Part shown: positions 1 through 64,000 of the stretch, in pieces
Layout: every line of letters starts with the position of its first letter
How positions within the stretch are numbered: the stretch's first letter is position 1
From: Paecilomyces variotii
Lineage: Eukaryota
Assembly (NCBI GenBank): GCA_004022145.1
Contig: RCNU01000013.1
Reading direction: 5' to 3' (one strand)
DNA length: 64,000 nucleotides
Position numbers and translations under genes: made by a program
Notes under the pieces: model-generated
Database searches by the model: none
Seen by the model: only the letters and a program-made list of their open reading frames with translations
What the model was told of the DNA's origin: nothing

Positions 1-1061
1 GTAAGGGTTGCAATTTGCCCGAGGCAAGGACAGAAATTTGGTGATAGTACACAGAGCAAGTGAAGTACGGAGTACTATTGTGGCTGGCTGGGAACGGTTC
101 GGTCCGCCCCGTCGTCTTTAATTAATTGGTTAACTAACTTCTGGAGCTCACATGGGGACATCATGGATCATTATGGGTCAGATCTTCAGATGGTCCTTAA
201 TCCTATCGAGATTTACTGGGATCCCATCATGACAATGCTATTAGATCTGAAAAACATACCAATAGATGTACGCCAGTCTTATGGTCATTTGACTCCCCGA
301 CTCATACTAGTTAACCGGTATAGACGGATCTGCAGATGTGCACCTGCATGTCGGGACCTTCCATGTCTTTTAAAGTAACAGTGAGGTACCCGGGTTGACC
401 AACAATACTCAATCGGTCTCTGTCCTTGTAGGGAAAGATCGGAACAGTCGAAGTGGGCACTGAGAGTTCTGGTAAGTAATGAGTATCATCCGCCAAGAAG
501 CCCTAGCTGTCGATCGGAGTAGCGGTCATCAGCGCCGTGCACACCGTTTCCCTTGGGGACATATTCTTGTGATCTGTAATTACCTGGGTCCGATGGTAGT
601 GGCCAAGAAACCTCATCTTCGAACAAATCTATAGGTATCCCATTACCGGTTTCTAAATTACTATGGGTTATTTCTGTGCCGGAGCGAAAGCATGTTAGTC
701 GACACTAACCGAACTATGGACTAGGCCTGGGAGGAGTAACGCTCTTGTATACGACTTGTTACTAACGTATATGTGTTCTTCTGAATGTGCTTCCATTACA
801 TCTAGGTCTATTTACGTATGCTTGCTGGCTGACAGAATACAGTATTTTACATAAACATTCGGAATCGACTGGTTCCCTGCAGAGTTGCAGATCATAGATC
901 GAAGCTAATTAGAAACTAGTTCTGCTCTTCACAGCAAGAAAGCCGCATTGCGCTAGTTAGTGGTTGTGACATGGATATATAAGAAGGAATTGTCGTCGCT
1001 GGCCGAGTTTGCTATTTTACTCTTCCCACTGACAGCCTTGTGGACGACCGAATCGGCGATT

Positions 1062-2327
1062 ATGATCAAGATGATAGCTCTATTATATCTGTTCACTGCG
1101 TTCGCCACTTTATCACTGACGGCTTCCCTCCCAAAGACCGACTATGATGTGATTGTAGTCGGCGGAGGTCCCTCAGGGCTCAGTGCTGTCAGCGGCCTCT
1201 CGCGAGTCCTCAGAAAGACTGTGATGTTTGATTCGGGAGAATATCGCAATGCTCCCACTAGGAATATGCACGACGTGATCGGAAACGATGGTAAGCTTTA
1301 TTTCAAGATCATGCGTACAAATGGACCCGACACTGACGTCCACAGGAACGGTTCCCAGCGAGTTTCGTGACCTTGCGCGTAAGCAGATCGCGAGATACAA
1401 CAGTTCTACCTTTGTCGACACAAAGGTGGCGACTATTGACTTTGTCAATAATAGTTTCCTGGCTACCGACGTCAATGGGAAGAAATATACAGCACGGAAA
1501 GTCATCCTCGGCACCGGTCTCCGTGATGTTCTCCCCCCTATTCCTGGTCTCGAAGAGGCTTGGGGCAAGGGCGTGTATTGGTGTCCTTGGTGTGATGGAT
1601 TTGAGCATCGAGACCAGCCTCTCGGCATCCTCGGCCCTATGAAAGACATTATGGGATCTGTGTTGGAAGTATACAGCACCCTCAACAAGGATATCATCGC
1701 CTTCGTGAGTGGAACGCAGACGGAAGAACAGGAAGCAATTCTTGACAAAGCGCACCCTAATTGGAGGGAGGTTATTGCCTCGTACGGCATTAAGCTAGAC
1801 AACCGCACCATCACCGAGATTGAACGTGTTCAGGACGGTGAAGCTCACCAGGACAGCCAAGGAAGACAGTTCGATATATTCCGTCTTCATTTCGACCAAG
1901 GTGACCCGGTAATCCGGAACGCATTTCTCACGAATTTCCCAACCGAGCAGCGCTCCTCTCTCAGCACTGAGATGGGTCTCCAAATGCTCGGTAATAAGAT
2001 CGATTCCCTAGCCAAGGGCTTGAGAACTAGCAAGACTGGTGTGTGGGCAGTGGGTGACGCAAACAGCGATAATAGTACCAACGTCCCTCATGCTATGTCA
2101 AGTGGTAAGACGGCGGCAGTCTATGCACATGGTGAGTTTTCTTTTAAGATCGTGCGAACTATCGTAGCTCTGACAGCGCATTAGTTGAAATGGCGAATGA
2201 AGAGGCAGAGGCTGCCATTTCGAAACGAACGTCGACACTCTCCGCCAGGGAGCTTCGGAAAGACACTGAGAGGCGCATGGGTCATGAGCTTGAAGATCTG
2301 TATGACACGCTGCGTCGCCGTGACTAA
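1062..2327 (+). CDS. Secreted FAD-dependent thioredoxin-reductase-like oxidoreductase (fungal sulfhydryl oxidase / GliT-like)
   Basis: Exons 1062-1290, 1346-2131, 2185-2327 with GT-AG introns. Hydrophobic signal peptide, Rossmann motif VGGGPSG, redox motif YWCPWCDG, and C-terminal GVWAVGD FAD motif. Confidence 0.88.
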
Positions 2328-3499
2328 GAGGCGTTAGGTGGAAGTTTATGCCTCCGGCCTGTATCTATGCCCAGATAAACCTCGGCGTGGTCCCAGTACC
2401 TAGGTTTTTATACAGGCAAAAAGGATCGGCAGGATTTGGGACCACGATGAGTCTCTTTGGGCACACGCCGACCCATAGGTATCCGTCTGTTATTATTTTT
2501 GCTATGACAGATACCACCGTCACTGTTTATTTTAACCAGGAGATCCAGTAGCTCCTTTTTCACCCCCATGATGAGGACCATACGGACATCGGGGGTGTAT
2601 TACCTTTCTGTACGCACACTAAATTTAATACATCGGATCCCAGTGTAACTATCTCGGATGCCACATGTTAGGTATATACTGGAAGCGCTTCTAGTGGCGA
2701 TTCTCAATAGTATAAATCCGCTAGCCACCCCAAGACCTTCGAAGCTCCTGCCTAGCGACTGGTGGAGATTAGCGATCGCTGGATCCGTGAATAGGTCGAA
2801 CGGTTGAGCGCCTGCCATTCCTTCGAAGATTTTCGATTCGTCCATCCATTGATCGTTGCAGGCCATACTTCCCCTGTTGGCGTTCTTGGACAATGCCCAT
2901 AAAAGTGGTGGTCGCAACGGTGTGCTCGATGCTTCAACAATCAGCAAATCAGCTCCACCACGTATTTATTTAGATATCGTACCTGTCCTGGCTTTGTACA
3001 TAGGACGACGAATGTAGCTAAAAGCCTCCGTTACTTCATGATCGGATGAAGAATGCCTTCGAGAGCCAGGCGCAGCAACAGAACAGTCAAGAATACTTTC
3101 GTCTAGTAGTAGGATCTCCCTTTACCTTCCGCATAGGATTTAGCTGACTTCGGCCTCCTAGGCAGTCTGCCGAACTAAGCATCTTCGCAACTCATGAGTA
3201 TTCTTGACGGCTGATGCGGAACTTGATAGCCTGGCGCTCGGCTCTGACCCACGACAACAGGGCAGCCGTAGGTCCCAGGCACTTCAGTAACCATAATCGA
3301 ATAACTAATTGCAGTTCTATGTCTACTCAAAGGCACCATTTAGAGACCTTTAGATAGTTCGAAATTCAAAACTTATCTCTTCCCGGTTGTATGATTGGTG
3401 CCACGTGGATGCACATCTCGTTCACGGCCATCTGCTGCAGTGCGCGAACTCAGCCTCGCCTGTCACTTCACCCTCGTGCGCTAAGTATCTCTTGAATAC

Positions 3500-3526
3500 C
3501 ACTTCGCGCACTTCGCGCACTTCGCC
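3500..3526 (+). repeat. 3x 9-bp tandem repeat CACTTCGCG just upstream of the NLR start
   Basis: cacttcgcg cacttcgcg cacttcgcc read directly. Confidence 0.8.
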
Positions 3527-3576
3527 CACAAGTTCACGGTTATCTACAGGATCAACAAATACCATTATTCATTATC

Positions 3577-6500
3577 ATGTCCATGAAGAGACTTATCCAT
3601 GACAAACTTCGCATATCTTCAATACGTTCCCAGCGCGGCTCAGTAACTGATGGCGAGACACAGGCTGGACCGCACTACGACCGAGTGAGACCGCAAGGGA
3701 TATCTGTGCTTGTTTCTGCTACATCTCGTATACTCACGCCCATAATAACGACACCTGAAGCAAGCAAAGATGACCTTTGGATGAAGGCGCTACGAATCCT
3801 TTCTGCAAGGGATAAAGGCAATGGAGATGTTCTGAAGAAAATTCTTTCAGAGACCAGCCGTTTCGATGGATTTACAGATATTCTCATCAGAGAGGTCCGG
3901 GCCAAGAGAGATATCTGCAAAAGAAAGAAATGGACTTTCGAGTTCAATGGTCGCACCATAAGTCTGGGAGAACAAGCAGAAAAGGTAATTCAATGGCTAG
4001 ATAAAATCAAAGCCGTTGGTGATGTTACGGTCAATGTCGACCCTATACACGCAGGACTTCCATGGGCCGGAATCAGGATGCTACTTATAGTAAGAATCTC
4101 CATGGCGTTATAAGTCCATTTTGAATAACCGAATGCAAGGCAGTGACTTCCGAGTCCCATATGATGGGGACTCTCCTGGTTGGCCTCGACAAGGTTCTGT
4201 ACCTGATCGATCGGTGCAAAGTATACGAATTACTCTATCCGCATAATTCTCTCATAGAGGATAGTTATCAAAATTTTGAATCCGCACTAGTTGGTCTATA
4301 TGTCGTCATTCTTGACTTCTTGGCCGTGGCAGTTCAAACTTCCAAGAACAATGCCATCAAGAGGACCCTTACAGCATTCTGGTCATTGGACTGTATCAAT
4401 AAATATGATACTCGCTTTCAGGAACTTATGACGCGCGTTGAAATCGAAGCTCATAACTGTGACCGTCTTTACAGCCGACACGAGCGACTCGTCTCTCAAC
4501 AGCAGACGAGAGATTTGAAGCGTATACTTAGGGATCTTGAACAGTTGAATTCCACCCAAGGCCAAATTGAAATTGTCAAAGATAGGATTTCTGGCATCTG
4601 GGAATTCCTGGATGGCGAAAAGAGGCACGAAATGCTCTTATGGATATCAGTAATTCCATTTGAAGACCATCACAGGATGGCAAAGGAAGGACGGACAGAG
4701 GATACTGGGACATGGCTTTTGCGCCACGATCAGTATGTAGAATGGCAATCGTCTCAACAGTCTACGATATTATGGTTACATGGAATCCGTAAGTCTGCAC
4801 AACTCTCTTGGTCGAGATTGTCAATGAGATTCTGACTTCTGGATAGCGGGAGCTGGAAAGACGAAGCTTGTTTCCCAAGTTATTGACAATCTCCAGCATG
4901 ACTTATGTGAAGGGGCTTTGGTCTACTTTTACTGCAACCGCAACGAGGAATCTCGCCGAAAACCAGAGCAGATATTGCGCAGCTTTATCAAACAACTTTC
5001 AATATCGAACGATAAAAAGGCTATTCACCAAGCATTTATCAATTCTTACGACAAAAGGTGGCAGACTGGATTTTCCTCGAGAGATCCAAGTCTGGACGAA
5101 TGTGAGAAACTCATTACCGATCTTGCATCGACATATCCAAAGGTGACATTTGTCCTGGATGCTCTAGATGAGACCGAGACACGCTCTCGGAAGAGGCTTT
5201 TTGATTTTTTCAATTACCTTATCGAACATGTCATCAACGCGAAGATATTCATATCCAGCCGACGTGACGGAGACATCAAGCGCCAACTCGAAAGAAAAGC
5301 AAATATTAGTATCGAAGCAACGGACAATCATGATGACATAGCGAAGTTTGTCGCGGAGAGAATTTCAGAAAACGAAAAGGATCGACAATATCCTATTTCC
5401 GAAAGTTTGAAATCCGAGATCATCGATACACTACTTCACAAGAGCCACGGAATGTAAGTTCCAACCGGTCCCTTGTTCTCTGTTCCCGCTAAACATTTAA
5501 AGGTTCCAGTGGGCGGCCTTACAAGTCGACCAAGTACTATCGTTAGACGTGGAACAAGATATATGCGATCGTTTAGGAAAGCTGCCCACCGATCTAAAAT
5601 CAACCTACGATGAGATATATGAATCGATACAGACAAAGGGCTCAAAAGGGAGCGAAGCTAAAGTCGCTACTCGCGCCTTTCAATGGGTTATGGGTGCTCA
5701 AACTCCTCTATCCGCGAACGCACTACTTGCTGCTGTGTGGCAGGAACCTGGCAACAATAGAGTTAGCAAGCCTCAGCTTGACATTCAGTTTGTTCTGAAT
5801 GCTTGCCATAATCTTTTAGTCATAGATCCTGTGACAAGGAGATGTTACTTTGCCCATTTATCTATACGGGAATATTTCGAAGAAAATCATCCACTTATTG
5901 GGCAACCCCATATTGTACTGACCAAAGTTTGCTTATTGTTACTCATTGATGACAATGTGAAAGCCGAGGAATGGCCAGAACCCCCGCTTAGCTCCAGCGG
6001 CACTATTTATAAGCTTACTGAGTATGCCGCGATCTACTGGATAGAACATTTAAGAAGATGTGACAGCATCTGCAGTGACGGCGAACTGTCTTGGCTTACA
6101 AGTCAATTCTTTGGTTCTGTCACAAGAAGCAGTTCGGCTTATATCCACTGGTTTGAATATTGGGCCGTGGACGAAGGACTTTTTACATGGGATATAATCA
6201 ACCAGCTGCAACCGATCTCCAACCCTTTGCTAGCAATATGCAGATTTGGCCTCTGTAATGTTCTACAATGGTTGTGGGAGTCGGACTGTGATCCAAATCA
6301 AGTCAATGTCAATGGGGAATCACTGCTTCTACTGACAACCCTCGGTTCAGACCTCGAACTGGTTCAAATGTTGCTGGGTCTGGGAGCAGATGCTAATAGG
6401 CAATCGGCTCGCGGAGATTATGGCACCGCCCTCGCAGCGGCAGCATCGACGGGATCTCTGGAGATGGTCCAGTTACTATTAGATGCAGGGTCGAACGTGA

Positions 6501-7462
6501 ATCAGGTATTACCGTCTGCACGCTATGGCAGTGCCCTAGCAGCAGCAGCATCATCGTCTCCGGGATCTGTAAAGATGGTCCAGCTGCTATTAGATGCAGG
6601 AGCCGATGTGAACCAGAAGTTGTCTTGCGGTGCCTTTGAGAGCGACCTTGCAGCAGCAGCACATGCAGGAAGCATGGAAATTGTCCAGCTACTGTTAGAT
6701 GCAGGTGCCGACGTCAACCAAGTGCTCTCTTCCGGAGATCACGGCAACGCCCTAGCAGTAGCATTATATATGGGACGTGTGGAGATGGTCCGACTGCTAT
6801 TAGATGCAGGGTCGGACATGCATCAGGTATTACCCTATGCACGCTATGGAAGTGCCCTAGCAGCAGCAGCATATTCGGGGCCTGTGGAGATAGTTCAGCT
6901 TCTATTAGACGCAGGAGCCGATGTGAATCAGAAGTTATCATGTGGGTACTATGGCAGCGCCTTGGCTGCAGCAGCATACGGGGGATCTGTTGAGACGGTT
7001 GAGCTGCTGTTAGATGCAGGGTCAGACGTGAATCAAGTCATACCCTATGGACGCTATGGAAGTGCCCTAGCAGCAGCAGCATATACGGGGACCACGGGTA
7101 TCGTCCAGCTGTTATTAGACGCAGGTGCCGATGTGAACCAGAAGTTATCATGTGGGTATTATGGCAGCGCCCTGGCCGCAGCAGCATACGGGGGATCCGT
7201 AGAAACGGTCCAGCTATTGTTAGACGTGGGCGCCGATGTGAATCAGGAGCTATCGTGTGGACATTATGGCATGGCTGTGGTAGCAGCAATAGATGGCTGG
7301 GATGGAGATATGGCTGTAGTAGAAACATTGTTGGATGCAGGAGCAGACATCAGTCGACTACATACCCACTTGGAGCGGACGCTGGTACTGCGCTCACAGC
7401 AGCCTTGCGAAATAAGAGCCAAGAAAGGTGATGCAGTTAAGGCTCAATGGCCTTTGGTATAA
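3577..7462 (+). CDS. Fungal NLR-like protein: helical N-terminal domain (NWD/NACHT_N-like), NACHT NTPase, ankyrin repeats; about 1242 aa
   Basis: Exons 3577-4089, 4140-4788, 4847-5453, 5503-7462 splice in frame. Walker A WLHGIP/GAGKT spans intron 2; Walker B FVLDALDE; IFISSR; GMFQWAALQ; about 10 ankyrin units. Confidence 0.92.
6352..7350 (+). repeat. Tandem array of about 105-bp ankyrin-coding units with high internal conservation, including a 210-bp higher-order duplication
   Basis: Unit consensus xEMVQLLLDAGADVNQxLxxGxYGSALAAAAxxG. The string acgctatggaagtgccctagcagcagcagcatat occurs at 6841 and 7051, 210 bp apart. Confidence 0.92.
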
Positions 7463-7954
7463 AAGTTAGCCCTGATGTTATTGAGAAGTCGCTTCGTTAC
7501 TTATAGTGACATTATTTGGCACAAGTGATACATAATTAGCTATAGACGTAACCAGAAGGTTTACTGTTGAAGGGCAAATATTATGAATTTCGGGTCAATA
7601 CCCTAGGATAATATGGTATAATAGTGATATTTGAAATCACGCATCATGCCCAGTCTTGACGAGCTCTTAAGTTTCTTAATGCTTTGCAGGATCCTTGGAC
7701 TTATATTGATCAATAAGTCAGTATAATAGAGCTATTATTGCGCTTAGAATAGTGCTCTCAAGATATGGAAGCCATTCATTGCATGTATTAGAGAGGTATT
7801 CTATTTATATTTGCGGCCGGAAAGCTACATATTATATAGTGATGTTAACCTCTTACTTCATAATTGTAGCACTCTATAAGTAGTTATACACAAGTCCTTG
7901 CCAACTAGATTACTCTCGCAAAGTGGTTAAGGGGGTTATAATCCCGTCATTGAA

Positions 7955-9538
7955 TCAAGCCAAATCTTTCCTATCGCCAAACCAGCACTTGAGAACAGCT
8001 TCGATGGTTGCTTTACCTTCTGCAATGGGTGTATAGCGCCTGAAAACCCAAGCTATGCGCATATCGGGCCGGATCAACACAGCCACGACATCTTTCCATT
8101 GATGAGTAGTGCTGAACGTAGAGGATGACAACCTGGTTATCTTATCATTCCAATGCTGACATACGGCGTGCAGTTCCGCGATCTCAGCTGCCTTGTCACA
8201 TTGGCTGCTATTGCGCAGCAGAAGGACAAAGCGGTCAATCTTTGTCGCCTGGAATAATTCGTTTTCTGTCTCGAACCCCAGATGAGTCACTCTAGCCCCT
8301 ACCAGCGGATCGTATTGCTCTCCATTGCCAGAGTCTGCATGGAGACGATACGGGGATGTAGGCTCGCCAAAACCAGTCACTCGTCGAGCCCAGAGCGCGT
8401 TCAGATCCGGGTTCTTTAGAGCTTCACATAGAACCTCTCGAAGGGCAACATCCTGCGGTTTGTCGGCCACGAGTACTGCCGTCTGCGCTTGGACATTGGA
8501 AATCACTGCCTCGGCTGCTGCATGACGTTCAGCGGTATAACTGTCTAGTATGCGCTCTACTAAGTCGTCATCTTGCTTGGAGCTCAGCACCAGTGCTAGC
8601 TTCCAGGCGAGATTGGTCGCGTCTTGAATTCCCAGATTCATGCCTTGGCCGCCAGCTGGGAAGAACTGGTGAGCGGAGTCTCCAGCAAGAAAGACCCTTC
8701 CGGCGCGAAAGGACGTCGCAAGGCGACAAGAGTTCCCAAATCGTGACAACCACAGTGGTGAGTGCGCTCCAAGGTCAGAGCCAAATCCATCTCGCATACA
8801 TTCTCTGACTTCGTCTATTGTCGGCTCGTCGTATAGCGGCTTCAGCATGGAGTCTTTGAATAGTCCAACGAATCGATAGTGCACACCATCTCCGAGAGGA
8901 ACAATCATACATCCTCCCTTTGAACCTCTCGAGGTTGTTATTGTTCCCACTTGCTCGCTCAGCTGAATGTCAGCTAGCATTCCAGCTATGGAGCTTCGAC
9001 TGCCTTCGAACGGGATCTCAGCCGCGCGGCGTACAGCGCTGTGTGTACCGTCACAACCGATGAGCAATTTAGCCTCGAGCGTGAGTTCACCACCGACGGT
9101 AAGTTGTTCAGCACATACAAGGACTTTCTCTCGGTCCTGGCACAGGCTCTCAAATCTGAGTCCCCAGAGGAATCTCACTCCAGCCTCCTCGCATCGGTTC
9201 AGCAGCAAGGCCTCTGTTTGAGCTTGTGGGATAGCCAGGTTGTGACTGTGGCGCATCCCTAGGACGTCATAGTTTAAGTCGAGAAGGGTTTCCAAAGCAC
9301 CGAAGTGTGCCTTGTGCAGAGCAAGTCCGGCATCGAGGAAGTCTTGTGCAACTCCTCTGGATTCGAACGTTGCCAGAGAACCGGCGGACATGGATAACGC
9401 CTTGGAGTAGGTTGGTCTTGCATCTCGCGAGCTGATCGAGTCTATGACCAGCACGTCGATATTCGCACGACGGAGTTCGAGGGCTAACCAAAGACCTGTT
9501 GGTCCGGAACCAACGATGAGGATGTCTGAAGAAATCAT
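7955..9538 (-). CDS. Group A FAD-dependent monooxygenase (aromatic hydroxylase, Rox/RdmE/PgaE-like), intronless
   Basis: ORF from MISSDILIVGSGPTG. DG motif LIGCDGTHSAVR, GD motif RVFLAGDSAHQFFPAGGQGMNLGIQDATNLAWKL, C-terminal AVLIRPD. Confidence 0.93.
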   Translation of the reverse strand: MISSDILIVGSGPTGLWLALELRRANIDVLVIDSISSRDARPTYSKALSMSAGSLATFESRGVAQDFLDAGLALHKAHFGALETLLDLNYDVLGMRHSHNLAIPQAQTEALLLNRCEEAGVRFLWGLRFESLCQDREKVLVCAEQLTVGGELTLEAKLLIGCDGTHSAVRRAAEIPFEGSRSSIAGMLADIQLSEQVGTITTSRGSKGGCMIVPLGDGVHYRFVGLFKDSMLKPLYDEPTIDEVRECMRDGFGSDLGAHSPLWLSRFGNSCRLATSFRAGRVFLAGDSAHQFFPAGGQGMNLGIQDATNLAWKLALVLSSKQDDDLVERILDSYTAERHAAAEAVISNVQAQTAVLVADKPQDVALREVLCEALKNPDLNALWARRVTGFGEPTSPYRLHADSGNGEQYDPLVGARVTHLGFETENELFQATKIDRFVLLLRNSSQCDKAAEIAELHAVCQHWNDKITRLSSSTFSTTHQWKDVVAVLIRPDMRIAWVFRRYTPIAEGKATIEAVLKCWFGDRKDLA

Positions 9539-9979
9539 GTTAGTGTCCTGATTATTCTCCTGAGTTTTGCTTTGGAAAAATACAACCAGACACGGAATAT
9601 ATATATATTCATGCAACACACGAGACGGATACGGAGAAACAAGTGCAGTTACCTAAACAGAAGCCTTGTATAACATAGACTATCCTCATAACTGTTACAT
9701 TTTGGGGGATCGAAAGGCCAGGATTGCCCCGAGAGGACCGATCATACGGATGCTACGCTCGGCCATGTCAATCTTACACACGCGTTGAAAACACGGACCA
9801 CAAGTAGATACCACAGAGACTATTCTTGTCTGTGTCACGTTTGATGTCGTTTGTCGAGTCCCGTGCTGTCTTTCCAATCAGGGATCGATCCCAGACTAGT
9901 TCCCACGCCAAGAAAGAGACATCGTGCGACGTGAATCTGCCCTGCGATGTTAGGATGTGGTGGTTGGCCCAAGTGTCTC

Positions 9980-10030
9980 CGGATCAGGGGGGCGTTTCGG
10001 TGCTATCGGGCGTTTCGGTTTTCTCGGCGG
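9980..10030 (+). promoter_or_regulatory. Phased CGG-N6-CGG direct-repeat array, putative Zn2Cys6 binding site in the divergent promoter
   Basis: CGG starts at 9980, 9998, 10007, 10016 and 10025 (9-bp period). GGGCGTTTCGGT occurs at 9990 and 10008. Confidence 0.55.
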
Positions 10031-10187
10031 CAAACGTTGAAACGCAAGTCGATAGATGCATCAGAGATTAAGGCTGTGCATGGATGGGCGTCAAGGTGTA
10101 AGACGTTGGCTGGAGAGTACTTTTACATCTTCGACTGTTTTTGACCACGGCTTCACCACCTCCCCCGCGGCAATCTAAGAGGCGGCT

Positions 10188-12409
10188 ATGCAAAACGCAG
10201 ATACAAACGCGGATCACACCGCTCCTCGGCTCAATCGGCGATCGTGCTTGTCTTGCTATGAGCGCAAGATCAAGTGTGATCGCCGCGAACCATGTTCTAA
10301 TTGCTCCAAGTCCAACGAGCGATGTGATTATCCGCGATCTCGTATCCGTCGGAACCGGCCCCGACGTCAGGATCCAAGTGATTCAGCTCTTGCAGACCGA
10401 ACAACAAACGGCCGAAGAAGGCCCGGCAGGGACGACCGCGCCGACATTATATTTGTCAAAGTCGCACCGGTTGTTATCAAAGAGAACGGCTATCTTGTTG
10501 CGGACCATTCCGGCAAAAGCAGATTCTTGGCGAGTGATGCGTGGGCTAATGTCAAAACTGAGGTAAGCAGCCGACTCTAATGGAGAGTTAACTTAGTCTT
10601 CCCCCGTGGGCAATCTTGATTAGATTGGTTTATCATGTGGCCTTGGTCTGACGTCCTCGACAGGAGAGTAACTTCACAGATGTGCTGCTGGGAGATGGCG
10701 ATCGCGCTTCTACAGTATCGGGACCGTCGCACATGTACTTATTTCCGCTAGCAGGTAACAGTATTCCAGGGACGCAGTCATGGACGCCAGAAGACCGTGC
10801 CTACAGAAGGCCATGGGTGCCTACCCCGATTGAACTGGAGACATGTTGGCACATCTTTCTTGAGAACGTGGACCCAGTGGTTCGGATTCTTCACAAACCG
10901 ACTATCCGGAACCTGCTGGACGAGGCTCAACAGAAAGGACTGGAAGGCCTCCCGAAGCCTTCAATCGCTTTACTTCTCGCTATCTGCTTCTGTGCTATGG
11001 TGACACTGGACCCATGGCGGTCAAGGGCCCTTTTCAATGCCGACGGTAATGAAGCGATGCAACATTGTAAACATGCTGTTGAACATGCAATGGCAGAGGC
11101 GCAGCTTATACAGACGCGTGACATCCAAGTGCTTCAAGCATTTACTCTGTTCTTGGTCAGCAAATTCCATTCTCCTATATGAAACTGTACGGACTGACGC
11201 GGTTATGCTCTCTAGACGTGTGTTCAGCGGAAGAACTCGCAGCCCGTGTGGACACTGATCGGCCTGGCCATTCGTATTGCGACGTCACTGGGGTTGCACC
11301 AGGAAAGCGTTAATTTCGGCCTCTCTCCGTTTGAGATTGAGATGCGTCGGCGACTATGGTGGCAGCTTCACTTGTTGGATATGCGTGCCTCCGAAGATTG
11401 CAGCTACGGGGGAGTCACGAGTATCTTCTACGAATCCAACACCCGTTTGCCGCTGAACATCAATGATTCCGACCTGGACTCAAGTGCAACGGCGCCGCCC
11501 ACGGAACGCGAGGGGCTGACGGAGATGTCGTTTAGTCTCCTACGCTATGATGTCTGTTCCGCTACCATGCGTATGCGGAAGCTGCATTATCCAGACGCTA
11601 CCTCGGACGATGCCGTCGAAGGTTTGTCGTCTTCAGCTTCTTCGTTCAGGAAGAAGGAAGCGTTGATCGAAGAGCTGTCCTCCTATGTCCACCAGCGGTA
11701 CCTTCAATACTTTGCCTCTAACCCACAGTCGCCTTTGTGTGCGTTAGCCGCGGAGACGGGCAAGTTGGTTCTCACGAAGACGCGGCTCGTAGCTCATCAC
11801 AAGCTTCTGCAGCAGTTAGCAGGTCCTGGGAGTCGGGACTCGAGCCCTGGTCATATGGACGCAACGATCCAAGTGCCTGATTTCTTTCCTGATTCCTTCC
11901 TGGAAGATTTATTTATCTCGTCTGTGTCCCTGCTGGAGTCGCAGGTGCGTCTCTCGTCGGACTCCCAGTTTGCACAGTGGCGTTGGCTCCTTGGATTCTA
12001 TAACCAGTGGCACGCAACGTCGTTCATTCTGTCACAGCTCTGTATCCGACTGGAAGCGTTGCGAAACACAACCACAGCATGTTCTCCATCCGTCCTGGAG
12101 AAACTCGGACGTGCCTGGCGAGCCGTCGAGGCAACCTTTGCCATGTATCAGAAGCAAGATGATGCGTACGACCCGGATGGATCTAGCAGGAGCGCGCGTT
12201 GGGGCCCTCTCGAATTCCTGCGGCAGAAAGTCGAGCAGAAATTGACCATAGCAGGCTTCGACGGCGTCTGGAGCCCCAACCGCGAAAGCTTGAATTCCTA
12301 TAGTTTGTCGACCATGCCCCCCATGGAATGCACTGGGGACGATCTCGCGTATAATACTTGTAGCGCGGACGTCTTCAATACGTTAGGCTTATTCACGCTA
12401 GATCTCTAA
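10188..12409 (+). CDS. Zn(II)2Cys6 transcription factor with fungal-specific TF middle homology domain
   Basis: SCLSCYERKIKCDRREPCSNCSKSNERC; introns 10563-10663 and 11156-11215 splice in frame; GLAIRIATSLGLH...EMRRRLWWQL motif. Confidence 0.93.
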
Positions 12410-13590
12410 TTCTGGGGGAGGCGGGAAGAAAACAAAGAAAAAGCGCGCAGGGCCGCGCAAGCTGTCAGTGCCATTGGTAGAAAGGCTTTTGCAATGGTCT
12501 GTTATGCGGCGGCATGTGAGATCAGCCTTGCCTGTGTGGACAAGTAAAGTACTACTACGGTTGGTGCGCGTTAGACGGGCAGTGAAGAGCAATGATAATA
12601 ATAATAATAATAAATCTCGCTTGGGTGGGCACCAGGAGAGCCAATAATGATAATAATAAAATTGTGCCGATGCATACCCGAGACAACCGCTCGCAGTCCC
12701 ACTGGGAGATTGTAGGGCAGGCGGGGAGATACAATCTAGTATATTATTACCATAGATGGCATGGCATATCCAGGTAAAATAAAGGAAAGAAAGTATGAGG
12801 AAGACGCTCCACACTGATATGGTCGTTCAGATTCAGGCGGAACAGGGCAGTCCCTGGATGGCAGTAATCCTTTCACGCCGTGATGGTTGATTATTGAGTG
12901 CCCTGGTTGAAGTGCATTTTCTTTTCGTCCTCTCCGATCGGTAGATGTAGAGTACTTGTTGATCGGTCTTCTGCCCTTGAGAAAATCTTGACTTCATGGA
13001 GTCATGACCGACCTATCTACCCCAGAGACATGGTAACGATACTGGGGGACTGCAAACCGGATTTGTCGACTGTTCGTGCCCCCTTTTCCCTTTCCCCCCT
13101 CTTCCTTTTTTCACTGCTATATTTGGAGTTACTTATCGACTGCGCCTCGGAAGACGGGAGTTAGCCCGCCGTGCCAAAGAAAGCGTCGGAAGCAGAGACA
13201 TCCTCGTCGACTTAATAATAGTAAATAGTTCGTCTGAGGGAGCAGTCCACTCATCTGCCAGACTGGAGACACTAGCGAAGCGACCATGCCCACAAAGGTG
13301 ACGGGCGTGGAATGTCCGACGATTGTCGTCGAGAGACAAGCTTTTCTTAGCTTTTTGCTCGGGTGAACCGGCGCGATCTGGCTTCCAAGACGGATGTTAC
13401 CGACCGTTCTGATTTGCCAAGATTCGGCAAAGATATACGTATGCCATGGGCAGTGGGGATGCAGAAACCACGATGGCTTTTGACGGCGTCGCACCCAGCG
13501 CAGCAGGGGTGGCTTCTTGAGGGGGGAGGGCGAGCAATCCCAGACAGTGATCCGGCCCCTAGTCGTGCAAGTCTGAAGCCAGCCACTGAA

Positions 13591-13840
13591 GGAGAGAGAG
13601 AGAGTGTGTGTGTGTGTGTGCGTTGTATCAAGTAATAGATAGATAGATGGTCTGTAGAGTTGAAGACAGGATCAGTCAGTGAGGTTTCTTTCTCGAGTTC
13701 CGCAGAATAGAACATTGTTACCAACCAATCGACCCACCGCACTGGGATTCGATTTTTTCTTTTTTATTTTCTTCTGTAAGCAGAGCAGAGCAGAGCAGAG
13801 TAATAATAATAATGATGATGATGATTATCATTATTATTGT
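13591..13840. repeat. Microsatellite cluster (GA)n(GT)n, (GATA)n, (CAGAG)n, (AAT)n/(GAT)n upstream of the GH72 gene
   Basis: Read directly at about 13591-13620, 13636-13648 and 13781-13825. Confidence 0.8.
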
Positions 13841-14264
13841 TGCTACGCTGACCAGGACTCTCGGTCGATCTGGCAGTGGGGCAGGATAACGTTCTGCGAC
13901 GATTAATTATTCGCAGTGAAACGGCATGTCAATCCGCCAGAACCACACAGAAGACACAGAACAGCGCGACACGCCATGTCTTGCGATGGCTCCAAATTCT
14001 CCTGGTCTAGCCGGCTTAGGCGTCTTCAGCCCCCTTGAGCGAGCGAACCGGCTAGACGGGCATCGTTGAAATGCCCTCTTGAATGCTGGTCGTTCCCCGG
14101 CTCGTTTCTATCTCTACTTTTCTCTCCATCATCCCTCGTACTCCCCAACAAGAGGCCACGACTGGGCAACTCCTCTTCCTTTTTCTTCCCACCTTCGTTT
14201 CCATTTATTTTACCCAGTCTCTCGTTACTGTCTCCTTGACAATCGCTATTTTTGTTCTGCCGCC

Positions 14265-16271
14265 ATGAAGTTTGGCTCTACTCTGGCGGGCGCCGCCCTC
14301 TTTGCGTCCACGGCACTGGCTGCTGATGTGCCCGCAATCGTGGCAAAGGTAGATAGATAAACGGAGACCGTCTGAAGGATCGATATACCATAGATCCAGT
14401 TGCTGATAATTACTTGTGCTGCAATAGGGCTCCAAGTTCTTCTATTCTAACAATGGCACTGAATTGTAAGCCCCCTTTACTGAGAGGATAAACAGAGAGA
14501 GAGAGAGAGAAACTGACTACGGCTTCTTGTTGACAGCTACATCCGTGGTGTCGCATACCAACGTACGTTGTTGAGCCATCCTACTTATCTTTCCTGTCTA
14601 TCTATGTATCTATCTATCTATCTATCCACATGGCGATCCTCCTCCACATGGTTGCGTGTGCCAAGTCCAGTCCAGCTGATACAAGATCGATCCGACAGAG
14701 GACTACACCGGCAACGGCACCACTACCAGCACCAACTATATCGACCCTCTGGCTGATGCGACGACTTGCAATCGCGACATTCCCTACCTTGTGCAGCTGC
14801 GCACCAACGTTATCCGTACTTATGCCATCGACCCGACCGCCGATCATTCCGAATGTATGCAGGCCCTCGCGGACGCGGGTATCTATGTCATCTCCGACCT
14901 GTCGTCCCCGAGCGAGTCGATCAACCGCGACGATCCCTCCTGGAACGATGATCTCTATGTTCGCTACACCAGTGTCATCGATTCGCTGGCCAACTACACC
15001 AACGTGATCGGTTTCTTCGCTGGCAATGAAGTCGCCAACCAGGCGAACAACACCAACTCGCTGGCCTATGTCAAGGCCGCCGTGCGCGACATGAAGGCCT
15101 ACATCAAGCAGAAGAACTACCGTAGCTCTCTCGCCATTGGATATGCTACCGATGACGATGCCTCTATCCGTGACGACCTGGCCAGCTACCTGAACTGCGG
15201 CGACCAGGACGACGCTATCGACATGTTCGGTTACAACATCTACGAGTGGTGCGGTGACTCTTCCTTCGTCACTTCCGGCTACTCTGCCCGCACCGAGGAG
15301 TTCAAGAACTACTCGATCCCTGCCTTCTTCTCTGAGTACGGTTGCAACACTCCCAGCCCTCGCAAGTTCACCGACGTCCCCGTTCTTTTCGGTCCCAAGA
15401 TGGATGACGTCTGGAGCGGTGGTATTGTTTACATGTACTACGAGGAAGCCAACGATTTCGGTACGTGCATCGTCACCACGGAAGTGACATATATATATAT
15501 AATATATATATAAGCTCTTGTCCGTTGGAGAAATACGTACTAACGTAATAAACAGGTCTGGTCTCGATCTCCGGTAACGAGGTCAAGACTCTTCAGGATT
15601 TCGACAACCTCTCCAAGCAGATGGCCACTGTGAACCCGACTGGTGTCAACAGTGCCTCGTACACGCCCACCAACTCTCCTCGTGCCTGCCCTACCGTCGG
15701 CTCCAACTGGGAGGCTTCCAGCAAGCTGCCGCCTACCCCCAACAAGGAGCTCTGTGAGTGCATGGTCTCCTCGCTGACTTGCGTGGTGAAGGACTCGGTC
15801 GACACCACCGAATACGCTAAGCTCTTTGGCACCGTGTGCGGCTACGGTGTCTGCGATGGTATCGCCTCCAACTCCACCACCGGTGACTATGGTGCCTACA
15901 GCATGTGTAATTCCGAGCAGCAGCTGTCTTTTGTCATGAACCGTTACTACGTGGAGCAGTCCGCCAAGGGTAACGGTGCTTCTGCTTGCGACTTCGGCGG
16001 CGCTGCCTCCACCAAGGCATCCACCAAGGCTACTGGAACTTGCGCTACCCTGATGAAACAGGCTGGCACTGATGGTACCGGCACCGTCACCTCCGCTCCC
16101 ACCGGCACTGGCGACTCTGGCGCGTCTGCTAGCTCTTCCAGCTCCAAGGGCGCTGGTGCTCGCGCCATCAGCACTCCTGGTAGCGTTGCTGTCCTTGGCG
16201 GTACCAGCTTCAAGCTCGGTGCGTACGTCATCACCGCTGTCCTCACCGGTGCTGGTATGATTCTGCTGTAG
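14265..16271 (+). CDS. GH72 beta-1,3-glucanosyltransferase with Cys-rich X8/CBM43 domain and GPI signal (Gel4/Gas1-like)
   Basis: Signal peptide; spliced [12 protein letters not shown] and YIRGVAYQ exons; catalytic motifs FAGNEV and FFSEYGCN; Cys box; Ser/Thr tail with hydrophobic C-terminus. Confidence 0.95.
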
Positions 16272-17893
16272 ATTATATTTGACTGGAATAATTATTCCCT
16301 TGGGGCTTTTGTGTGTGTGTGTGTGGCTATTTCGTAGCTGGGTGTGAGGCTACCCCCTTGGGGTCTTTTAGATGCTCAATTTATTTTACTCTATTCATTC
16401 GAATGTCTTATCAATCATCAATCAACATGTTTCCTTCCGCGTGTGTTCCAGTCCCCTTACTACTTGGTTTCCTTTAGTTTTGAGAAATCCCCTCGAGATA
16501 AGGTGGTGTTTCATTGACCCCTTCCTCTTAATTTCTTATCCTTCCTCGACATGCGCTTATGGGGAACCACGATTTCTGTAATATTCAATTCTATTGCATT
16601 TCGACTCTTATGATCATTATTCTGCGTACTGGGTTCTCCGACGCAAGGAGGGCCGGTCGCTACCGACATCCACTCCAGAACTCACATGTTTGCTACAAAA
16701 AACATTACTTTCACATCAACGCTAGAATTTCTCGAACTGGTAGTATCTACTACTCCGCCCAAGCTATTCATGGGCTACAGAGTTGGATATACGTTAACTT
16801 CTTCCACCCTCCATTTGACAGAAAGGAACATGTGAAATAATTCAGATCTTTAGCACAGTATTCTAGTCATGTTATCCGGTGTCACCAGTTGCACTTTGAT
16901 TCTTTTACTTTGATCTAAAACCCCTTGACATGTTGTACCTAGGTAGGATCTGCATAGCCTATTAGAGAAACCCCGGGCAGCAGAACAGCGAGCTAATAAG
17001 GAACAATGTCTTTACAAACAAGAGTAGATCTCTGTGAATAAGCTAAGCGCTAACTTAGATTGAGCACATTCTTCGACCTTGTTGAGGCTGTTATGAGCTC
17101 TTCGTTACTATGATATATATAATATATATCGAGAAAGCTTCGACACTCGCAATACAAGGGGATCCCACTAATCCTATTAATAAAAGATAACCTAAGCGGT
17201 TAGTGCCTTCAAACAAACTTCCTGGTCTATAGGAAGCAGCCTAGGAAGCGCTTTGTAGCGAGTTTATTTTCTTCTTTCAGCGCCGTTTTGCGTCAAAACC
17301 TTGATTAAAGCTTAAGATTTAAAGATTATTATTTTTGCGCTCTGCAGCGCAATCAGATACTGATTTATATGGTGATTTTCCTCCGCGAGTCTAATATTGG
17401 TAATAGTAAGTTAATAGTGTATATGCTCATGGATGTGAAGAAGAATTGCGGTTCATCAACAGTTCGCAGTGGTTATACTGCAGCTTCCTCGGGATGCCGA
17501 ATATGGAATGCCCGGTCGGTATCTCGTCCCTCCGACCGTCGGAGTTCAAGCGCAGCAAATTTCTGGAAGAAAAACTGGTTCATATGATGTTTACTCTATT
17601 CTAATTTCTAGGCATCGACGCGATGACAGCGGCTATGCGGGGAACAGCCCGAGAAGTTGTGGAGGCGCTCTTACATTCATCTCGTCCATTCACTCTCATC
17701 TTCACCAAGCTCACCGCATAGAAAGTGATATTCCGTACCAAGTGGATCCAGGACCGTCGGACCAGGAGACTGATAAGGACTTTCATCAGGACAACCCAGT
17801 CCAGACTTTTGACGACGGAATATAAGAGACCCAGAGTACGATCAGCCAGAGTGAACGCACATTGTAGCGATTCCAACCGCGGTCGCTGTCGAT

Positions 17894-19747
17894 ATGTCCA
17901 TCGAGCAACTACATCCAAACCACCCTTATACGGGGACCTCAACACCATTATCGCCACGGTCCTCGTTTTCAATCAACGCAACCACACCTGCGACGCCTGC
18001 CACAGGCACACAGACATCTGCAACGGGCACAAACACGCCCGATCCGCTCTTGGGCCATCGGTCTGACTACTTCTCACAGAATGAAGGCGGAAGCCAGCTG
18101 CGAACAGCACCACCTATCCATCCACTGGTAGAGACGCTCAAGATTCCATCGCATGAGCCTTCACAGCAGGAAGGTGACTCGCAGAACGGTGACGCGGTTG
18201 TCAACTTGACCAGCCGGGATATCCCTCTCGGTCCCGTATTGAATAGGAGACCCTCAGTGACACCCAGCCACGTTGAAGCGGCCGGCATCAAGGCCGTCTC
18301 GCAAGGAGTTCCGCCAGAACTACGTAACTTCGCCTCGGAGATTGTGTTGATCTTCGTCTGCTCAGCTGGTCTTATGCTTTTCTCTTTTCTTCTGGGGGAT
18401 GTTATTGTCACTCAGCAGCAATTCAAGAATGCTCTAGGAATCAAGAACACAGAGCTCCCTTGGCTGGTGGGAGCGTTCAACGTCGCCAACGGAATGTCGG
18501 TTGTTATCTCGGGATCGATCGCAGATCTTGTACCGCCAAAGCGTCTCATGGTATCTGCCTTTCTCTGGCTGACAGTGTGGAATGTCGTGGGGGCATTCAG
18601 TCTTACACCCTCGCGGTACGTCCTCTTCTTCATCGTCCGCGCAATGCAGGGTCTAGCGATCGGTGTTTTGGTCTCTGGATGCATGAGCATCCTCGGCCGC
18701 GTCTACAAACCGGGGCTGCGGAAGAATCGCGTGTTCTCAGCCATGGCGGCGACTGCTCCCTTTGGCTTCTTCCTCGGAGCTATCCAGGGAGGCGCTCTGT
18801 ATACCCATCTCCAATGGGTCTTTGGGACCAATGCCATCCTCACGAGTCTTTGTGCAATTGCCGCCTACTTCTCGATTCCAGCATTACGTCCGGTTGCCGA
18901 TGTTGCGGGTGCTGATGCCCCCACCCTGCGTCAGTTTGATATCCTCGGTGCCGGTCTGGCGGTATCTGGCTGTGTCTGTCTGCTGTTCGGCCTCACGCAG
19001 GGATCCGTCACTTCCTGGTCACCTTATACGTACGCGCTTATTGTAGTCGGCATTCTCTCCTTCGTGGGTCTGTTCTTCGCCGAACGCCGTGTACCCAGAC
19101 CCTTGATACCCAGCAGACTCTGGAAAACAAAGGGTTTTACACCGCTCATGATCGCCTATTTCCTGGGGTTTGGCTCCTTCTTCGGCGCCTGGCAGTTCTA
19201 CGCTATCCAATTCTGGCTGCGAATCCAGCACGCGAGCCCTCTGACAGTCGGTTTGTATCATCTCCCTAATGCCATCGTTGGTGTCTTTGCCACCTGGGTT
19301 GTTAGTCGGACCCTACACCTAGTCCCGGGCCACTATATCTACGCCGTGTCTATGTTAGCATTCACACTGGGGCCCGCCTTCTTCCTCCCGCAGAAAGCGG
19401 ACACAACCTACTGGGCTCTCTCTCTTCCCGGCGTGGCACTTGTGACTTTCGGGCCAGACCTGGCGTTTGCCGCCGCGAGCATTTTCATTACAAGCAATGT
19501 GGCGCGGTCATACCAAGGCACTGCCGGCAGTTTGCTCGTTACGAACCAGAATTTATCTTCCGCCATCATGACTAGTGTTGCAGATGCCATCGGCTCCAGG
19601 GTCGACAAGGACGCATCGGGGGCAATAGGGCTGGATGGGCTGAGAGCGATATGGTGGTTCGCACTATCAATGCAGCTAGTCGCTGCCTTGGTTACGATTA
19701 TCTGGGTGCGGATACCCAAGGAAGAGGAAAAGGAGCATGTTACCTGA
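17894..19747 (+). CDS. MFS drug:H+ antiporter (14-TM DHA2/Atr1-like), intronless
   Basis: 617-aa ORF with a low-complexity N-terminus followed by many TM helices; FFIVRAMQGLAIG motif. Confidence 0.88.
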   Translation: MSIEQLHPNHPYTGTSTPLSPRSSFSINATTPATPATGTQTSATGTNTPDPLLGHRSDYFSQNEGGSQLRTAPPIHPLVETLKIPSHEPSQQEGDSQNGDAVVNLTSRDIPLGPVLNRRPSVTPSHVEAAGIKAVSQGVPPELRNFASEIVLIFVCSAGLMLFSFLLGDVIVTQQQFKNALGIKNTELPWLVGAFNVANGMSVVISGSIADLVPPKRLMVSAFLWLTVWNVVGAFSLTPSRYVLFFIVRAMQGLAIGVLVSGCMSILGRVYKPGLRKNRVFSAMAATAPFGFFLGAIQGGALYTHLQWVFGTNAILTSLCAIAAYFSIPALRPVADVAGADAPTLRQFDILGAGLAVSGCVCLLFGLTQGSVTSWSPYTYALIVVGILSFVGLFFAERRVPRPLIPSRLWKTKGFTPLMIAYFLGFGSFFGAWQFYAIQFWLRIQHASPLTVGLYHLPNAIVGVFATWVVSRTLHLVPGHYIYAVSMLAFTLGPAFFLPQKADTTYWALSLPGVALVTFGPDLAFAAASIFITSNVARSYQGTAGSLLVTNQNLSSAIMTSVADAIGSRVDKDASGAIGLDGLRAIWWFALSMQLVAALVTIIWVRIPKEEEKEHVT

Positions 19748-20441
19748 TGGATACCGTGCTTGAGTACCTAAATGATGGTAGAACCTGGCGACCCGGGTGG
19801 TTCCTTTGATGAGTTACATTTTTCAAGACCATGACATCAATCGTACGAGACTGATAGACTTTCACTCCCACGAACCCAGTTGGGAGCTGGATAGAACGTT
19901 GTCAGATAGACTGCTTACGTGAATGCAAGTGGCGCTTTCACCCCAGACTGCTTTCAAGTTCAATTGTTAACCTTTTCGGGTGGCTTGCATCTTGTAACGG
20001 AGTATCACCCACATATTTTCCACGGAGAACTGAGAGTGGGAGTATTATTCATTCTAGAGGTGCGAAATGTCGAATTATACTCATTGTCAACCCGAATACA
20101 GCGCTTAGTCGCGGTCTACAAACATCCCCCACGCTCTAGGTACTTAAATTACCCCACGATTTCTTCCCCACGTCCTATTCCAGAAATCGTACCCCCACGC
20201 GGGGGAATCACGAAGAATACTCAATCCAGGTCAAAGCGTTCTTTTGTCAGAATATATTCATGGGGTCGATCTAGCGAGCTGTGCCTCCGACTTTGCGGGG
20301 GATCTGCTATCCGAAATCTGGAGTCGTTAGTGGACTCCGCGACTGTACTGTATATCAGTCCCTAAGCATATCTATCGGGCCTTCTCGATCGTCAGTCCGG
20401 GTGAACACTTCAGGACAAGAAAATTCATACAGCACTGAACC

Positions 20442-22256
20442 ATGTCCCGTGTTGAGAGGGCAGGGATGGACGACTCATTTGAGAATGCTGGAAAGGCGCC
20501 TTCAGTTCAGCATGATGAAACAGTCAGTGGTCAGGAGCGGGTAGTGCTCACGGAAGAAGATGTATGTACATACGATGCCGCTTTCCCGCCATTCACATTC
20601 ATTTCAACGAGGGAAAGGTGTTCAAGGCTGACAATCTACTGCTATCTCAGAACAAGCGCATCCTACGAAAGACCGATTGGGTGATCCTACCGATCTTGAT
20701 CTGGATCTATTTCCTTCAGGTGAGCAAGCCCTTCAAAGGGTTATTTTGATTCTATATGATACCGCATACATGTCCTGACACTTCTCATCATTAGATCCTT
20801 GACAAGTCCCTTCTTGGATATGCCTCTGTATACGGTCTTCAAAAAGATACCGGTCTCATCGGAAGCCAATATTCCATGGTGGGATCGATCTCTTCAATCG
20901 CGCAGCTGGCATGGCTCCCATTCTCTTCTTGGCTCGTCGTCACGGTGCCCCATCGTATTCTCATGCCGGTTTTGGCGTTGGGATGGGGCATCGCGCAGGC
21001 TTGCATGGCTGCTTGCAAGAGTTATTCCGGTCTACTGGCATGTCGCTTCTTCCTTGGCCTCTTTGAAGCTGGATGTCTACCCTTGTTCAGTATCATCACC
21101 ACGCACTGGTACCGGAGGGCAGAGCAGCCGATTCGCGTTGCTGCGTGGTACGGCACCAATGGTCTGGCAACCATTATCGGATCAGCTCTGTCGTACGGAC
21201 TGGGTCAGATCCATTCCGATGCAATCCACTCCTGGCAAATGTAAGATAATTTCCCCATCTTGTTTTCCTCTCACAGAGTGTTGTCTCTTAACACATCATC
21301 CCAGCATCTTCCTATTCGGAGGCCTCTTGACGATTATATCCACTCCATTCGTCTGGTGGAGGTTAGACAACGATGTCCTCTCAGCTCGTTTCCTGACCGA
21401 AAAGGAACGTGCACAAGCAGTGGAACGACTCCGAGCAAACCAAACCGGCATCGGATCTGCCGTATTCAAATGGTCCCAAGTCTTCGAGATCTTCCTCGAG
21501 CCCAAATCCTACCTCTGGTTCTCAATGGCCCTCCTCCTCAACGTCGGAGCAAGCGTCACCAACACCTTTGGTCCATTGATCCTCAACGGCCTCGGCTTCA
21601 GCAAATCCATCACATCCCTCCTCAACATGCCATTCGGCGCCGTCCAATTGTTCGTCATCCTCTTCGGATCCTACGCCACGCACAAATTCCGCCTCAAATC
21701 CATCGTCCTCGTTGCTCTGATGCTCCCCGTCGTCGCGGGTCTCGCGATGCTATACGTCCTCCCGCGCAACAACAGCGAGCAAGGCGCCTTACTAGCAGCA
21801 TACTACCTCATCGCCTTCCTCTTCGGATGCAACCCCCTAATCGTCTCCTGGATCATGGGCAACACCGCAGGCGCGACGAAGAAATCCATCATCATGTCAA
21901 TCTACAACGCGGGCTCATCAGCCGGAAACATCATCGGGCCTCTCCTATTCAACGCCACCGACGCGCCAGCCTACCTACCTGGTCTCCGAGCCGATCTCGG
22001 CATCACAATCGCTTTCGTAGCGGTGGTCCTCATCCAACTCGTCAACCTCATGTTTCTGAATCGGTTACAAGCCAGGAAGCGTGTCGCGAATGGTAAATCG
22101 GCTGTGATACATGATCATTCGATGGATAGGAAGTTCACTTCGATGAATAATCCAGGTGATGAGGATGGAGAGACAAAAACAGGCGCAGAATCCAGTGACG
22201 ACTCGCTGCTCGATCGGACGGATCGGCAGAATGATGAATTTGTGTATATTTATTGA
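20442..22256 (+). CDS. MFS anion:cation symporter, allantoate permease (Dal5) family
   Basis: Spliced exons LTEED/NKRILRKTDWVILP, LDKSLLGYASVYGL, RFFLGLFEAGCLP, WYRRAEQP; C-terminal DRTDRQNDEFVYIY is typical of the family. Confidence 0.9.
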
Positions 22257-22579
22257 GAAACCTTTGGCTTTCTGGCTAGTTCTCAGGTGTTACACTATTT
22301 TCTGGGTGATTTGTTCTTTTTTCTCTCTTTCGATATGAGGAACACGTATGCATTATATGGAAGTATGAATGGGTGTTTGGCTTATTAATGGAGTCGGTAG
22401 AAAATGTCTCGTTGTATCCAGTACAAATGATCATAAGATTATAAGTAAGCAATCAAGACACGCAAAAAAAGTTCCCTGTAGAATTCCCAAGAAGAATAAG
22501 AGAATAGCTTCGTTTATGTGCATGCTAGTTATACTGAGTATATTAATAAGCCATAACCTGCATCTCAAAGTGAATGAGT

Positions 22580-24346
22580 TCAAGTGCTCTTACTCTCAAC
22601 CCATACAGACACAGTAACAATCGTCGTGTAGATCATGCAAACAACGCCAAGAGTAATCATGAGGATATCTCCACATTTCACCCAAGAGGAACGCGCAACG
22701 CCTTTCCAATGCAAGTATGCTGGGTAAATATAGACTAGCGGAACGCAAGCGAAAGAACCGATCAAAGAGACGAACTTGTCCAAATCTCCAGCTCCTACTG
22801 CAGCAATGACTCCACAAAAGACGACAATGCAGATTCTGAAGAGATTCTTCTTCCACTTCGTCAATGGATCTCTCTTTCCTGACCGGTGGCCGAACAACTT
22901 GCCCTCCATGATACGGAGAGCAGGGAAGAGCTGGACTGGTGTGCCAACGAGGATGGCGAGCGAATAGAGGAATTGCACCGCATTGACAAGCTTGTCTGTC
23001 TGAGGGAAGTTGGTGATGATTTCAGTCTTTGTTTTCGAGCCGAAGGTGCCATATGAAAGGGCACCAACTGCCGTAAAGATGACTGTGATGATGGCCATGA
23101 CCACGTAGAGGAGATGGTCGAAGTGCTGAGGTCGCTTCATTGACGACTGGATTGGAAGGATAAGGCCGATACCCTCGAATGTGAATATGCAGGACCCAAT
23201 CGTCAGAGTAAAGCTTTGCGGGTTGAAGAGTTCCACCGTGGGCTCCAACCCATCCTGCACAATGCTGCTAATGTCGTAATAGTAGATATACGCCAGGCCA
23301 AGAAGTATAAAAACGTCTGCGAGCAACGCGGCCGGTCCGAGTTTAGATATGTTCCGGACAAACGCAAGAGGTATCAAGATTATGAGCTGTAGAATGATGA
23401 GGCCGTTGATCGACAGAGCATATGGCATGCTGGTCGTGATTGCTTTGAAGAAAGAATGCAAGTTCTCGGCCGTGAAGATAATGCCAGCGCATACGAAACC
23501 TAGCTGCGATATTGTAATCGAACCTAGAATAAGAGACCGTAGACGGGGCCCTGAGATGCGCTCTCCGATTTCACCGTACCCACCACCGTGTTGCCTCCGA
23601 CACTGGAGCAGTAGGTGGAAACATACAGCGGTCACTGCTGAAACAGTAACGAGGGCAATCGAGGAGAAAAGAATTCCCCCGTTTCGGAAAGCTTTGGGCA
23701 AGAACATGATACCGGTGCCTATAAACGCCTTCAGTAGCGTAAAGAAGGACTTGAGGTTCGACGCATCCCCTTCACGGGGAACCCGAGAGGGTCTGCGGCG
23801 GTGGTGCAACAGGGGCCTTGTCTCAGGCTCTTCTTCGGTCGTGGTAGTGGTCTCTTCGTCCGACTCAGCCAGATCTTCGCCTGCGAAGCTGCCATAGAGA
23901 TCCAAAAAGTCCACGAAGCTCTTGGTCACCGGAAATGCACCATCATCGGAACGCCGCCCTCTACGCTCAATGAATTCACGACGGAAACTGCCAGGTTCGT
24001 TTGGGTTAGGATTCGGAATCCCTTCGTCATCATCGGTACTATTTGGTCCCACGGGATGGGAAAAGCTTTTGGCGCGTTGGTCGAGTCGCGCCCGTTTCGA
24101 TCGTGCCTCGATCCGATACAGATCACGATGTATGTCGCCGCCCTGCAGTTTTAGAGAGGACTGCTGTCCAGCTTCCGCAACAACTGCGGCTGCAGTGTTA
24201 TCTGCTTCTTCAGCTTCTTCTGCTTCGGCGGCTTCCTGATCTTGAGCTTCAAAAGCCGCGGTGAACTGTGGATGAAGATGTCGTGAAACGATCTCCGCCT
24301 CCCGCTGCTCCTGCTCCCGTGCCGCAGGGTCGGGGTCCTCCGCCAT
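22580..24346 (-). CDS. Vacuolar amino acid transporter (Avt3/Avt4-like, AAAP family)
   Basis: SSLKLQGGDIHRDLY, PGSFRREF, FLDLYGSFAGEDL, TLLKAFIGTGIMFLPKAFRNGG and about 11 TM helices. Start taken at MAEDPDP. Confidence 0.92.
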   Translation of the reverse strand: MAEDPDPAAREQEQREAEIVSRHLHPQFTAAFEAQDQEAAEAEEAEEADNTAAAVVAEAGQQSSLKLQGGDIHRDLYRIEARSKRARLDQRAKSFSHPVGPNSTDDDEGIPNPNPNEPGSFRREFIERRGRRSDDGAFPVTKSFVDFLDLYGSFAGEDLAESDEETTTTTEEEPETRPLLHHRRRPSRVPREGDASNLKSFFTLLKAFIGTGIMFLPKAFRNGGILFSSIALVTVSAVTAVCFHLLLQCRRQHGGGYGEIGERISGPRLRSLILGSITISQLGFVCAGIIFTAENLHSFFKAITTSMPYALSINGLIILQLIILIPLAFVRNISKLGPAALLADVFILLGLAYIYYYDISSIVQDGLEPTVELFNPQSFTLTIGSCIFTFEGIGLILPIQSSMKRPQHFDHLLYVVMAIITVIFTAVGALSYGTFGSKTKTEIITNFPQTDKLVNAVQFLYSLAILVGTPVQLFPALRIMEGKLFGHRSGKRDPLTKWKKNLFRICIVVFCGVIAAVGAGDLDKFVSLIGSFACVPLVYIYPAYLHWKGVARSSWVKCGDILMITLGVVCMIYTTIVTVSVWVESKST

Positions 24347-24954
24347 CGTGGGGATGGGAATGCTAATCCAGGATGATGTGTAAGCCACCCAAATTCATTA
24401 ATATTAGATCGGAGGGTTGTGCTCACGAAGGAGAGAAATGAGTAGATACGCTGGAGTGACAACTCGAGGCGGTCTGGAAAGTTGACTTTTGCAGTGTCGA
24501 CGGTGAACAATGACGTCATAGTATCCATGACAGCTGTCGATCAAGGAAGTAATCGATTATAATCAAATATAATACTGCCTCGGTTTAAACCGCGTCCTGG
24601 ATTGATTATAGTTATTCAGTGAGGTAGATATATAGCCACCTAGCGTGTTTGGGGTGTTGAAAACTGAAAACACAGATTGGGTAGCGGATCGAGACACTGT
24701 CAGATCAAAAGAACTATATATTGTGGGAATACTCTGAGACTGGACGGCCAACGCTGGAAAGAGAAAACCTGCGAATACTTATGGATGTAAGGACTATGCC
24801 CGCTTCCACAATAGTCCTAATGCAGCTACCTTATAAATGAATATCTTCCAATGATTCGTGCATATACATAACGCGAACTATTCGGTGTACAGGGGGAACA
24901 ATGGCATCACTAGGCTGCTCATCTGAAACTAATATAAATTACTATATACAATGT

Positions 24955-26540
24955 TCACTGGTTCCTCCGGGAGTCGATAACCTGGATTATGATCGTAGGC
25001 GCCAGCGAAACAACAACGATAAGACCACACATCAAACCAGCGGCTCCACCAAGGCCGAGTGCGGCATACATGTCAGGGAAGTAGAATGGACCGAGCTAGA
25101 ACGCCAACCAGTCAGGAACATGATTATTACTGCGGCAGTTGGAAGGATTAACACTCACAAATCCGTAAATCTGACGAAACATGTTGATGAAGACCCCGAC
25201 ACTGGAAGAGTACTCTCGATGGCTGTCGACGGCAAATGAGATCAGTGTAGTGGTAAGAATCTGGTTTCCAAAGGAATCGATGGCCATGCCAATGCTGGGA
25301 GTGATATTCCATGTGCTTGCTTTCTCCAGCTGGAATCCCCAGGTCAGAAGACCAGCAATGACGGTGCCGAATCCGATGTATGATAGCCATAGACGGTCTG
25401 CGGGAATGGTGTGGCCCTTCCTACGACGCAGAGTCTTCAGGAACCAGTCCGACATTGGGCCACTGATCTGCTCACCAATGAGGGAACCAATGATCACGGC
25501 AGCAAACTGGTATCCAACTTGCTGGGCGTTGAAGTGGAACTTCTCTCCGAAAGTCAGAGGTGTCTCGACAATGACGGCGATGTTCGCATAGGCGAATGAA
25601 ACGGCATGAGCGATGGCAGGGATCAAGACGCGAGGGAACTTTGCCAGGGAGAGAGGTCTAAAGAAGTCACCAAACTTGATTGCCCGGTGGTCTAGTCGGT
25701 GAGGAATGAAACGGGCCAGCCCCGTCTGACGAGGTTGAGGACTGTCTTTGACGTAGAGGGTCTCGTCACCCAGAAGCACGTAAGCGATGAACTGGGCGGC
25801 ATTGATGATTGCGAAGATAAAGAATATCCACTCGAAACCCAGGTGCTGTGCCACGAAGCCATTGATGAAAGCACCCCCGGGAATACCAAGCACAGTCATC
25901 AAGGTCCACCATCCGATCTTTTGACCACGCTCTTCAGGATAGCACAGTTCGGTCACTACGCCGCTGCCGATTCCAATTGGGGGTGCGATGAACCAGGCAA
26001 CGAGAACACGAGTGGTCATCTGAGCACCAAAAGTTTTACAGTAAGCACCTCCGATATTCAACACCATCGAGACCAGAACCGATAGCATAAAAATATGATA
26101 GCGACCGAATCGGGCTATGAGGGGGATCCAGAAAAAAGGAGCGATTCCCAAGACCAGAATCTGCGCAGGACTGATTAGACCACATTTGATTCCCAAACAA
26201 GGTGAACAATCAGACTTCATACCTGAGCCGACGTCAGGTAGCTCGCTTCAGGCACGGTGACATTGTATGCTGCCGCCATAGCATCATATCCGGGAATGAT
26301 ACCTGCCGCCATAAACACAGTGTCCATGGAATGGAAAGCGACCATCAGAATCTGCGCATTTCGCTTCCATGCTGGCCAGTTGATTGGCGCGTCCACTGGA
26401 GGCGCTTCTGGTTCGTATGTTGAAACATCTTCCAGATGAGATGCTTTATCAAATTGGTCTTTCCTCACGTCGCTGCTGAGGTCGGACATGGCGTGGTTAT
26501 CTGAATGAGCGACCCGCACTCCAGTGATGCCTTCGCCCAT
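24955..26540 (-). CDS. MFS transporter (DHA1/HOL1-like)
   Basis: PINWPAWKR motif; introns 26161-26222 and about 25096-25158; final exon LGPFYFPDMY...RRNQ-stop. The start could instead be the downstream ATG (MSDLS). Confidence 0.87.
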
Positions 26541-27861
26541 GTATATCGGGGGTTAACGAGAAATGTAAGGTGCCCTGCAATCTGCAAGATTGTCGAGGGT
26601 TATACAGAAGCAAACGGAAACCTGGGGGAGAGCATCTCTATAAAAGCGTGGGACATCCCCATGGGGTAGAAACAGCGGGTCGACAATCCCCGCGGGGAGT
26701 GGAGTCCCCAAAATCGAAATCTACCGTCTATCTCGCTGGGATCGCTTGAGATGTGTGCAACATTGTTTACCGGATGGTGAGAACGGCATGGCTCGCGGGG
26801 TTAGTTCCGCACCATCACATCGAGAGACACCGCTGCGGAACGATGTAGAAGCAATTTTAAGCGCCACTCTCAGCAGTCAGTGCGAATAAGTAGATTGCTA
26901 TACCGGCGATATGACTGGCCTTGGTCGTTGCTCGGACGCTATCCCGCACCCTCGGTTGCGTCCCCCGGGTTTGGCGTGTAAGAATTAATCCGCTTTTCGA
27001 TCGCTGCGGTGAATTGAGGCCTGGAGCGATCTTGGGATCATCCACTACTGGCCATGGTCAAGCCACTACCCCCAAGGTTTGGCCATTGAAAAACGTTTCT
27101 GCATCAACTCCCGCGGATGCAGCCGACTCCCTTATGGATGTTTGATATCACCTTCGGAAAACCCGAGCACTGTTGTATGTTTGTGCAATACTCAGGTTGG
27201 ACTTCTAGGACGATCATGACGTGATTCACATATGAGCAAAGCTGTAGTCGTAGTAGCATCATCCTTTTCTTCAATGCCGTTGTCTTGCTCTGCGCTAGAG
27301 CCTGGTCAGGGATCAGTCTTTACGCGCCACGGCTGAAATAATGACGCGACAAGGGATTACAGCGGGCATGCATTGTGTCATGTTAATTAGAGAGAAAGTC
27401 GGCTACCAGAAATGTCTCTGACTCCAGCTCGACATGGACGATGTAAATATCAGTCGATAAATTCCCAGTATCTGGAGAATCAGCTAAAAACCACACCATA
27501 CATTACTATAATCACCAGTAAATAAGAGAAAATACAAAAAATTCAATACCCTCTACCACTCCTGTCATCAGAAAGGCTGCGAGGACATTACGAAAATCAC
27601 CATCTTTCTTTTGGGCAGACTTTCTGCCTTGTCCTTGGAAATCCACGAAGGCTCCAAAGCTAAGTAGAGCCTGGGTGGTAGGAGTAGCTAGACGTATATC
27701 TTGCAACTGCGCGACTCTGGCTTCCTGGTTGGAGAATAGCCCTTTATTGTGACATACACATATGGAGTGATGAATGGGAGGGCCGGGAGGGTATTCTAGA
27801 TATGAGCTTTGAGCCTCGGTTATATTTCGCCTTAACAAGACAGAAGAAACAGAATCTGTCA

Positions 27862-28000
27862 AGATTCAGGATCACAGAAGCGAGATACGAAGAAAAGTAT
27901 TTGACATGGGAATATGATATTGACTGCTTGAACAGCTAGAGTATACCGAAATCTATCGACCATTTACGCCCTAGGACTTCGTCCTGGTTAATTGCTGCCT
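27862..28000 (+). repeat. Dispersed degenerate repeat, copy 1 (probable TE relic)
   Basis: aggatcacagaagcgagatacgaagaaaag...tgcttgaacagctaga...aaatctatcgaccatttacgccctaggactt aligns with 58141-58280. Confidence 0.75.
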
Positions 28001-28637
28001 GGAGCACTGCCTCGGCCACTATATCTGCGCAGTTGCTACTTCTGGAGTGTCTGCTTTGATCATATATAGGTGGGAATCAGTAGCTCAATGTTGCTTGTTC
28101 TATAATACCCCTTTATATAGGGTGAGTAGTAGCATTTCCCACCCGTGAAACACACCACATCTCAGCTGCTATGACGGCCTCAATCTTGCCAAAATCTGAC
28201 AGATACTGAGTTTTTCATCTATTCGGGCACTCTCTCTGGGTGCTCGTAGGTGCCTTGTCTTTTTTATGTAAATCAGTGGCCGCGAGCCCTTGTACCTTCG
28301 AAACACGGCTCAGCTTATAGTCTGGATAGACAACCACGTGCACACCATGTTATCTGCCTAGGCTGGTTGCCTTTTCAGCCTCGTGGGTATTCGCGAGGTT
28401 CACCCTTCCAGTTTTGTATCCCATTGGATAGTACATACATACATCCTCTTCACAGTAGCCGTGTAGGGCTGAGATCGCTTACTTCAGCTGACAGGCCAGC
28501 TAGAACTATATCGCGACAGCGGTTATAGTGGTATACTCACTTATTTATACCAGGCAAGTTGACCCTTCATGACTTGAGTCAACTATGTAAATAACAGAAT
28601 CAATTAGGGAATCTGTTCATATTCCAGAATTCACACA

Positions 28638-29405
28638 ATGGCCACTTCATCACCAGCCGCTCCGTCTGACGACAGCAAGCCCCAGGTTCAACCCAACGCC
28701 AAAAAGGACACAAAGAACAAAGGACGTTCCAGCAGCACAGAAGCTTCCCTTCCAGATCTTTCGCAAACAGCTATGAACGAGCATGTGTCCATTTTCCGAC
28801 ATGCCGTCGGCATTAACTCGCAGCCCCCGTCCTACTCGGGCAGCAAGCTAGAGGAAGGTCAGAGACTAGCCACAGGCATATATAAAGAAGTTCTACGAGA
28901 AAAGAATACACGACGCAGGCAGTATTGGGCAGTCAACCTGCTTGTCTACTGCTGCCACTTCGCCCAGATCATTATCAGCGCCTCGGTAACCGCACTGGGG
29001 CCGTCGTCGAAGAATTACTCTACAGTGCTTACGGTGCTGGGGGCCGTCAACACTGTTATCGCGGGCACTTTGGCGCTGTTGAATGGACGAGGTCTGCCAG
29101 ACAGGCTGCATAGGGATGAGATCGAGTTCCGAAAGATACAGGACTGGGTCGAAGAAACAGAATCCCTGATAGCAGCTGGTATTATCGGTTCCGATCGGGA
29201 GCAGGTTGGCCATCTCATCGAGGCAACGTTCAGGAAGTACAACGCAGCGAAGGCGACTTCAGAAAACAATAAGCCCAGCTCGTACATCAAGCAGCAGGCA
29301 GAAAGGGGAAGGAGTACTGCTGGAGCAGACGACGACTTCCTCGAAGATTCCACCAATTCTGATGGAAATACGCTCGTCAAGCTCAACGTGCCAGGGGTAC
29401 ATTGA
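28638..29405 (+). CDS. SLATT (SMODS/SLOG-associating 2TM effector) fungal-family protein
   Basis: Intronless 255 aa. GIY..V...Y, two TM helices QIIISASVTALG and TVLGAVNTVIAGTLALL, then GLPDRL and a helical tail ending NxPxSY. Confidence 0.78.
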   Translation: MATSSPAAPSDDSKPQVQPNAKKDTKNKGRSSSTEASLPDLSQTAMNEHVSIFRHAVGINSQPPSYSGSKLEEGQRLATGIYKEVLREKNTRRRQYWAVNLLVYCCHFAQIIISASVTALGPSSKNYSTVLTVLGAVNTVIAGTLALLNGRGLPDRLHRDEIEFRKIQDWVEETESLIAAGIIGSDREQVGHLIEATFRKYNAAKATSENNKPSSYIKQQAERGRSTAGADDDFLEDSTNSDGNTLVKLNVPGVH

Positions 29406-30338
29406 ATAATCACCGACATGACTGTTATAAGAGGATTCCAGCTGGTATTATGTCTCGTTATTAATTCGCAGCATTACTAAATGTTTTCAATGAATTAGTC
29501 TTTGTTGAAGTAGATCCTATAAGCAAGATCTATTGTTGAGTTTCTGTGATGCTTACTTCATTTTCTTGTGCTTATTTTACAGTACTTACCCTGGCCGACG
29601 GCTGCGGAGGAATTCCGCCAACAATCTTGCCGTAAAGACATATCTTACTCAGTAGTTGGATCCTTGAAGATCGACTAGCCAGGATGTCCAAATCACACAA
29701 AGCTTATTTGATTAACACTACCAATCTGATACTCTGTTAATTAAAGTAGGACAATAATGTATTTCCCACTGCAGTGTATAATGCAAACTTCAAACAATAT
29801 CACCTGGCCCTGGCTATGATTCAGAATTGCTCATCCTATGGACATTCATAATAGACGTAGTAAGTAACTAATTCAATTCGCTGATCTCAGCTCTTCAGAC
29901 TTCACCATCGATTCCCGTAAGCACGTCATATCCCCCGCACATTCACTTCAAAACTTGATAGGATGTATCTCCCGCTATTGCAGTTGAAGGGAACCCTTCT
30001 AAACTTCCTGGTTCGACAAGACTCCCAACTAAAAGGTTAGAATGATGCGATATCGGTGAAAATGAGACATTGACAAGTGGGATTCCTGAGGGCATAACCT
30101 ATATATTTAAAATTGTCCACACCGATCGCAAACCATCAGTAAAGTTCTCTACATTTCACTCATCCAACATATATTTAGTGAAGATCAAAAATCAAAAAAC
30201 ACTGTTTCTTCGCTCCGCAAACCCAGAGAAATAAAGTGCAGAATACCTGACCAAGGTTAATGTACCCTTCCACCAGACAAGATGGATCTATCACGGGCTA
30301 ATTATTTATTTCCTTCCTAGCACTTTGCTGCCCGCACG

Positions 30339-32039
30339 ATGAAAAGCAATCTCGCCCTTCTAAGCATAGCGGCATTTCTGCATCTCGCAGCTGCCGATTG
30401 GCAATTCAAGTCTCGACCGGACCTGGCACCGCCGAGATTGAATATCACCATCCCGGCCGCGCCAGATGTAGAGAAGGGCTATCTCTTCATCGCCCCCTTT
30501 GCTGGTCTCGAGCCGCCGGGTGAGACTCACGGTCCCCGTCAGTCGGGTCCGTACATTTTCCGTGATGACGGCGAACTCGTCTGGTCTGGCTATTCGTACT
30601 ACTCGATCTGGGCGACCAACTTCCAGAAGGGCCGTTGGAAGGGTAGAGATGTTCTCTTCTCCTTTGAAGGAGATCATAACCCCGCCTACGGCCATGGTCA
30701 CGGGCACACTACGATCCTCGATCAGCATTATGAGACGATTCGCGAGCTCAGAGCTGGAAATCACAAGTTGACAGACAAGCATGAGTTTCACATCATCAAT
30801 GAAGAGACGGCGCTCATCCAGATCTATCAGCCGGTTCCTAGAGACCTGCGTAAGTGGGGAGCGGGTCCGGAGCAGCAATGGATTGTAGATGCCATTATTC
30901 AGGGTACGTATGTGTGAGCCCTCGTTGCATACTACTTAAGTATTGACTTGCATCTGCAGAGTTGGATATCGAAACTGGCGAGTTGCTCTTTGAATGGTCC
31001 AGTCTGGAACATGTCTCGCCGGACGGTAAGCTCAGCTTCAATCAATCAATATCACAACACCCAAGCCAACTCATAATATATAGAAGCCATCCTCCCAATT
31101 AACCCCGGCCAAGCAGGATCCGGCTACAACTCCTCCGACGCCTGGGATTACTTCCACATCAACTCTGTCGACAAAGACTCCGAAGGTAACTATCTCATTT
31201 CCGCCCGCGACGCCTGCTCTGTGCACAAGATCAACGGAACAACCGGCGAAATCATCTGGCGACTCGGTGGCAAGAAGTCCGATTTCGCTCTCGGTCCCAA
31301 TGTGGACTTCTGCTTCCAGCACCATGCTCGCTACGTCTCGAAGGACAGCCACAGCGAAGTGATCTCCCTCTACGATAACGCCGCTCACGGGACCGAAAGC
31401 GGACACGGCCACGAAGTCCACACGAACTCTTTCTCACAGGGTAAAATCATCAAAGTGGACACCAAGCGCTGGGAAGCGTCCATCGTCCAGGCCTTCCAGC
31501 CGCCAGATAACCTCCTTTCCAAATCTCAAGGAAGCACTCAGCTCCTGCCCAACGGCAACGTCCTCGTAAACTGGGGGTCTGAAGGTGCCCTCACCGAATT
31601 CCGTTCTGACGGTACTCCCATTTTCCACACGTATTTTGATTCCGGCTTTCTGGGTGAAGGCGTCCAGAACTACCGTGGCTTCCGGTACAACTGGACCGGT
31701 CTCCCGAACGAAGCTCCTGCAATCGTCTCTCTGAAGAATGAATCAGGTACAACCGTCTACGTATCCTGGAACGGGGACACGGAGACAGCTTCATGGCGGT
31801 TCTACGACGTCGTCGACGAATACGGTTCTCGTCAATATCTGGGCGAGTCCAAAAGGACAGGTTTCGAGACATCGCTCTTTTTGAATGGCCACATCCTGAA
31901 TGCTGTCTCGGCTGATGCAGTTTCTGCACGTGGAAGCGTTCTCAGGTCTACTGGAATTGCAAGAACCGAGGTTGAAGTTCTTCCTCCGCCGGGTGCTTCT
32001 TTGGCTGGTGACTCTTTTGGCCTCCAAGTTCAGGGCTAA
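30339..32039 (+). CDS. Secreted arylsulfotransferase (ASST family)
   Basis: Signal peptide; FKSRPDLAPP, DKHEF, WDYFHINSVDKD, FQHHAR, SQGSTQLLPNGNVLVNWG; introns near 30904-30959 and 31026-31083. Confidence 0.92.
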
Positions 32040-32558
32040 CTGGTCTAGCAACTGGAAGTGAGACTTATAGCCGGACAAGATACTGTACTGAACCCTGTAT
32101 CCTTGGATAGTTGGATGTACGGACCTTCTTCCTGGGAGGCAATCAAAAGGCTGTAGCATGGATAAGCGCAAGAGTCAAACACGATAAGATCTGTAAGTGT
32201 GAATAACTGGATATTGTCCCACAAGAAACTACGCCATGCTCCTTAACGGCCATCACGCCACGTAATACGTGGCTCCCAAGCCATATGCGTCCGATTTGAG
32301 AATGATAGGGACAGAAAACACAATGTTTGAGTCCATAAAGATGAACGAAACACCTGACTAGGAGTGCAAAAAACAGAACTTGGCAAAATGCTGTCATCAG
32401 GCGTATGGTTCCCCCTTAACGTTCAAAATAGGAACCAAAGCATCGAGTAATATGTACAAGGTACGTGCAATCACACATCACTCCGCAACTCGCTCCCGCT
32501 TAAGCCCAAAGCCGACGTAACCATAAAAAGGATTGGATCTCAATTTGATCCAACTTCA

Positions 32559-35003
32559 TCAGAGGAAAGACCTCTTCTTGTTTCGAGCGCGCTGGCCCGT
32601 GTAGACGTCTAGTTTCACTGCGATAAAGACGAGTTCCAAACCGCCACGGTCGGAGGTATTGGTTTGAACCCTCAGTCTCCACTGGCCCTTGTAGACAATC
32701 CAGTCTCCTAGATCGTCCGTGCTATCGGCCCGTTTGCGTTTTGCAGGTGGCTGCCTCATGTCCACATGCTGTGACAAGGCATTGTTAGTATCCTGTCCCT
32801 GCTGCCCCTGTGGCTGTTCCCGAGAAACGGCCGTAGCGCCTCTAAGGAAGTTGGCGATATATGGTTCGCCATCGACTATCACATCGGCATCCGGTCCAAT
32901 TTGCACCTTCACTCGATCCTCGCTGAGCGGGGTATGACCGGGGCTAGCTGCCTGAGCGCTTGCGCCTCCAGACATCATCATCAACCCCAACGGCGCGTTG
33001 GTGGGAAGATTCATCTTGTTGGCAACCACCTGGAAGAGGCTGGCAATGCGTGCTTTTGCTAGGCCATGGAAATCCGCGCGCATCTCATTGAGATCGATGG
33101 TCGTGTTCTCGCCGCCGATCTCGACTATGAGTTCATATGTCGTCTCATCGACAAATGGCCGTGCGTAATGGACCCATCCAGATAGTATGGGGTTGTCATT
33201 GGAGGAATCACTAACAAAAGAAATGCCAGATTGCCGTACATCCTCTAAGCGAATGATAATCTCCGACTTTCGCCTTTCAGGGTTATAGCTGATATTATGC
33301 GGAATCAATTTCTGTTCCAAGCCCCGCAGATGAAAGTAGCGGCAGTCCCGTAAAAGCTCGGCGCGGTGGTCTTCAGTTTCGATATGCAACGGATAGCCTC
33401 GAAGAAGATGCAGCAGTTCTGCAAACACCTTGCCAGACCGACTAGGCACACTAGGCGGGAGGATGGACGGCGGTCGTAACAGTCCGCTGCGATCGAGACC
33501 CGGGAATACTTCCTGGGGAGAAGCGAAAAACACCGCGAAACCCAGTGAAAAGAAGTTCGGAGTATCGCCAGGACTGGAGAATATATCGCGAGGAATCTGA
33601 AAATGATCGTCACCGATCTGAATAAAGATCTCCGATTCAAACAGCTGGGAGATAAGCCGGGGCACTAATGATGTCAGCTCATCGCCCAGCTTCCCATCCA
33701 GATAGAGGCTTCTTACAGCTATAGAACTGCGCATCCGCGAATAATTTCACAAATTGAGAGCCATCTTTTGGTCGAACGTAGTACCCTACACCCCACCGTT
33801 AATAAGCCAATTTCCAATGAAACAAAGATGGTCCATGTGACTCACCCTGAAGATGTCTCGAGATTTCTTGGAACGTGACTGGGTCACGATCGATATACAA
33901 CGTCCTTATATTGGAAGGATCCTCGTTCTGACGAAGCTGCTCCTCGAAGAATTGGGAAAAATAGGAAGGTGCTCTAAGAATTTAGTCCAAGCTCGGATTC
34001 ACGGATCATCTCCAGCGCAGCACTGACCATCAGACGCAATTGAAGCTCCCGACAAACGAAACAGCTCTGACCCGATCTGGATCGGGAACACCTTCTCCGG
34101 GGGTAGGGTACATTTTGGCCGCGCTCCTTTCTTCGAGGACACGCTCGAGGCTCGCGAACCCGAGGGCGGTTGAACACTGTTGGGTCCGGTGGTCGTCGTC
34201 GAACCGGGCACCTCTGAGACCTCTGACATCTTCTGTCCTATCCAAATTCCCCTACTCCAGTCTTGTATTTTCGTCCCCTCGCGGCGTGTTGCGAAAGGCG
34301 ATGAGACAGGTATGACGGATCGCACAGGTTGATTCGAACGCTGAGCGCGCTGGTTGTTATGGGAGCCCTCTGTTGTCAATCTGGCCGCGGGCGCCTCTCT
34401 AGATCCGGATAATTCGTGGGGACCCGACTGTTGTGGCTGCAATTGTACTCGATTCGCTGGTGCTTGCGACGATACTGTCGAAGTTCCACGATAGTCTGCC
34501 ACACTTGCCAGACGTAGATCCACAGGTCCGCCAGCTGTAGTTCGCTCCCGAGATTGATTGTCACCGGTTTTTGAAGCCTGCAGGAGGCCCTGTGAGGCGT
34601 CTTCTTGATACAGCTGAGTCGTGTCGAGGAGGGCCGTGTCTAGCGTATTCCAATCGGACTGAAAGAAGGAATCGCGGAGGATGTCAGACGATATAGATGA
34701 CGAGGTGTTTGACGAACGGTACTGACTAGCTACAGCTTCAGAGCCGCCAGAATATCCGTCAAGGGCCCAAGAAGCTCCGGACTGCCAACGCCTCTCCGCA
34801 ATTGCGGCACTGGGGGGTTGTTCCCGAAATATGGTCTGGCCGTCAATGGCGGATGCGGCGCGCAACGCACTCGATGCCGCAGCGTCTCTGGTTACGATAG
34901 CCTGCGTGCTAGAGCCGTGACGAGGAAGGTCAGAGGAGACGTCCTCCGGAGATGAAAAGGCATCGCGATGGTTGAGGCTGGAGTGGCTCTTGTTTGCGTT
35001 CAT
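32559..35003 (-). CDS. Tandem BTB/POZ (KCTD-like) domain protein, yeast YLR108C/YDR132C-like
   Basis: LPPEKVFPIQIGSELFRLSGASIASD, small exon TLYIDRDPVTFQEISRHLQG, second BTB IQIGDDHFQIPRD...LRDCRYFHLRGLEQ; three introns. Confidence 0.88.
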
Positions 35004-35894
35004 GATCAGCCGCGGAATAAGAGTCGACTAGCTCGGCGGGTTCTCGAACCGCGATCGGGTCCACCAAGTCAGCCACAGTGCGGCATTCCAGAGCTCTAGC
35101 AGACAGTGGCGGGTATATCAATAAGATCTGCGCGATGCTGAGAAGTCGTCGATATCGATGCCATGATGGCCGTCGTGTGCTCAAGGCTGGCGTTGTCCGT
35201 GTTGGTTAAGTACGGTGTCCTGAGTGGTTAGAAGAGAGGTGCATTGCTGATCAATTAGAGACAATCAGGAGAATTATAAGAATTATACCCCCAGTGCATG
35301 AGGACAGCAGACCCCGAAGAAAGAACGGAAGAGAAGAAGTCTAGACACGGTCACTCATCGTCAAGCATTTCAACTAGGAGGATGCCATTCCCCTCATATC
35401 CGTACGGAGTACTTAAGTACACGACTGGCCATCATAGCTCAAGTCCAATTCCTGCAATTTTCTATCATAAATAGTAAGGAAAATGGAGAACACGTCAGAA
35501 GATCAACGTCTCTTTCTCGATAATTCTCAAGCAACTCTACCTATAACTAGACTACTACCTAATTATTGATTACGATTAATCTAAGACGCCGAAAACAATC
35601 CATCAATCCTTGCGCCGTTACCCTCGCTTCTGCGAAAATCACTTTTTGTCTGATTGGCCAAGTAGCCATATATGCAAAACCATGGGTCATAACCTCGTGG
35701 CACTGTGCCTCAGTCAACTTCGTCCAGAGATTAGCTCTTATCTCAGAGGAATGGACGGGGAGAACTGGAAAAGATATGGCAAATAGCGTAGGCTGTATAA
35801 AAAGATCCCTGCTGAATCCCACAGCCTCTGTCGCAGACTCAGGGTCTGCGATCACTCCGCCGACATGGGAAAGAACGAGCCTGTTGTGGTTCAG

Positions 35895-37822
35895 CTAAGC
35901 ATCGAGCTGCTTTTCAATGTCTCGGTCAATAGGTTGGGAGACAGGAGTAGAAGATACCGCAACCTCCTTCGGAGGTAGAGAATCCACTGCAGAAGCACAG
36001 GTCTCATCCGACATGTCGCGCCGCTTCTCTCGTGCTTCAGCCTCCTTCAACCGCAACAGCTCCTGGCAGAACTTGCTGTTTTTCCTGATCTTGTCACCGT
36101 AGCGAATGAAGACAAACGGGATGATGGACAAACCCAGACTCAGGAATGCAAGCAAGCTACATGCCCAATGGACCCCGAGACGGTTGAACATCGGCTTTGC
36201 AGCTAGCGGCAAGAGGGCCCCGAAGATGCTCCGCGAGCAACTACCTGCGGATTGGGCACTGGCAGCAAAGGTCTCATAGGCATCGGAGAGATAATTCAAG
36301 GTAGCCATGAAGATCAACATGTACCCAATGCCGAACAGGATACCAGACAGCATAGGAGCCGCCCAGTGGACGTCTGGATAAGCCGTCCAACCAACCCAGA
36401 GAAGGGAGACGACATACGATGGCCCTCCCAAACAAGCCAGTGGCAGACGACGGTATTCCTCGATTTGGGACCATCTGGCACCCCTAGCCTTCGCCTTTGC
36501 AAGAAAGGAGTCATACCATAGAAAGATACCGCACGCGATAAATGCTCCAACGCCAACTGCAGCTTGCGCATCAGAGAGAATCACGAAAGCTGCCGGGGAG
36601 GTACGACTTACTCGGCAAAAAGCACAACCCAGAAACTCCAGCGCTCATGCCGTAAATGCCTGCGAGACAAAGATTAGTCACGCGTACGCGATACACGGAA
36701 GTAAGGTACGTACCCTGAAAGATAATCGGATATGCCTCGAAATAAAGATAGAAGATGGCATAGGCCAACGAAATATAGAGACAAGAAAATGAGACAATTG
36801 ATTCGTGAATGATCATTCGTACCGGTCGTGTCAGTGTGATCCAAAGGGTCTCCTTCAGGTTACGGTTCTGCAGGTCCAACGGTGAAACTATGCTTTGATT
36901 TCCGGTCTCCTTGCGTAACAGCTTCGCTCTCCGTTGAAGAATAGTTGGTCCGTAGGTCTCGGGCAAAAATACGATCAATGGAAGTGTGGCACAGGCAAAG
37001 AATAATCCGATCCAGAAGCTCCATCGCCAGCTGACGACGGAGACAAAGCCTGAAACCCACGGCCCCATGATTGGCCCCAGCGTTGTACACTACGTAGTAC
37101 GTCAGAGCGGTAGTCGAAGTGATGGGAGGAGAACAAAAACTTACGGCCATGAATATCGCCATGGTACGACCGCGCTTGGTCGGGTCATTGTGGATATCAG
37201 CAAAAAGACCTGCTGTGATGGCATTAGGAGCGGACGCCATAATACCAGCCAACAACCGGAAAACGAGAAGGGCGGGAAACGTTGGCGCCACGGCAGATGC
37301 CATCATAAATATGGTATACAGTGTGAAAGACGTGAGCATGGGCTTTTTCCGGCCATAAGCCTCCGACATTGGACCCCAGAACAACGGGCCAAGAACGTAA
37401 CCGATGAGGTACATTGAGATGGGTAGAACCAGCTGTTCTTGGTTGGTTATATAAAAGTATTTGGCGATAAAGGAACTGGCGCCGCTGGGTAGAGATGATC
37501 CGATGGTACTGTTCATGACTTGCAGCATTCCAGCCATCAGGATATAGAATTTCTTTTTCTACAGGACACCATCCATGACTAAGTCTCAGCGTCCGGAGCA
37601 AAACAGCAACACCATAGGGTCCAGGGGACAGTATAGGGACGGTACCTGACTCCAATTCACTGGGTTTTCTGGATCATCTGGACCAAAAGAGACCAACGTC
37701 TTGGACGCCACGCGACGAAACCTGGACGTAGAAGGGTCCCCATACCTCTCGTGGACGGCCTCGACGATCAAGTCTTCCTCCTGTCCCGGGAGAGTGTGCT
37801 GTGAGTCATTGGATGAAGCCAT
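35895..37822 (-). CDS. MFS DHA1 drug/polyamine:H+ antiporter (Tpo/Flu1-like)
   Basis: DDPENPVNWS, GPMSEAYGRK, FLPETYGPTIL, EEYRRLP, NYLSDAY, AASAQSAGSCSRS; several GT-AG introns. Confidence 0.92.
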
Positions 37823-39470
37823 GGTCTCTGAAGCAGTCGTCAGTATTGGTATCTATCAAAATAAGTCAAGTGCTCCTGATCCCACGAACTCACCGGCTGA
37901 AGGTGTTTCGCCCCCGGTACTCTTCTCCCAAAGATATCTCGATCGCACGAATTGCGTCCGTCAGCCATCCGTGGCAGCGCAGTCAATGCGTGATTGAAAC
38001 AGCAGACAGGGAGTATCATAAGTAGCCAGGACTTCGACGTGATCACCGGATAGACTGCCCGATGGGGTGTACCTTCCTCGCCAGAACTATGCGTGCCCAA
38101 TGGCCGGCCGGCAGGGCTCGCTGGCGCTGGCGAACTTACTGTGTAATAGCGTCGCGATGGATGTGACTCCTAACCCGGGGAACCAACTTTTTGCATCCAT
38201 GGCGGCCCCATCACGTCAATCATCGAGGTACAGTCGGCTAACACGGCTCCTCGCTCTAGAGCCGACGGGCTGCCAAAACTCGTGTGGGTTCTGGAAGCAG
38301 AGACGCAGACCCGTCCAGAATTCTGGCGACGGCAGAAAACAGTCATGGTGAGGATATCATTTGTTCACAATCGAGGGATTGATGGACCTAGCCCCGCGTC
38401 TCCGGGAACAGGACCCAACCGTCAGACCCAATTGCAACGTCTCTACCCACGTACGATCACTGCAAGTTTCAATAACCATATCTGCTTAGGCCATCGAGCT
38501 ACCATCAAGGTTGTGGCGGTCTGGGAGATCAGAGTCCTCATTCCTGCGCAATATCTGCCGCTAATAATGTGCAAGATACAATGGTGACAATCAGCGGTTC
38601 TGGACTGGACTGGATTGGATTGAATTGTCGGATCGTGTAGAGTAGGCTCTCCTTCGAGTGCATGATTATTATCCTGGGTATTCCCCCGCGTATACAACGA
38701 CTCTTGGAGGGGCAAGTGGAAAAAGCGCGCGAGTGGCTCATGATTCGGGCCGTCTTCACGATGGATCCTCTCCAGGCTCAGCAGAGTCCCATATTTGATC
38801 ATTAGACTACTCTTCATACTTTTTTTTCAGTGCGGAAAACCATGACCGGCAACTTAACTGTCCCCACTTCGGAGAAATCAAATATGCATCCTTCTACTCC
38901 ATAACGGGGTCTGGATTTTGATTCAGTCCGCTCGATAACAGGGCATATGCCATAGAGAGACCAGAGGAGCTCTCACGCACACTTACTGTATGATACTCTA
39001 TTCTACCGTGACCGTTCGGTGTCTCATGACTCAACATCACAGGGACAAGAATCTCTCCAATTGCTCGTTGAATCATCCCGTATTATTATGCGATGGGATG
39101 TCATCTGTCCGAACTTTCGAGAACGCACAGACAGTCCCTCGCAACGATGTCCGATGCCCTTCACCGCCTTAGGGCTAGACTAAGTAGCGTACAGAAGAAT
39201 ATGCGACCTCGGTCCCAGATGCAAATAATTATCATCATTCATAACTCAACTATCGCGACTTCACCGTCGATCCTGCTCGATGCGGTCAGGTTGGAACCAG
39301 TTATCGGAAAGTTAAGCCAGTGTCACTACTGTACAGATACGGTCAAACACGGACAAGAATTCCATTCCTTGGTGATGTCTCGGAGCCGTACCTACGGAGT
39401 AGATAGATCGGCGTTTGATCCGCGTGGGACGAATCGGAACCTCACCGTCGGGACAAAAGGGTCGCTGGAA

Positions 39471-39759
39471 TAGGGATGGCGATTTGAAATTCAAAATGTC
39501 ATGAATTTCAGTAATAAAAAAGATTTTAATTTCACGAAAAATTTCTGAATTTCAAATAGGCACGTGACCGAAATTTTGCGCTTTTACTTATTAATAGTAT
39601 CGTACTTACTATTGGTTATTCTCTTCGCTTAATTTCCTAATACGTCTTTAGCGCGCCCCACTTATGGTCTGTGCGTTTTGAATTTCGAAACGAAAAAAAA
39701 GGGTTGAATTTCAGTATTTCAGTAATAAAAAAGAAAATGTCTGAAATTCACCACCCCTA
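39471..39759. mobile_element. Non-autonomous hAT-type MITE, 289 bp
   Basis: Exact 8-bp TSD CGCTGGAA at 39463-39470 and 39760-39767. Imperfect TIRs: TAGGGATGGCGATTT on the left and TAGGGGTGGTGAATT as reverse complement on the right. AT-rich interior with repeated GAATTTC motifs. Confidence 0.88.
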
Positions 39760-40954
39760 CGCTGGAATAATCACTTGTTAGTAGTAACTATCAGATGTCT
39801 CAGGATCTGAATATCCCTACATTATTGTAGTACGGTAGTAGTATACAGGACCGTTAATCCACATCAACCCATGCAGTGTGTGGGTCCTAAACGTATCGGT
39901 GCCTGACGAAAACTGATATCTCGACTCATGACTATATGCTAGGCAATGAGTATGTCTCTTTCTTTTTTTTTTTTTTTTTTTTTACTTGCCGCTAGCTTGT
40001 TGTGTATATACATGGACAGGATTAGGCCTACGATCAAAGAGTTGAAAACCAGCCGGTCCATTAATCCAGCAGCAATAACCTCAGTCATTCGCCAGCTGAG
40101 CTATTATTCCGCGACTACAGTAACAGTACATACAGCAAGTAGTAGTAGATTATTAGCTGTCAAACAAGAACAGTTCTCCAGGGTCCAGCCGGAGCGGTGT
40201 GGGACCCTTGTAGCGATCTCAAAGGAAGCCAGCGCTATCTGGGTCAGGGTCCAGACTCACGGTGGGGATATAATAGTTGACGTTGTCAAACTCGATGAGC
40301 TTGCACAATCATTCAATGGCACTATATCATGTACTGCATCCGTAGTGGGGAGTCGTACAGTTCTGTTGCTATCTATGTCGCGTTCCGACACCGCATACAT
40401 ATCTCTGATTCAGATAACTAGTCCGGCTCAATGGAGCATTGCAAATTGTCTACAACCGCCGCTGCCGATAGCATCTTGTCTTGTAGACAAATTGTCAAGA
40501 CGTCCGCCAGAAACGTTGAACAATTTCTTGCCTTAGAAGATAGGTAGTGATTTGCCATCTCTAATTGGCAAGGCCCTGGCTGACTGCCTTATGGTACAGC
40601 AAACGGGAATTCCCGCTGCAAGGAACATCAATGAACAGCGTCATGACGTATGCAGCTTGTTCTAATATCGTCTTTTTTTTTTTTTTTTTAGCTTGAGCAA
40701 CAAGGAAGATGAATGAGCAGAATTCACCAAGTAGAAATAGTCCATAGATCTGAATCGCAAAGAAACTACCATGCTCTATCTATCGAAAACCCCCAATGAA
40801 GCCGCAACGCCAAAATGCAATGTTGAGACCCCAGGAATCGCGTGTACCTCCTTGGTTCGCTCTAACTATATATCGCCGATACGATTCCTCAACGGGACAG
40901 TCTGATCCGGAGATACTATCAACACGAGCCGAACTCGTGGCCGCCTGGCAGGAC

Positions 40955-41414
40955 CTAAATAGTCATTCCAGCAATAGCCAGTTCTTCAATCGTTGTATCT
41001 TCCTTAGTATGAGAGTGTGCCTTAGGGCGATGAGGTAGTTGTGCCCTGATCGGATCGTCGCCTGACGAGTTTCGTTGCGCGAGGGTAATGTCAAAAGCAG
41101 GGGTCTTGGACTTGGTAGATTCTTCTATTTTATGCTCTGGATGGACGTCCGCCGCTCGATACACGACTCCCGTGTCAATCACGCTGAGACGTTTCAGCTT
41201 CTCGGACAGATGGCTGTGAAACATTGGCGCTGGTCCATCGTCTTTGTATTTCAGCTACAAAATCAGTGAGCATTGTGGTCACTCTTCACTTCGAAAGGAA
41301 AATGACCTTAGAGTCTGCGTGGCTAGAATCATTATTATTGTGAGTGTCTCCGGCGGGTTCCGCTGCGGATGACGATTTTTCCTGCCGCTCCTTTTCTTGG
41401 CGATGCTTGTCCAT
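40955..41414 (-). CDS. Small hydrophilic hypothetical protein (about 135 aa, two exons)
   Basis: ATG 41414, 36 codons, phase-0 intron 41255-41306 (GTCATT...CTGAT..TAG) joining in frame to ORF 40955-41224. No recognisable domain. Confidence 0.4.
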
Positions 41415-42348
41415 GATATCTGTGATGGCGATGAGAGGCATTGTGAGGATGAGAGAGAGAGAGAGTTGCGTTTTCGAGAACGAAAAGAACGACTGGGAAT
41501 CGTAGCGAGAAAGAAGAGAATCCTATGATAATGGCAATAGATTGGTTCTAACTTATACGATTGATGATGTTTTTTGCAAACGAGCGATGTGATGATATGG
41601 TCGAATAATGGAAGAAATCAGCACAAGACGAGATTGAATCAAGAGCTCATCTGAAATCTCTCCGGTTGTTCTTGCCTACGATGCAATTCGACAAGCAGTT
41701 TGAAGAGGTCCTGGAGCGCCTTCCTCTGGCATCTGCCAAACTGCTAGCTTGTAACTGCCAGTTTGGTATATGCTGATGGTGGTGACTCTCGTGAGCAGTC
41801 GCAGTTTACAAGAGTACAGGTAGATAGGTCGAGATGTGGTTGAGCATGTTTGCGAGCACCAATCGAGCTTTGATGCTGTCGCGAGCCCATCTCGTCGATC
41901 TTGTCATCAGTCTCGGTCGCGGAATGCCAAGTTAATAATAGATAGTTGGATCCCGGTGGAAAACCGGAATTGGTGCACAAAGGCTGTGAAACTGTCTTCA
42001 GAATATGCCATTCGATGCGGACACAGCTGAAGGATGTAAACAGATGTATTATTACGAATATAATATTAATATTGTCTACGGCAGACGATGAAAGAATATC
42101 ATACTCATAAATAAAATTGATTAATGAAGCTGAATTGTGCATCGGAGTTATGACGGTTATCTCCCGGGGCCCAGCCGTCTGCCCGGCGAAAAGTTTTCGG
42201 GTATTCCGTAAACAAGCGTCCCCCAAGTCTCTTCCCGCCCATCCCTTTCGCTCCGTTCTTTGATTCTTATCCTCCACTCCAACAACAGCCATTACCTTCA
42301 CTCTCACCCTCCACTCCTCCCAGCGAACTCGTTCGTTTCGTGTTCAGG

Positions 42349-43659
42349 ATGGCTACTAGTGCTCCCCCGACCTCGACTGGCAGCGCCAAGGTGGATGCTG
42401 TGGCCCAGGAGGCCCAGATGAGCGGTCTTCAGCTCTACTCCAGATTCGCCTTCGCTGGTGCTGTCTGCTGTTCCGTCACCCACGGTGCTCTCACTCCCGT
42501 CGATGTGTAAGTCGCCCTGCGAACATGGAACCCATTGCGACGACCGATTCCCGCGGCGTGTCCGGTGTCAAGGCCCCAACCCGTCCGGTCGACCGCATCC
42601 GTCCCGTCCAAGAGCTCGAAAACTGACGAAGTCGTGTCTGTACAGCGTGAAGACCAGAATCCAGCTGGACCCCGTCACCTACAACCGCGGTCTGATCGGT
42701 GGTTTCCGCCAGGTCATCCAGAAGGAGGGTGCTGGCGCTCTGCTGACTGGTTTCGGTCCTACCGCCGCCGGTTACTTCCTCCAGGGTGCCTTCAAGTTCG
42801 GTGGTTACGAGTTCTTCAAGCAGCAGTTCATCAACCAGCTCGGTTACGAGACTGCTTCTAACAACCGCACTGCCGTCTACCTGGGTTCTTCCGCTCTCGC
42901 TGAGTTCTTCGCTGATATCGCCCTCTGCCCTCTGGAGGCTACCCGTATCCGTCTGGTCTCCGAGCCCACCTTCGCCAGCGGTCTCGTCAGCGGTTTCGGA
43001 AAGATCCTCAAGAACGAGGGTATCGGTGCTTTCTACTCCGGATTCGGTCCCATTCTCTTCAAGCAGTAAGTGGCTCCCTGTGCGCTGCATATGTCATGCA
43101 TAAAAGAAAACAAAATACTAAACGTGTCCTCAGGATCCCCTACACCATGGCCAAGTTCGTCGTCTTCGAGAAGGTTGCTGAGCAGGTCTTCCGCCGCGTC
43201 GACAAGTCCACTCTCTCTGACGGTGCTATCACCGGTGTCAACCTCGGATCTGGTCTCGTTGCTGGTTTCGCCGCCGCCATCGTTTCCCAGCCCGCTGACA
43301 CTATGCTGAGCAAGATCAACAAGACCCCCGGTCTCCCCGGTGAGGGTACCGTCTCCCGTCTGATCAAGATCGGTAAGGAGCTCGGCCTCCGTGGCTCTTA
43401 CGCCGGTATTGGTGCTCGTCTCTTCGTAAGTTGATCCCTTCCTGGCCTTTTTGGGCCTTTCTTTTCTGCACATTGACCAGTCATTAACAACCAATCGCGA
43501 ATGGCAGATGGTGGGTACCTTGACAGCAGGACAATTTGCTATTTACGGAGGTAAGTTTCAATTTTATGAGGTTTTTGTGGTGGTTTATAGAGGACTAACG
43601 GAGGTATAGACATCAAGCGTCTGCTCGGTGCCACGGCCGGTGTGGAGATCGCCAAATAA
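42349..43659 (+). CDS. mir1: Mitochondrial phosphate carrier
   Basis: [79 protein letters not shown]; four introns; strong codon bias. Confidence 0.96.
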
Positions 43660-45789
43660 GGTTGTGCACGTGACATGAGAGCGGAGGTGAAAGTCCCAAG
43701 TGCCACAGCGGGAGTCGGTTCCAAGAAAGACTACTTTGCCCCTGTGGTGGCGCAAGTTAGAGATTTGTATCATACAGGGAAGAAATAGTGAGCTGCATAT
43801 TGATTTACTCGCACAGTGGAACTTGTATCTTCTAGAATTACAGTCGAGGAATATTTATGAACAGGAACGGGTTCTAGATAATAGAAGGATTCGTCTAGTC
43901 GCAATCAAGTACTGATTCAGATCATCAGCCATACCTGGGATAAATAACTATCTTAACATCCACGTTCATTATTATTGCCGCCTATTGGTCGAGCAAGTCA
44001 CGTTCGGGCAGCGGGCCGATTCTGCTGGCCCGCTGCCATACCGCCTTCTCACCGCCTTCCGTCAGCCGCCAGTCTCTAAATCTAATCTGATTACCTAGGT
44101 ACGTACTGCATTCGAAATCAAGCTCCAGACTTCGCGCTACGACAGAAACGATGAATGAAACAGCAGAAACCGGGGGAGGGGGTGTCTATTATTCAGAGAG
44201 CGACAAGCACATAATGGCGAGGCGATGCTGATGCTTGGTATCTGTAGCTCTGTTGCTCCTGAATCAACCACCACAGAACCTCAAAAACATGCAACGGGTT
44301 CCCAACTGCGGAGTAGGAATTTGGATGGGATTTTGGTCGGCTGGTCGGGAGCCGAAGTTCCAGAAGGGCCCCTGAAAGAAGCCTTGTTTGGCTTTGACGA
44401 GGAAAACGCAGCTAGCTACCCTTGGCCTATCGATAGCTTCTTCCCAGTGCATCCCCGGATTTTCTGACAATCATTGTCAGCATCGAGTGCAAGTGATTCA
44501 CAAATGACATCTACTACTGCGGTGGCCTCATTGAACGAGCTCCTCGATCAGAGGCCAACGGACAAAGTTATAGCAGCCGTTCCGTCTTCCATTGAAACTC
44601 TCATTCACAAACATCGCTTTTATGAGCACCCAGTCCAACAGCGGCAGGAAGATGCCGCGAGTAATGGGCCGGCCGAGATGGCCAACATAATGAACACGCG
44701 ACTACGAGACAACCAAGTCAAGCTTCAAAATGCTGTCAACGATCTTATTTACCACTGCTCACCGACTGTCAGGCCAGGGTCTCGATTATCGGATGCCCAA
44801 CAGAGACGGTTCGGAGCATCTACGATTTCCTAGAGCAGTCACTCGCGCCGTATGGAAAAAGCCTCGACAGGGATCTATATCAGGGAATGATACCGACGGT
44901 GAGAAAGGTAGTGCATAGACAAAGTGAAAGACAAAGATAGAATAAAAAACCCCGCAGTTACATACTTCACTAAGATACTCTCCTCTACTGCCTCCTTCAC
45001 TTTCCCCATACAGTATTTTCATTACTTATACGGCCTCTCTCGCCCTTCCTCCTCTTCTCTCCATCCTCTCTCTTGAGCAGCTCTCTTCGGCCAAGTTGAA
45101 TATATATCGAATGTTCTCGTATATCATGCATCAACCTCTTTGTTCAATATAAAACGCGGTAATAGAACAGCTTCTTTTCCTTCTACAACTTCTTAGGACT
45201 TCATCTCCTAATATATGGTAGCATGTCCATCGATTCAGACTTCTACAATTATTAAATCATTGTCTTCTATCGTAAACCATCATTCCTGTTAGCACAGGGT
45301 ATCATCTCCTCGTTTTTTAGTGTTCAGTTAATTCGTGGATTCTCCACAGTAGAGCTCGTGGCGTCGATCATCGCTTTAACTCATCACTTTCTAAAACCCC
45401 ACCAATTGTTGCTATCTAGGTGGTTGTCCCCAGATCATCCTGGACCTCACTTGTGAGTCCTGTGTGCCCTGCTCTGTGACTCGTTACATCGAAAGTCACA
45501 GTCTATTTTATTTAAGTTCTCCCGATATTTCTTTGCAGTAATTACATATCGAGGCCCTCTTTGCGTAGCGGAGGCGTATTTCAAATCCAGACAAATAGAA
45601 CCGTCGGAATCCCCTCCGCAATATATTTTCCATATTATACGCTATAACTTTTACTGCAATTTCTCTACTTACGGCAATGTCCAGCTTTAATTAATTGGTT
45701 CTCTGTATAAATCATTGCTTTTTTTAATTTTCATACTTGAGGGACATTTTATATCCGGCTGTTGCCGTGATTGATGCGTTAAAGAGCGG

Positions 45790-48010
45790 TACTGGCGATA
45801 TCCTGCACAAATGTGGAGATTGGAAAGCGACGCATCAAACCCATCTGCTAAACGAATCACGTCTCCCAGAAGTAGACAAACTCCTCACAAGGACCGATCT
45901 CGAGACCATGCACCTCAACGCTCCAGGGCTATGCTCGCATCATCAGACTCTGGAAGCAATTGTGCGAATACATTCTCAATATTTCAGATGGAGGCCAATA
46001 CTTCGAAAAGGGAGGCCCTTTGCCGACCACAGGGATGCTGCGCCAGTTCATATACTACGTGGCAGATTGCTCGCAGGGACATTCTGAAAACAAAAGGACT
46101 CAATTGACGGCTATCGACTATACGATATCCTTTTTCGGGGCAATGGCATACTGAAACAAGAGCCTCAATAGGGAGGACCCGTTTGTTGAGCCGCAGCGCC
46201 CAGTCATCCCAGAAAGTCCATACAAGCCGAGATCCAAGCGCGATTACCTAGTAAGTGCGACTGTAGGTGAGTATAACCTAACAGAGTTAGGTCTCAGTAA
46301 ACAGACTGTTATCTCGAAACCCATTGTCTATCAAGAAGACTTTTTTTTCATCATTTGAAACCTCCACTGCCCGTTAAAAGATATTAAGTCATATCAATGA
46401 GAGTAATCTTACATGTGGACATATTTATCAATCTCATATTCAATGTGTGCGGGGGAATCCACGAGATTACATCGAAAGAAAGATATCCTGACCAATATCT
46501 TCGCTGGGAGGATCTTCGTGTGTACGCCTTTAGACGCAACGGGATAGTCACTATCTCCGCGACTCTTCGAGTGACTGGATTGAAAGGGTGGAAGAATCGT
46601 ACGGAGAACTACAAAGAGTACATCTTGAACTTGTTGCCTGTCCACATGTGGCCGGAGGACAGCTTTCGGCTGCTGTTGTTCACTGCAATTCTTGACGGGC
46701 ACATCAAAGGTATGTTTACACGGCCTTACTGATTGAGATATCATCATTTTTGCCAAAGCCCAACGACAAAGAGTTAACATCTACTGCGATTATAGGAATC
46801 AATACCTGGACAGAGCCAATGGATCTCGTTGCTACTTGCGATAGCGAGACAGGTGTATTGTTATCCTTTAAGGAGTCTTCTTCAGCGCTACCGCTCATAC
46901 CAAGCCTTGACCATGCCAATGGAGTAGTGCAACAATGTGCTGCGAAACCCGACCTCATTCCCCGTCATCTGCAACGCCTGGGCCGTCTTTGTGGATTTCG
47001 CGACATCCTCAAGAGGTAAGTTAACAAGACTATCGTTCTCTTAAGGTAATATGCTGACCTTTGCCTTCCAGTCACGCGTTCAGACATAGCGCTGCGTTTG
47101 CGCTGGAAGCCACCTGCACCCCAGATGCTCATACCTGGGCTATGGGGCGCGATTTAGGGAGCAACCAGTATATGAAATATATAAAAGCAAGACGTCTACA
47201 GTTGATGTACAGGCCCTCACACGTGGCCTTGAGCCACAAAACGTCGCCCACTTTGGCGGGATCTCGTTGAACTCCGTTAAGTATACACCACAGTCACTCT
47301 CTCCGGAAGGGGAAGATGTCGTCAGAAACCATCCAGATATACAGGATGCTATGAAGACGTACAGTAATGCGACAGACGCTCTAACGGAGAAGTTCGTGTC
47401 TGTCAAGGCGGCTGACAAAGAGAGCCCGGAGTATAAAACCTACATGGCCCCGAGGCCACTCGGATCGTTTCCTCTTCAATACACCAACCTTCCGTGATAT
47501 AAGTAAGTGCTCCCCCCTCTGTATGCGCTTCCTTAGCGCAGCTATGTTGGCGTTCTAGACCTTCCTTCGGCCTATGGTCGTAGGTTCTAGGCCGGATGCG
47601 TTATCTGAGCTGTACTCTGTGTTTGTTGACATGTGCTGTTGTGGCTGGGCTTCTGTCACCCGCGCCAGAATTGTCCCCTATTGCGCGTAGCAGCGTCTCC
47701 CCGGCGCTCCGTGCTCTTGTGTGGCAGTATACTGATAGTGCTTTAGAGTATGGCAAAGAAGAAACTTGGCGCACGGCAACGTCTCCGGGATGAGAACCGA
47801 TTTTGGCCAGGTCGGCTATACAGCCATTCTGGAAGGAGGCCTCTCCATCTGGGGGGAACCAGAAAATGTAAACGCACTCGTGGAGTGTAAAGCCCTTAGG
47901 AGACGTGATGCGATGGCTGTATGCCTACGCAGACTAAGAGCGGAGCAGTTCAAAACTGAATATCAACAGTTTCTCAAAGAAAACGGGCCATTAAAGATGC
48001 CTGCAGAGTA
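45790..48010 (+). pseudogene. Degenerate tyrosine recombinase resembling a DUF3435 Starship captain (frameshifts, stops, insertion)
   Basis: Collinear pieces LRQFIYYVADCSQG, GLSKQ..KPIVYQED, RVILHVDIFINLIFNVCGGIHEI..YLRWEDL..GLKG, LQRLGRLCGF, HAFRHSAA (HxxR box, 47073), MGRD..NQYMKYI (catalytic Tyr region), PQSLS..HPDI..YKTY, RRLRAEQF; relic introns. Confidence 0.75.
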
Positions 48011-48805
48011 ATTCGGACAAAGACCCTCATCGTTCAGACTCTTACAATCAAGATGGTGACATAATCGACCTGGGCTAGCATTTCTATCCCGACCCTAAGA
48101 CTGACTCTGACAATAAGGACGATCAGAACAACGAGGACGATGAGGAAGAGGCACTGGATAGTGAAAATCTCCTTTCTGACTCGGAAACTCATAACGATGA
48201 ATCGGACGACGAACTAGAGAAGCTCAACAGTATTGACGATGGACTCCTCGAAGCTACGGGTGGATATGCAGAATTTGCACCCAGGACTATGAATATGCAG
48301 ACCTATACGACAGCCATATAGTCAAGTGTTGGAGACAGCATATCGTGAAAGAGACCACAGCAAATTCTGTTACAGATCCAGGTAGGCTAAGGTTATATGG
48401 GTCGCGACAACTCCCAATACAACTGGTAATACTGCCAATACTGCTGATGCTAGTAACGAAACTGGCGCTACTACTAATCCCACTGGTCCTACTGGTGGTG
48501 GTAATACTGATCCTACTGGTTCGACCAGTAACCCCAATGCCCAGGCTACCCCATCCAAGGGCACCACCAAAGTCGTGTAAGTCTATTACATATTGATATT
48601 TACTGGTAGTACTATTCCGATTAGTTACAGGAAGAAGAAAATCTGCAACTGCGCGCATCACAAGAAGGAAAAGTGGCCTTACAAAGGGGAGATAGTAAGT
48701 ATTCACGTCTAATCCTTATTGGTTCCATTTGAGAGTACTAATAGCTACTAGGAGAATGGGTAGGCTAACTCGGAGTTCTCCTTTTGGTCGACTGGCAGAA
48801 AGCCA

Positions 48806-51800
48806 TTGAATTACAATGCCCTTGTCGATGAACACAAAGGCGTTCCTTGCGATTGGATGATGAAAAAGGATGGATCTCGCTGTGGAAAGATCTTTTCGGA
48901 TAATGACAAGTTCCGCAGACAGCTATTACAGCACAGCTGGAAACGAGAGCGCTGTAAATTCAGTAATTGTGTTAATAGCTCTCGAGAACTGCCCAACCGT
49001 GACTTGTGGATCGAGCACTTACTAACCTACGTGCACGGAGTTTTATATTTAAAACCTGACAGTCTACTTTTCTACTGCGCATCCTGCGACGACTATATAT
49101 GGTCAGCAACTGCTTATCCCCCGACAGAATTAGCCACTTACCAAACTCGGCCCTTGTTGATATGCGTGCATACGGATATCACGATATCAAGTCAATCCAT
49201 GAAGGAACCGGGCTGTTGAACGTTAGACACCCTTACTTCTGCATTTTCTGTCTATATGATGCCTCTCTTCCTGCAGATTTCCAGATTGTGGTCTATAACG
49301 AATTAACAGGCAAAGCTTATTAAGTCTATGACCAGAAAGATGATCCATTCGCATCCATGCTCCTGCCGCCACCACTGCTACCACTGCTGCCGCTGCCTTA
49401 ACCATTGGGGCGTTTTCTGCCTCTGCGCACTCATTTGATCTTTGTGGGTTTCGAGATATCCTTAAGAGGTAAGTTAACAGGACCCTCGTTCTCTCAAGGT
49501 AGCTATGGACTCTCTTGTCGAACAAAAAAGACGAATACCTTGCGAATGGATGGCGAAAAAGGACAGCACGCGGTGTTTGAAAGATTTTGCAGACAATGAC
49601 AAATACCGGCGCCACATATTGCAGCACAGCTGGAACCAATTATACTGCAATTTCGGCAATTCCAGTAAGTCTCGATCATTGAAGCTTGAAACTCAAGAAC
49701 AATGGCTGCTGCATTGGACACAGTCTATGGCATTCTGTAGCAAAAGCCCGACAGCATGCTATTCTACTATGCATTCCGCAACAGGTACATCTGGTCAGCA
49801 ACCCTCTCGTAGATCGAAAGGAGACACCGCTACTCCAGCTATCTGGATGAGGCCCTCGTTGCAATCTATTTATACAAATACAATAACATCAGGGGCAGTC
49901 ACAAAGGACAGCTGTTTTTGAATCTCCGCCACCCCTGGTTTTGCATTATCTGTGTTCACAACTCCTAGTTCCCTGCAGATGAAAGGATTGGCGTATTCAA
50001 TGAATCAACCGGAAAAGCATATCTGGTCATTGAACAGAAGGATCATCTTCGATGTCATATTTTAGCAATTGAGAACCCGGTTTTCTGCCCTGCTTAAATT
50101 TCTGCTGGCACACATACTCCGTTGTGTAAATCAACAGATTCATATTCTGAAATTTATTTCCGGAAGACAGCCTTCGGCTTCTGTCTCTTAGTATATCGAT
50201 CATCTTCGCGGAACAATTCGGGATTCCGGAGCTAAACCTGATGTCATTCCACAAAAACTTAAATGCCTTAGGAGGATTCCTGGTCTTACTTATATTTTGG
50301 AAAGGTGCGCCTAGGGTAATCTCCATCAATAAGGTTCTCATTCTCTTGAGCTCATTATACTGACTTCTTGGCTTCGCTTTTAGACAATGAGCTCCTCTTT
50401 GAGCTCTTTTACCAGCCGGCAACCAATAAGATGTCACTCAAGAAAGATGACCTTGAAAGTGCCCTTCAGTCTGACATTACAAACGGGAGATTCCCTATCG
50501 TAATAGTTACGCTTTTTCATTTCCATTGGGAAGATGATAATACCAGGGCAGAGTGTGATCTCAAAAGCTTGAAGTCTATGATGGATATACTCGGATACCC
50601 AAAGTCACGAATTGGTCATTGAATCACATGAGGCACAACCTGGGTGGTGTTTGGCCCAGGGACTCGACACAAAAGTTGCGTTGTCGTAGTCCACTACGCG
50701 GGGACACGAGGTGACCAGCCAGTGATCTTGGTAACGAACTACTCTTTACCAATTCCGCGGGGAAAATCGCGAACGCCTCTGCGGTCATGAAAGGATTTCA
50801 AACGTATGATGATGAGGTGGACTTTGATATCCTCATAACTTTTGACTGTTGTTGGAGCTTTTCGGTGAAACGAACTACAAACCCGGAAGCCCGCCGCGGG
50901 TGACATGTTGGAGCCCACTGAGCCTGTTCCGCGAGGCCTTGTATATATATCCTATACTCAAGGCTATTGTCCTGACGTGTAGAGTATATTGACGTATACG
51001 TTTGCATGAGTGCATTTGTGGCATTGGTGTGCTCCTGCATAGCCTTACGGACACTGGATTTTTTATATAACTTTCTCGCTGTGGAAGTGGACAACTTGAT
51101 TTCTTCGTCGATAGATGCAGACGAAGAGGAATTCAGGATGATCCGAACGAGGTCCAGGTAATGTAATCCCTATATGAATAGCTTTCGAGAACTGCCCACT
51201 CGTGGATCGAGCACTTAACCCACGTGCACGGGGTTTCGTACTTGAAACCCGATAGCCTATTCTTCTACTGCGCATTCTGCGACGACTATATACACTGGAG
51301 CGAAGCTCGCTGGGTTTGGATTCCCTAGCAACTGCTTGTCCCTCCGACAGGATCAGCCACTACAGAACACACCTCAACAAGTCCCTCGTTAATATACGTG
51401 CATATACCCTGTCAGCGGTGCCTCTACGGAGTAGAGGAGCACCCTGGCCAGGCGTGGTGCATCTTTGATGCCGGGCGGAAGTGCGCCCACTGCCGGGAGG
51501 TTCACCATAAGTGCCTCTGTAAGTCGCGTCGGCAGTTGTCGCATCTTGAGGGTGTCTTTCCGCTAACGGGATCGCAGATTTCGGATGATGTCGCTGCCCG
51601 CGCTGCCGCCCGTCGCCTCCTTCATATTATGATATCAAGTCAAGGCATAAAGGAAACAAGCTGTTGAACGTTTAGAAACTCTTGGTTCTGCATTTTCTGT
51701 GTATGTGATGCCTGTCTTTCTGCAGATCTCCGGATTACGGTCTATAACAAATCGACAAGCAAAGATTATCAAGTCTGTGAGCAGAAGGACCATCTCAGGA

Positions 51801-52027
51801 CGCATATGCTACAAATACAGAATCCAATCCCATGCCCTGCATCGTTTCTCGCAGGTGCTGATTCGGCCATGTGCCAGTCGACTGAGCTATATTCTGCTAC
51901 CCAACTAGAAGAGCACCTAGTTGATATACATAGTATTCATTTAGCTCAGGTATTGTTGAAGGCGGGCATAAGCCCAAACGTGTTCGTGTGTGCGGGAAGA
52001 AAAAGCAAGAGCTCGGTGCATAAGTAA
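48806..52027 (+). pseudogene. Three diverged, disrupted copies of a Cys/His-rich zinc-finger module resembling the captain C-terminus
   Basis: Copies at about 48806-49350, 49505-50030 and 51175-52027 share HG..YLKPDSLLFYCAxCDDYI, DIKS.H.G..LLNVR, FCIFC.YD..LPAD..I.VYNE.TGKAY. Confidence 0.75.
50431..50900 (+). pseudogene. Fragment of a fungal caspase-like (clan CD) domain gene
   Basis: VTLFHFHWEDD..ECDL..L, VVVHYAG with a frameshift at the expected HG, DILITFDCC. Confidence 0.5.
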
Positions 52028-52852
52028 TGGCTTTGAGTCTTACATCTGTGACTCACTAATTCATCTTTGACCCTTTTTTCCTTCTGAAATAATACCGACG
52101 GAAGGTTATCATATTAGTTTAGATAGTTACACTGTCGGCGTACATAGCGGACGCCAGGTGATTTGTCAATCATCCGTTTGCGGCAGGTTGTTTGAATTCT
52201 GATCGTAGGATAGAAGCTACTAGATTACTAGGATCTAGATTCTTTGTATGCTAAAGATATGGGATCGAATCCCTCCCTAGACCTAGAAATAAGCAAGCAA
52301 TTCAAGTCGTTCAGGCCAGACCTTGCTTCCGTGCCGAAGGATTTGACACTATCATCTCTTGTTCTGGGGTTGGGGGCCGCTACGGTACTTTTTCATCTAT
52401 AACGAAGTAGTACGTTTATTTGTTGGCGGTGCTAGTCGTCTAACATGTATCGTGTCTCTTTCATGTTGATATGATAGTAAGGTGGGTGTGATAGCCTAAG
52501 GAATGAAGTCGAACCCGGACGTTGCGATGCCAGATTTGAACCTCTCGGTGATTTCGACTGATTTTATTGCTGATGCGCAATGGACGGTAATTCAAGGCGA
52601 TCTACTCACATCGCAGATCTTTTCCTGTCGAGTAATCTTGGTTATTATGCATAATTATGCGAAAAACACCCAACACCAGAAGTTTCACGTTCAACTAATT
52701 ACTCATTATTGACTCCAAGAATAACAACAGTAAATAGTCAAACTCGAAATCCTGAACCGTAATGATGTAGTCATATCTGAAAGATCGTATCCTTAAATTG
52801 AAACACAAACGCAAGGAACCCACACGTAGACTCTCGTGTCCCAGCTAACTAG

Positions 52853-53119
52853 CTATACCGTCGACTGACTCTCAGTTTCGACAGGATCTGGATCGACATA
52901 CGGTCTTATTTTCCTGGGCGCTGATCGCGCCTCTGCCTCCATCATAAGTAAATTCCTCCATCTTAGCTCTCGCATGTAAGCTAGCTGTTCATTCGAAGGA
53001 CGTTCGAATATGACCTCGTCGTGTTCCGAGAACATGGCCCAGATACTGCCTACGATCAGTGTGAGGCAGACGGCTCCGATGATAACGAGCACGATGATTC
53101 CATTCTGACTGATAGCCAT
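52853..53119 (-). CDS. Small single-pass membrane protein (88 aa), conserved-looking fungal hypothetical
   Basis: N-terminal TM helix GIIVLVIIGAVCLTLIVGSIW followed by EQLAYMRELRWRN; good start context AAA-ATG. Confidence 0.7.
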   Translation of the reverse strand: MAISQNGIIVLVIIGAVCLTLIVGSIWAMFSEHDEVIFERPSNEQLAYMRELRWRNLLMMEAEARSAPRKIRPYVDPDPVETESQSTV

Positions 53120-54196
53120 TTTGTAGGTCGAGGGATGGTATAAGGAGGGTTCGAGAATGGGATGTTTGAGAGAATGAGTGTCGCTACGAGAAGTTAGCGG
53201 GGTCGGGGACAGATTGTGTAGAAGTTACAGTAGGGAGGTAGTACAACCTTGGGCAAAGGGGTGTCTGTGCTATATATTGTTTGTATCGAGAATCACAATG
53301 CTAGTAATTCCTGAGGTTTGGACGGTATTTATAATCAAGGCAGCTTCGTGTTCGCTTTAGTGATCGTAAATCGCTCCTGAGAACGAGAGTCGTCGGCAAG
53401 ATAAGCGTTCAAGTCAATAGATAACGAGTGGGATGAAGAAAAGTGGGAGAGAATCGACCAGGCAATCCTGCAGGTAGGAATTATCATAGACCAGCATCGC
53501 GCATTACGATGAGATTTATAGGACGGCACAACTTGAGTGTGTCCAAACAGGTACGCGAAGTTTGGAGAAACAAATACCCCTAGAAGAGTGAGATGTGGAG
53601 AACAAAACGAGAGATCGGGAGACATGACTGGCTACGACACCACGGGGGAGAGTCGTTAGCATCTCTCCTGTCATTGTTACATCCAGGTTTGCCTGGCCTC
53701 GACTCAGCTGTGGTCGTATTTTTAGGACCGTTGGCCATCCCGGGGGTGTTGAAGAAGAAGTTTTGATACACATAGTTCTCGGTCATCAACGAGCCTTTCC
53801 ATTTCAGGTCTAGAGTCTCCATGTTGCTAAGAGCAGTGATGTCAGAACCCGAGCGACCCAATCACAAATCGTGTAGACCAAGCCTCTTTCCCACGGTACG
53901 TGATGGCCCCCATTTCCTGGCTGTGTTTCTCCTATTTCGGTCCAGGGGACGTGGGAAGATCATCGCAACTAAACAAACATTAATCCGTCTGTTGCTTTGC
54001 ATTGGTCGATAATCGGCTCTTACCTACTCTAGATAGAGAATAGGCTGGGATCGGATTATAATTAGCATCTGGAGTACATACCTATATCAGGGAACATTCC
54101 GGACTCACAGAACCTGATAATCAGTCTATATTGCTTTTCTTTATCGTCCTGGCTGTGCTGATGAGGGATAATCTAGCACTTGTCGTGAAACTACCT

Positions 54197-55911
54197 CTAT
54201 AAGAGGACATAGAATAAACATTTTTCTGCCCCGTTCCGTGCCTCCCAAGTTAGGTTATTCAAGGATTCCGCGAATGGTACGACAAAATCTGTATGCAATG
54301 CTCCCGTTGGTCCGTCGATCAACTGACGATATAGAAACGGAAGCAGAACGTCTACTGAATTTGCCCACTGCGTTCTAGCCTCCCAAAGAGTAGTATTGAT
54401 GGTTACAAGCGCACTCTGTCTCTCCTGACTGACCGATGCACTAGTCGATGGCGAAATGATCTCGAGTATCATGAATAGGAGCGTGCAGAGGCAGACTAGT
54501 CGGTTGAATTCTTGAACGGCATATGTTCCTTCCAGGTTGGGTCCGTGAACATCGAGGGTTGAGATGCTTTGGAGCAAATGCAAGGCTTCTTGCACTGTCG
54601 GATATTTCTGAAACTCTAGTCGAATGCGGTTGATATCCGTGATCGGATCGAGAGTCGCGCAGAGGAGGGTATAGCCGAAGCTTTCGCAGATCTCCGAGGC
54701 AGGATGTACGTGGTTCAGCCACACTGATCCTGACACCAGAGAGAGTCTAGTCGGTTCGCAGAACTCAAAGTAAGCCGCATAGAACAAATAACAACGCCCT
54801 GGTATCTAAACGACGGACACCTACACGCAAGTTGCGAGCTCCAGTCGCCAGTTATCCCGAAAGGGTGTGAGTCCTCCATTGGCTTGAATCATCCGCTGCA
54901 GCCCATCTCTATGGACGATCCACTGGTCCTCTTGCCCACAATGCTTCTAAGTTGAACCGTATTGAGTCAGTAATTTGAATCTCATCCCATCTCATCATGA
55001 AGGTATCGAGTTGAACTCTGAAGACTCCAGTATCAGACCGCTGTGCTTGAAATTGTGGGAGCAAAATGGTCCTACCTCGAAAATGAGGAGTCGCAGTACT
55101 GCAGCGAATGTGTCATCGCTCAACGCACGATCAGGATCGTTGACCCATAGGTTAAGGATGCTGACAGCTTGAGCCTTGTACCTTAATGGCTCTGCAGAGT
55201 CTCGTTCGCCATACAGGTGGGCCAGATGTGCTGCTGAATGGGCCAGCAAACCATAGAACGAAGCTGGATTTGAGAGGTCAAGCGGAAGCCAAATATCTCT
55301 AACAGGGGTGAATCTTCTCGTTGCTTGCCCGTCTGCCAACATTTCAGAATAAACGCAGAGCCCTGTCATGATTTGCGTCAGTGCCACCGACAGTCGTCCC
55401 GCAGGGAGATTTGGAATAGCTTCCTCGTACAGTGGTACAACAGTCTTTTGTCCTGGGACGTCAGTTGCACTGGAAACTGGCTGAAGTATTCTTGCCTGAC
55501 GAATGAGAACGCATGATCGATATCGGCATGAACCTGAGCTGGGATTCCCAGGACCATAGGCGTTATGGTCTCCGAAGCCTGAGGCTCTGTTGTCTGTGTC
55601 GTAGATATCGTTTGGGAGAGTTGAGAGGCCGATTCACTGTCTGCTTCACCGTGGCTGGAAGATGGTCGGGAGCCCGGGAGAATCCTCCGCAGGGAAGACT
55701 GACTGGCCGTATTTCGCCGGAGTTGATTTTCCTGTTCGCTATGTCTGCGCCTCCAGAATGCACGCATAGCATGACTCCGTGCCCCTGGTTGGCCAGGGCT
55801 GAATACGAATTGAAATCGATCATGTCCGGTCGACTGAGGACCAGTGTCGGAAAGAGCATCATCCTCGGGATCGTGCGAGACTGCTTCACTGGATCTCCTT
55901 GAATGAACCAT
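54197..55911 (-). CDS. Fungal transcription-factor-like protein (Fungal_trans_2/DUF3468-type domain, no Zn cluster)
   Basis: FQFV..ARSHAMR N-terminal motif; RDIWLPLDLSNPASFYGLLAHSAAHL..RYKAQAVSILN..SDDTFAAVLRL; WIVHRDGLQRMIQANGGL; several introns. The 3' end is approximate. Confidence 0.78.
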
Positions 55912-58140
55912 TGCCTGCTGATCTAGAGAGACTCATTGTGATTAGCGGCGTGCTGTTCAACCCTGGACACCATCGTAAACCGAGAACATGGATGAATCGT
56001 AGGGGGAGGGGAGTTACGAGCACCACGGTCAACTCATCTCAACTGCAAAACAGCAAATCGTGACAGAAAACGAATTTCTGTGCGAGATCGCATCCCTCCA
56101 GGAGTCTTATAAAGACCTAATCGAGATATGGAAATTGTCCCGGTGGAGATGGTTCTGAATATCGGTGAGATGAATCTAGGAGATCTTGCGGGGACACTGC
56201 TTATTATGGTATTACTGCCTTATCTCGTTATGACACTAGTGTGGCTGGAAGTTTCATAGAAGCTAATTGCCTATTTGCTTTTTCTTCTTCCAGGTGGGAC
56301 TTCAGATTGTCTGGAGCGCTTAGAGACGGACTTCTCCATGTCTCAGCTGAGACAAAACAATCTATATCGGATAGATAATATCTCTGGAAGAAGACTCGAG
56401 GTAATATGTCCCTTGCAAATCCCGGAGAAGTTCGAGGTTCGCAGTTTTCTTTTCTTATATTTACTAAAAGGATTATCTCCTCGATCTATCCTTTCGATAG
56501 TCGCGCTACAAACATACTACATCCCGTGTCTACGTACTGATATACCGGCTTTTATGAGAGCCAAACAGCGGCCCCTTAGTAGTCTGCATGAAATAAGCTA
56601 TATATCTTCTATGATCCTCCATGTGGCTCATTCAGACGGAGATATATGTACGTTCTTGTACATGACACGAAATCATTTACGATCTGGACCCGCATATCTC
56701 GGAGTTACCCGGGAAACAATCAATTCTATTCCACTTGGGGAAGTAGTAGTTGGCCACTTATTAGATTAGGAGCTGATCTTTTTCAGCTCGGCAATACTAC
56801 TCAACCAACAAAGTTCCGTAAACAGCGACAACATGTCTCTTGGATTGCTTCCGATTGGTGTCAGCGGATTTCATATCTATTGCATACATTGCCGAAACAC
56901 GACTGCCCAACCTCTTGAAAAGAGTCAAATGTTCTTCCGCCGTTAATCTTCCAGAGACAGAAACATTTGGTAGATAACAGTAGAGGGTTCAATAAAGAAT
57001 AGGAACTCTGACAGAAGGCGAACAGAAATTGAAGCTCTTGGAGCGAAGCTCGCTGAGCTTGAGATCTCTAGCAACTAGCTCAGCTCATTTATCTCTGTGG
57101 GCGGAGCTAGAAAGGCATGGGAGAAACCCGATAGGAGGTCTTCCTGTAGGCAGGCTCCGACAGAAGCTTGTCTTTAGTTAAGTAGAATTCTACTGTGCCT
57201 ATCTGAAATTAGGCTCTCCCGGAAGCTGTCCAGCCCCTTACATCAAACACGGAAGCCCTCCAGGAGCTCTTCAGCGTCCTTTGGAAGTGATATCGTGTAA
57301 CTCGGCAACGCTAACACAACATCAAGATAGCAATTGTTTCATGCACTCTACCTGAAGATGGTGTAAAAGGTTCAAAGATGCTACCTCTTCCAAAGACACC
57401 ATATGAACCGCGCAATACAACATGCCGTTGATATTGATTGAAATAGATCAGGGAAATATCAAAGATTTTCTTTTTCTTTTTAGTATCATCGGACTATTGG
57501 AGCATGCTACTTGATCAGTCATCATTTAGCTCTTCACAGAAGTCACCATATATCAAGCGCGGGGGCTGTTAACCTGAGACACGGGTTCCCTATTAGAACC
57601 ACGTAGGTGATTGAGAGAACAGCCTAGTTTCCAGGCCGGAGTAAATATATCGAGCTGGATGTCTTTAAGCAGTGATGTCATTAGGTTTCTTTTATTAATT
57701 ACAAAAACCTTCGATGGAAAATTTTCAAGTTTGAATATATGAAGGGCGTAGAGCATGCAACATTAAGCCACCTATTGTGACCTATTCGAGATCAAAGCAG
57801 ACGTGCCAGGAGTAGGAAATGTGCAGATATAGCACTAGCGAAGCGGCACTATGTGTACATACAAATGCGCAGGCAAAAGCTGCATCTTAATACACCTGAT
57901 GCATACACTTCCACGTGACATTTTGAAAGCGTGTATCCACATTACCATTGCATTTTTAGAGCTTTAATTTAGAGAAACAGTGCCCCTTTCAACTAAGTAT
58001 TATTTTAGAAATGCCAAACAATTTAATGCTTAGTTTCGAGCTTATGTTGTGTAGCTGTAGCATCACAAGAAAGCGGGTTAGAATGGCAGCAACGAGGACC
58101 TAGTTTATCTGTTTTACCCGTCAAGGTTGAACTGTGCCGA

Positions 58141-58280
58141 GATCTAGGATCACGGAAGCAAGATAGGAAGAAAAGCATGTCGTACTGGAATATAATCTCG
58201 ATTGCTTGAACAACTAGAAGATACGGAAATCTATTGACTATTTATGCCCTATGACTTTGTTCTAATTCATTGCTGCGTGA
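58141..58280 (+). repeat. Dispersed degenerate repeat, copy 2
   Basis: aggatcacggaagcaagataggaagaaaag...tgcttgaacaactaga...aaatctattgactatttatgccctatgactt aligns with 27862-28000. Confidence 0.75.
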
Positions 58281-59146
58281 CTCGTTGCGCCCGCCGCCAA
58301 TTTGAAGTACAGTTGATAGGTGATCAACAAAGTTCATTGTTCTATCTATATATACTCTGAAGCTCCGGCCAATCAATCGTGTGCGAGTAGGTAACTCCAG
58401 CTCGTTACTACAAATAACCGGCCTAGAGGTAATACACTTCTATTCGTCCGTTCCTTAGTGCGTTGACAAGCAGTCTCAATCCATTGCTTTTTGCACTCCA
58501 TAAATACTCTAGTCTTCTATGGGATCCCCAAATGGCGCCTCATGAAAGCCAGCTGGTGACTAATGGAGAATTCCACCACCATATGATAATCTACGTTACC
58601 ACCCCTATGATTACAAGTTCCGACACGTCGAGATTGAAGCGTTGGGTCCTCATTCGACCGCTTTGGAGATCCGAATCGCCAAAGGGATGCATGTTCGAGG
58701 TAGATCAGTTGCATGTATACCATACATTAGCTCACTCAATCACAAGCAAACAACACATTGGGACAGACAGCGAAAAAAGAAAAGACGCCCATTAATAATC
58801 GACCAAACCCCCCCTCTATCCGCTCTCTCAATGCAAGACACTCAAGTCTAGACGAAGATCGAAGCTCGAACAACCCCGCCCTTACAAAGCAGCAGATATG
58901 GCGTGCAACGAAAACTCGCGCAAAACTACGCACTTGGTGGTGATTGGCCCCATATTTCCCATACCAGTACGTCAGTCGGACCCAGAGGACCTTGGAGGCT
59001 TGGACTATCCCCCTCTTTAAAGAGTCCGCAAGATGCCCCTCATGGAGGGGTAGACGATCTGTTTGACCTTTTTCTGTTCTCTTCTCGAGTTTCTATACCG
59101 ATTTACTAGGTCTTTTTTCTTGTCTGATATCAATATCTGTGACAAT

Positions 59147-59942
59147 ATGGCTTCTACGACATATACTCTTCCCCCTCTTCCGTACGGATACAATGTAAGC
59201 TACTCCTGAAACCCTCTGCCGGCTCTCCGGTGTCAGAGAAGAGTCAGCGAGGATGTGGAATCGGACGCTGATGGATGTATTTCCAGGCCCTGGAGCCCGT
59301 GATCTCACAGCAGATCATGGAACTGCACCACAAGAAGCATCACCAGACTTACATCAACAACCTGAACGCCGCATTGGCCTCGCAGGCCGCGGCTACTCAG
59401 GCCAACGATGTGCCCCAGCTGATCTCCCTTCAGCAGAAGATCAAGTTCAATGGTGGTGGACACATCAACCACTCCCTCTTCTGGAAGAACTTGACTCCCC
59501 CGGGAACTAAAGAGGCCAACATCGATGTGGCTCCTACGCTGAAGAACGCGATCGTCAGCCGATGGGGTTCGGAGAAGGCATTCACTGATGCCTTCAACGC
59601 TGCTCTTCTCGGTATCCAGGGTAGTGGATGGGGATGGCTTGTTGCCAACAAGCCCGGCGGAAAGCTGGAAATCATCACCACCCACGACCAGGATCCCGTC
59701 ACGTCGCCGGATATTCCGATCTTTGGCGTCGACATGTGGGAGCACGCCTACTACCTGCAGGTTAGTAATTCCCTTCTTCGTTGTAGGGGTTATCCAGCAG
59801 CTGCTAAATGATTATATTTCAGTACCTGAACAACAAGGCCGGTTATGTGGAGGGTATCTGGAAGATCATCAACTGGGCCACGGCGGAAGAGCGATACAAT
59901 AAGGGCATCGACAGCTCTGCCATCTTGAAGGCCTCAATCTAA
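59147..59942 (+). CDS. Manganese superoxide dismutase without mitochondrial presequence (cytosolic Sod3-type)
   Basis: MASTTYTLPPLPYGYN/ALEPVIS..LHHKKHHQTY, FNGGGHINH, QGSGWGWL, DMWEHAYYLQ/YLNNK; introns 59195-59286 and 59761-59822. Confidence 0.96.
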
Positions 59943-60086
59943 GCAATTATCATGAGAACGACGGCATTAAACCAGAACATGAGATCAGATCAATGTAGTC
60001 TAAACGCCGTATCCATCGCTTAATGAGTGATAAAAAATAAACACACGATTCTAGCAAATGCAAGCAAACCCATCCAGTACGCCCAT

Positions 60087-60604
60087 TCAATTATAACCGA
60101 CAATTCCTGTACCAAGCATAGAATTTTGCGATAGTAGCGTCACTTGGCGTCCGAGGATGCCACTGTCGGAGATATCGAGGTCCAATTTCTCTGGGAGATC
60201 GAATTGCATCTCTCTTGAACCGCTCGTGTCGAGGGTGAAGGAATGGAGAGGTCGTGTAGACATTGTCGACGTCAAATCTCCATATCGCCTGTCATTTATT
60301 ATGTTAATTAGCAAAGAGCATTCTCTCATGATTTCCCCCGGCCTAGAGGTTATGGTTGGATTTATGCTTACTCTATCCGCAGATCGACATTCTTGCAATT
60401 CTGCAGGGCCTTCAATGTGCTTGGGTCATCGAATCTGAAGACCGCCCTTGTCCTTATTACATCGTTCGCTGTCTGCGTATTGTGGAAGAACAGAGTGTAT
60501 GGATTAAGCGTAGGTGATGCCGATGACCCCCCTGTGATCTTGGGTGGGAACATGACTGCGATTCGCCCTCCAGCGCTTGGGCGGCCAACTCCGTCGCAAC
60601 ACAT
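60087..60604 (-). CDS. Cu/Zn-SOD/CCS-fold-like protein lacking His metal ligands (144 aa)
   Basis: Exons 60604-60372 and 60288-60087 splice in frame (GTAAGC...GCTAAT..CAG). N-terminal MCCDG, LRIERYGDLT, and SGILGRQV...LGTGIVGYN. Confidence 0.72.
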
Positions 60605-61589
60605 GGTTACCTTCAAAAAGTATGAAAGTTATTGAGTAGATATCGATGTATACAAGACCAAGCCAAGTGGCAAGTTATAATTGTATGGATTAACAAAGAC
60701 ACAACTACTCTTCCACGGCAGGGGTCTCTGCCATATATACCTACCTAATCTATGTATGAAAACAGGGTACCCCGGGGGCGAATCGAGGGGGTCTGCCCCG
60801 AGGGTCCTTCATGTCAGCAATTGAGCGGTATCGAGCACAATTTCCAAGTCCTGGTCGGGCATCGTGGAGTTTTGTCTTACGCGACAGACTAAGATGGCTC
60901 GCGATGTTGCTCAAATATGCGCATGGGTATCCACTAGAGCGAGTTATTTGGTGGGTCAGCGCGGATCACGAAACACCTCGGCTCGAGGAGGTGATTAATT
61001 AATTAGGAGCCTCCATTCAATAATGTTGTATAGACGGATTTGTAGAATGATTAAGAGCATGGTAATATCTTCATCGTGTCTGAATAACTACACGGGCGAC
61101 CTACAATGAGGTTGTGAGTACCTTCGGAGGCAAAATGTATGTACAGTTACTACAGTACAACAATATTGACTCCCAAGGTTGATGGATCTCCGCTAAACTC
61201 TAAGCGGAACTTAAGAGACTTATCCATCTGTCATTTCCTTGTATTGCAAGAAGCGATGAATTATCGGATTCGAACTACGTGGAATGAATTAGATGTGCTA
61301 TGTTTTGTCATCATGCGGGAGCAACATTGATTTCGGATATGATGGTATAACTATGGCGCCAATATAACCAACAGAGCCTCGCCTCTTCATAGAGGGATAT
61401 GTTTATCTAGCCAATCAACGCACAATAACAAGGAAACCGACTAATGTAAACCGTCAAAAATCCACTATTTGTTGCGTTCATCTGTGAAACTTTTGCCCGC
61501 CGGGGAACCAAGGACACCTATAGAACGGCCTGCATTCTACTAGAAGTCATTCCAGCTCAGCCAGCGACATCTGAACTCTAATACAGGAT

Positions 61590-63169
61590 TTATAGGTGGT
61601 ACTGCTCCGGACTCGTAACTTCCATGCCCTGTCTCTTCCATATTCCTTCCACGCCCATATCTTCTTGACCACTGATCTCACAGTTAGATTCGTCCTCCTG
61701 TAGAGGGGATGATAGTTATGTAGGTGACTTACTCATCTTTCCATGTGATGGTCGGCTCCGTGTCTCCCTCAGCCTCGTTGGGGTCGCGGAAGATGACATT
61801 CTTTTTCTTTATACTGGTCAGTATATGGCGAGACAGTTTCTCTTCCTGAGGATAACGTACCAGACCCAAAGTGAGATGGATTGCGCGAGGTCCCCACGAG
61901 AACTTCTCATCCGCGCTTCGTCCCTCGATCAGAGCTTGGATGTTCTTCGCCACGACAGCTGCCTGCGCTATTCCCGGTCTTGCTGCTTTGTGCGAACCAG
62001 TATCGGCGATGTCACCAACAGCAAAGAAGTTGGGGTATTTCTCATCCGAGAATTGCATCGTGGGTTTCACGCGGATATACCCATTCTGAGGATTAATTAT
62101 GGAATCCGGTGCGGAGGCAGACAATCCCTTTACAAGCTCATTATTAGGACTCTGGCCCGTGGCCGGAATGACGAACCCTGCTGGGATCCCTGTTCCGTTT
62201 GTGAGTTGGACTTGGAATGTGCTACCATCATTAGGGAAACCGTTTGATGGAATAACAACACGTGCACCTGTGATGAGTCTTTCCTCCCCCAAGAATGATA
62301 AGTCAGCTATTTTTCCTAGGTTATAAAAACTCGGAATCTTGGACGTACCGGACTCCTAGCTCATCGAACCTCTTCTGGACGAGACTATGGAACTTTTCAT
62401 GAAACTGTGGCATCACTCGCACCCGAGACTGCACCACAGTAACCTCCTTGTCGGGGTAATATTCTTTCAAATCCGTCGCCATCTGCACCCCTACGGCTCC
62501 GCCTCCGGCGATGACGATTGACTTTGCTCGCTTGATCTCAGACTGGTACTGTCTCAAGTACTGAATAGAAGACTGTTTATCGTGAGAAGGCATGTTCCCC
62601 GGTGGAGACAGCACTGTTCCGGTTGCGATAGCGAGATATTCGAAGGGAATCTCATTAGATCCCTGCCATTCGCGGTCGACCTCCACATGCTGAGGTTGCA
62701 CTGAGAGGACGCGGGCCTGTACGACAGCATGTGCGGATGGATCGGGGGTAGCGGCGAAGAGGTTACTGTATGGAATGAAGGCTTTATGCTCATGATCTGG
62801 GACAATTGAGAATCGAGGCTAGATTGGCCCTTCAATCAGTATCATGGACTGGGGGTTCCTGAACAACTGCAGAAGGAGGCTTACGAAAGCAAACAGGTGG
62901 TTAAAGTGACTATGTGGCTCGATCAACAGCACCTGAATAACTCATTAGCATCATTCACAAGACATGAAATGCGGAAACATTGCCGACCCTGTGCGATTTC
63001 GGGATAATTCTCGCGAGTTCCTGAGCTGTAGCCTATATGACAATGTATCATCTCGTTAGCAACTGAATGCTATCCAAGCAAGCGCGGAATAATTCCGTCT
63101 ACGCGTCAAACTCACTCGTCCGACATAGGACCCTCCAACAACGACAATATTCTTAATCAAAGGTGTCAT
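61590..63169 (-). CDS. AIF/AMID-like pyridine nucleotide-disulfide oxidoreductase
   Basis: KNIVVVGGSYVG, VLLIEPHSHFNHLFAF/PRFSIVP, YLAIATGT, IVIAGGGAVGVQMA, FFAVGDIAD, IHLTLGL; multiple introns; stop at 61590. Confidence 0.92.
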
Positions 63170-63356
63170 TTTCGTATATTCAAGAACAGTCGATATTTCT
63201 CTTAATCGTAAGCATGTAATGATACTCAGGAAAATGAACAAAACCGTCCCCTTTATACGCCCTAGGGTCATCGTTAAGACCGAGCTCCGCGGGTCATGGA
63301 CTGAACTGTAGTCTCGGAGATATCTTTTGCCACGATTCGACAGTCCCTCCCCATAG

Positions 63357-63375
63357 TTATCAGATTATCTGATAA
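63357..63375. promoter_or_regulatory. Palindromic pair of ATCWGATAA (SreA-type GATA) sites
   Basis: TTATCAGAT-T-ATCTGATAA, a perfect inverted repeat about 190 bp upstream of the AMID-like ATG. Confidence 0.65.
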
Positions 63376-64000
63376 TTAATAACCTGGAACCACCGAGTCT
63401 CGTCTCAGATCTGTTTCTCGGCATTGTTGCATCTCCGAAGCCGGCGTTACTCAGCGAACCCTTCCCGTTGGTAAGTTAGCGGGAAGTGGCCACGGCAGAT
63501 TTAAGTATTGGGGGACATTGTTGCACGGGTGAATAGTTCACGGCCGAGTATACTGCAGACTCTATTGTATTCAATCGAAAATAGCGTCTTACTGTAAGTA
63601 GCTATAGATATTATATCTACTGAGTGAAATAATTCATCTATGCACCTTCGAAAGGCCCACTGAGTAGGGACTAAGGATCTCTCTCATACGTGCTATCTAT
63701 GTGGCGGCACACAAGCTCGGCTCGGAAGGACTTAATGGGATATCCGAGCCGAGATTAACTTCATACCATACTATCACCAGTTAACCCTCGTTGTGGGTAC
63801 AAGAATATGAGACACTTTTTTTGTCGGTTAATATAACTGGATCTCAGAAGTACTGCTGGTGAGACTGATACTAATATACTAACCTCAGACGAGGGTATCA
63901 CGCGTCTTTTCTTGGACGGTTCTTCGAATGCTCAACAACGAAACAATCGCGTATGGATTGAACAGAATCACCACTTTGGTCTTTCTACTAAGCTTTTCTG

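Follow-up and report, generated by a model that had tools for sequence, protein, structure and literature searches.

The window, i.e., the whole 64-kb stretch of Paecilomyces variotii DNA that was analysed, holds a convergent two-gene arrangement in which an MnSOD gene on the plus strand faces a second gene (hereafter the partner) on the minus strand, and the further neighbours around this pair are unrelated genes. The features of the two genes and of the spacer between them are as follows.

59147..59194, plus strand: MnSOD exon 1, ATG at 59147, 16 codons
59287..59760, plus strand: MnSOD exon 2, 158 codons, Sod_Fe_N and most of Sod_Fe_C
59823..59942, plus strand: MnSOD exon 3, stop codon TAA at 59940-59942
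59943..60086, no strand assigned: spacer between the convergent stop codons, 144 nt, AATAAA on the plus strand near 60037
60087..60288, minus strand: partner exon 2, 66 codons and stop codon TGA at 60089-60087, encoding RYGDLT...GILGRQVTL...GTGIVGYN
60289..60371, minus strand: partner intron, 83 nt, GTAAGC...ACAG, CTAAT branch-like site
60372..60604, minus strand: partner exon 1, ATG at 60604, product beginning MCCDGVGRPSAGGRIAVMF and running to ...DLRIE, in-frame stop just upstream

The introns of the MnSOD gene have GT..AG borders, and its spliced translation of 213 aa is identical to a Paecilomyces variotii protein in NCBI (P0224). Both domains of the Fe/Mn SOD family were detected with Pfam (Sod_Fe_N and Sod_Fe_C, E 1.6e-26 and 6.6e-23), and the best PDB match of exon 2 is 1kkc (E 8.6e-74), through which the closest characterised MnSOD is the cytosolic Sod3/SodC (Asp f 6) of Aspergillus fumigatus. 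Because the Pfam domain begins within the first few residues, the protein has no room for a mitochondrial presequence, and from its sequence it appears to be of the cytosolic type. Its NCBI label contains the word “mitochondrial”, which is probably a transferred name.

Splicing of the partner gives a product of 144 aa without internal stops. Since residues 18-144 are identical to the NCBI “hypothetical protein DTO164E3_6521” (P0004, 127 aa), the splice junction LRIE|RYGDLT is confirmed, and it is also backed by relatives with uninterrupted open reading frames across it. The NCBI model starts at Met18; the ATG at 60604 is supported because 147 of 154 full-length-like relatives begin with MC, and the resulting N-terminus fits the family consensus MCGxxxRPSxGGxIAVLFP. 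All strings on which the original prediction was built (LRIERYGDLT, SGILGRQV...LGTGIVGYN, and the start MCCDG) are present in this product, and the distance of 145 bp that it gave between the stop codons agrees with the 144 nt that we counted. With the stops so close together, the 3′ untranslated regions of the two genes probably abut or overlap. A bacterial-type terminator was sought in the spacer and not found, which is uninformative for a fungus.

The partner belongs to a family of stand-alone proteins of 128-177 aa that occurs across the Pezizomycotina, including Aspergillus, Penicillium, Xylariales, Dothideomycetes, and Pezizales. A sequence search among 1.84 billion sequences returned 111 representatives at 50% identity (E<=1e-3), and the family comprises 178 clusters at 90% identity; among the names listed, all are “hypothetical” or “uncharacterized” except for one evident misnomer. 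No description of the family was found in literature searches with the locus tags of six members or on ligand-less SOD-like proteins, P. variotii SOD, Aspergillus sod3 with copper, and the loci AN0784-AN0786 and Afu1g14550. Over the 146 full-length sequences, Cys2 is invariant, as are G110, G113, R114, G130, and G133, while G68, D69, and L70 are kept in 145, 141, and 134, respectively. The N-terminal cysteines had been likened to the copper motif of CCS, and this is not supported for the pair, although the conservation of Cys2 itself stands: because the third residue is variable (110 of the 146 sequences have Gly there and 33 have Asp) and Cys3 is thus not conserved, the family is without a CC or CxC motif. 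Membership of the class II amidotransferases, which use an N-terminal Cys nucleophile, was considered and dropped, as Pfam gave no support for it with P0004, the relative P0005, or 42 members.

For the fold, AlphaFold2 was run on P0005, a full-length relative that is 49% identical to the partner, and the 127-aa P0004 with its NCBI start was modelled as well. The P0005 model (pLDDT 87.2, pTM 0.82) is an eight-stranded Greek-key barrel in which loops IV and VII are cut to approximately 15 and 7 residues, a helix is added between strands 3 and 4, and the N-terminal 10 residues have a mean pLDDT of 61. Foldseek against the PDB returned 57 matches for it at E<=1e-3, and the best 40 of these 57 are all Cu/Zn SODs, with TM values of 0.42-0.63 and sequence identities of 8-17% among the matches listed. 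In the viral library BFVD four matches reached a probability of 1.00, including a baculovirus SOD, a swinepox SOD-like protein, and a poxvirus “inactive Cu-Zn SOD-like virion protein”. The N-truncated P0004, modelled without strand 1, gave a weaker and mixed picture: its best Foldseek match was human SOD1 (E 1.6e-2, TM 0.49), none reached E<=1e-3, and SOD1 made up 10/38 of the matches listed, the others being generic beta-sandwiches. Language-model look-alikes included Sod_Cu-bearing clusters at 0.82 and 0.80, which we treat as a lead only. The SOD-like fold that had been proposed is therefore borne out by structure prediction for the full-length relative. None of the sequence-profile methods used ties the family to SODs: Pfam gave no match at E<=10 for the partner exon pieces, P0004, P0005, and 42 members, and none at E<=0.01 (Sod_Cu, PF00080, included) among the 111 relatives; single-sequence searches of the PDB found no SOD link for the partner; PDB profile searches with 42 and 142 family sequences retrieved no SOD; and hhalign of the family against E. 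coli SodC gave a probability of 0.4%.

The residues expected of a Cu/Zn enzyme are gone from the partner, which is ligand-less as had been anticipated. It has two His in 144 aa (positions 41 and 93) and therefore cannot hold a canonical Cu/Zn site, with its four copper His and the His/Asp of the zinc site; across the family, the median is four His per protein (range 1-8), and by the residue at position 65 there are 81 members of an E-type, with Glu, and 59 of an H-type, with His. The three Cys lie at positions 2, 3, and 70 with none in the C-terminal strand, so that the intrasubunit disulfide is absent, and the electrostatic loop VII is reduced in the P0005 model to the short link between strands 7 and 8. 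As judged by eye, the N-terminus MCCDGVGRPSAGG is without a hydrophobic signal-like stretch, and the protein is apparently intracellular.

What the family shares with SOD1, besides the predicted barrel, is three short motifs in the same order, I-[H/E]-x-x-G-D-L-T against H-x-H-x-x-G-D-N-T, I-I-G-R, and the C-terminal G-[IV]-[IV]-G, together with a Gly in all 146 sequences at the position resembling Gly150. This mapping follows motif order and predicted strands rather than a printed structural alignment, and the SOD1 residue strings used in it, apart from GDNT, Gly150, and Ile151, are those that we take to be typical. The family differs from SOD1 in lacking a Pfam or profile match, a Cu or Zn site, and the disulfide pair, and in its short loops, its extra helix, and its Cys-bearing N-terminal tail. 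In SOD1 and CCS, docking is defined by the GDNT tetrad, the Gly51-Ile151 hydrogen bonds, and the conserved Gly150 (PMC6383938); mapped in this way, the motifs common to the family and SOD1 are those of the SOD1 dimer interface (GDNT-like and C-terminal G-x-x-G).

Comparison with the known derivatives of SOD1 sets the partner apart from each of them. Domain II of CCS, especially that of Saccharomyces cerevisiae, likewise has the SOD fold but lacks a copper site, and it acts by docking on SOD1; the partner, by contrast, is a single-domain protein that matches neither HMA nor any other Pfam family and has neither an ATX1-like domain I (MxCxxC) nor a C-terminal CxC domain III. Moreover, an interface position that is near-universally Ala in CCS (Ala231 in human CCS) and Gly in SOD1 (PMC6383938) is, as mapped by motif, Gly in the C-terminal G-x-x-G of the whole family. 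The identification of the partner as a permuted CCS is thus not supported. Inert SOD homologues are also known from poxviruses, i.e., the leporipoxvirus decoys and the orthopoxvirus virion protein, and one such inactive SOD-like protein is among the top structural matches of P0005 (TM 0.67 on the target). The poxviral proteins are viral and recognisable as SODs by sequence, whereas members of the partner family are cellular proteins of fungi that have diverged much further. Some poxviral SOD-like proteins keep zinc ligands. Fungal Cu-only SODs of the SOD5 type and animal CSRP also derive from SOD1, with loss of the zinc site and of loop VII (PMC13017621), losses that the partner shares; however, these proteins are found outside the cell and in most of them the copper His persist, whereas the partner has no copper His or evident signal peptide and does not resemble the secreted or GPI-anchored SOD5-type enzymes.

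The predicted linkage to cytosolic MnSOD is upheld in Eurotiales. According to NCBI locus tags, a family member adjoins a cytosolic-type MnSOD in 4/4 checkable species, from Paecilomyces to Penicillium and Aspergillus, and the contigs bearing a family member and an MnSOD are equal in size in 15/17 cases; locus tags and equal contig sizes within this one order are the basis of the synteny. Promoter elements common to both genes were limited to short repeats at chance level. The candidate sites upstream of either gene are listed below.

58985..58999, minus strand: zinc-response (ZR)-like site of the ZafA type, GCCTCCAAGGTCCTC, with an intact CAAGGT core and a single mismatch in the flanks, 148-162 bp upstream of the MnSOD ATG
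60758..60809, no strand assigned: partner promoter stretch with a core-intact but weak ZR-like site at 60758-60772, three flank mismatches
60765-60779 and 60795-60809, no strand assigned: near-matches to ZR in the partner promoter, a single mismatch in each breaking the essential core
60832..60839, minus strand: TGTGCTCG, 7/8 of the MacA site TGTGCTCA; TGTGCTCR occurs 5 times in the window vs 4.5 expected
60907..60913, plus strand: TTGCTCA, 7 matches in the window vs 10.6 expected

The explanation that we favour, at about an even chance of being right, is that the partner derives from the Cu/Zn-SOD barrel but is catalytically dead and free of metal, and that it works through protein contacts and not through superoxide dismutation. 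The family would have retained the eight-stranded barrel while shortening loops IV and VII and losing the metal ligands and the disulfide; it would have kept the interface motifs of SOD1 (G-D-L-T for G-D-N-T, I-I-G-R, and a C-terminal G-I-I-G-[YWF] in which the Gly is that of SOD1) and added Cys2 on a flexible tail of approximately ten residues that precedes strand 1. From these motifs together with the invariant Cys2 we infer a pseudo-enzyme that acts by contact: it may dimerise with itself, or dock on immature SOD1 or on the chaperone of SOD1, and Cys2 could then take part in thiol or metal chemistry at the interface. A precedent for such binding-based action of inert SOD homologues is found in the leporipoxvirus SOD-like proteins, which bind CCS and reduce cellular SOD1 activity (PMC7605207).

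Whether the partner has anything to do with its neighbour is a separate matter, and it could be an independent small beta-sandwich protein whose adjacency to MnSOD is inherited microsynteny, a reading that we regard as somewhat unlikely. A rearrangement breakpoint would find scant room in a convergent spacer of 144 nt, the further genes nearby are unrelated, a shared promoter element was not found between the two genes, and all evidence of adjacency comes from Eurotiales, while members of the family are present in Xylariales, Dothideomycetes, and Pezizales as well. Microsynteny in Eurotiales is, moreover, generally high. Against this, the arrangement has held from Paecilomyces to Penicillium and Aspergillus in every species that could be checked, and kinship in fold to the other cytosolic SOD would make a chance neighbour a notable coincidence. 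If the neighbours are functionally tied, the original prediction would have them form a copper-responsive module, in which a permuted CCS binds Cu(I) via its CC motif and coordinates the replacement of SOD1 by MnSOD when copper is limiting, via Mac1/MacA-type sites. The predicted SOD-like fold, the conserved adjacency, and the invariant Cys2 are compatible with it, and in another filamentous ascomycete copper withholding is reported to lower SOD1 and raise cytosolic MnSOD, a reciprocal regulation of the kind required (bioRxiv 10.1101/2025.03.28.646060). Nevertheless, we consider this module improbable: Cys3 is not conserved, an ATX1-like domain is absent, and Gly occupies the interface position at which CCS typically has Ala (PMC6383938). 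The promoter motifs invoked for it do lie where they had been placed, as two 7/8 matches to MacA/Mac1-type sites at a distance of 228-309 bp upstream from the ATG of the partner, but the argument for a copper response is not supported, as they occur at chance density, neither is the exact site TGTGCTCA, and no MacA/Mac1-type motif was found in the MnSOD promoter.

The sole candidate regulatory lead points to zinc, not copper. In A. fumigatus, zinc limitation raises expression of the MnSOD gene sodC/sod3 (AFUA_1G14550) 1698-fold through ZafA and lowers that of sodA, and the sodC/sod3 promoter carries ZR sites at -123 and -160 (PMC6070888). The P. variotii MnSOD has, at a similar promoter position (-162..-148 of its ATG), a candidate ZR-like site in which the CARGGT core is intact (consensus DYYVYCARGGTVYYY; PMC6070888). 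Core-intact sites with at most one mismatch number only 7 in the 64 kb, a chance of approximately 2% for any given 200-bp stretch. These observations are consistent with a zinc-sparing module in which, under zinc limitation, ZafA activates MnSOD and SOD1 is repressed, and the pseudo-SOD, co- or counter-regulated via the overlapping 3′ ends that the 144 nt between the stops make likely, would deal with zinc-free SOD1 or keep it from maturing. The partner promoter, however, has no site that counts as a ZR site under the rules of PMC6070888, and we judge the module unlikely. Extremely unlikely, finally, is that the protein is an N-degron substrate sensitive to oxygen or ROS through its invariant N-terminal Cys, similar to plant factors of the MCGGAI type; the M-C start of all 146 full-length members and the predicted flexibility of the tail would suit such a role, but among fungi N-terminal cysteine oxidases were found only in chytrids (PMC10092093).

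The pseudo-SOD reading can be carried further, to a proposal that we hold to be quite unlikely as a whole. An endogenous pseudo-SOD1 of filamentous ascomycetes might, like the poxviral decoys, dock on nascent SOD1 or CCS via GD(L/N)T and the C-terminal G-x-x-G, where its invariant Cys would block, reverse, or redirect SOD1 maturation and so spare zinc and copper during the switch to the neighbouring MnSOD; the convergent pair with overlapping 3′ ends, conserved across Eurotiales, would then be the genomic form of the switch, and the family a fourth class beside CCS, Cu-only SODs, and CSRP. Derivatives of SOD1 that lost metal have repeatedly proved to be regulators, as in the case of CCS and the poxviral decoys, and a 2026 review of SOD1 derivatives names only CCS, Cu-only SODs, and CSRP in its abstract and sections 5 and 10 (PMC13017621). 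If true, a stand-alone, ligand-free SOD-fold family with an invariant N-terminal Cys across the Pezizomycotina would be a new class, and it would offer a concrete candidate for the management of SOD1 by moulds when zinc or copper is scarce, which bears on nutritional immunity against Aspergillus. Even if the adjacency is only synteny, the analysis provides a conserved “hypothetical protein” with a predicted fold, puts its start codon right, and points to residues that can be tested.

The convergent gene pair consists of a gene for an Fe/Mn-family superoxide dismutase (MnSOD) and a smaller partner gene, both 100% identical to NCBI proteins of P. variotii, with stop codons spaced 144 nt apart.

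Gene models of the pair
59147-59194, 59287-59760, 59823-59942, + strand: MnSOD exons; 213-aa product identical to NCBI protein P0224
60604-60372, - strand: partner exon 1; spliced product of 144 aa, no internal stop
60288-60087, - strand: partner exon 2, same 144-aa product
between these exons, - strand: partner intron, 83 nt, GTAAGC...ACAG

The MnSOD contains Sod_Fe_N and Sod_Fe_C (Pfam), and its best solved relative in a PDB search is 1kkc (E 8.6e-74), the allergen Asp f 6, an MnSOD of A. fumigatus. P0224 is labelled "mitochondrial" by NCBI, yet its closest characterised relative is of the A. fumigatus Sod3/Asp f 6 type. The MnSOD domain begins in the first few residues and so leaves no space for a mitochondrial presequence; the label is probably a transferred name.

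Residues 18–144 of the partner coincide with the NCBI "hypothetical protein DTO164E3_6521" (P0004); the splice junction of the original prediction is thereby confirmed, and its quoted sequence strings are likewise all present in the window. The NCBI model (127 aa) starts at Met18. An in-frame stop immediately precedes an upstream ATG at 60604, from which translation gives MCCDGVGRPSAGGRIAVMF, fitting the family consensus MCGxxxRPSxGGxIAVLFP. Because 147 of 154 full-length-like relatives begin with MC, the sequence comparison indicates ATG 60604 as the true start; the other seven look like misstarted or truncated models. The public annotation therefore lacks the invariant Cys2 and strand 1 of the predicted fold (window 60553-60604).

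A profile of the partner protein and its Aspergillus hancockii relative, searched against 1.84 billion representatives, gave 111 matches at E<=1e-3, of which 40 reach E<=1e-10 and seven E<=1e-30. None of the 111 had Sod_Cu at E<=0.01; apart from an unrelated long repeat protein and a weak Big_6 hit, there were no Pfam matches. A 42-sequence profile used in a word-based search returned 178 clusters, the best 120 of which came from Aspergillus, Penicillium, Paecilomyces and many Xylariales, as well as Dothideomycetes (Venturia, Hortaea, Phyllosticta, Delphinella) and the pezizalean Rhizina. All of these 120 are named "hypothetical", "uncharacterized" or "unnamed" bar one, the 144-aa Aspergillus udagawae member P0118, whose name "probable mannosyl-oligosaccharide alpha-1,2-mannosidase 1B" is an evident misnomer. 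Five members (P0123, P0146, P0177, P0178, P0220) have ORFs that run unbroken through the intron position, on read-assembly contigs of ~1-1.9 kb, and would represent spliced transcripts, hence expression in relatives, while P0013, P0020, P0029 and P0011 show a stop or read-through at "...RIE". P0011, P0195, P0209 and P0214 carry an in-frame insertion directly after "...RIE", where the window's gene has its intron. These models, apparently mis-spliced or with the intron retained, were left out of the family alignments.

Conservation was counted over 146 full-length sequences in the numbering of P0005, a full-length relative used as family reference. M1, C2, G110, G113, R114, G130 and G133 are each present in 146/146, G68 in 145, R6 and G10 in 144 each, I64 in 143, D69 in 141 and L70 in 134, and the C-terminus is [YWF][ND]. 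Of the N-terminal cysteines, Cys2 is thus conserved and the second Cys of P. variotii is not, as position 3 is Gly in 110 and Asp in 33 of the 146 sequences. Position 65 is Glu in 81 and His in 59, and the family splits cleanly into two subfamilies: the E-type (81 members, I-E-[KR]-[YH]-G-D, named rows from Eurotiales), to which the window's partner belongs, and the H-type (59 members, I-H-x-x-G-D with C-terminal A-E-G-I-I-G-[YW]-N, named rows from Xylariales, Dothideomycetes and Rhizina). The observation is confirmed, and the family is real, conserved and undescribed. Our literature searches turned up no paper describing it, and the abstract, sections 5 and 10 and a text search for related terms of a 2026 review of SOD1 derivatives gave no mention of such a family (PMC13017621).

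Linkage to MnSOD was read from NCBI locus tags and from longest-contig sizes in the MnSOD and family protein searches. Tags are consecutive in 4/4 species, the only ones showing serial tags for both proteins from one assembly.

Consecutive locus tags (MnSOD, family member)
P. variotii: DTO164E3_6520, DTO164E3_6521
Penicillium macrosclerotiorum: N7462_005839, N7462_005840
Penicillium chermesinum: N7468_002063, N7468_002064
Aspergillus nanangensis: FE257_001333, FE257_001334

The longest contig is the same size for both proteins in 15 of 17 species with comparable assemblies, the exceptions being P. capsulatum and P. verhagenii; A. wentii, P. coprophilum, A. flavus and P. variotii, with rows from different assemblies, are outside this comparison. 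Several shared contigs are small (95, 224, 320, 359, 377 and 417 kb). Tags and contigs together therefore show a pair conserved across Eurotiales. It may have been kept because function ties the partner to MnSOD, or because a 144-nt convergent spacer is hard to break.

The partner's immediate upstream neighbour (61732-63364, - strand) encodes an AIF/AMID-like pyridine nucleotide-disulphide oxidoreductase (Pyr_redox_2), so that three redox-related genes follow one another; another Pyr_redox_2 gene lies at 1279-2181. A 16-nt direct repeat, CCGGCCTAGAGGT[A/T]AT, identical at 15/16 positions, occurs ~720 bp upstream of MnSOD (58418-58433) and within the partner intron (60338-60353), with a roughly estimated ~7% chance of such a pair in 3.5 kb. 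Elsewhere, an NLR-like gene (NACHT/NPHP3_N then ankyrin repeats, 4828-7459) and a SLATT_fungal-domain protein (28608-29402) are of fungal immunity type and unrelated to the pair.

Sequence searches gave the family no SOD link: Pfam had no match of any kind at E<=10, PDB searches with phmmer and two profiles found no SOD, and hhalign against E. coli SodC, the sole bacterial Cu/Zn SOD compared, returned a probability of 0.4%. The AlphaFold2 model of P0005, which shares 49% identity with the window's partner and heads the alignment of 142 sequences used, has eight strands and one helix (mean pLDDT 87.2, pTM 0.82). Foldseek matched it to 57 PDB entries at E<=1e-3, the best 40 of which are all Cu/Zn SODs, of plant, animal, fungal and bacterial origin (probability 1.00, TM 0.42-0.63, identity 8-17%). 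Of the four probability-1.00 matches in the viral library, one is a baculovirus SOD, another a swinepox "SOD-like protein" and a third a poxvirus "inactive Cu-Zn SOD-like virion protein" (TM 0.67 on target), and in a protein language-model search Sod_Cu-bearing clusters ranked top among named clusters (0.82 and 0.80; leads only). Against this reading, the P0004 form without strand 1 also gave a good model (pLDDT 82.3, pTM 0.74) but drew weak Foldseek matches, none at E<=1e-3; its best was human SOD1 (E 1.6e-2, TM 0.49), and SOD1 made up 10 of the 38 matches listed, among them loop IV/VII-deleted monomeric SOD1, the remaining 28 being generic beta-sandwiches. The predicted SOD-like fold has largely been borne out: the models support it well in the family and, by extension, in the window's partner, and shared descent with SOD1 is likely.

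The partner has only two histidines in all, in agreement with the lack of Cu/Zn ligands noted originally; as the copper site alone needs four (PMC13017621), a canonical Cu/Zn site is impossible. Its last strand has no Cys and therefore no SOD1-type disulfide, and the zinc-site and electrostatic loops of SOD1 correspond to ~15 and ~7 residues in the P0005 model. Cys2 lies on the low-confidence N-terminal tail just before strand 1 (mean pLDDT 61 for residues 1-10 of this model); in SOD1, strand 1 runs beside the subunit interface. Mapped by motif order and predicted strands, the conserved motifs fall at the SOD1 subunit interface, G-D-L-T matching the SOD1 G-D-N-T tetrad and invariant Gly133 with its aromatic residue matching Gly150-Ile151. 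According to a structural study of the human complex of SOD1 with its copper chaperone CCS, recognition both between SOD1 subunits and between CCS and SOD1 centres on the GDNT tetrad and the Gly51-Ile151 hydrogen bonds, and the Gly150 position is near-universally Gly in SOD1 and Ala in CCS (PMC6383938). The family has Gly there and is thus SOD1-like, not CCS-like, on that criterion, contrary to the permuted-CCS alternative proposed originally.

The original prediction also cast the pair as a possible copper-responsive switch. Its premise is reasonable given the copper-dependent reciprocal regulation of SOD1 and cytosolic MnSOD reported in Pseudogymnoascus (bioRxiv 10.1101/2025.03.28.646060). 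The two promoter motifs cited are present, yet no more often than chance allows for (7 found, 10.6 expected; 5 found, 4.5 expected); neither cited motif is an exact site for the copper-response regulator MacA, TGTGCTCA (review, PMC6514546), and no copper-type motifs were found in the MnSOD promoter. The copper switch is not supported as told, and the evidence found suggests zinc, not copper, for Aspergillus MnSOD regulation. A. fumigatus sodC/sod3 (AFUA_1G14550) is reported to be a direct target of ZafA: it has zinc-response (ZR) sites at -123 and -160 (consensus DYYVYCARGGTVYYY), and zinc limitation induces it 1698-fold while expression of the Cu/Zn SOD gene drops. The locus after sod3 is msdS, AFUA_1G14560 (PMC6070888). 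From the A. udagawae "mannosidase" label, our guess would be that section Fumigati has a family member between sod3 and msdS. One candidate ZR-like site precedes the window's MnSOD:

58985-58999, -162..-148 from the MnSOD ATG: CAAGGT core intact, one flank mismatch

Core-intact sites with <=1 mismatch number seven in the 64-kb window. The partner promoter has no qualifying ZR site (one core-intact with three flank mismatches, two with a core-breaking mismatch). The sole exact ZR-consensus match in the window, GCTGTCAAGGTACCC (43513-43527, - strand), lies just past the last Mito_carr ORF (42916-43431) that was detected in a mitochondrial-carrier gene.

We favour a mechanism in which the partner would be a dead SOD1 derivative acting via its retained interface and N-terminal cysteine. 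The nearest functional precedent is provided by poxviral pseudo-SOD decoys, which bind CCS (PMC7605207). Beside MnSOD, a zinc- or metal-sparing role of the partner is possible.
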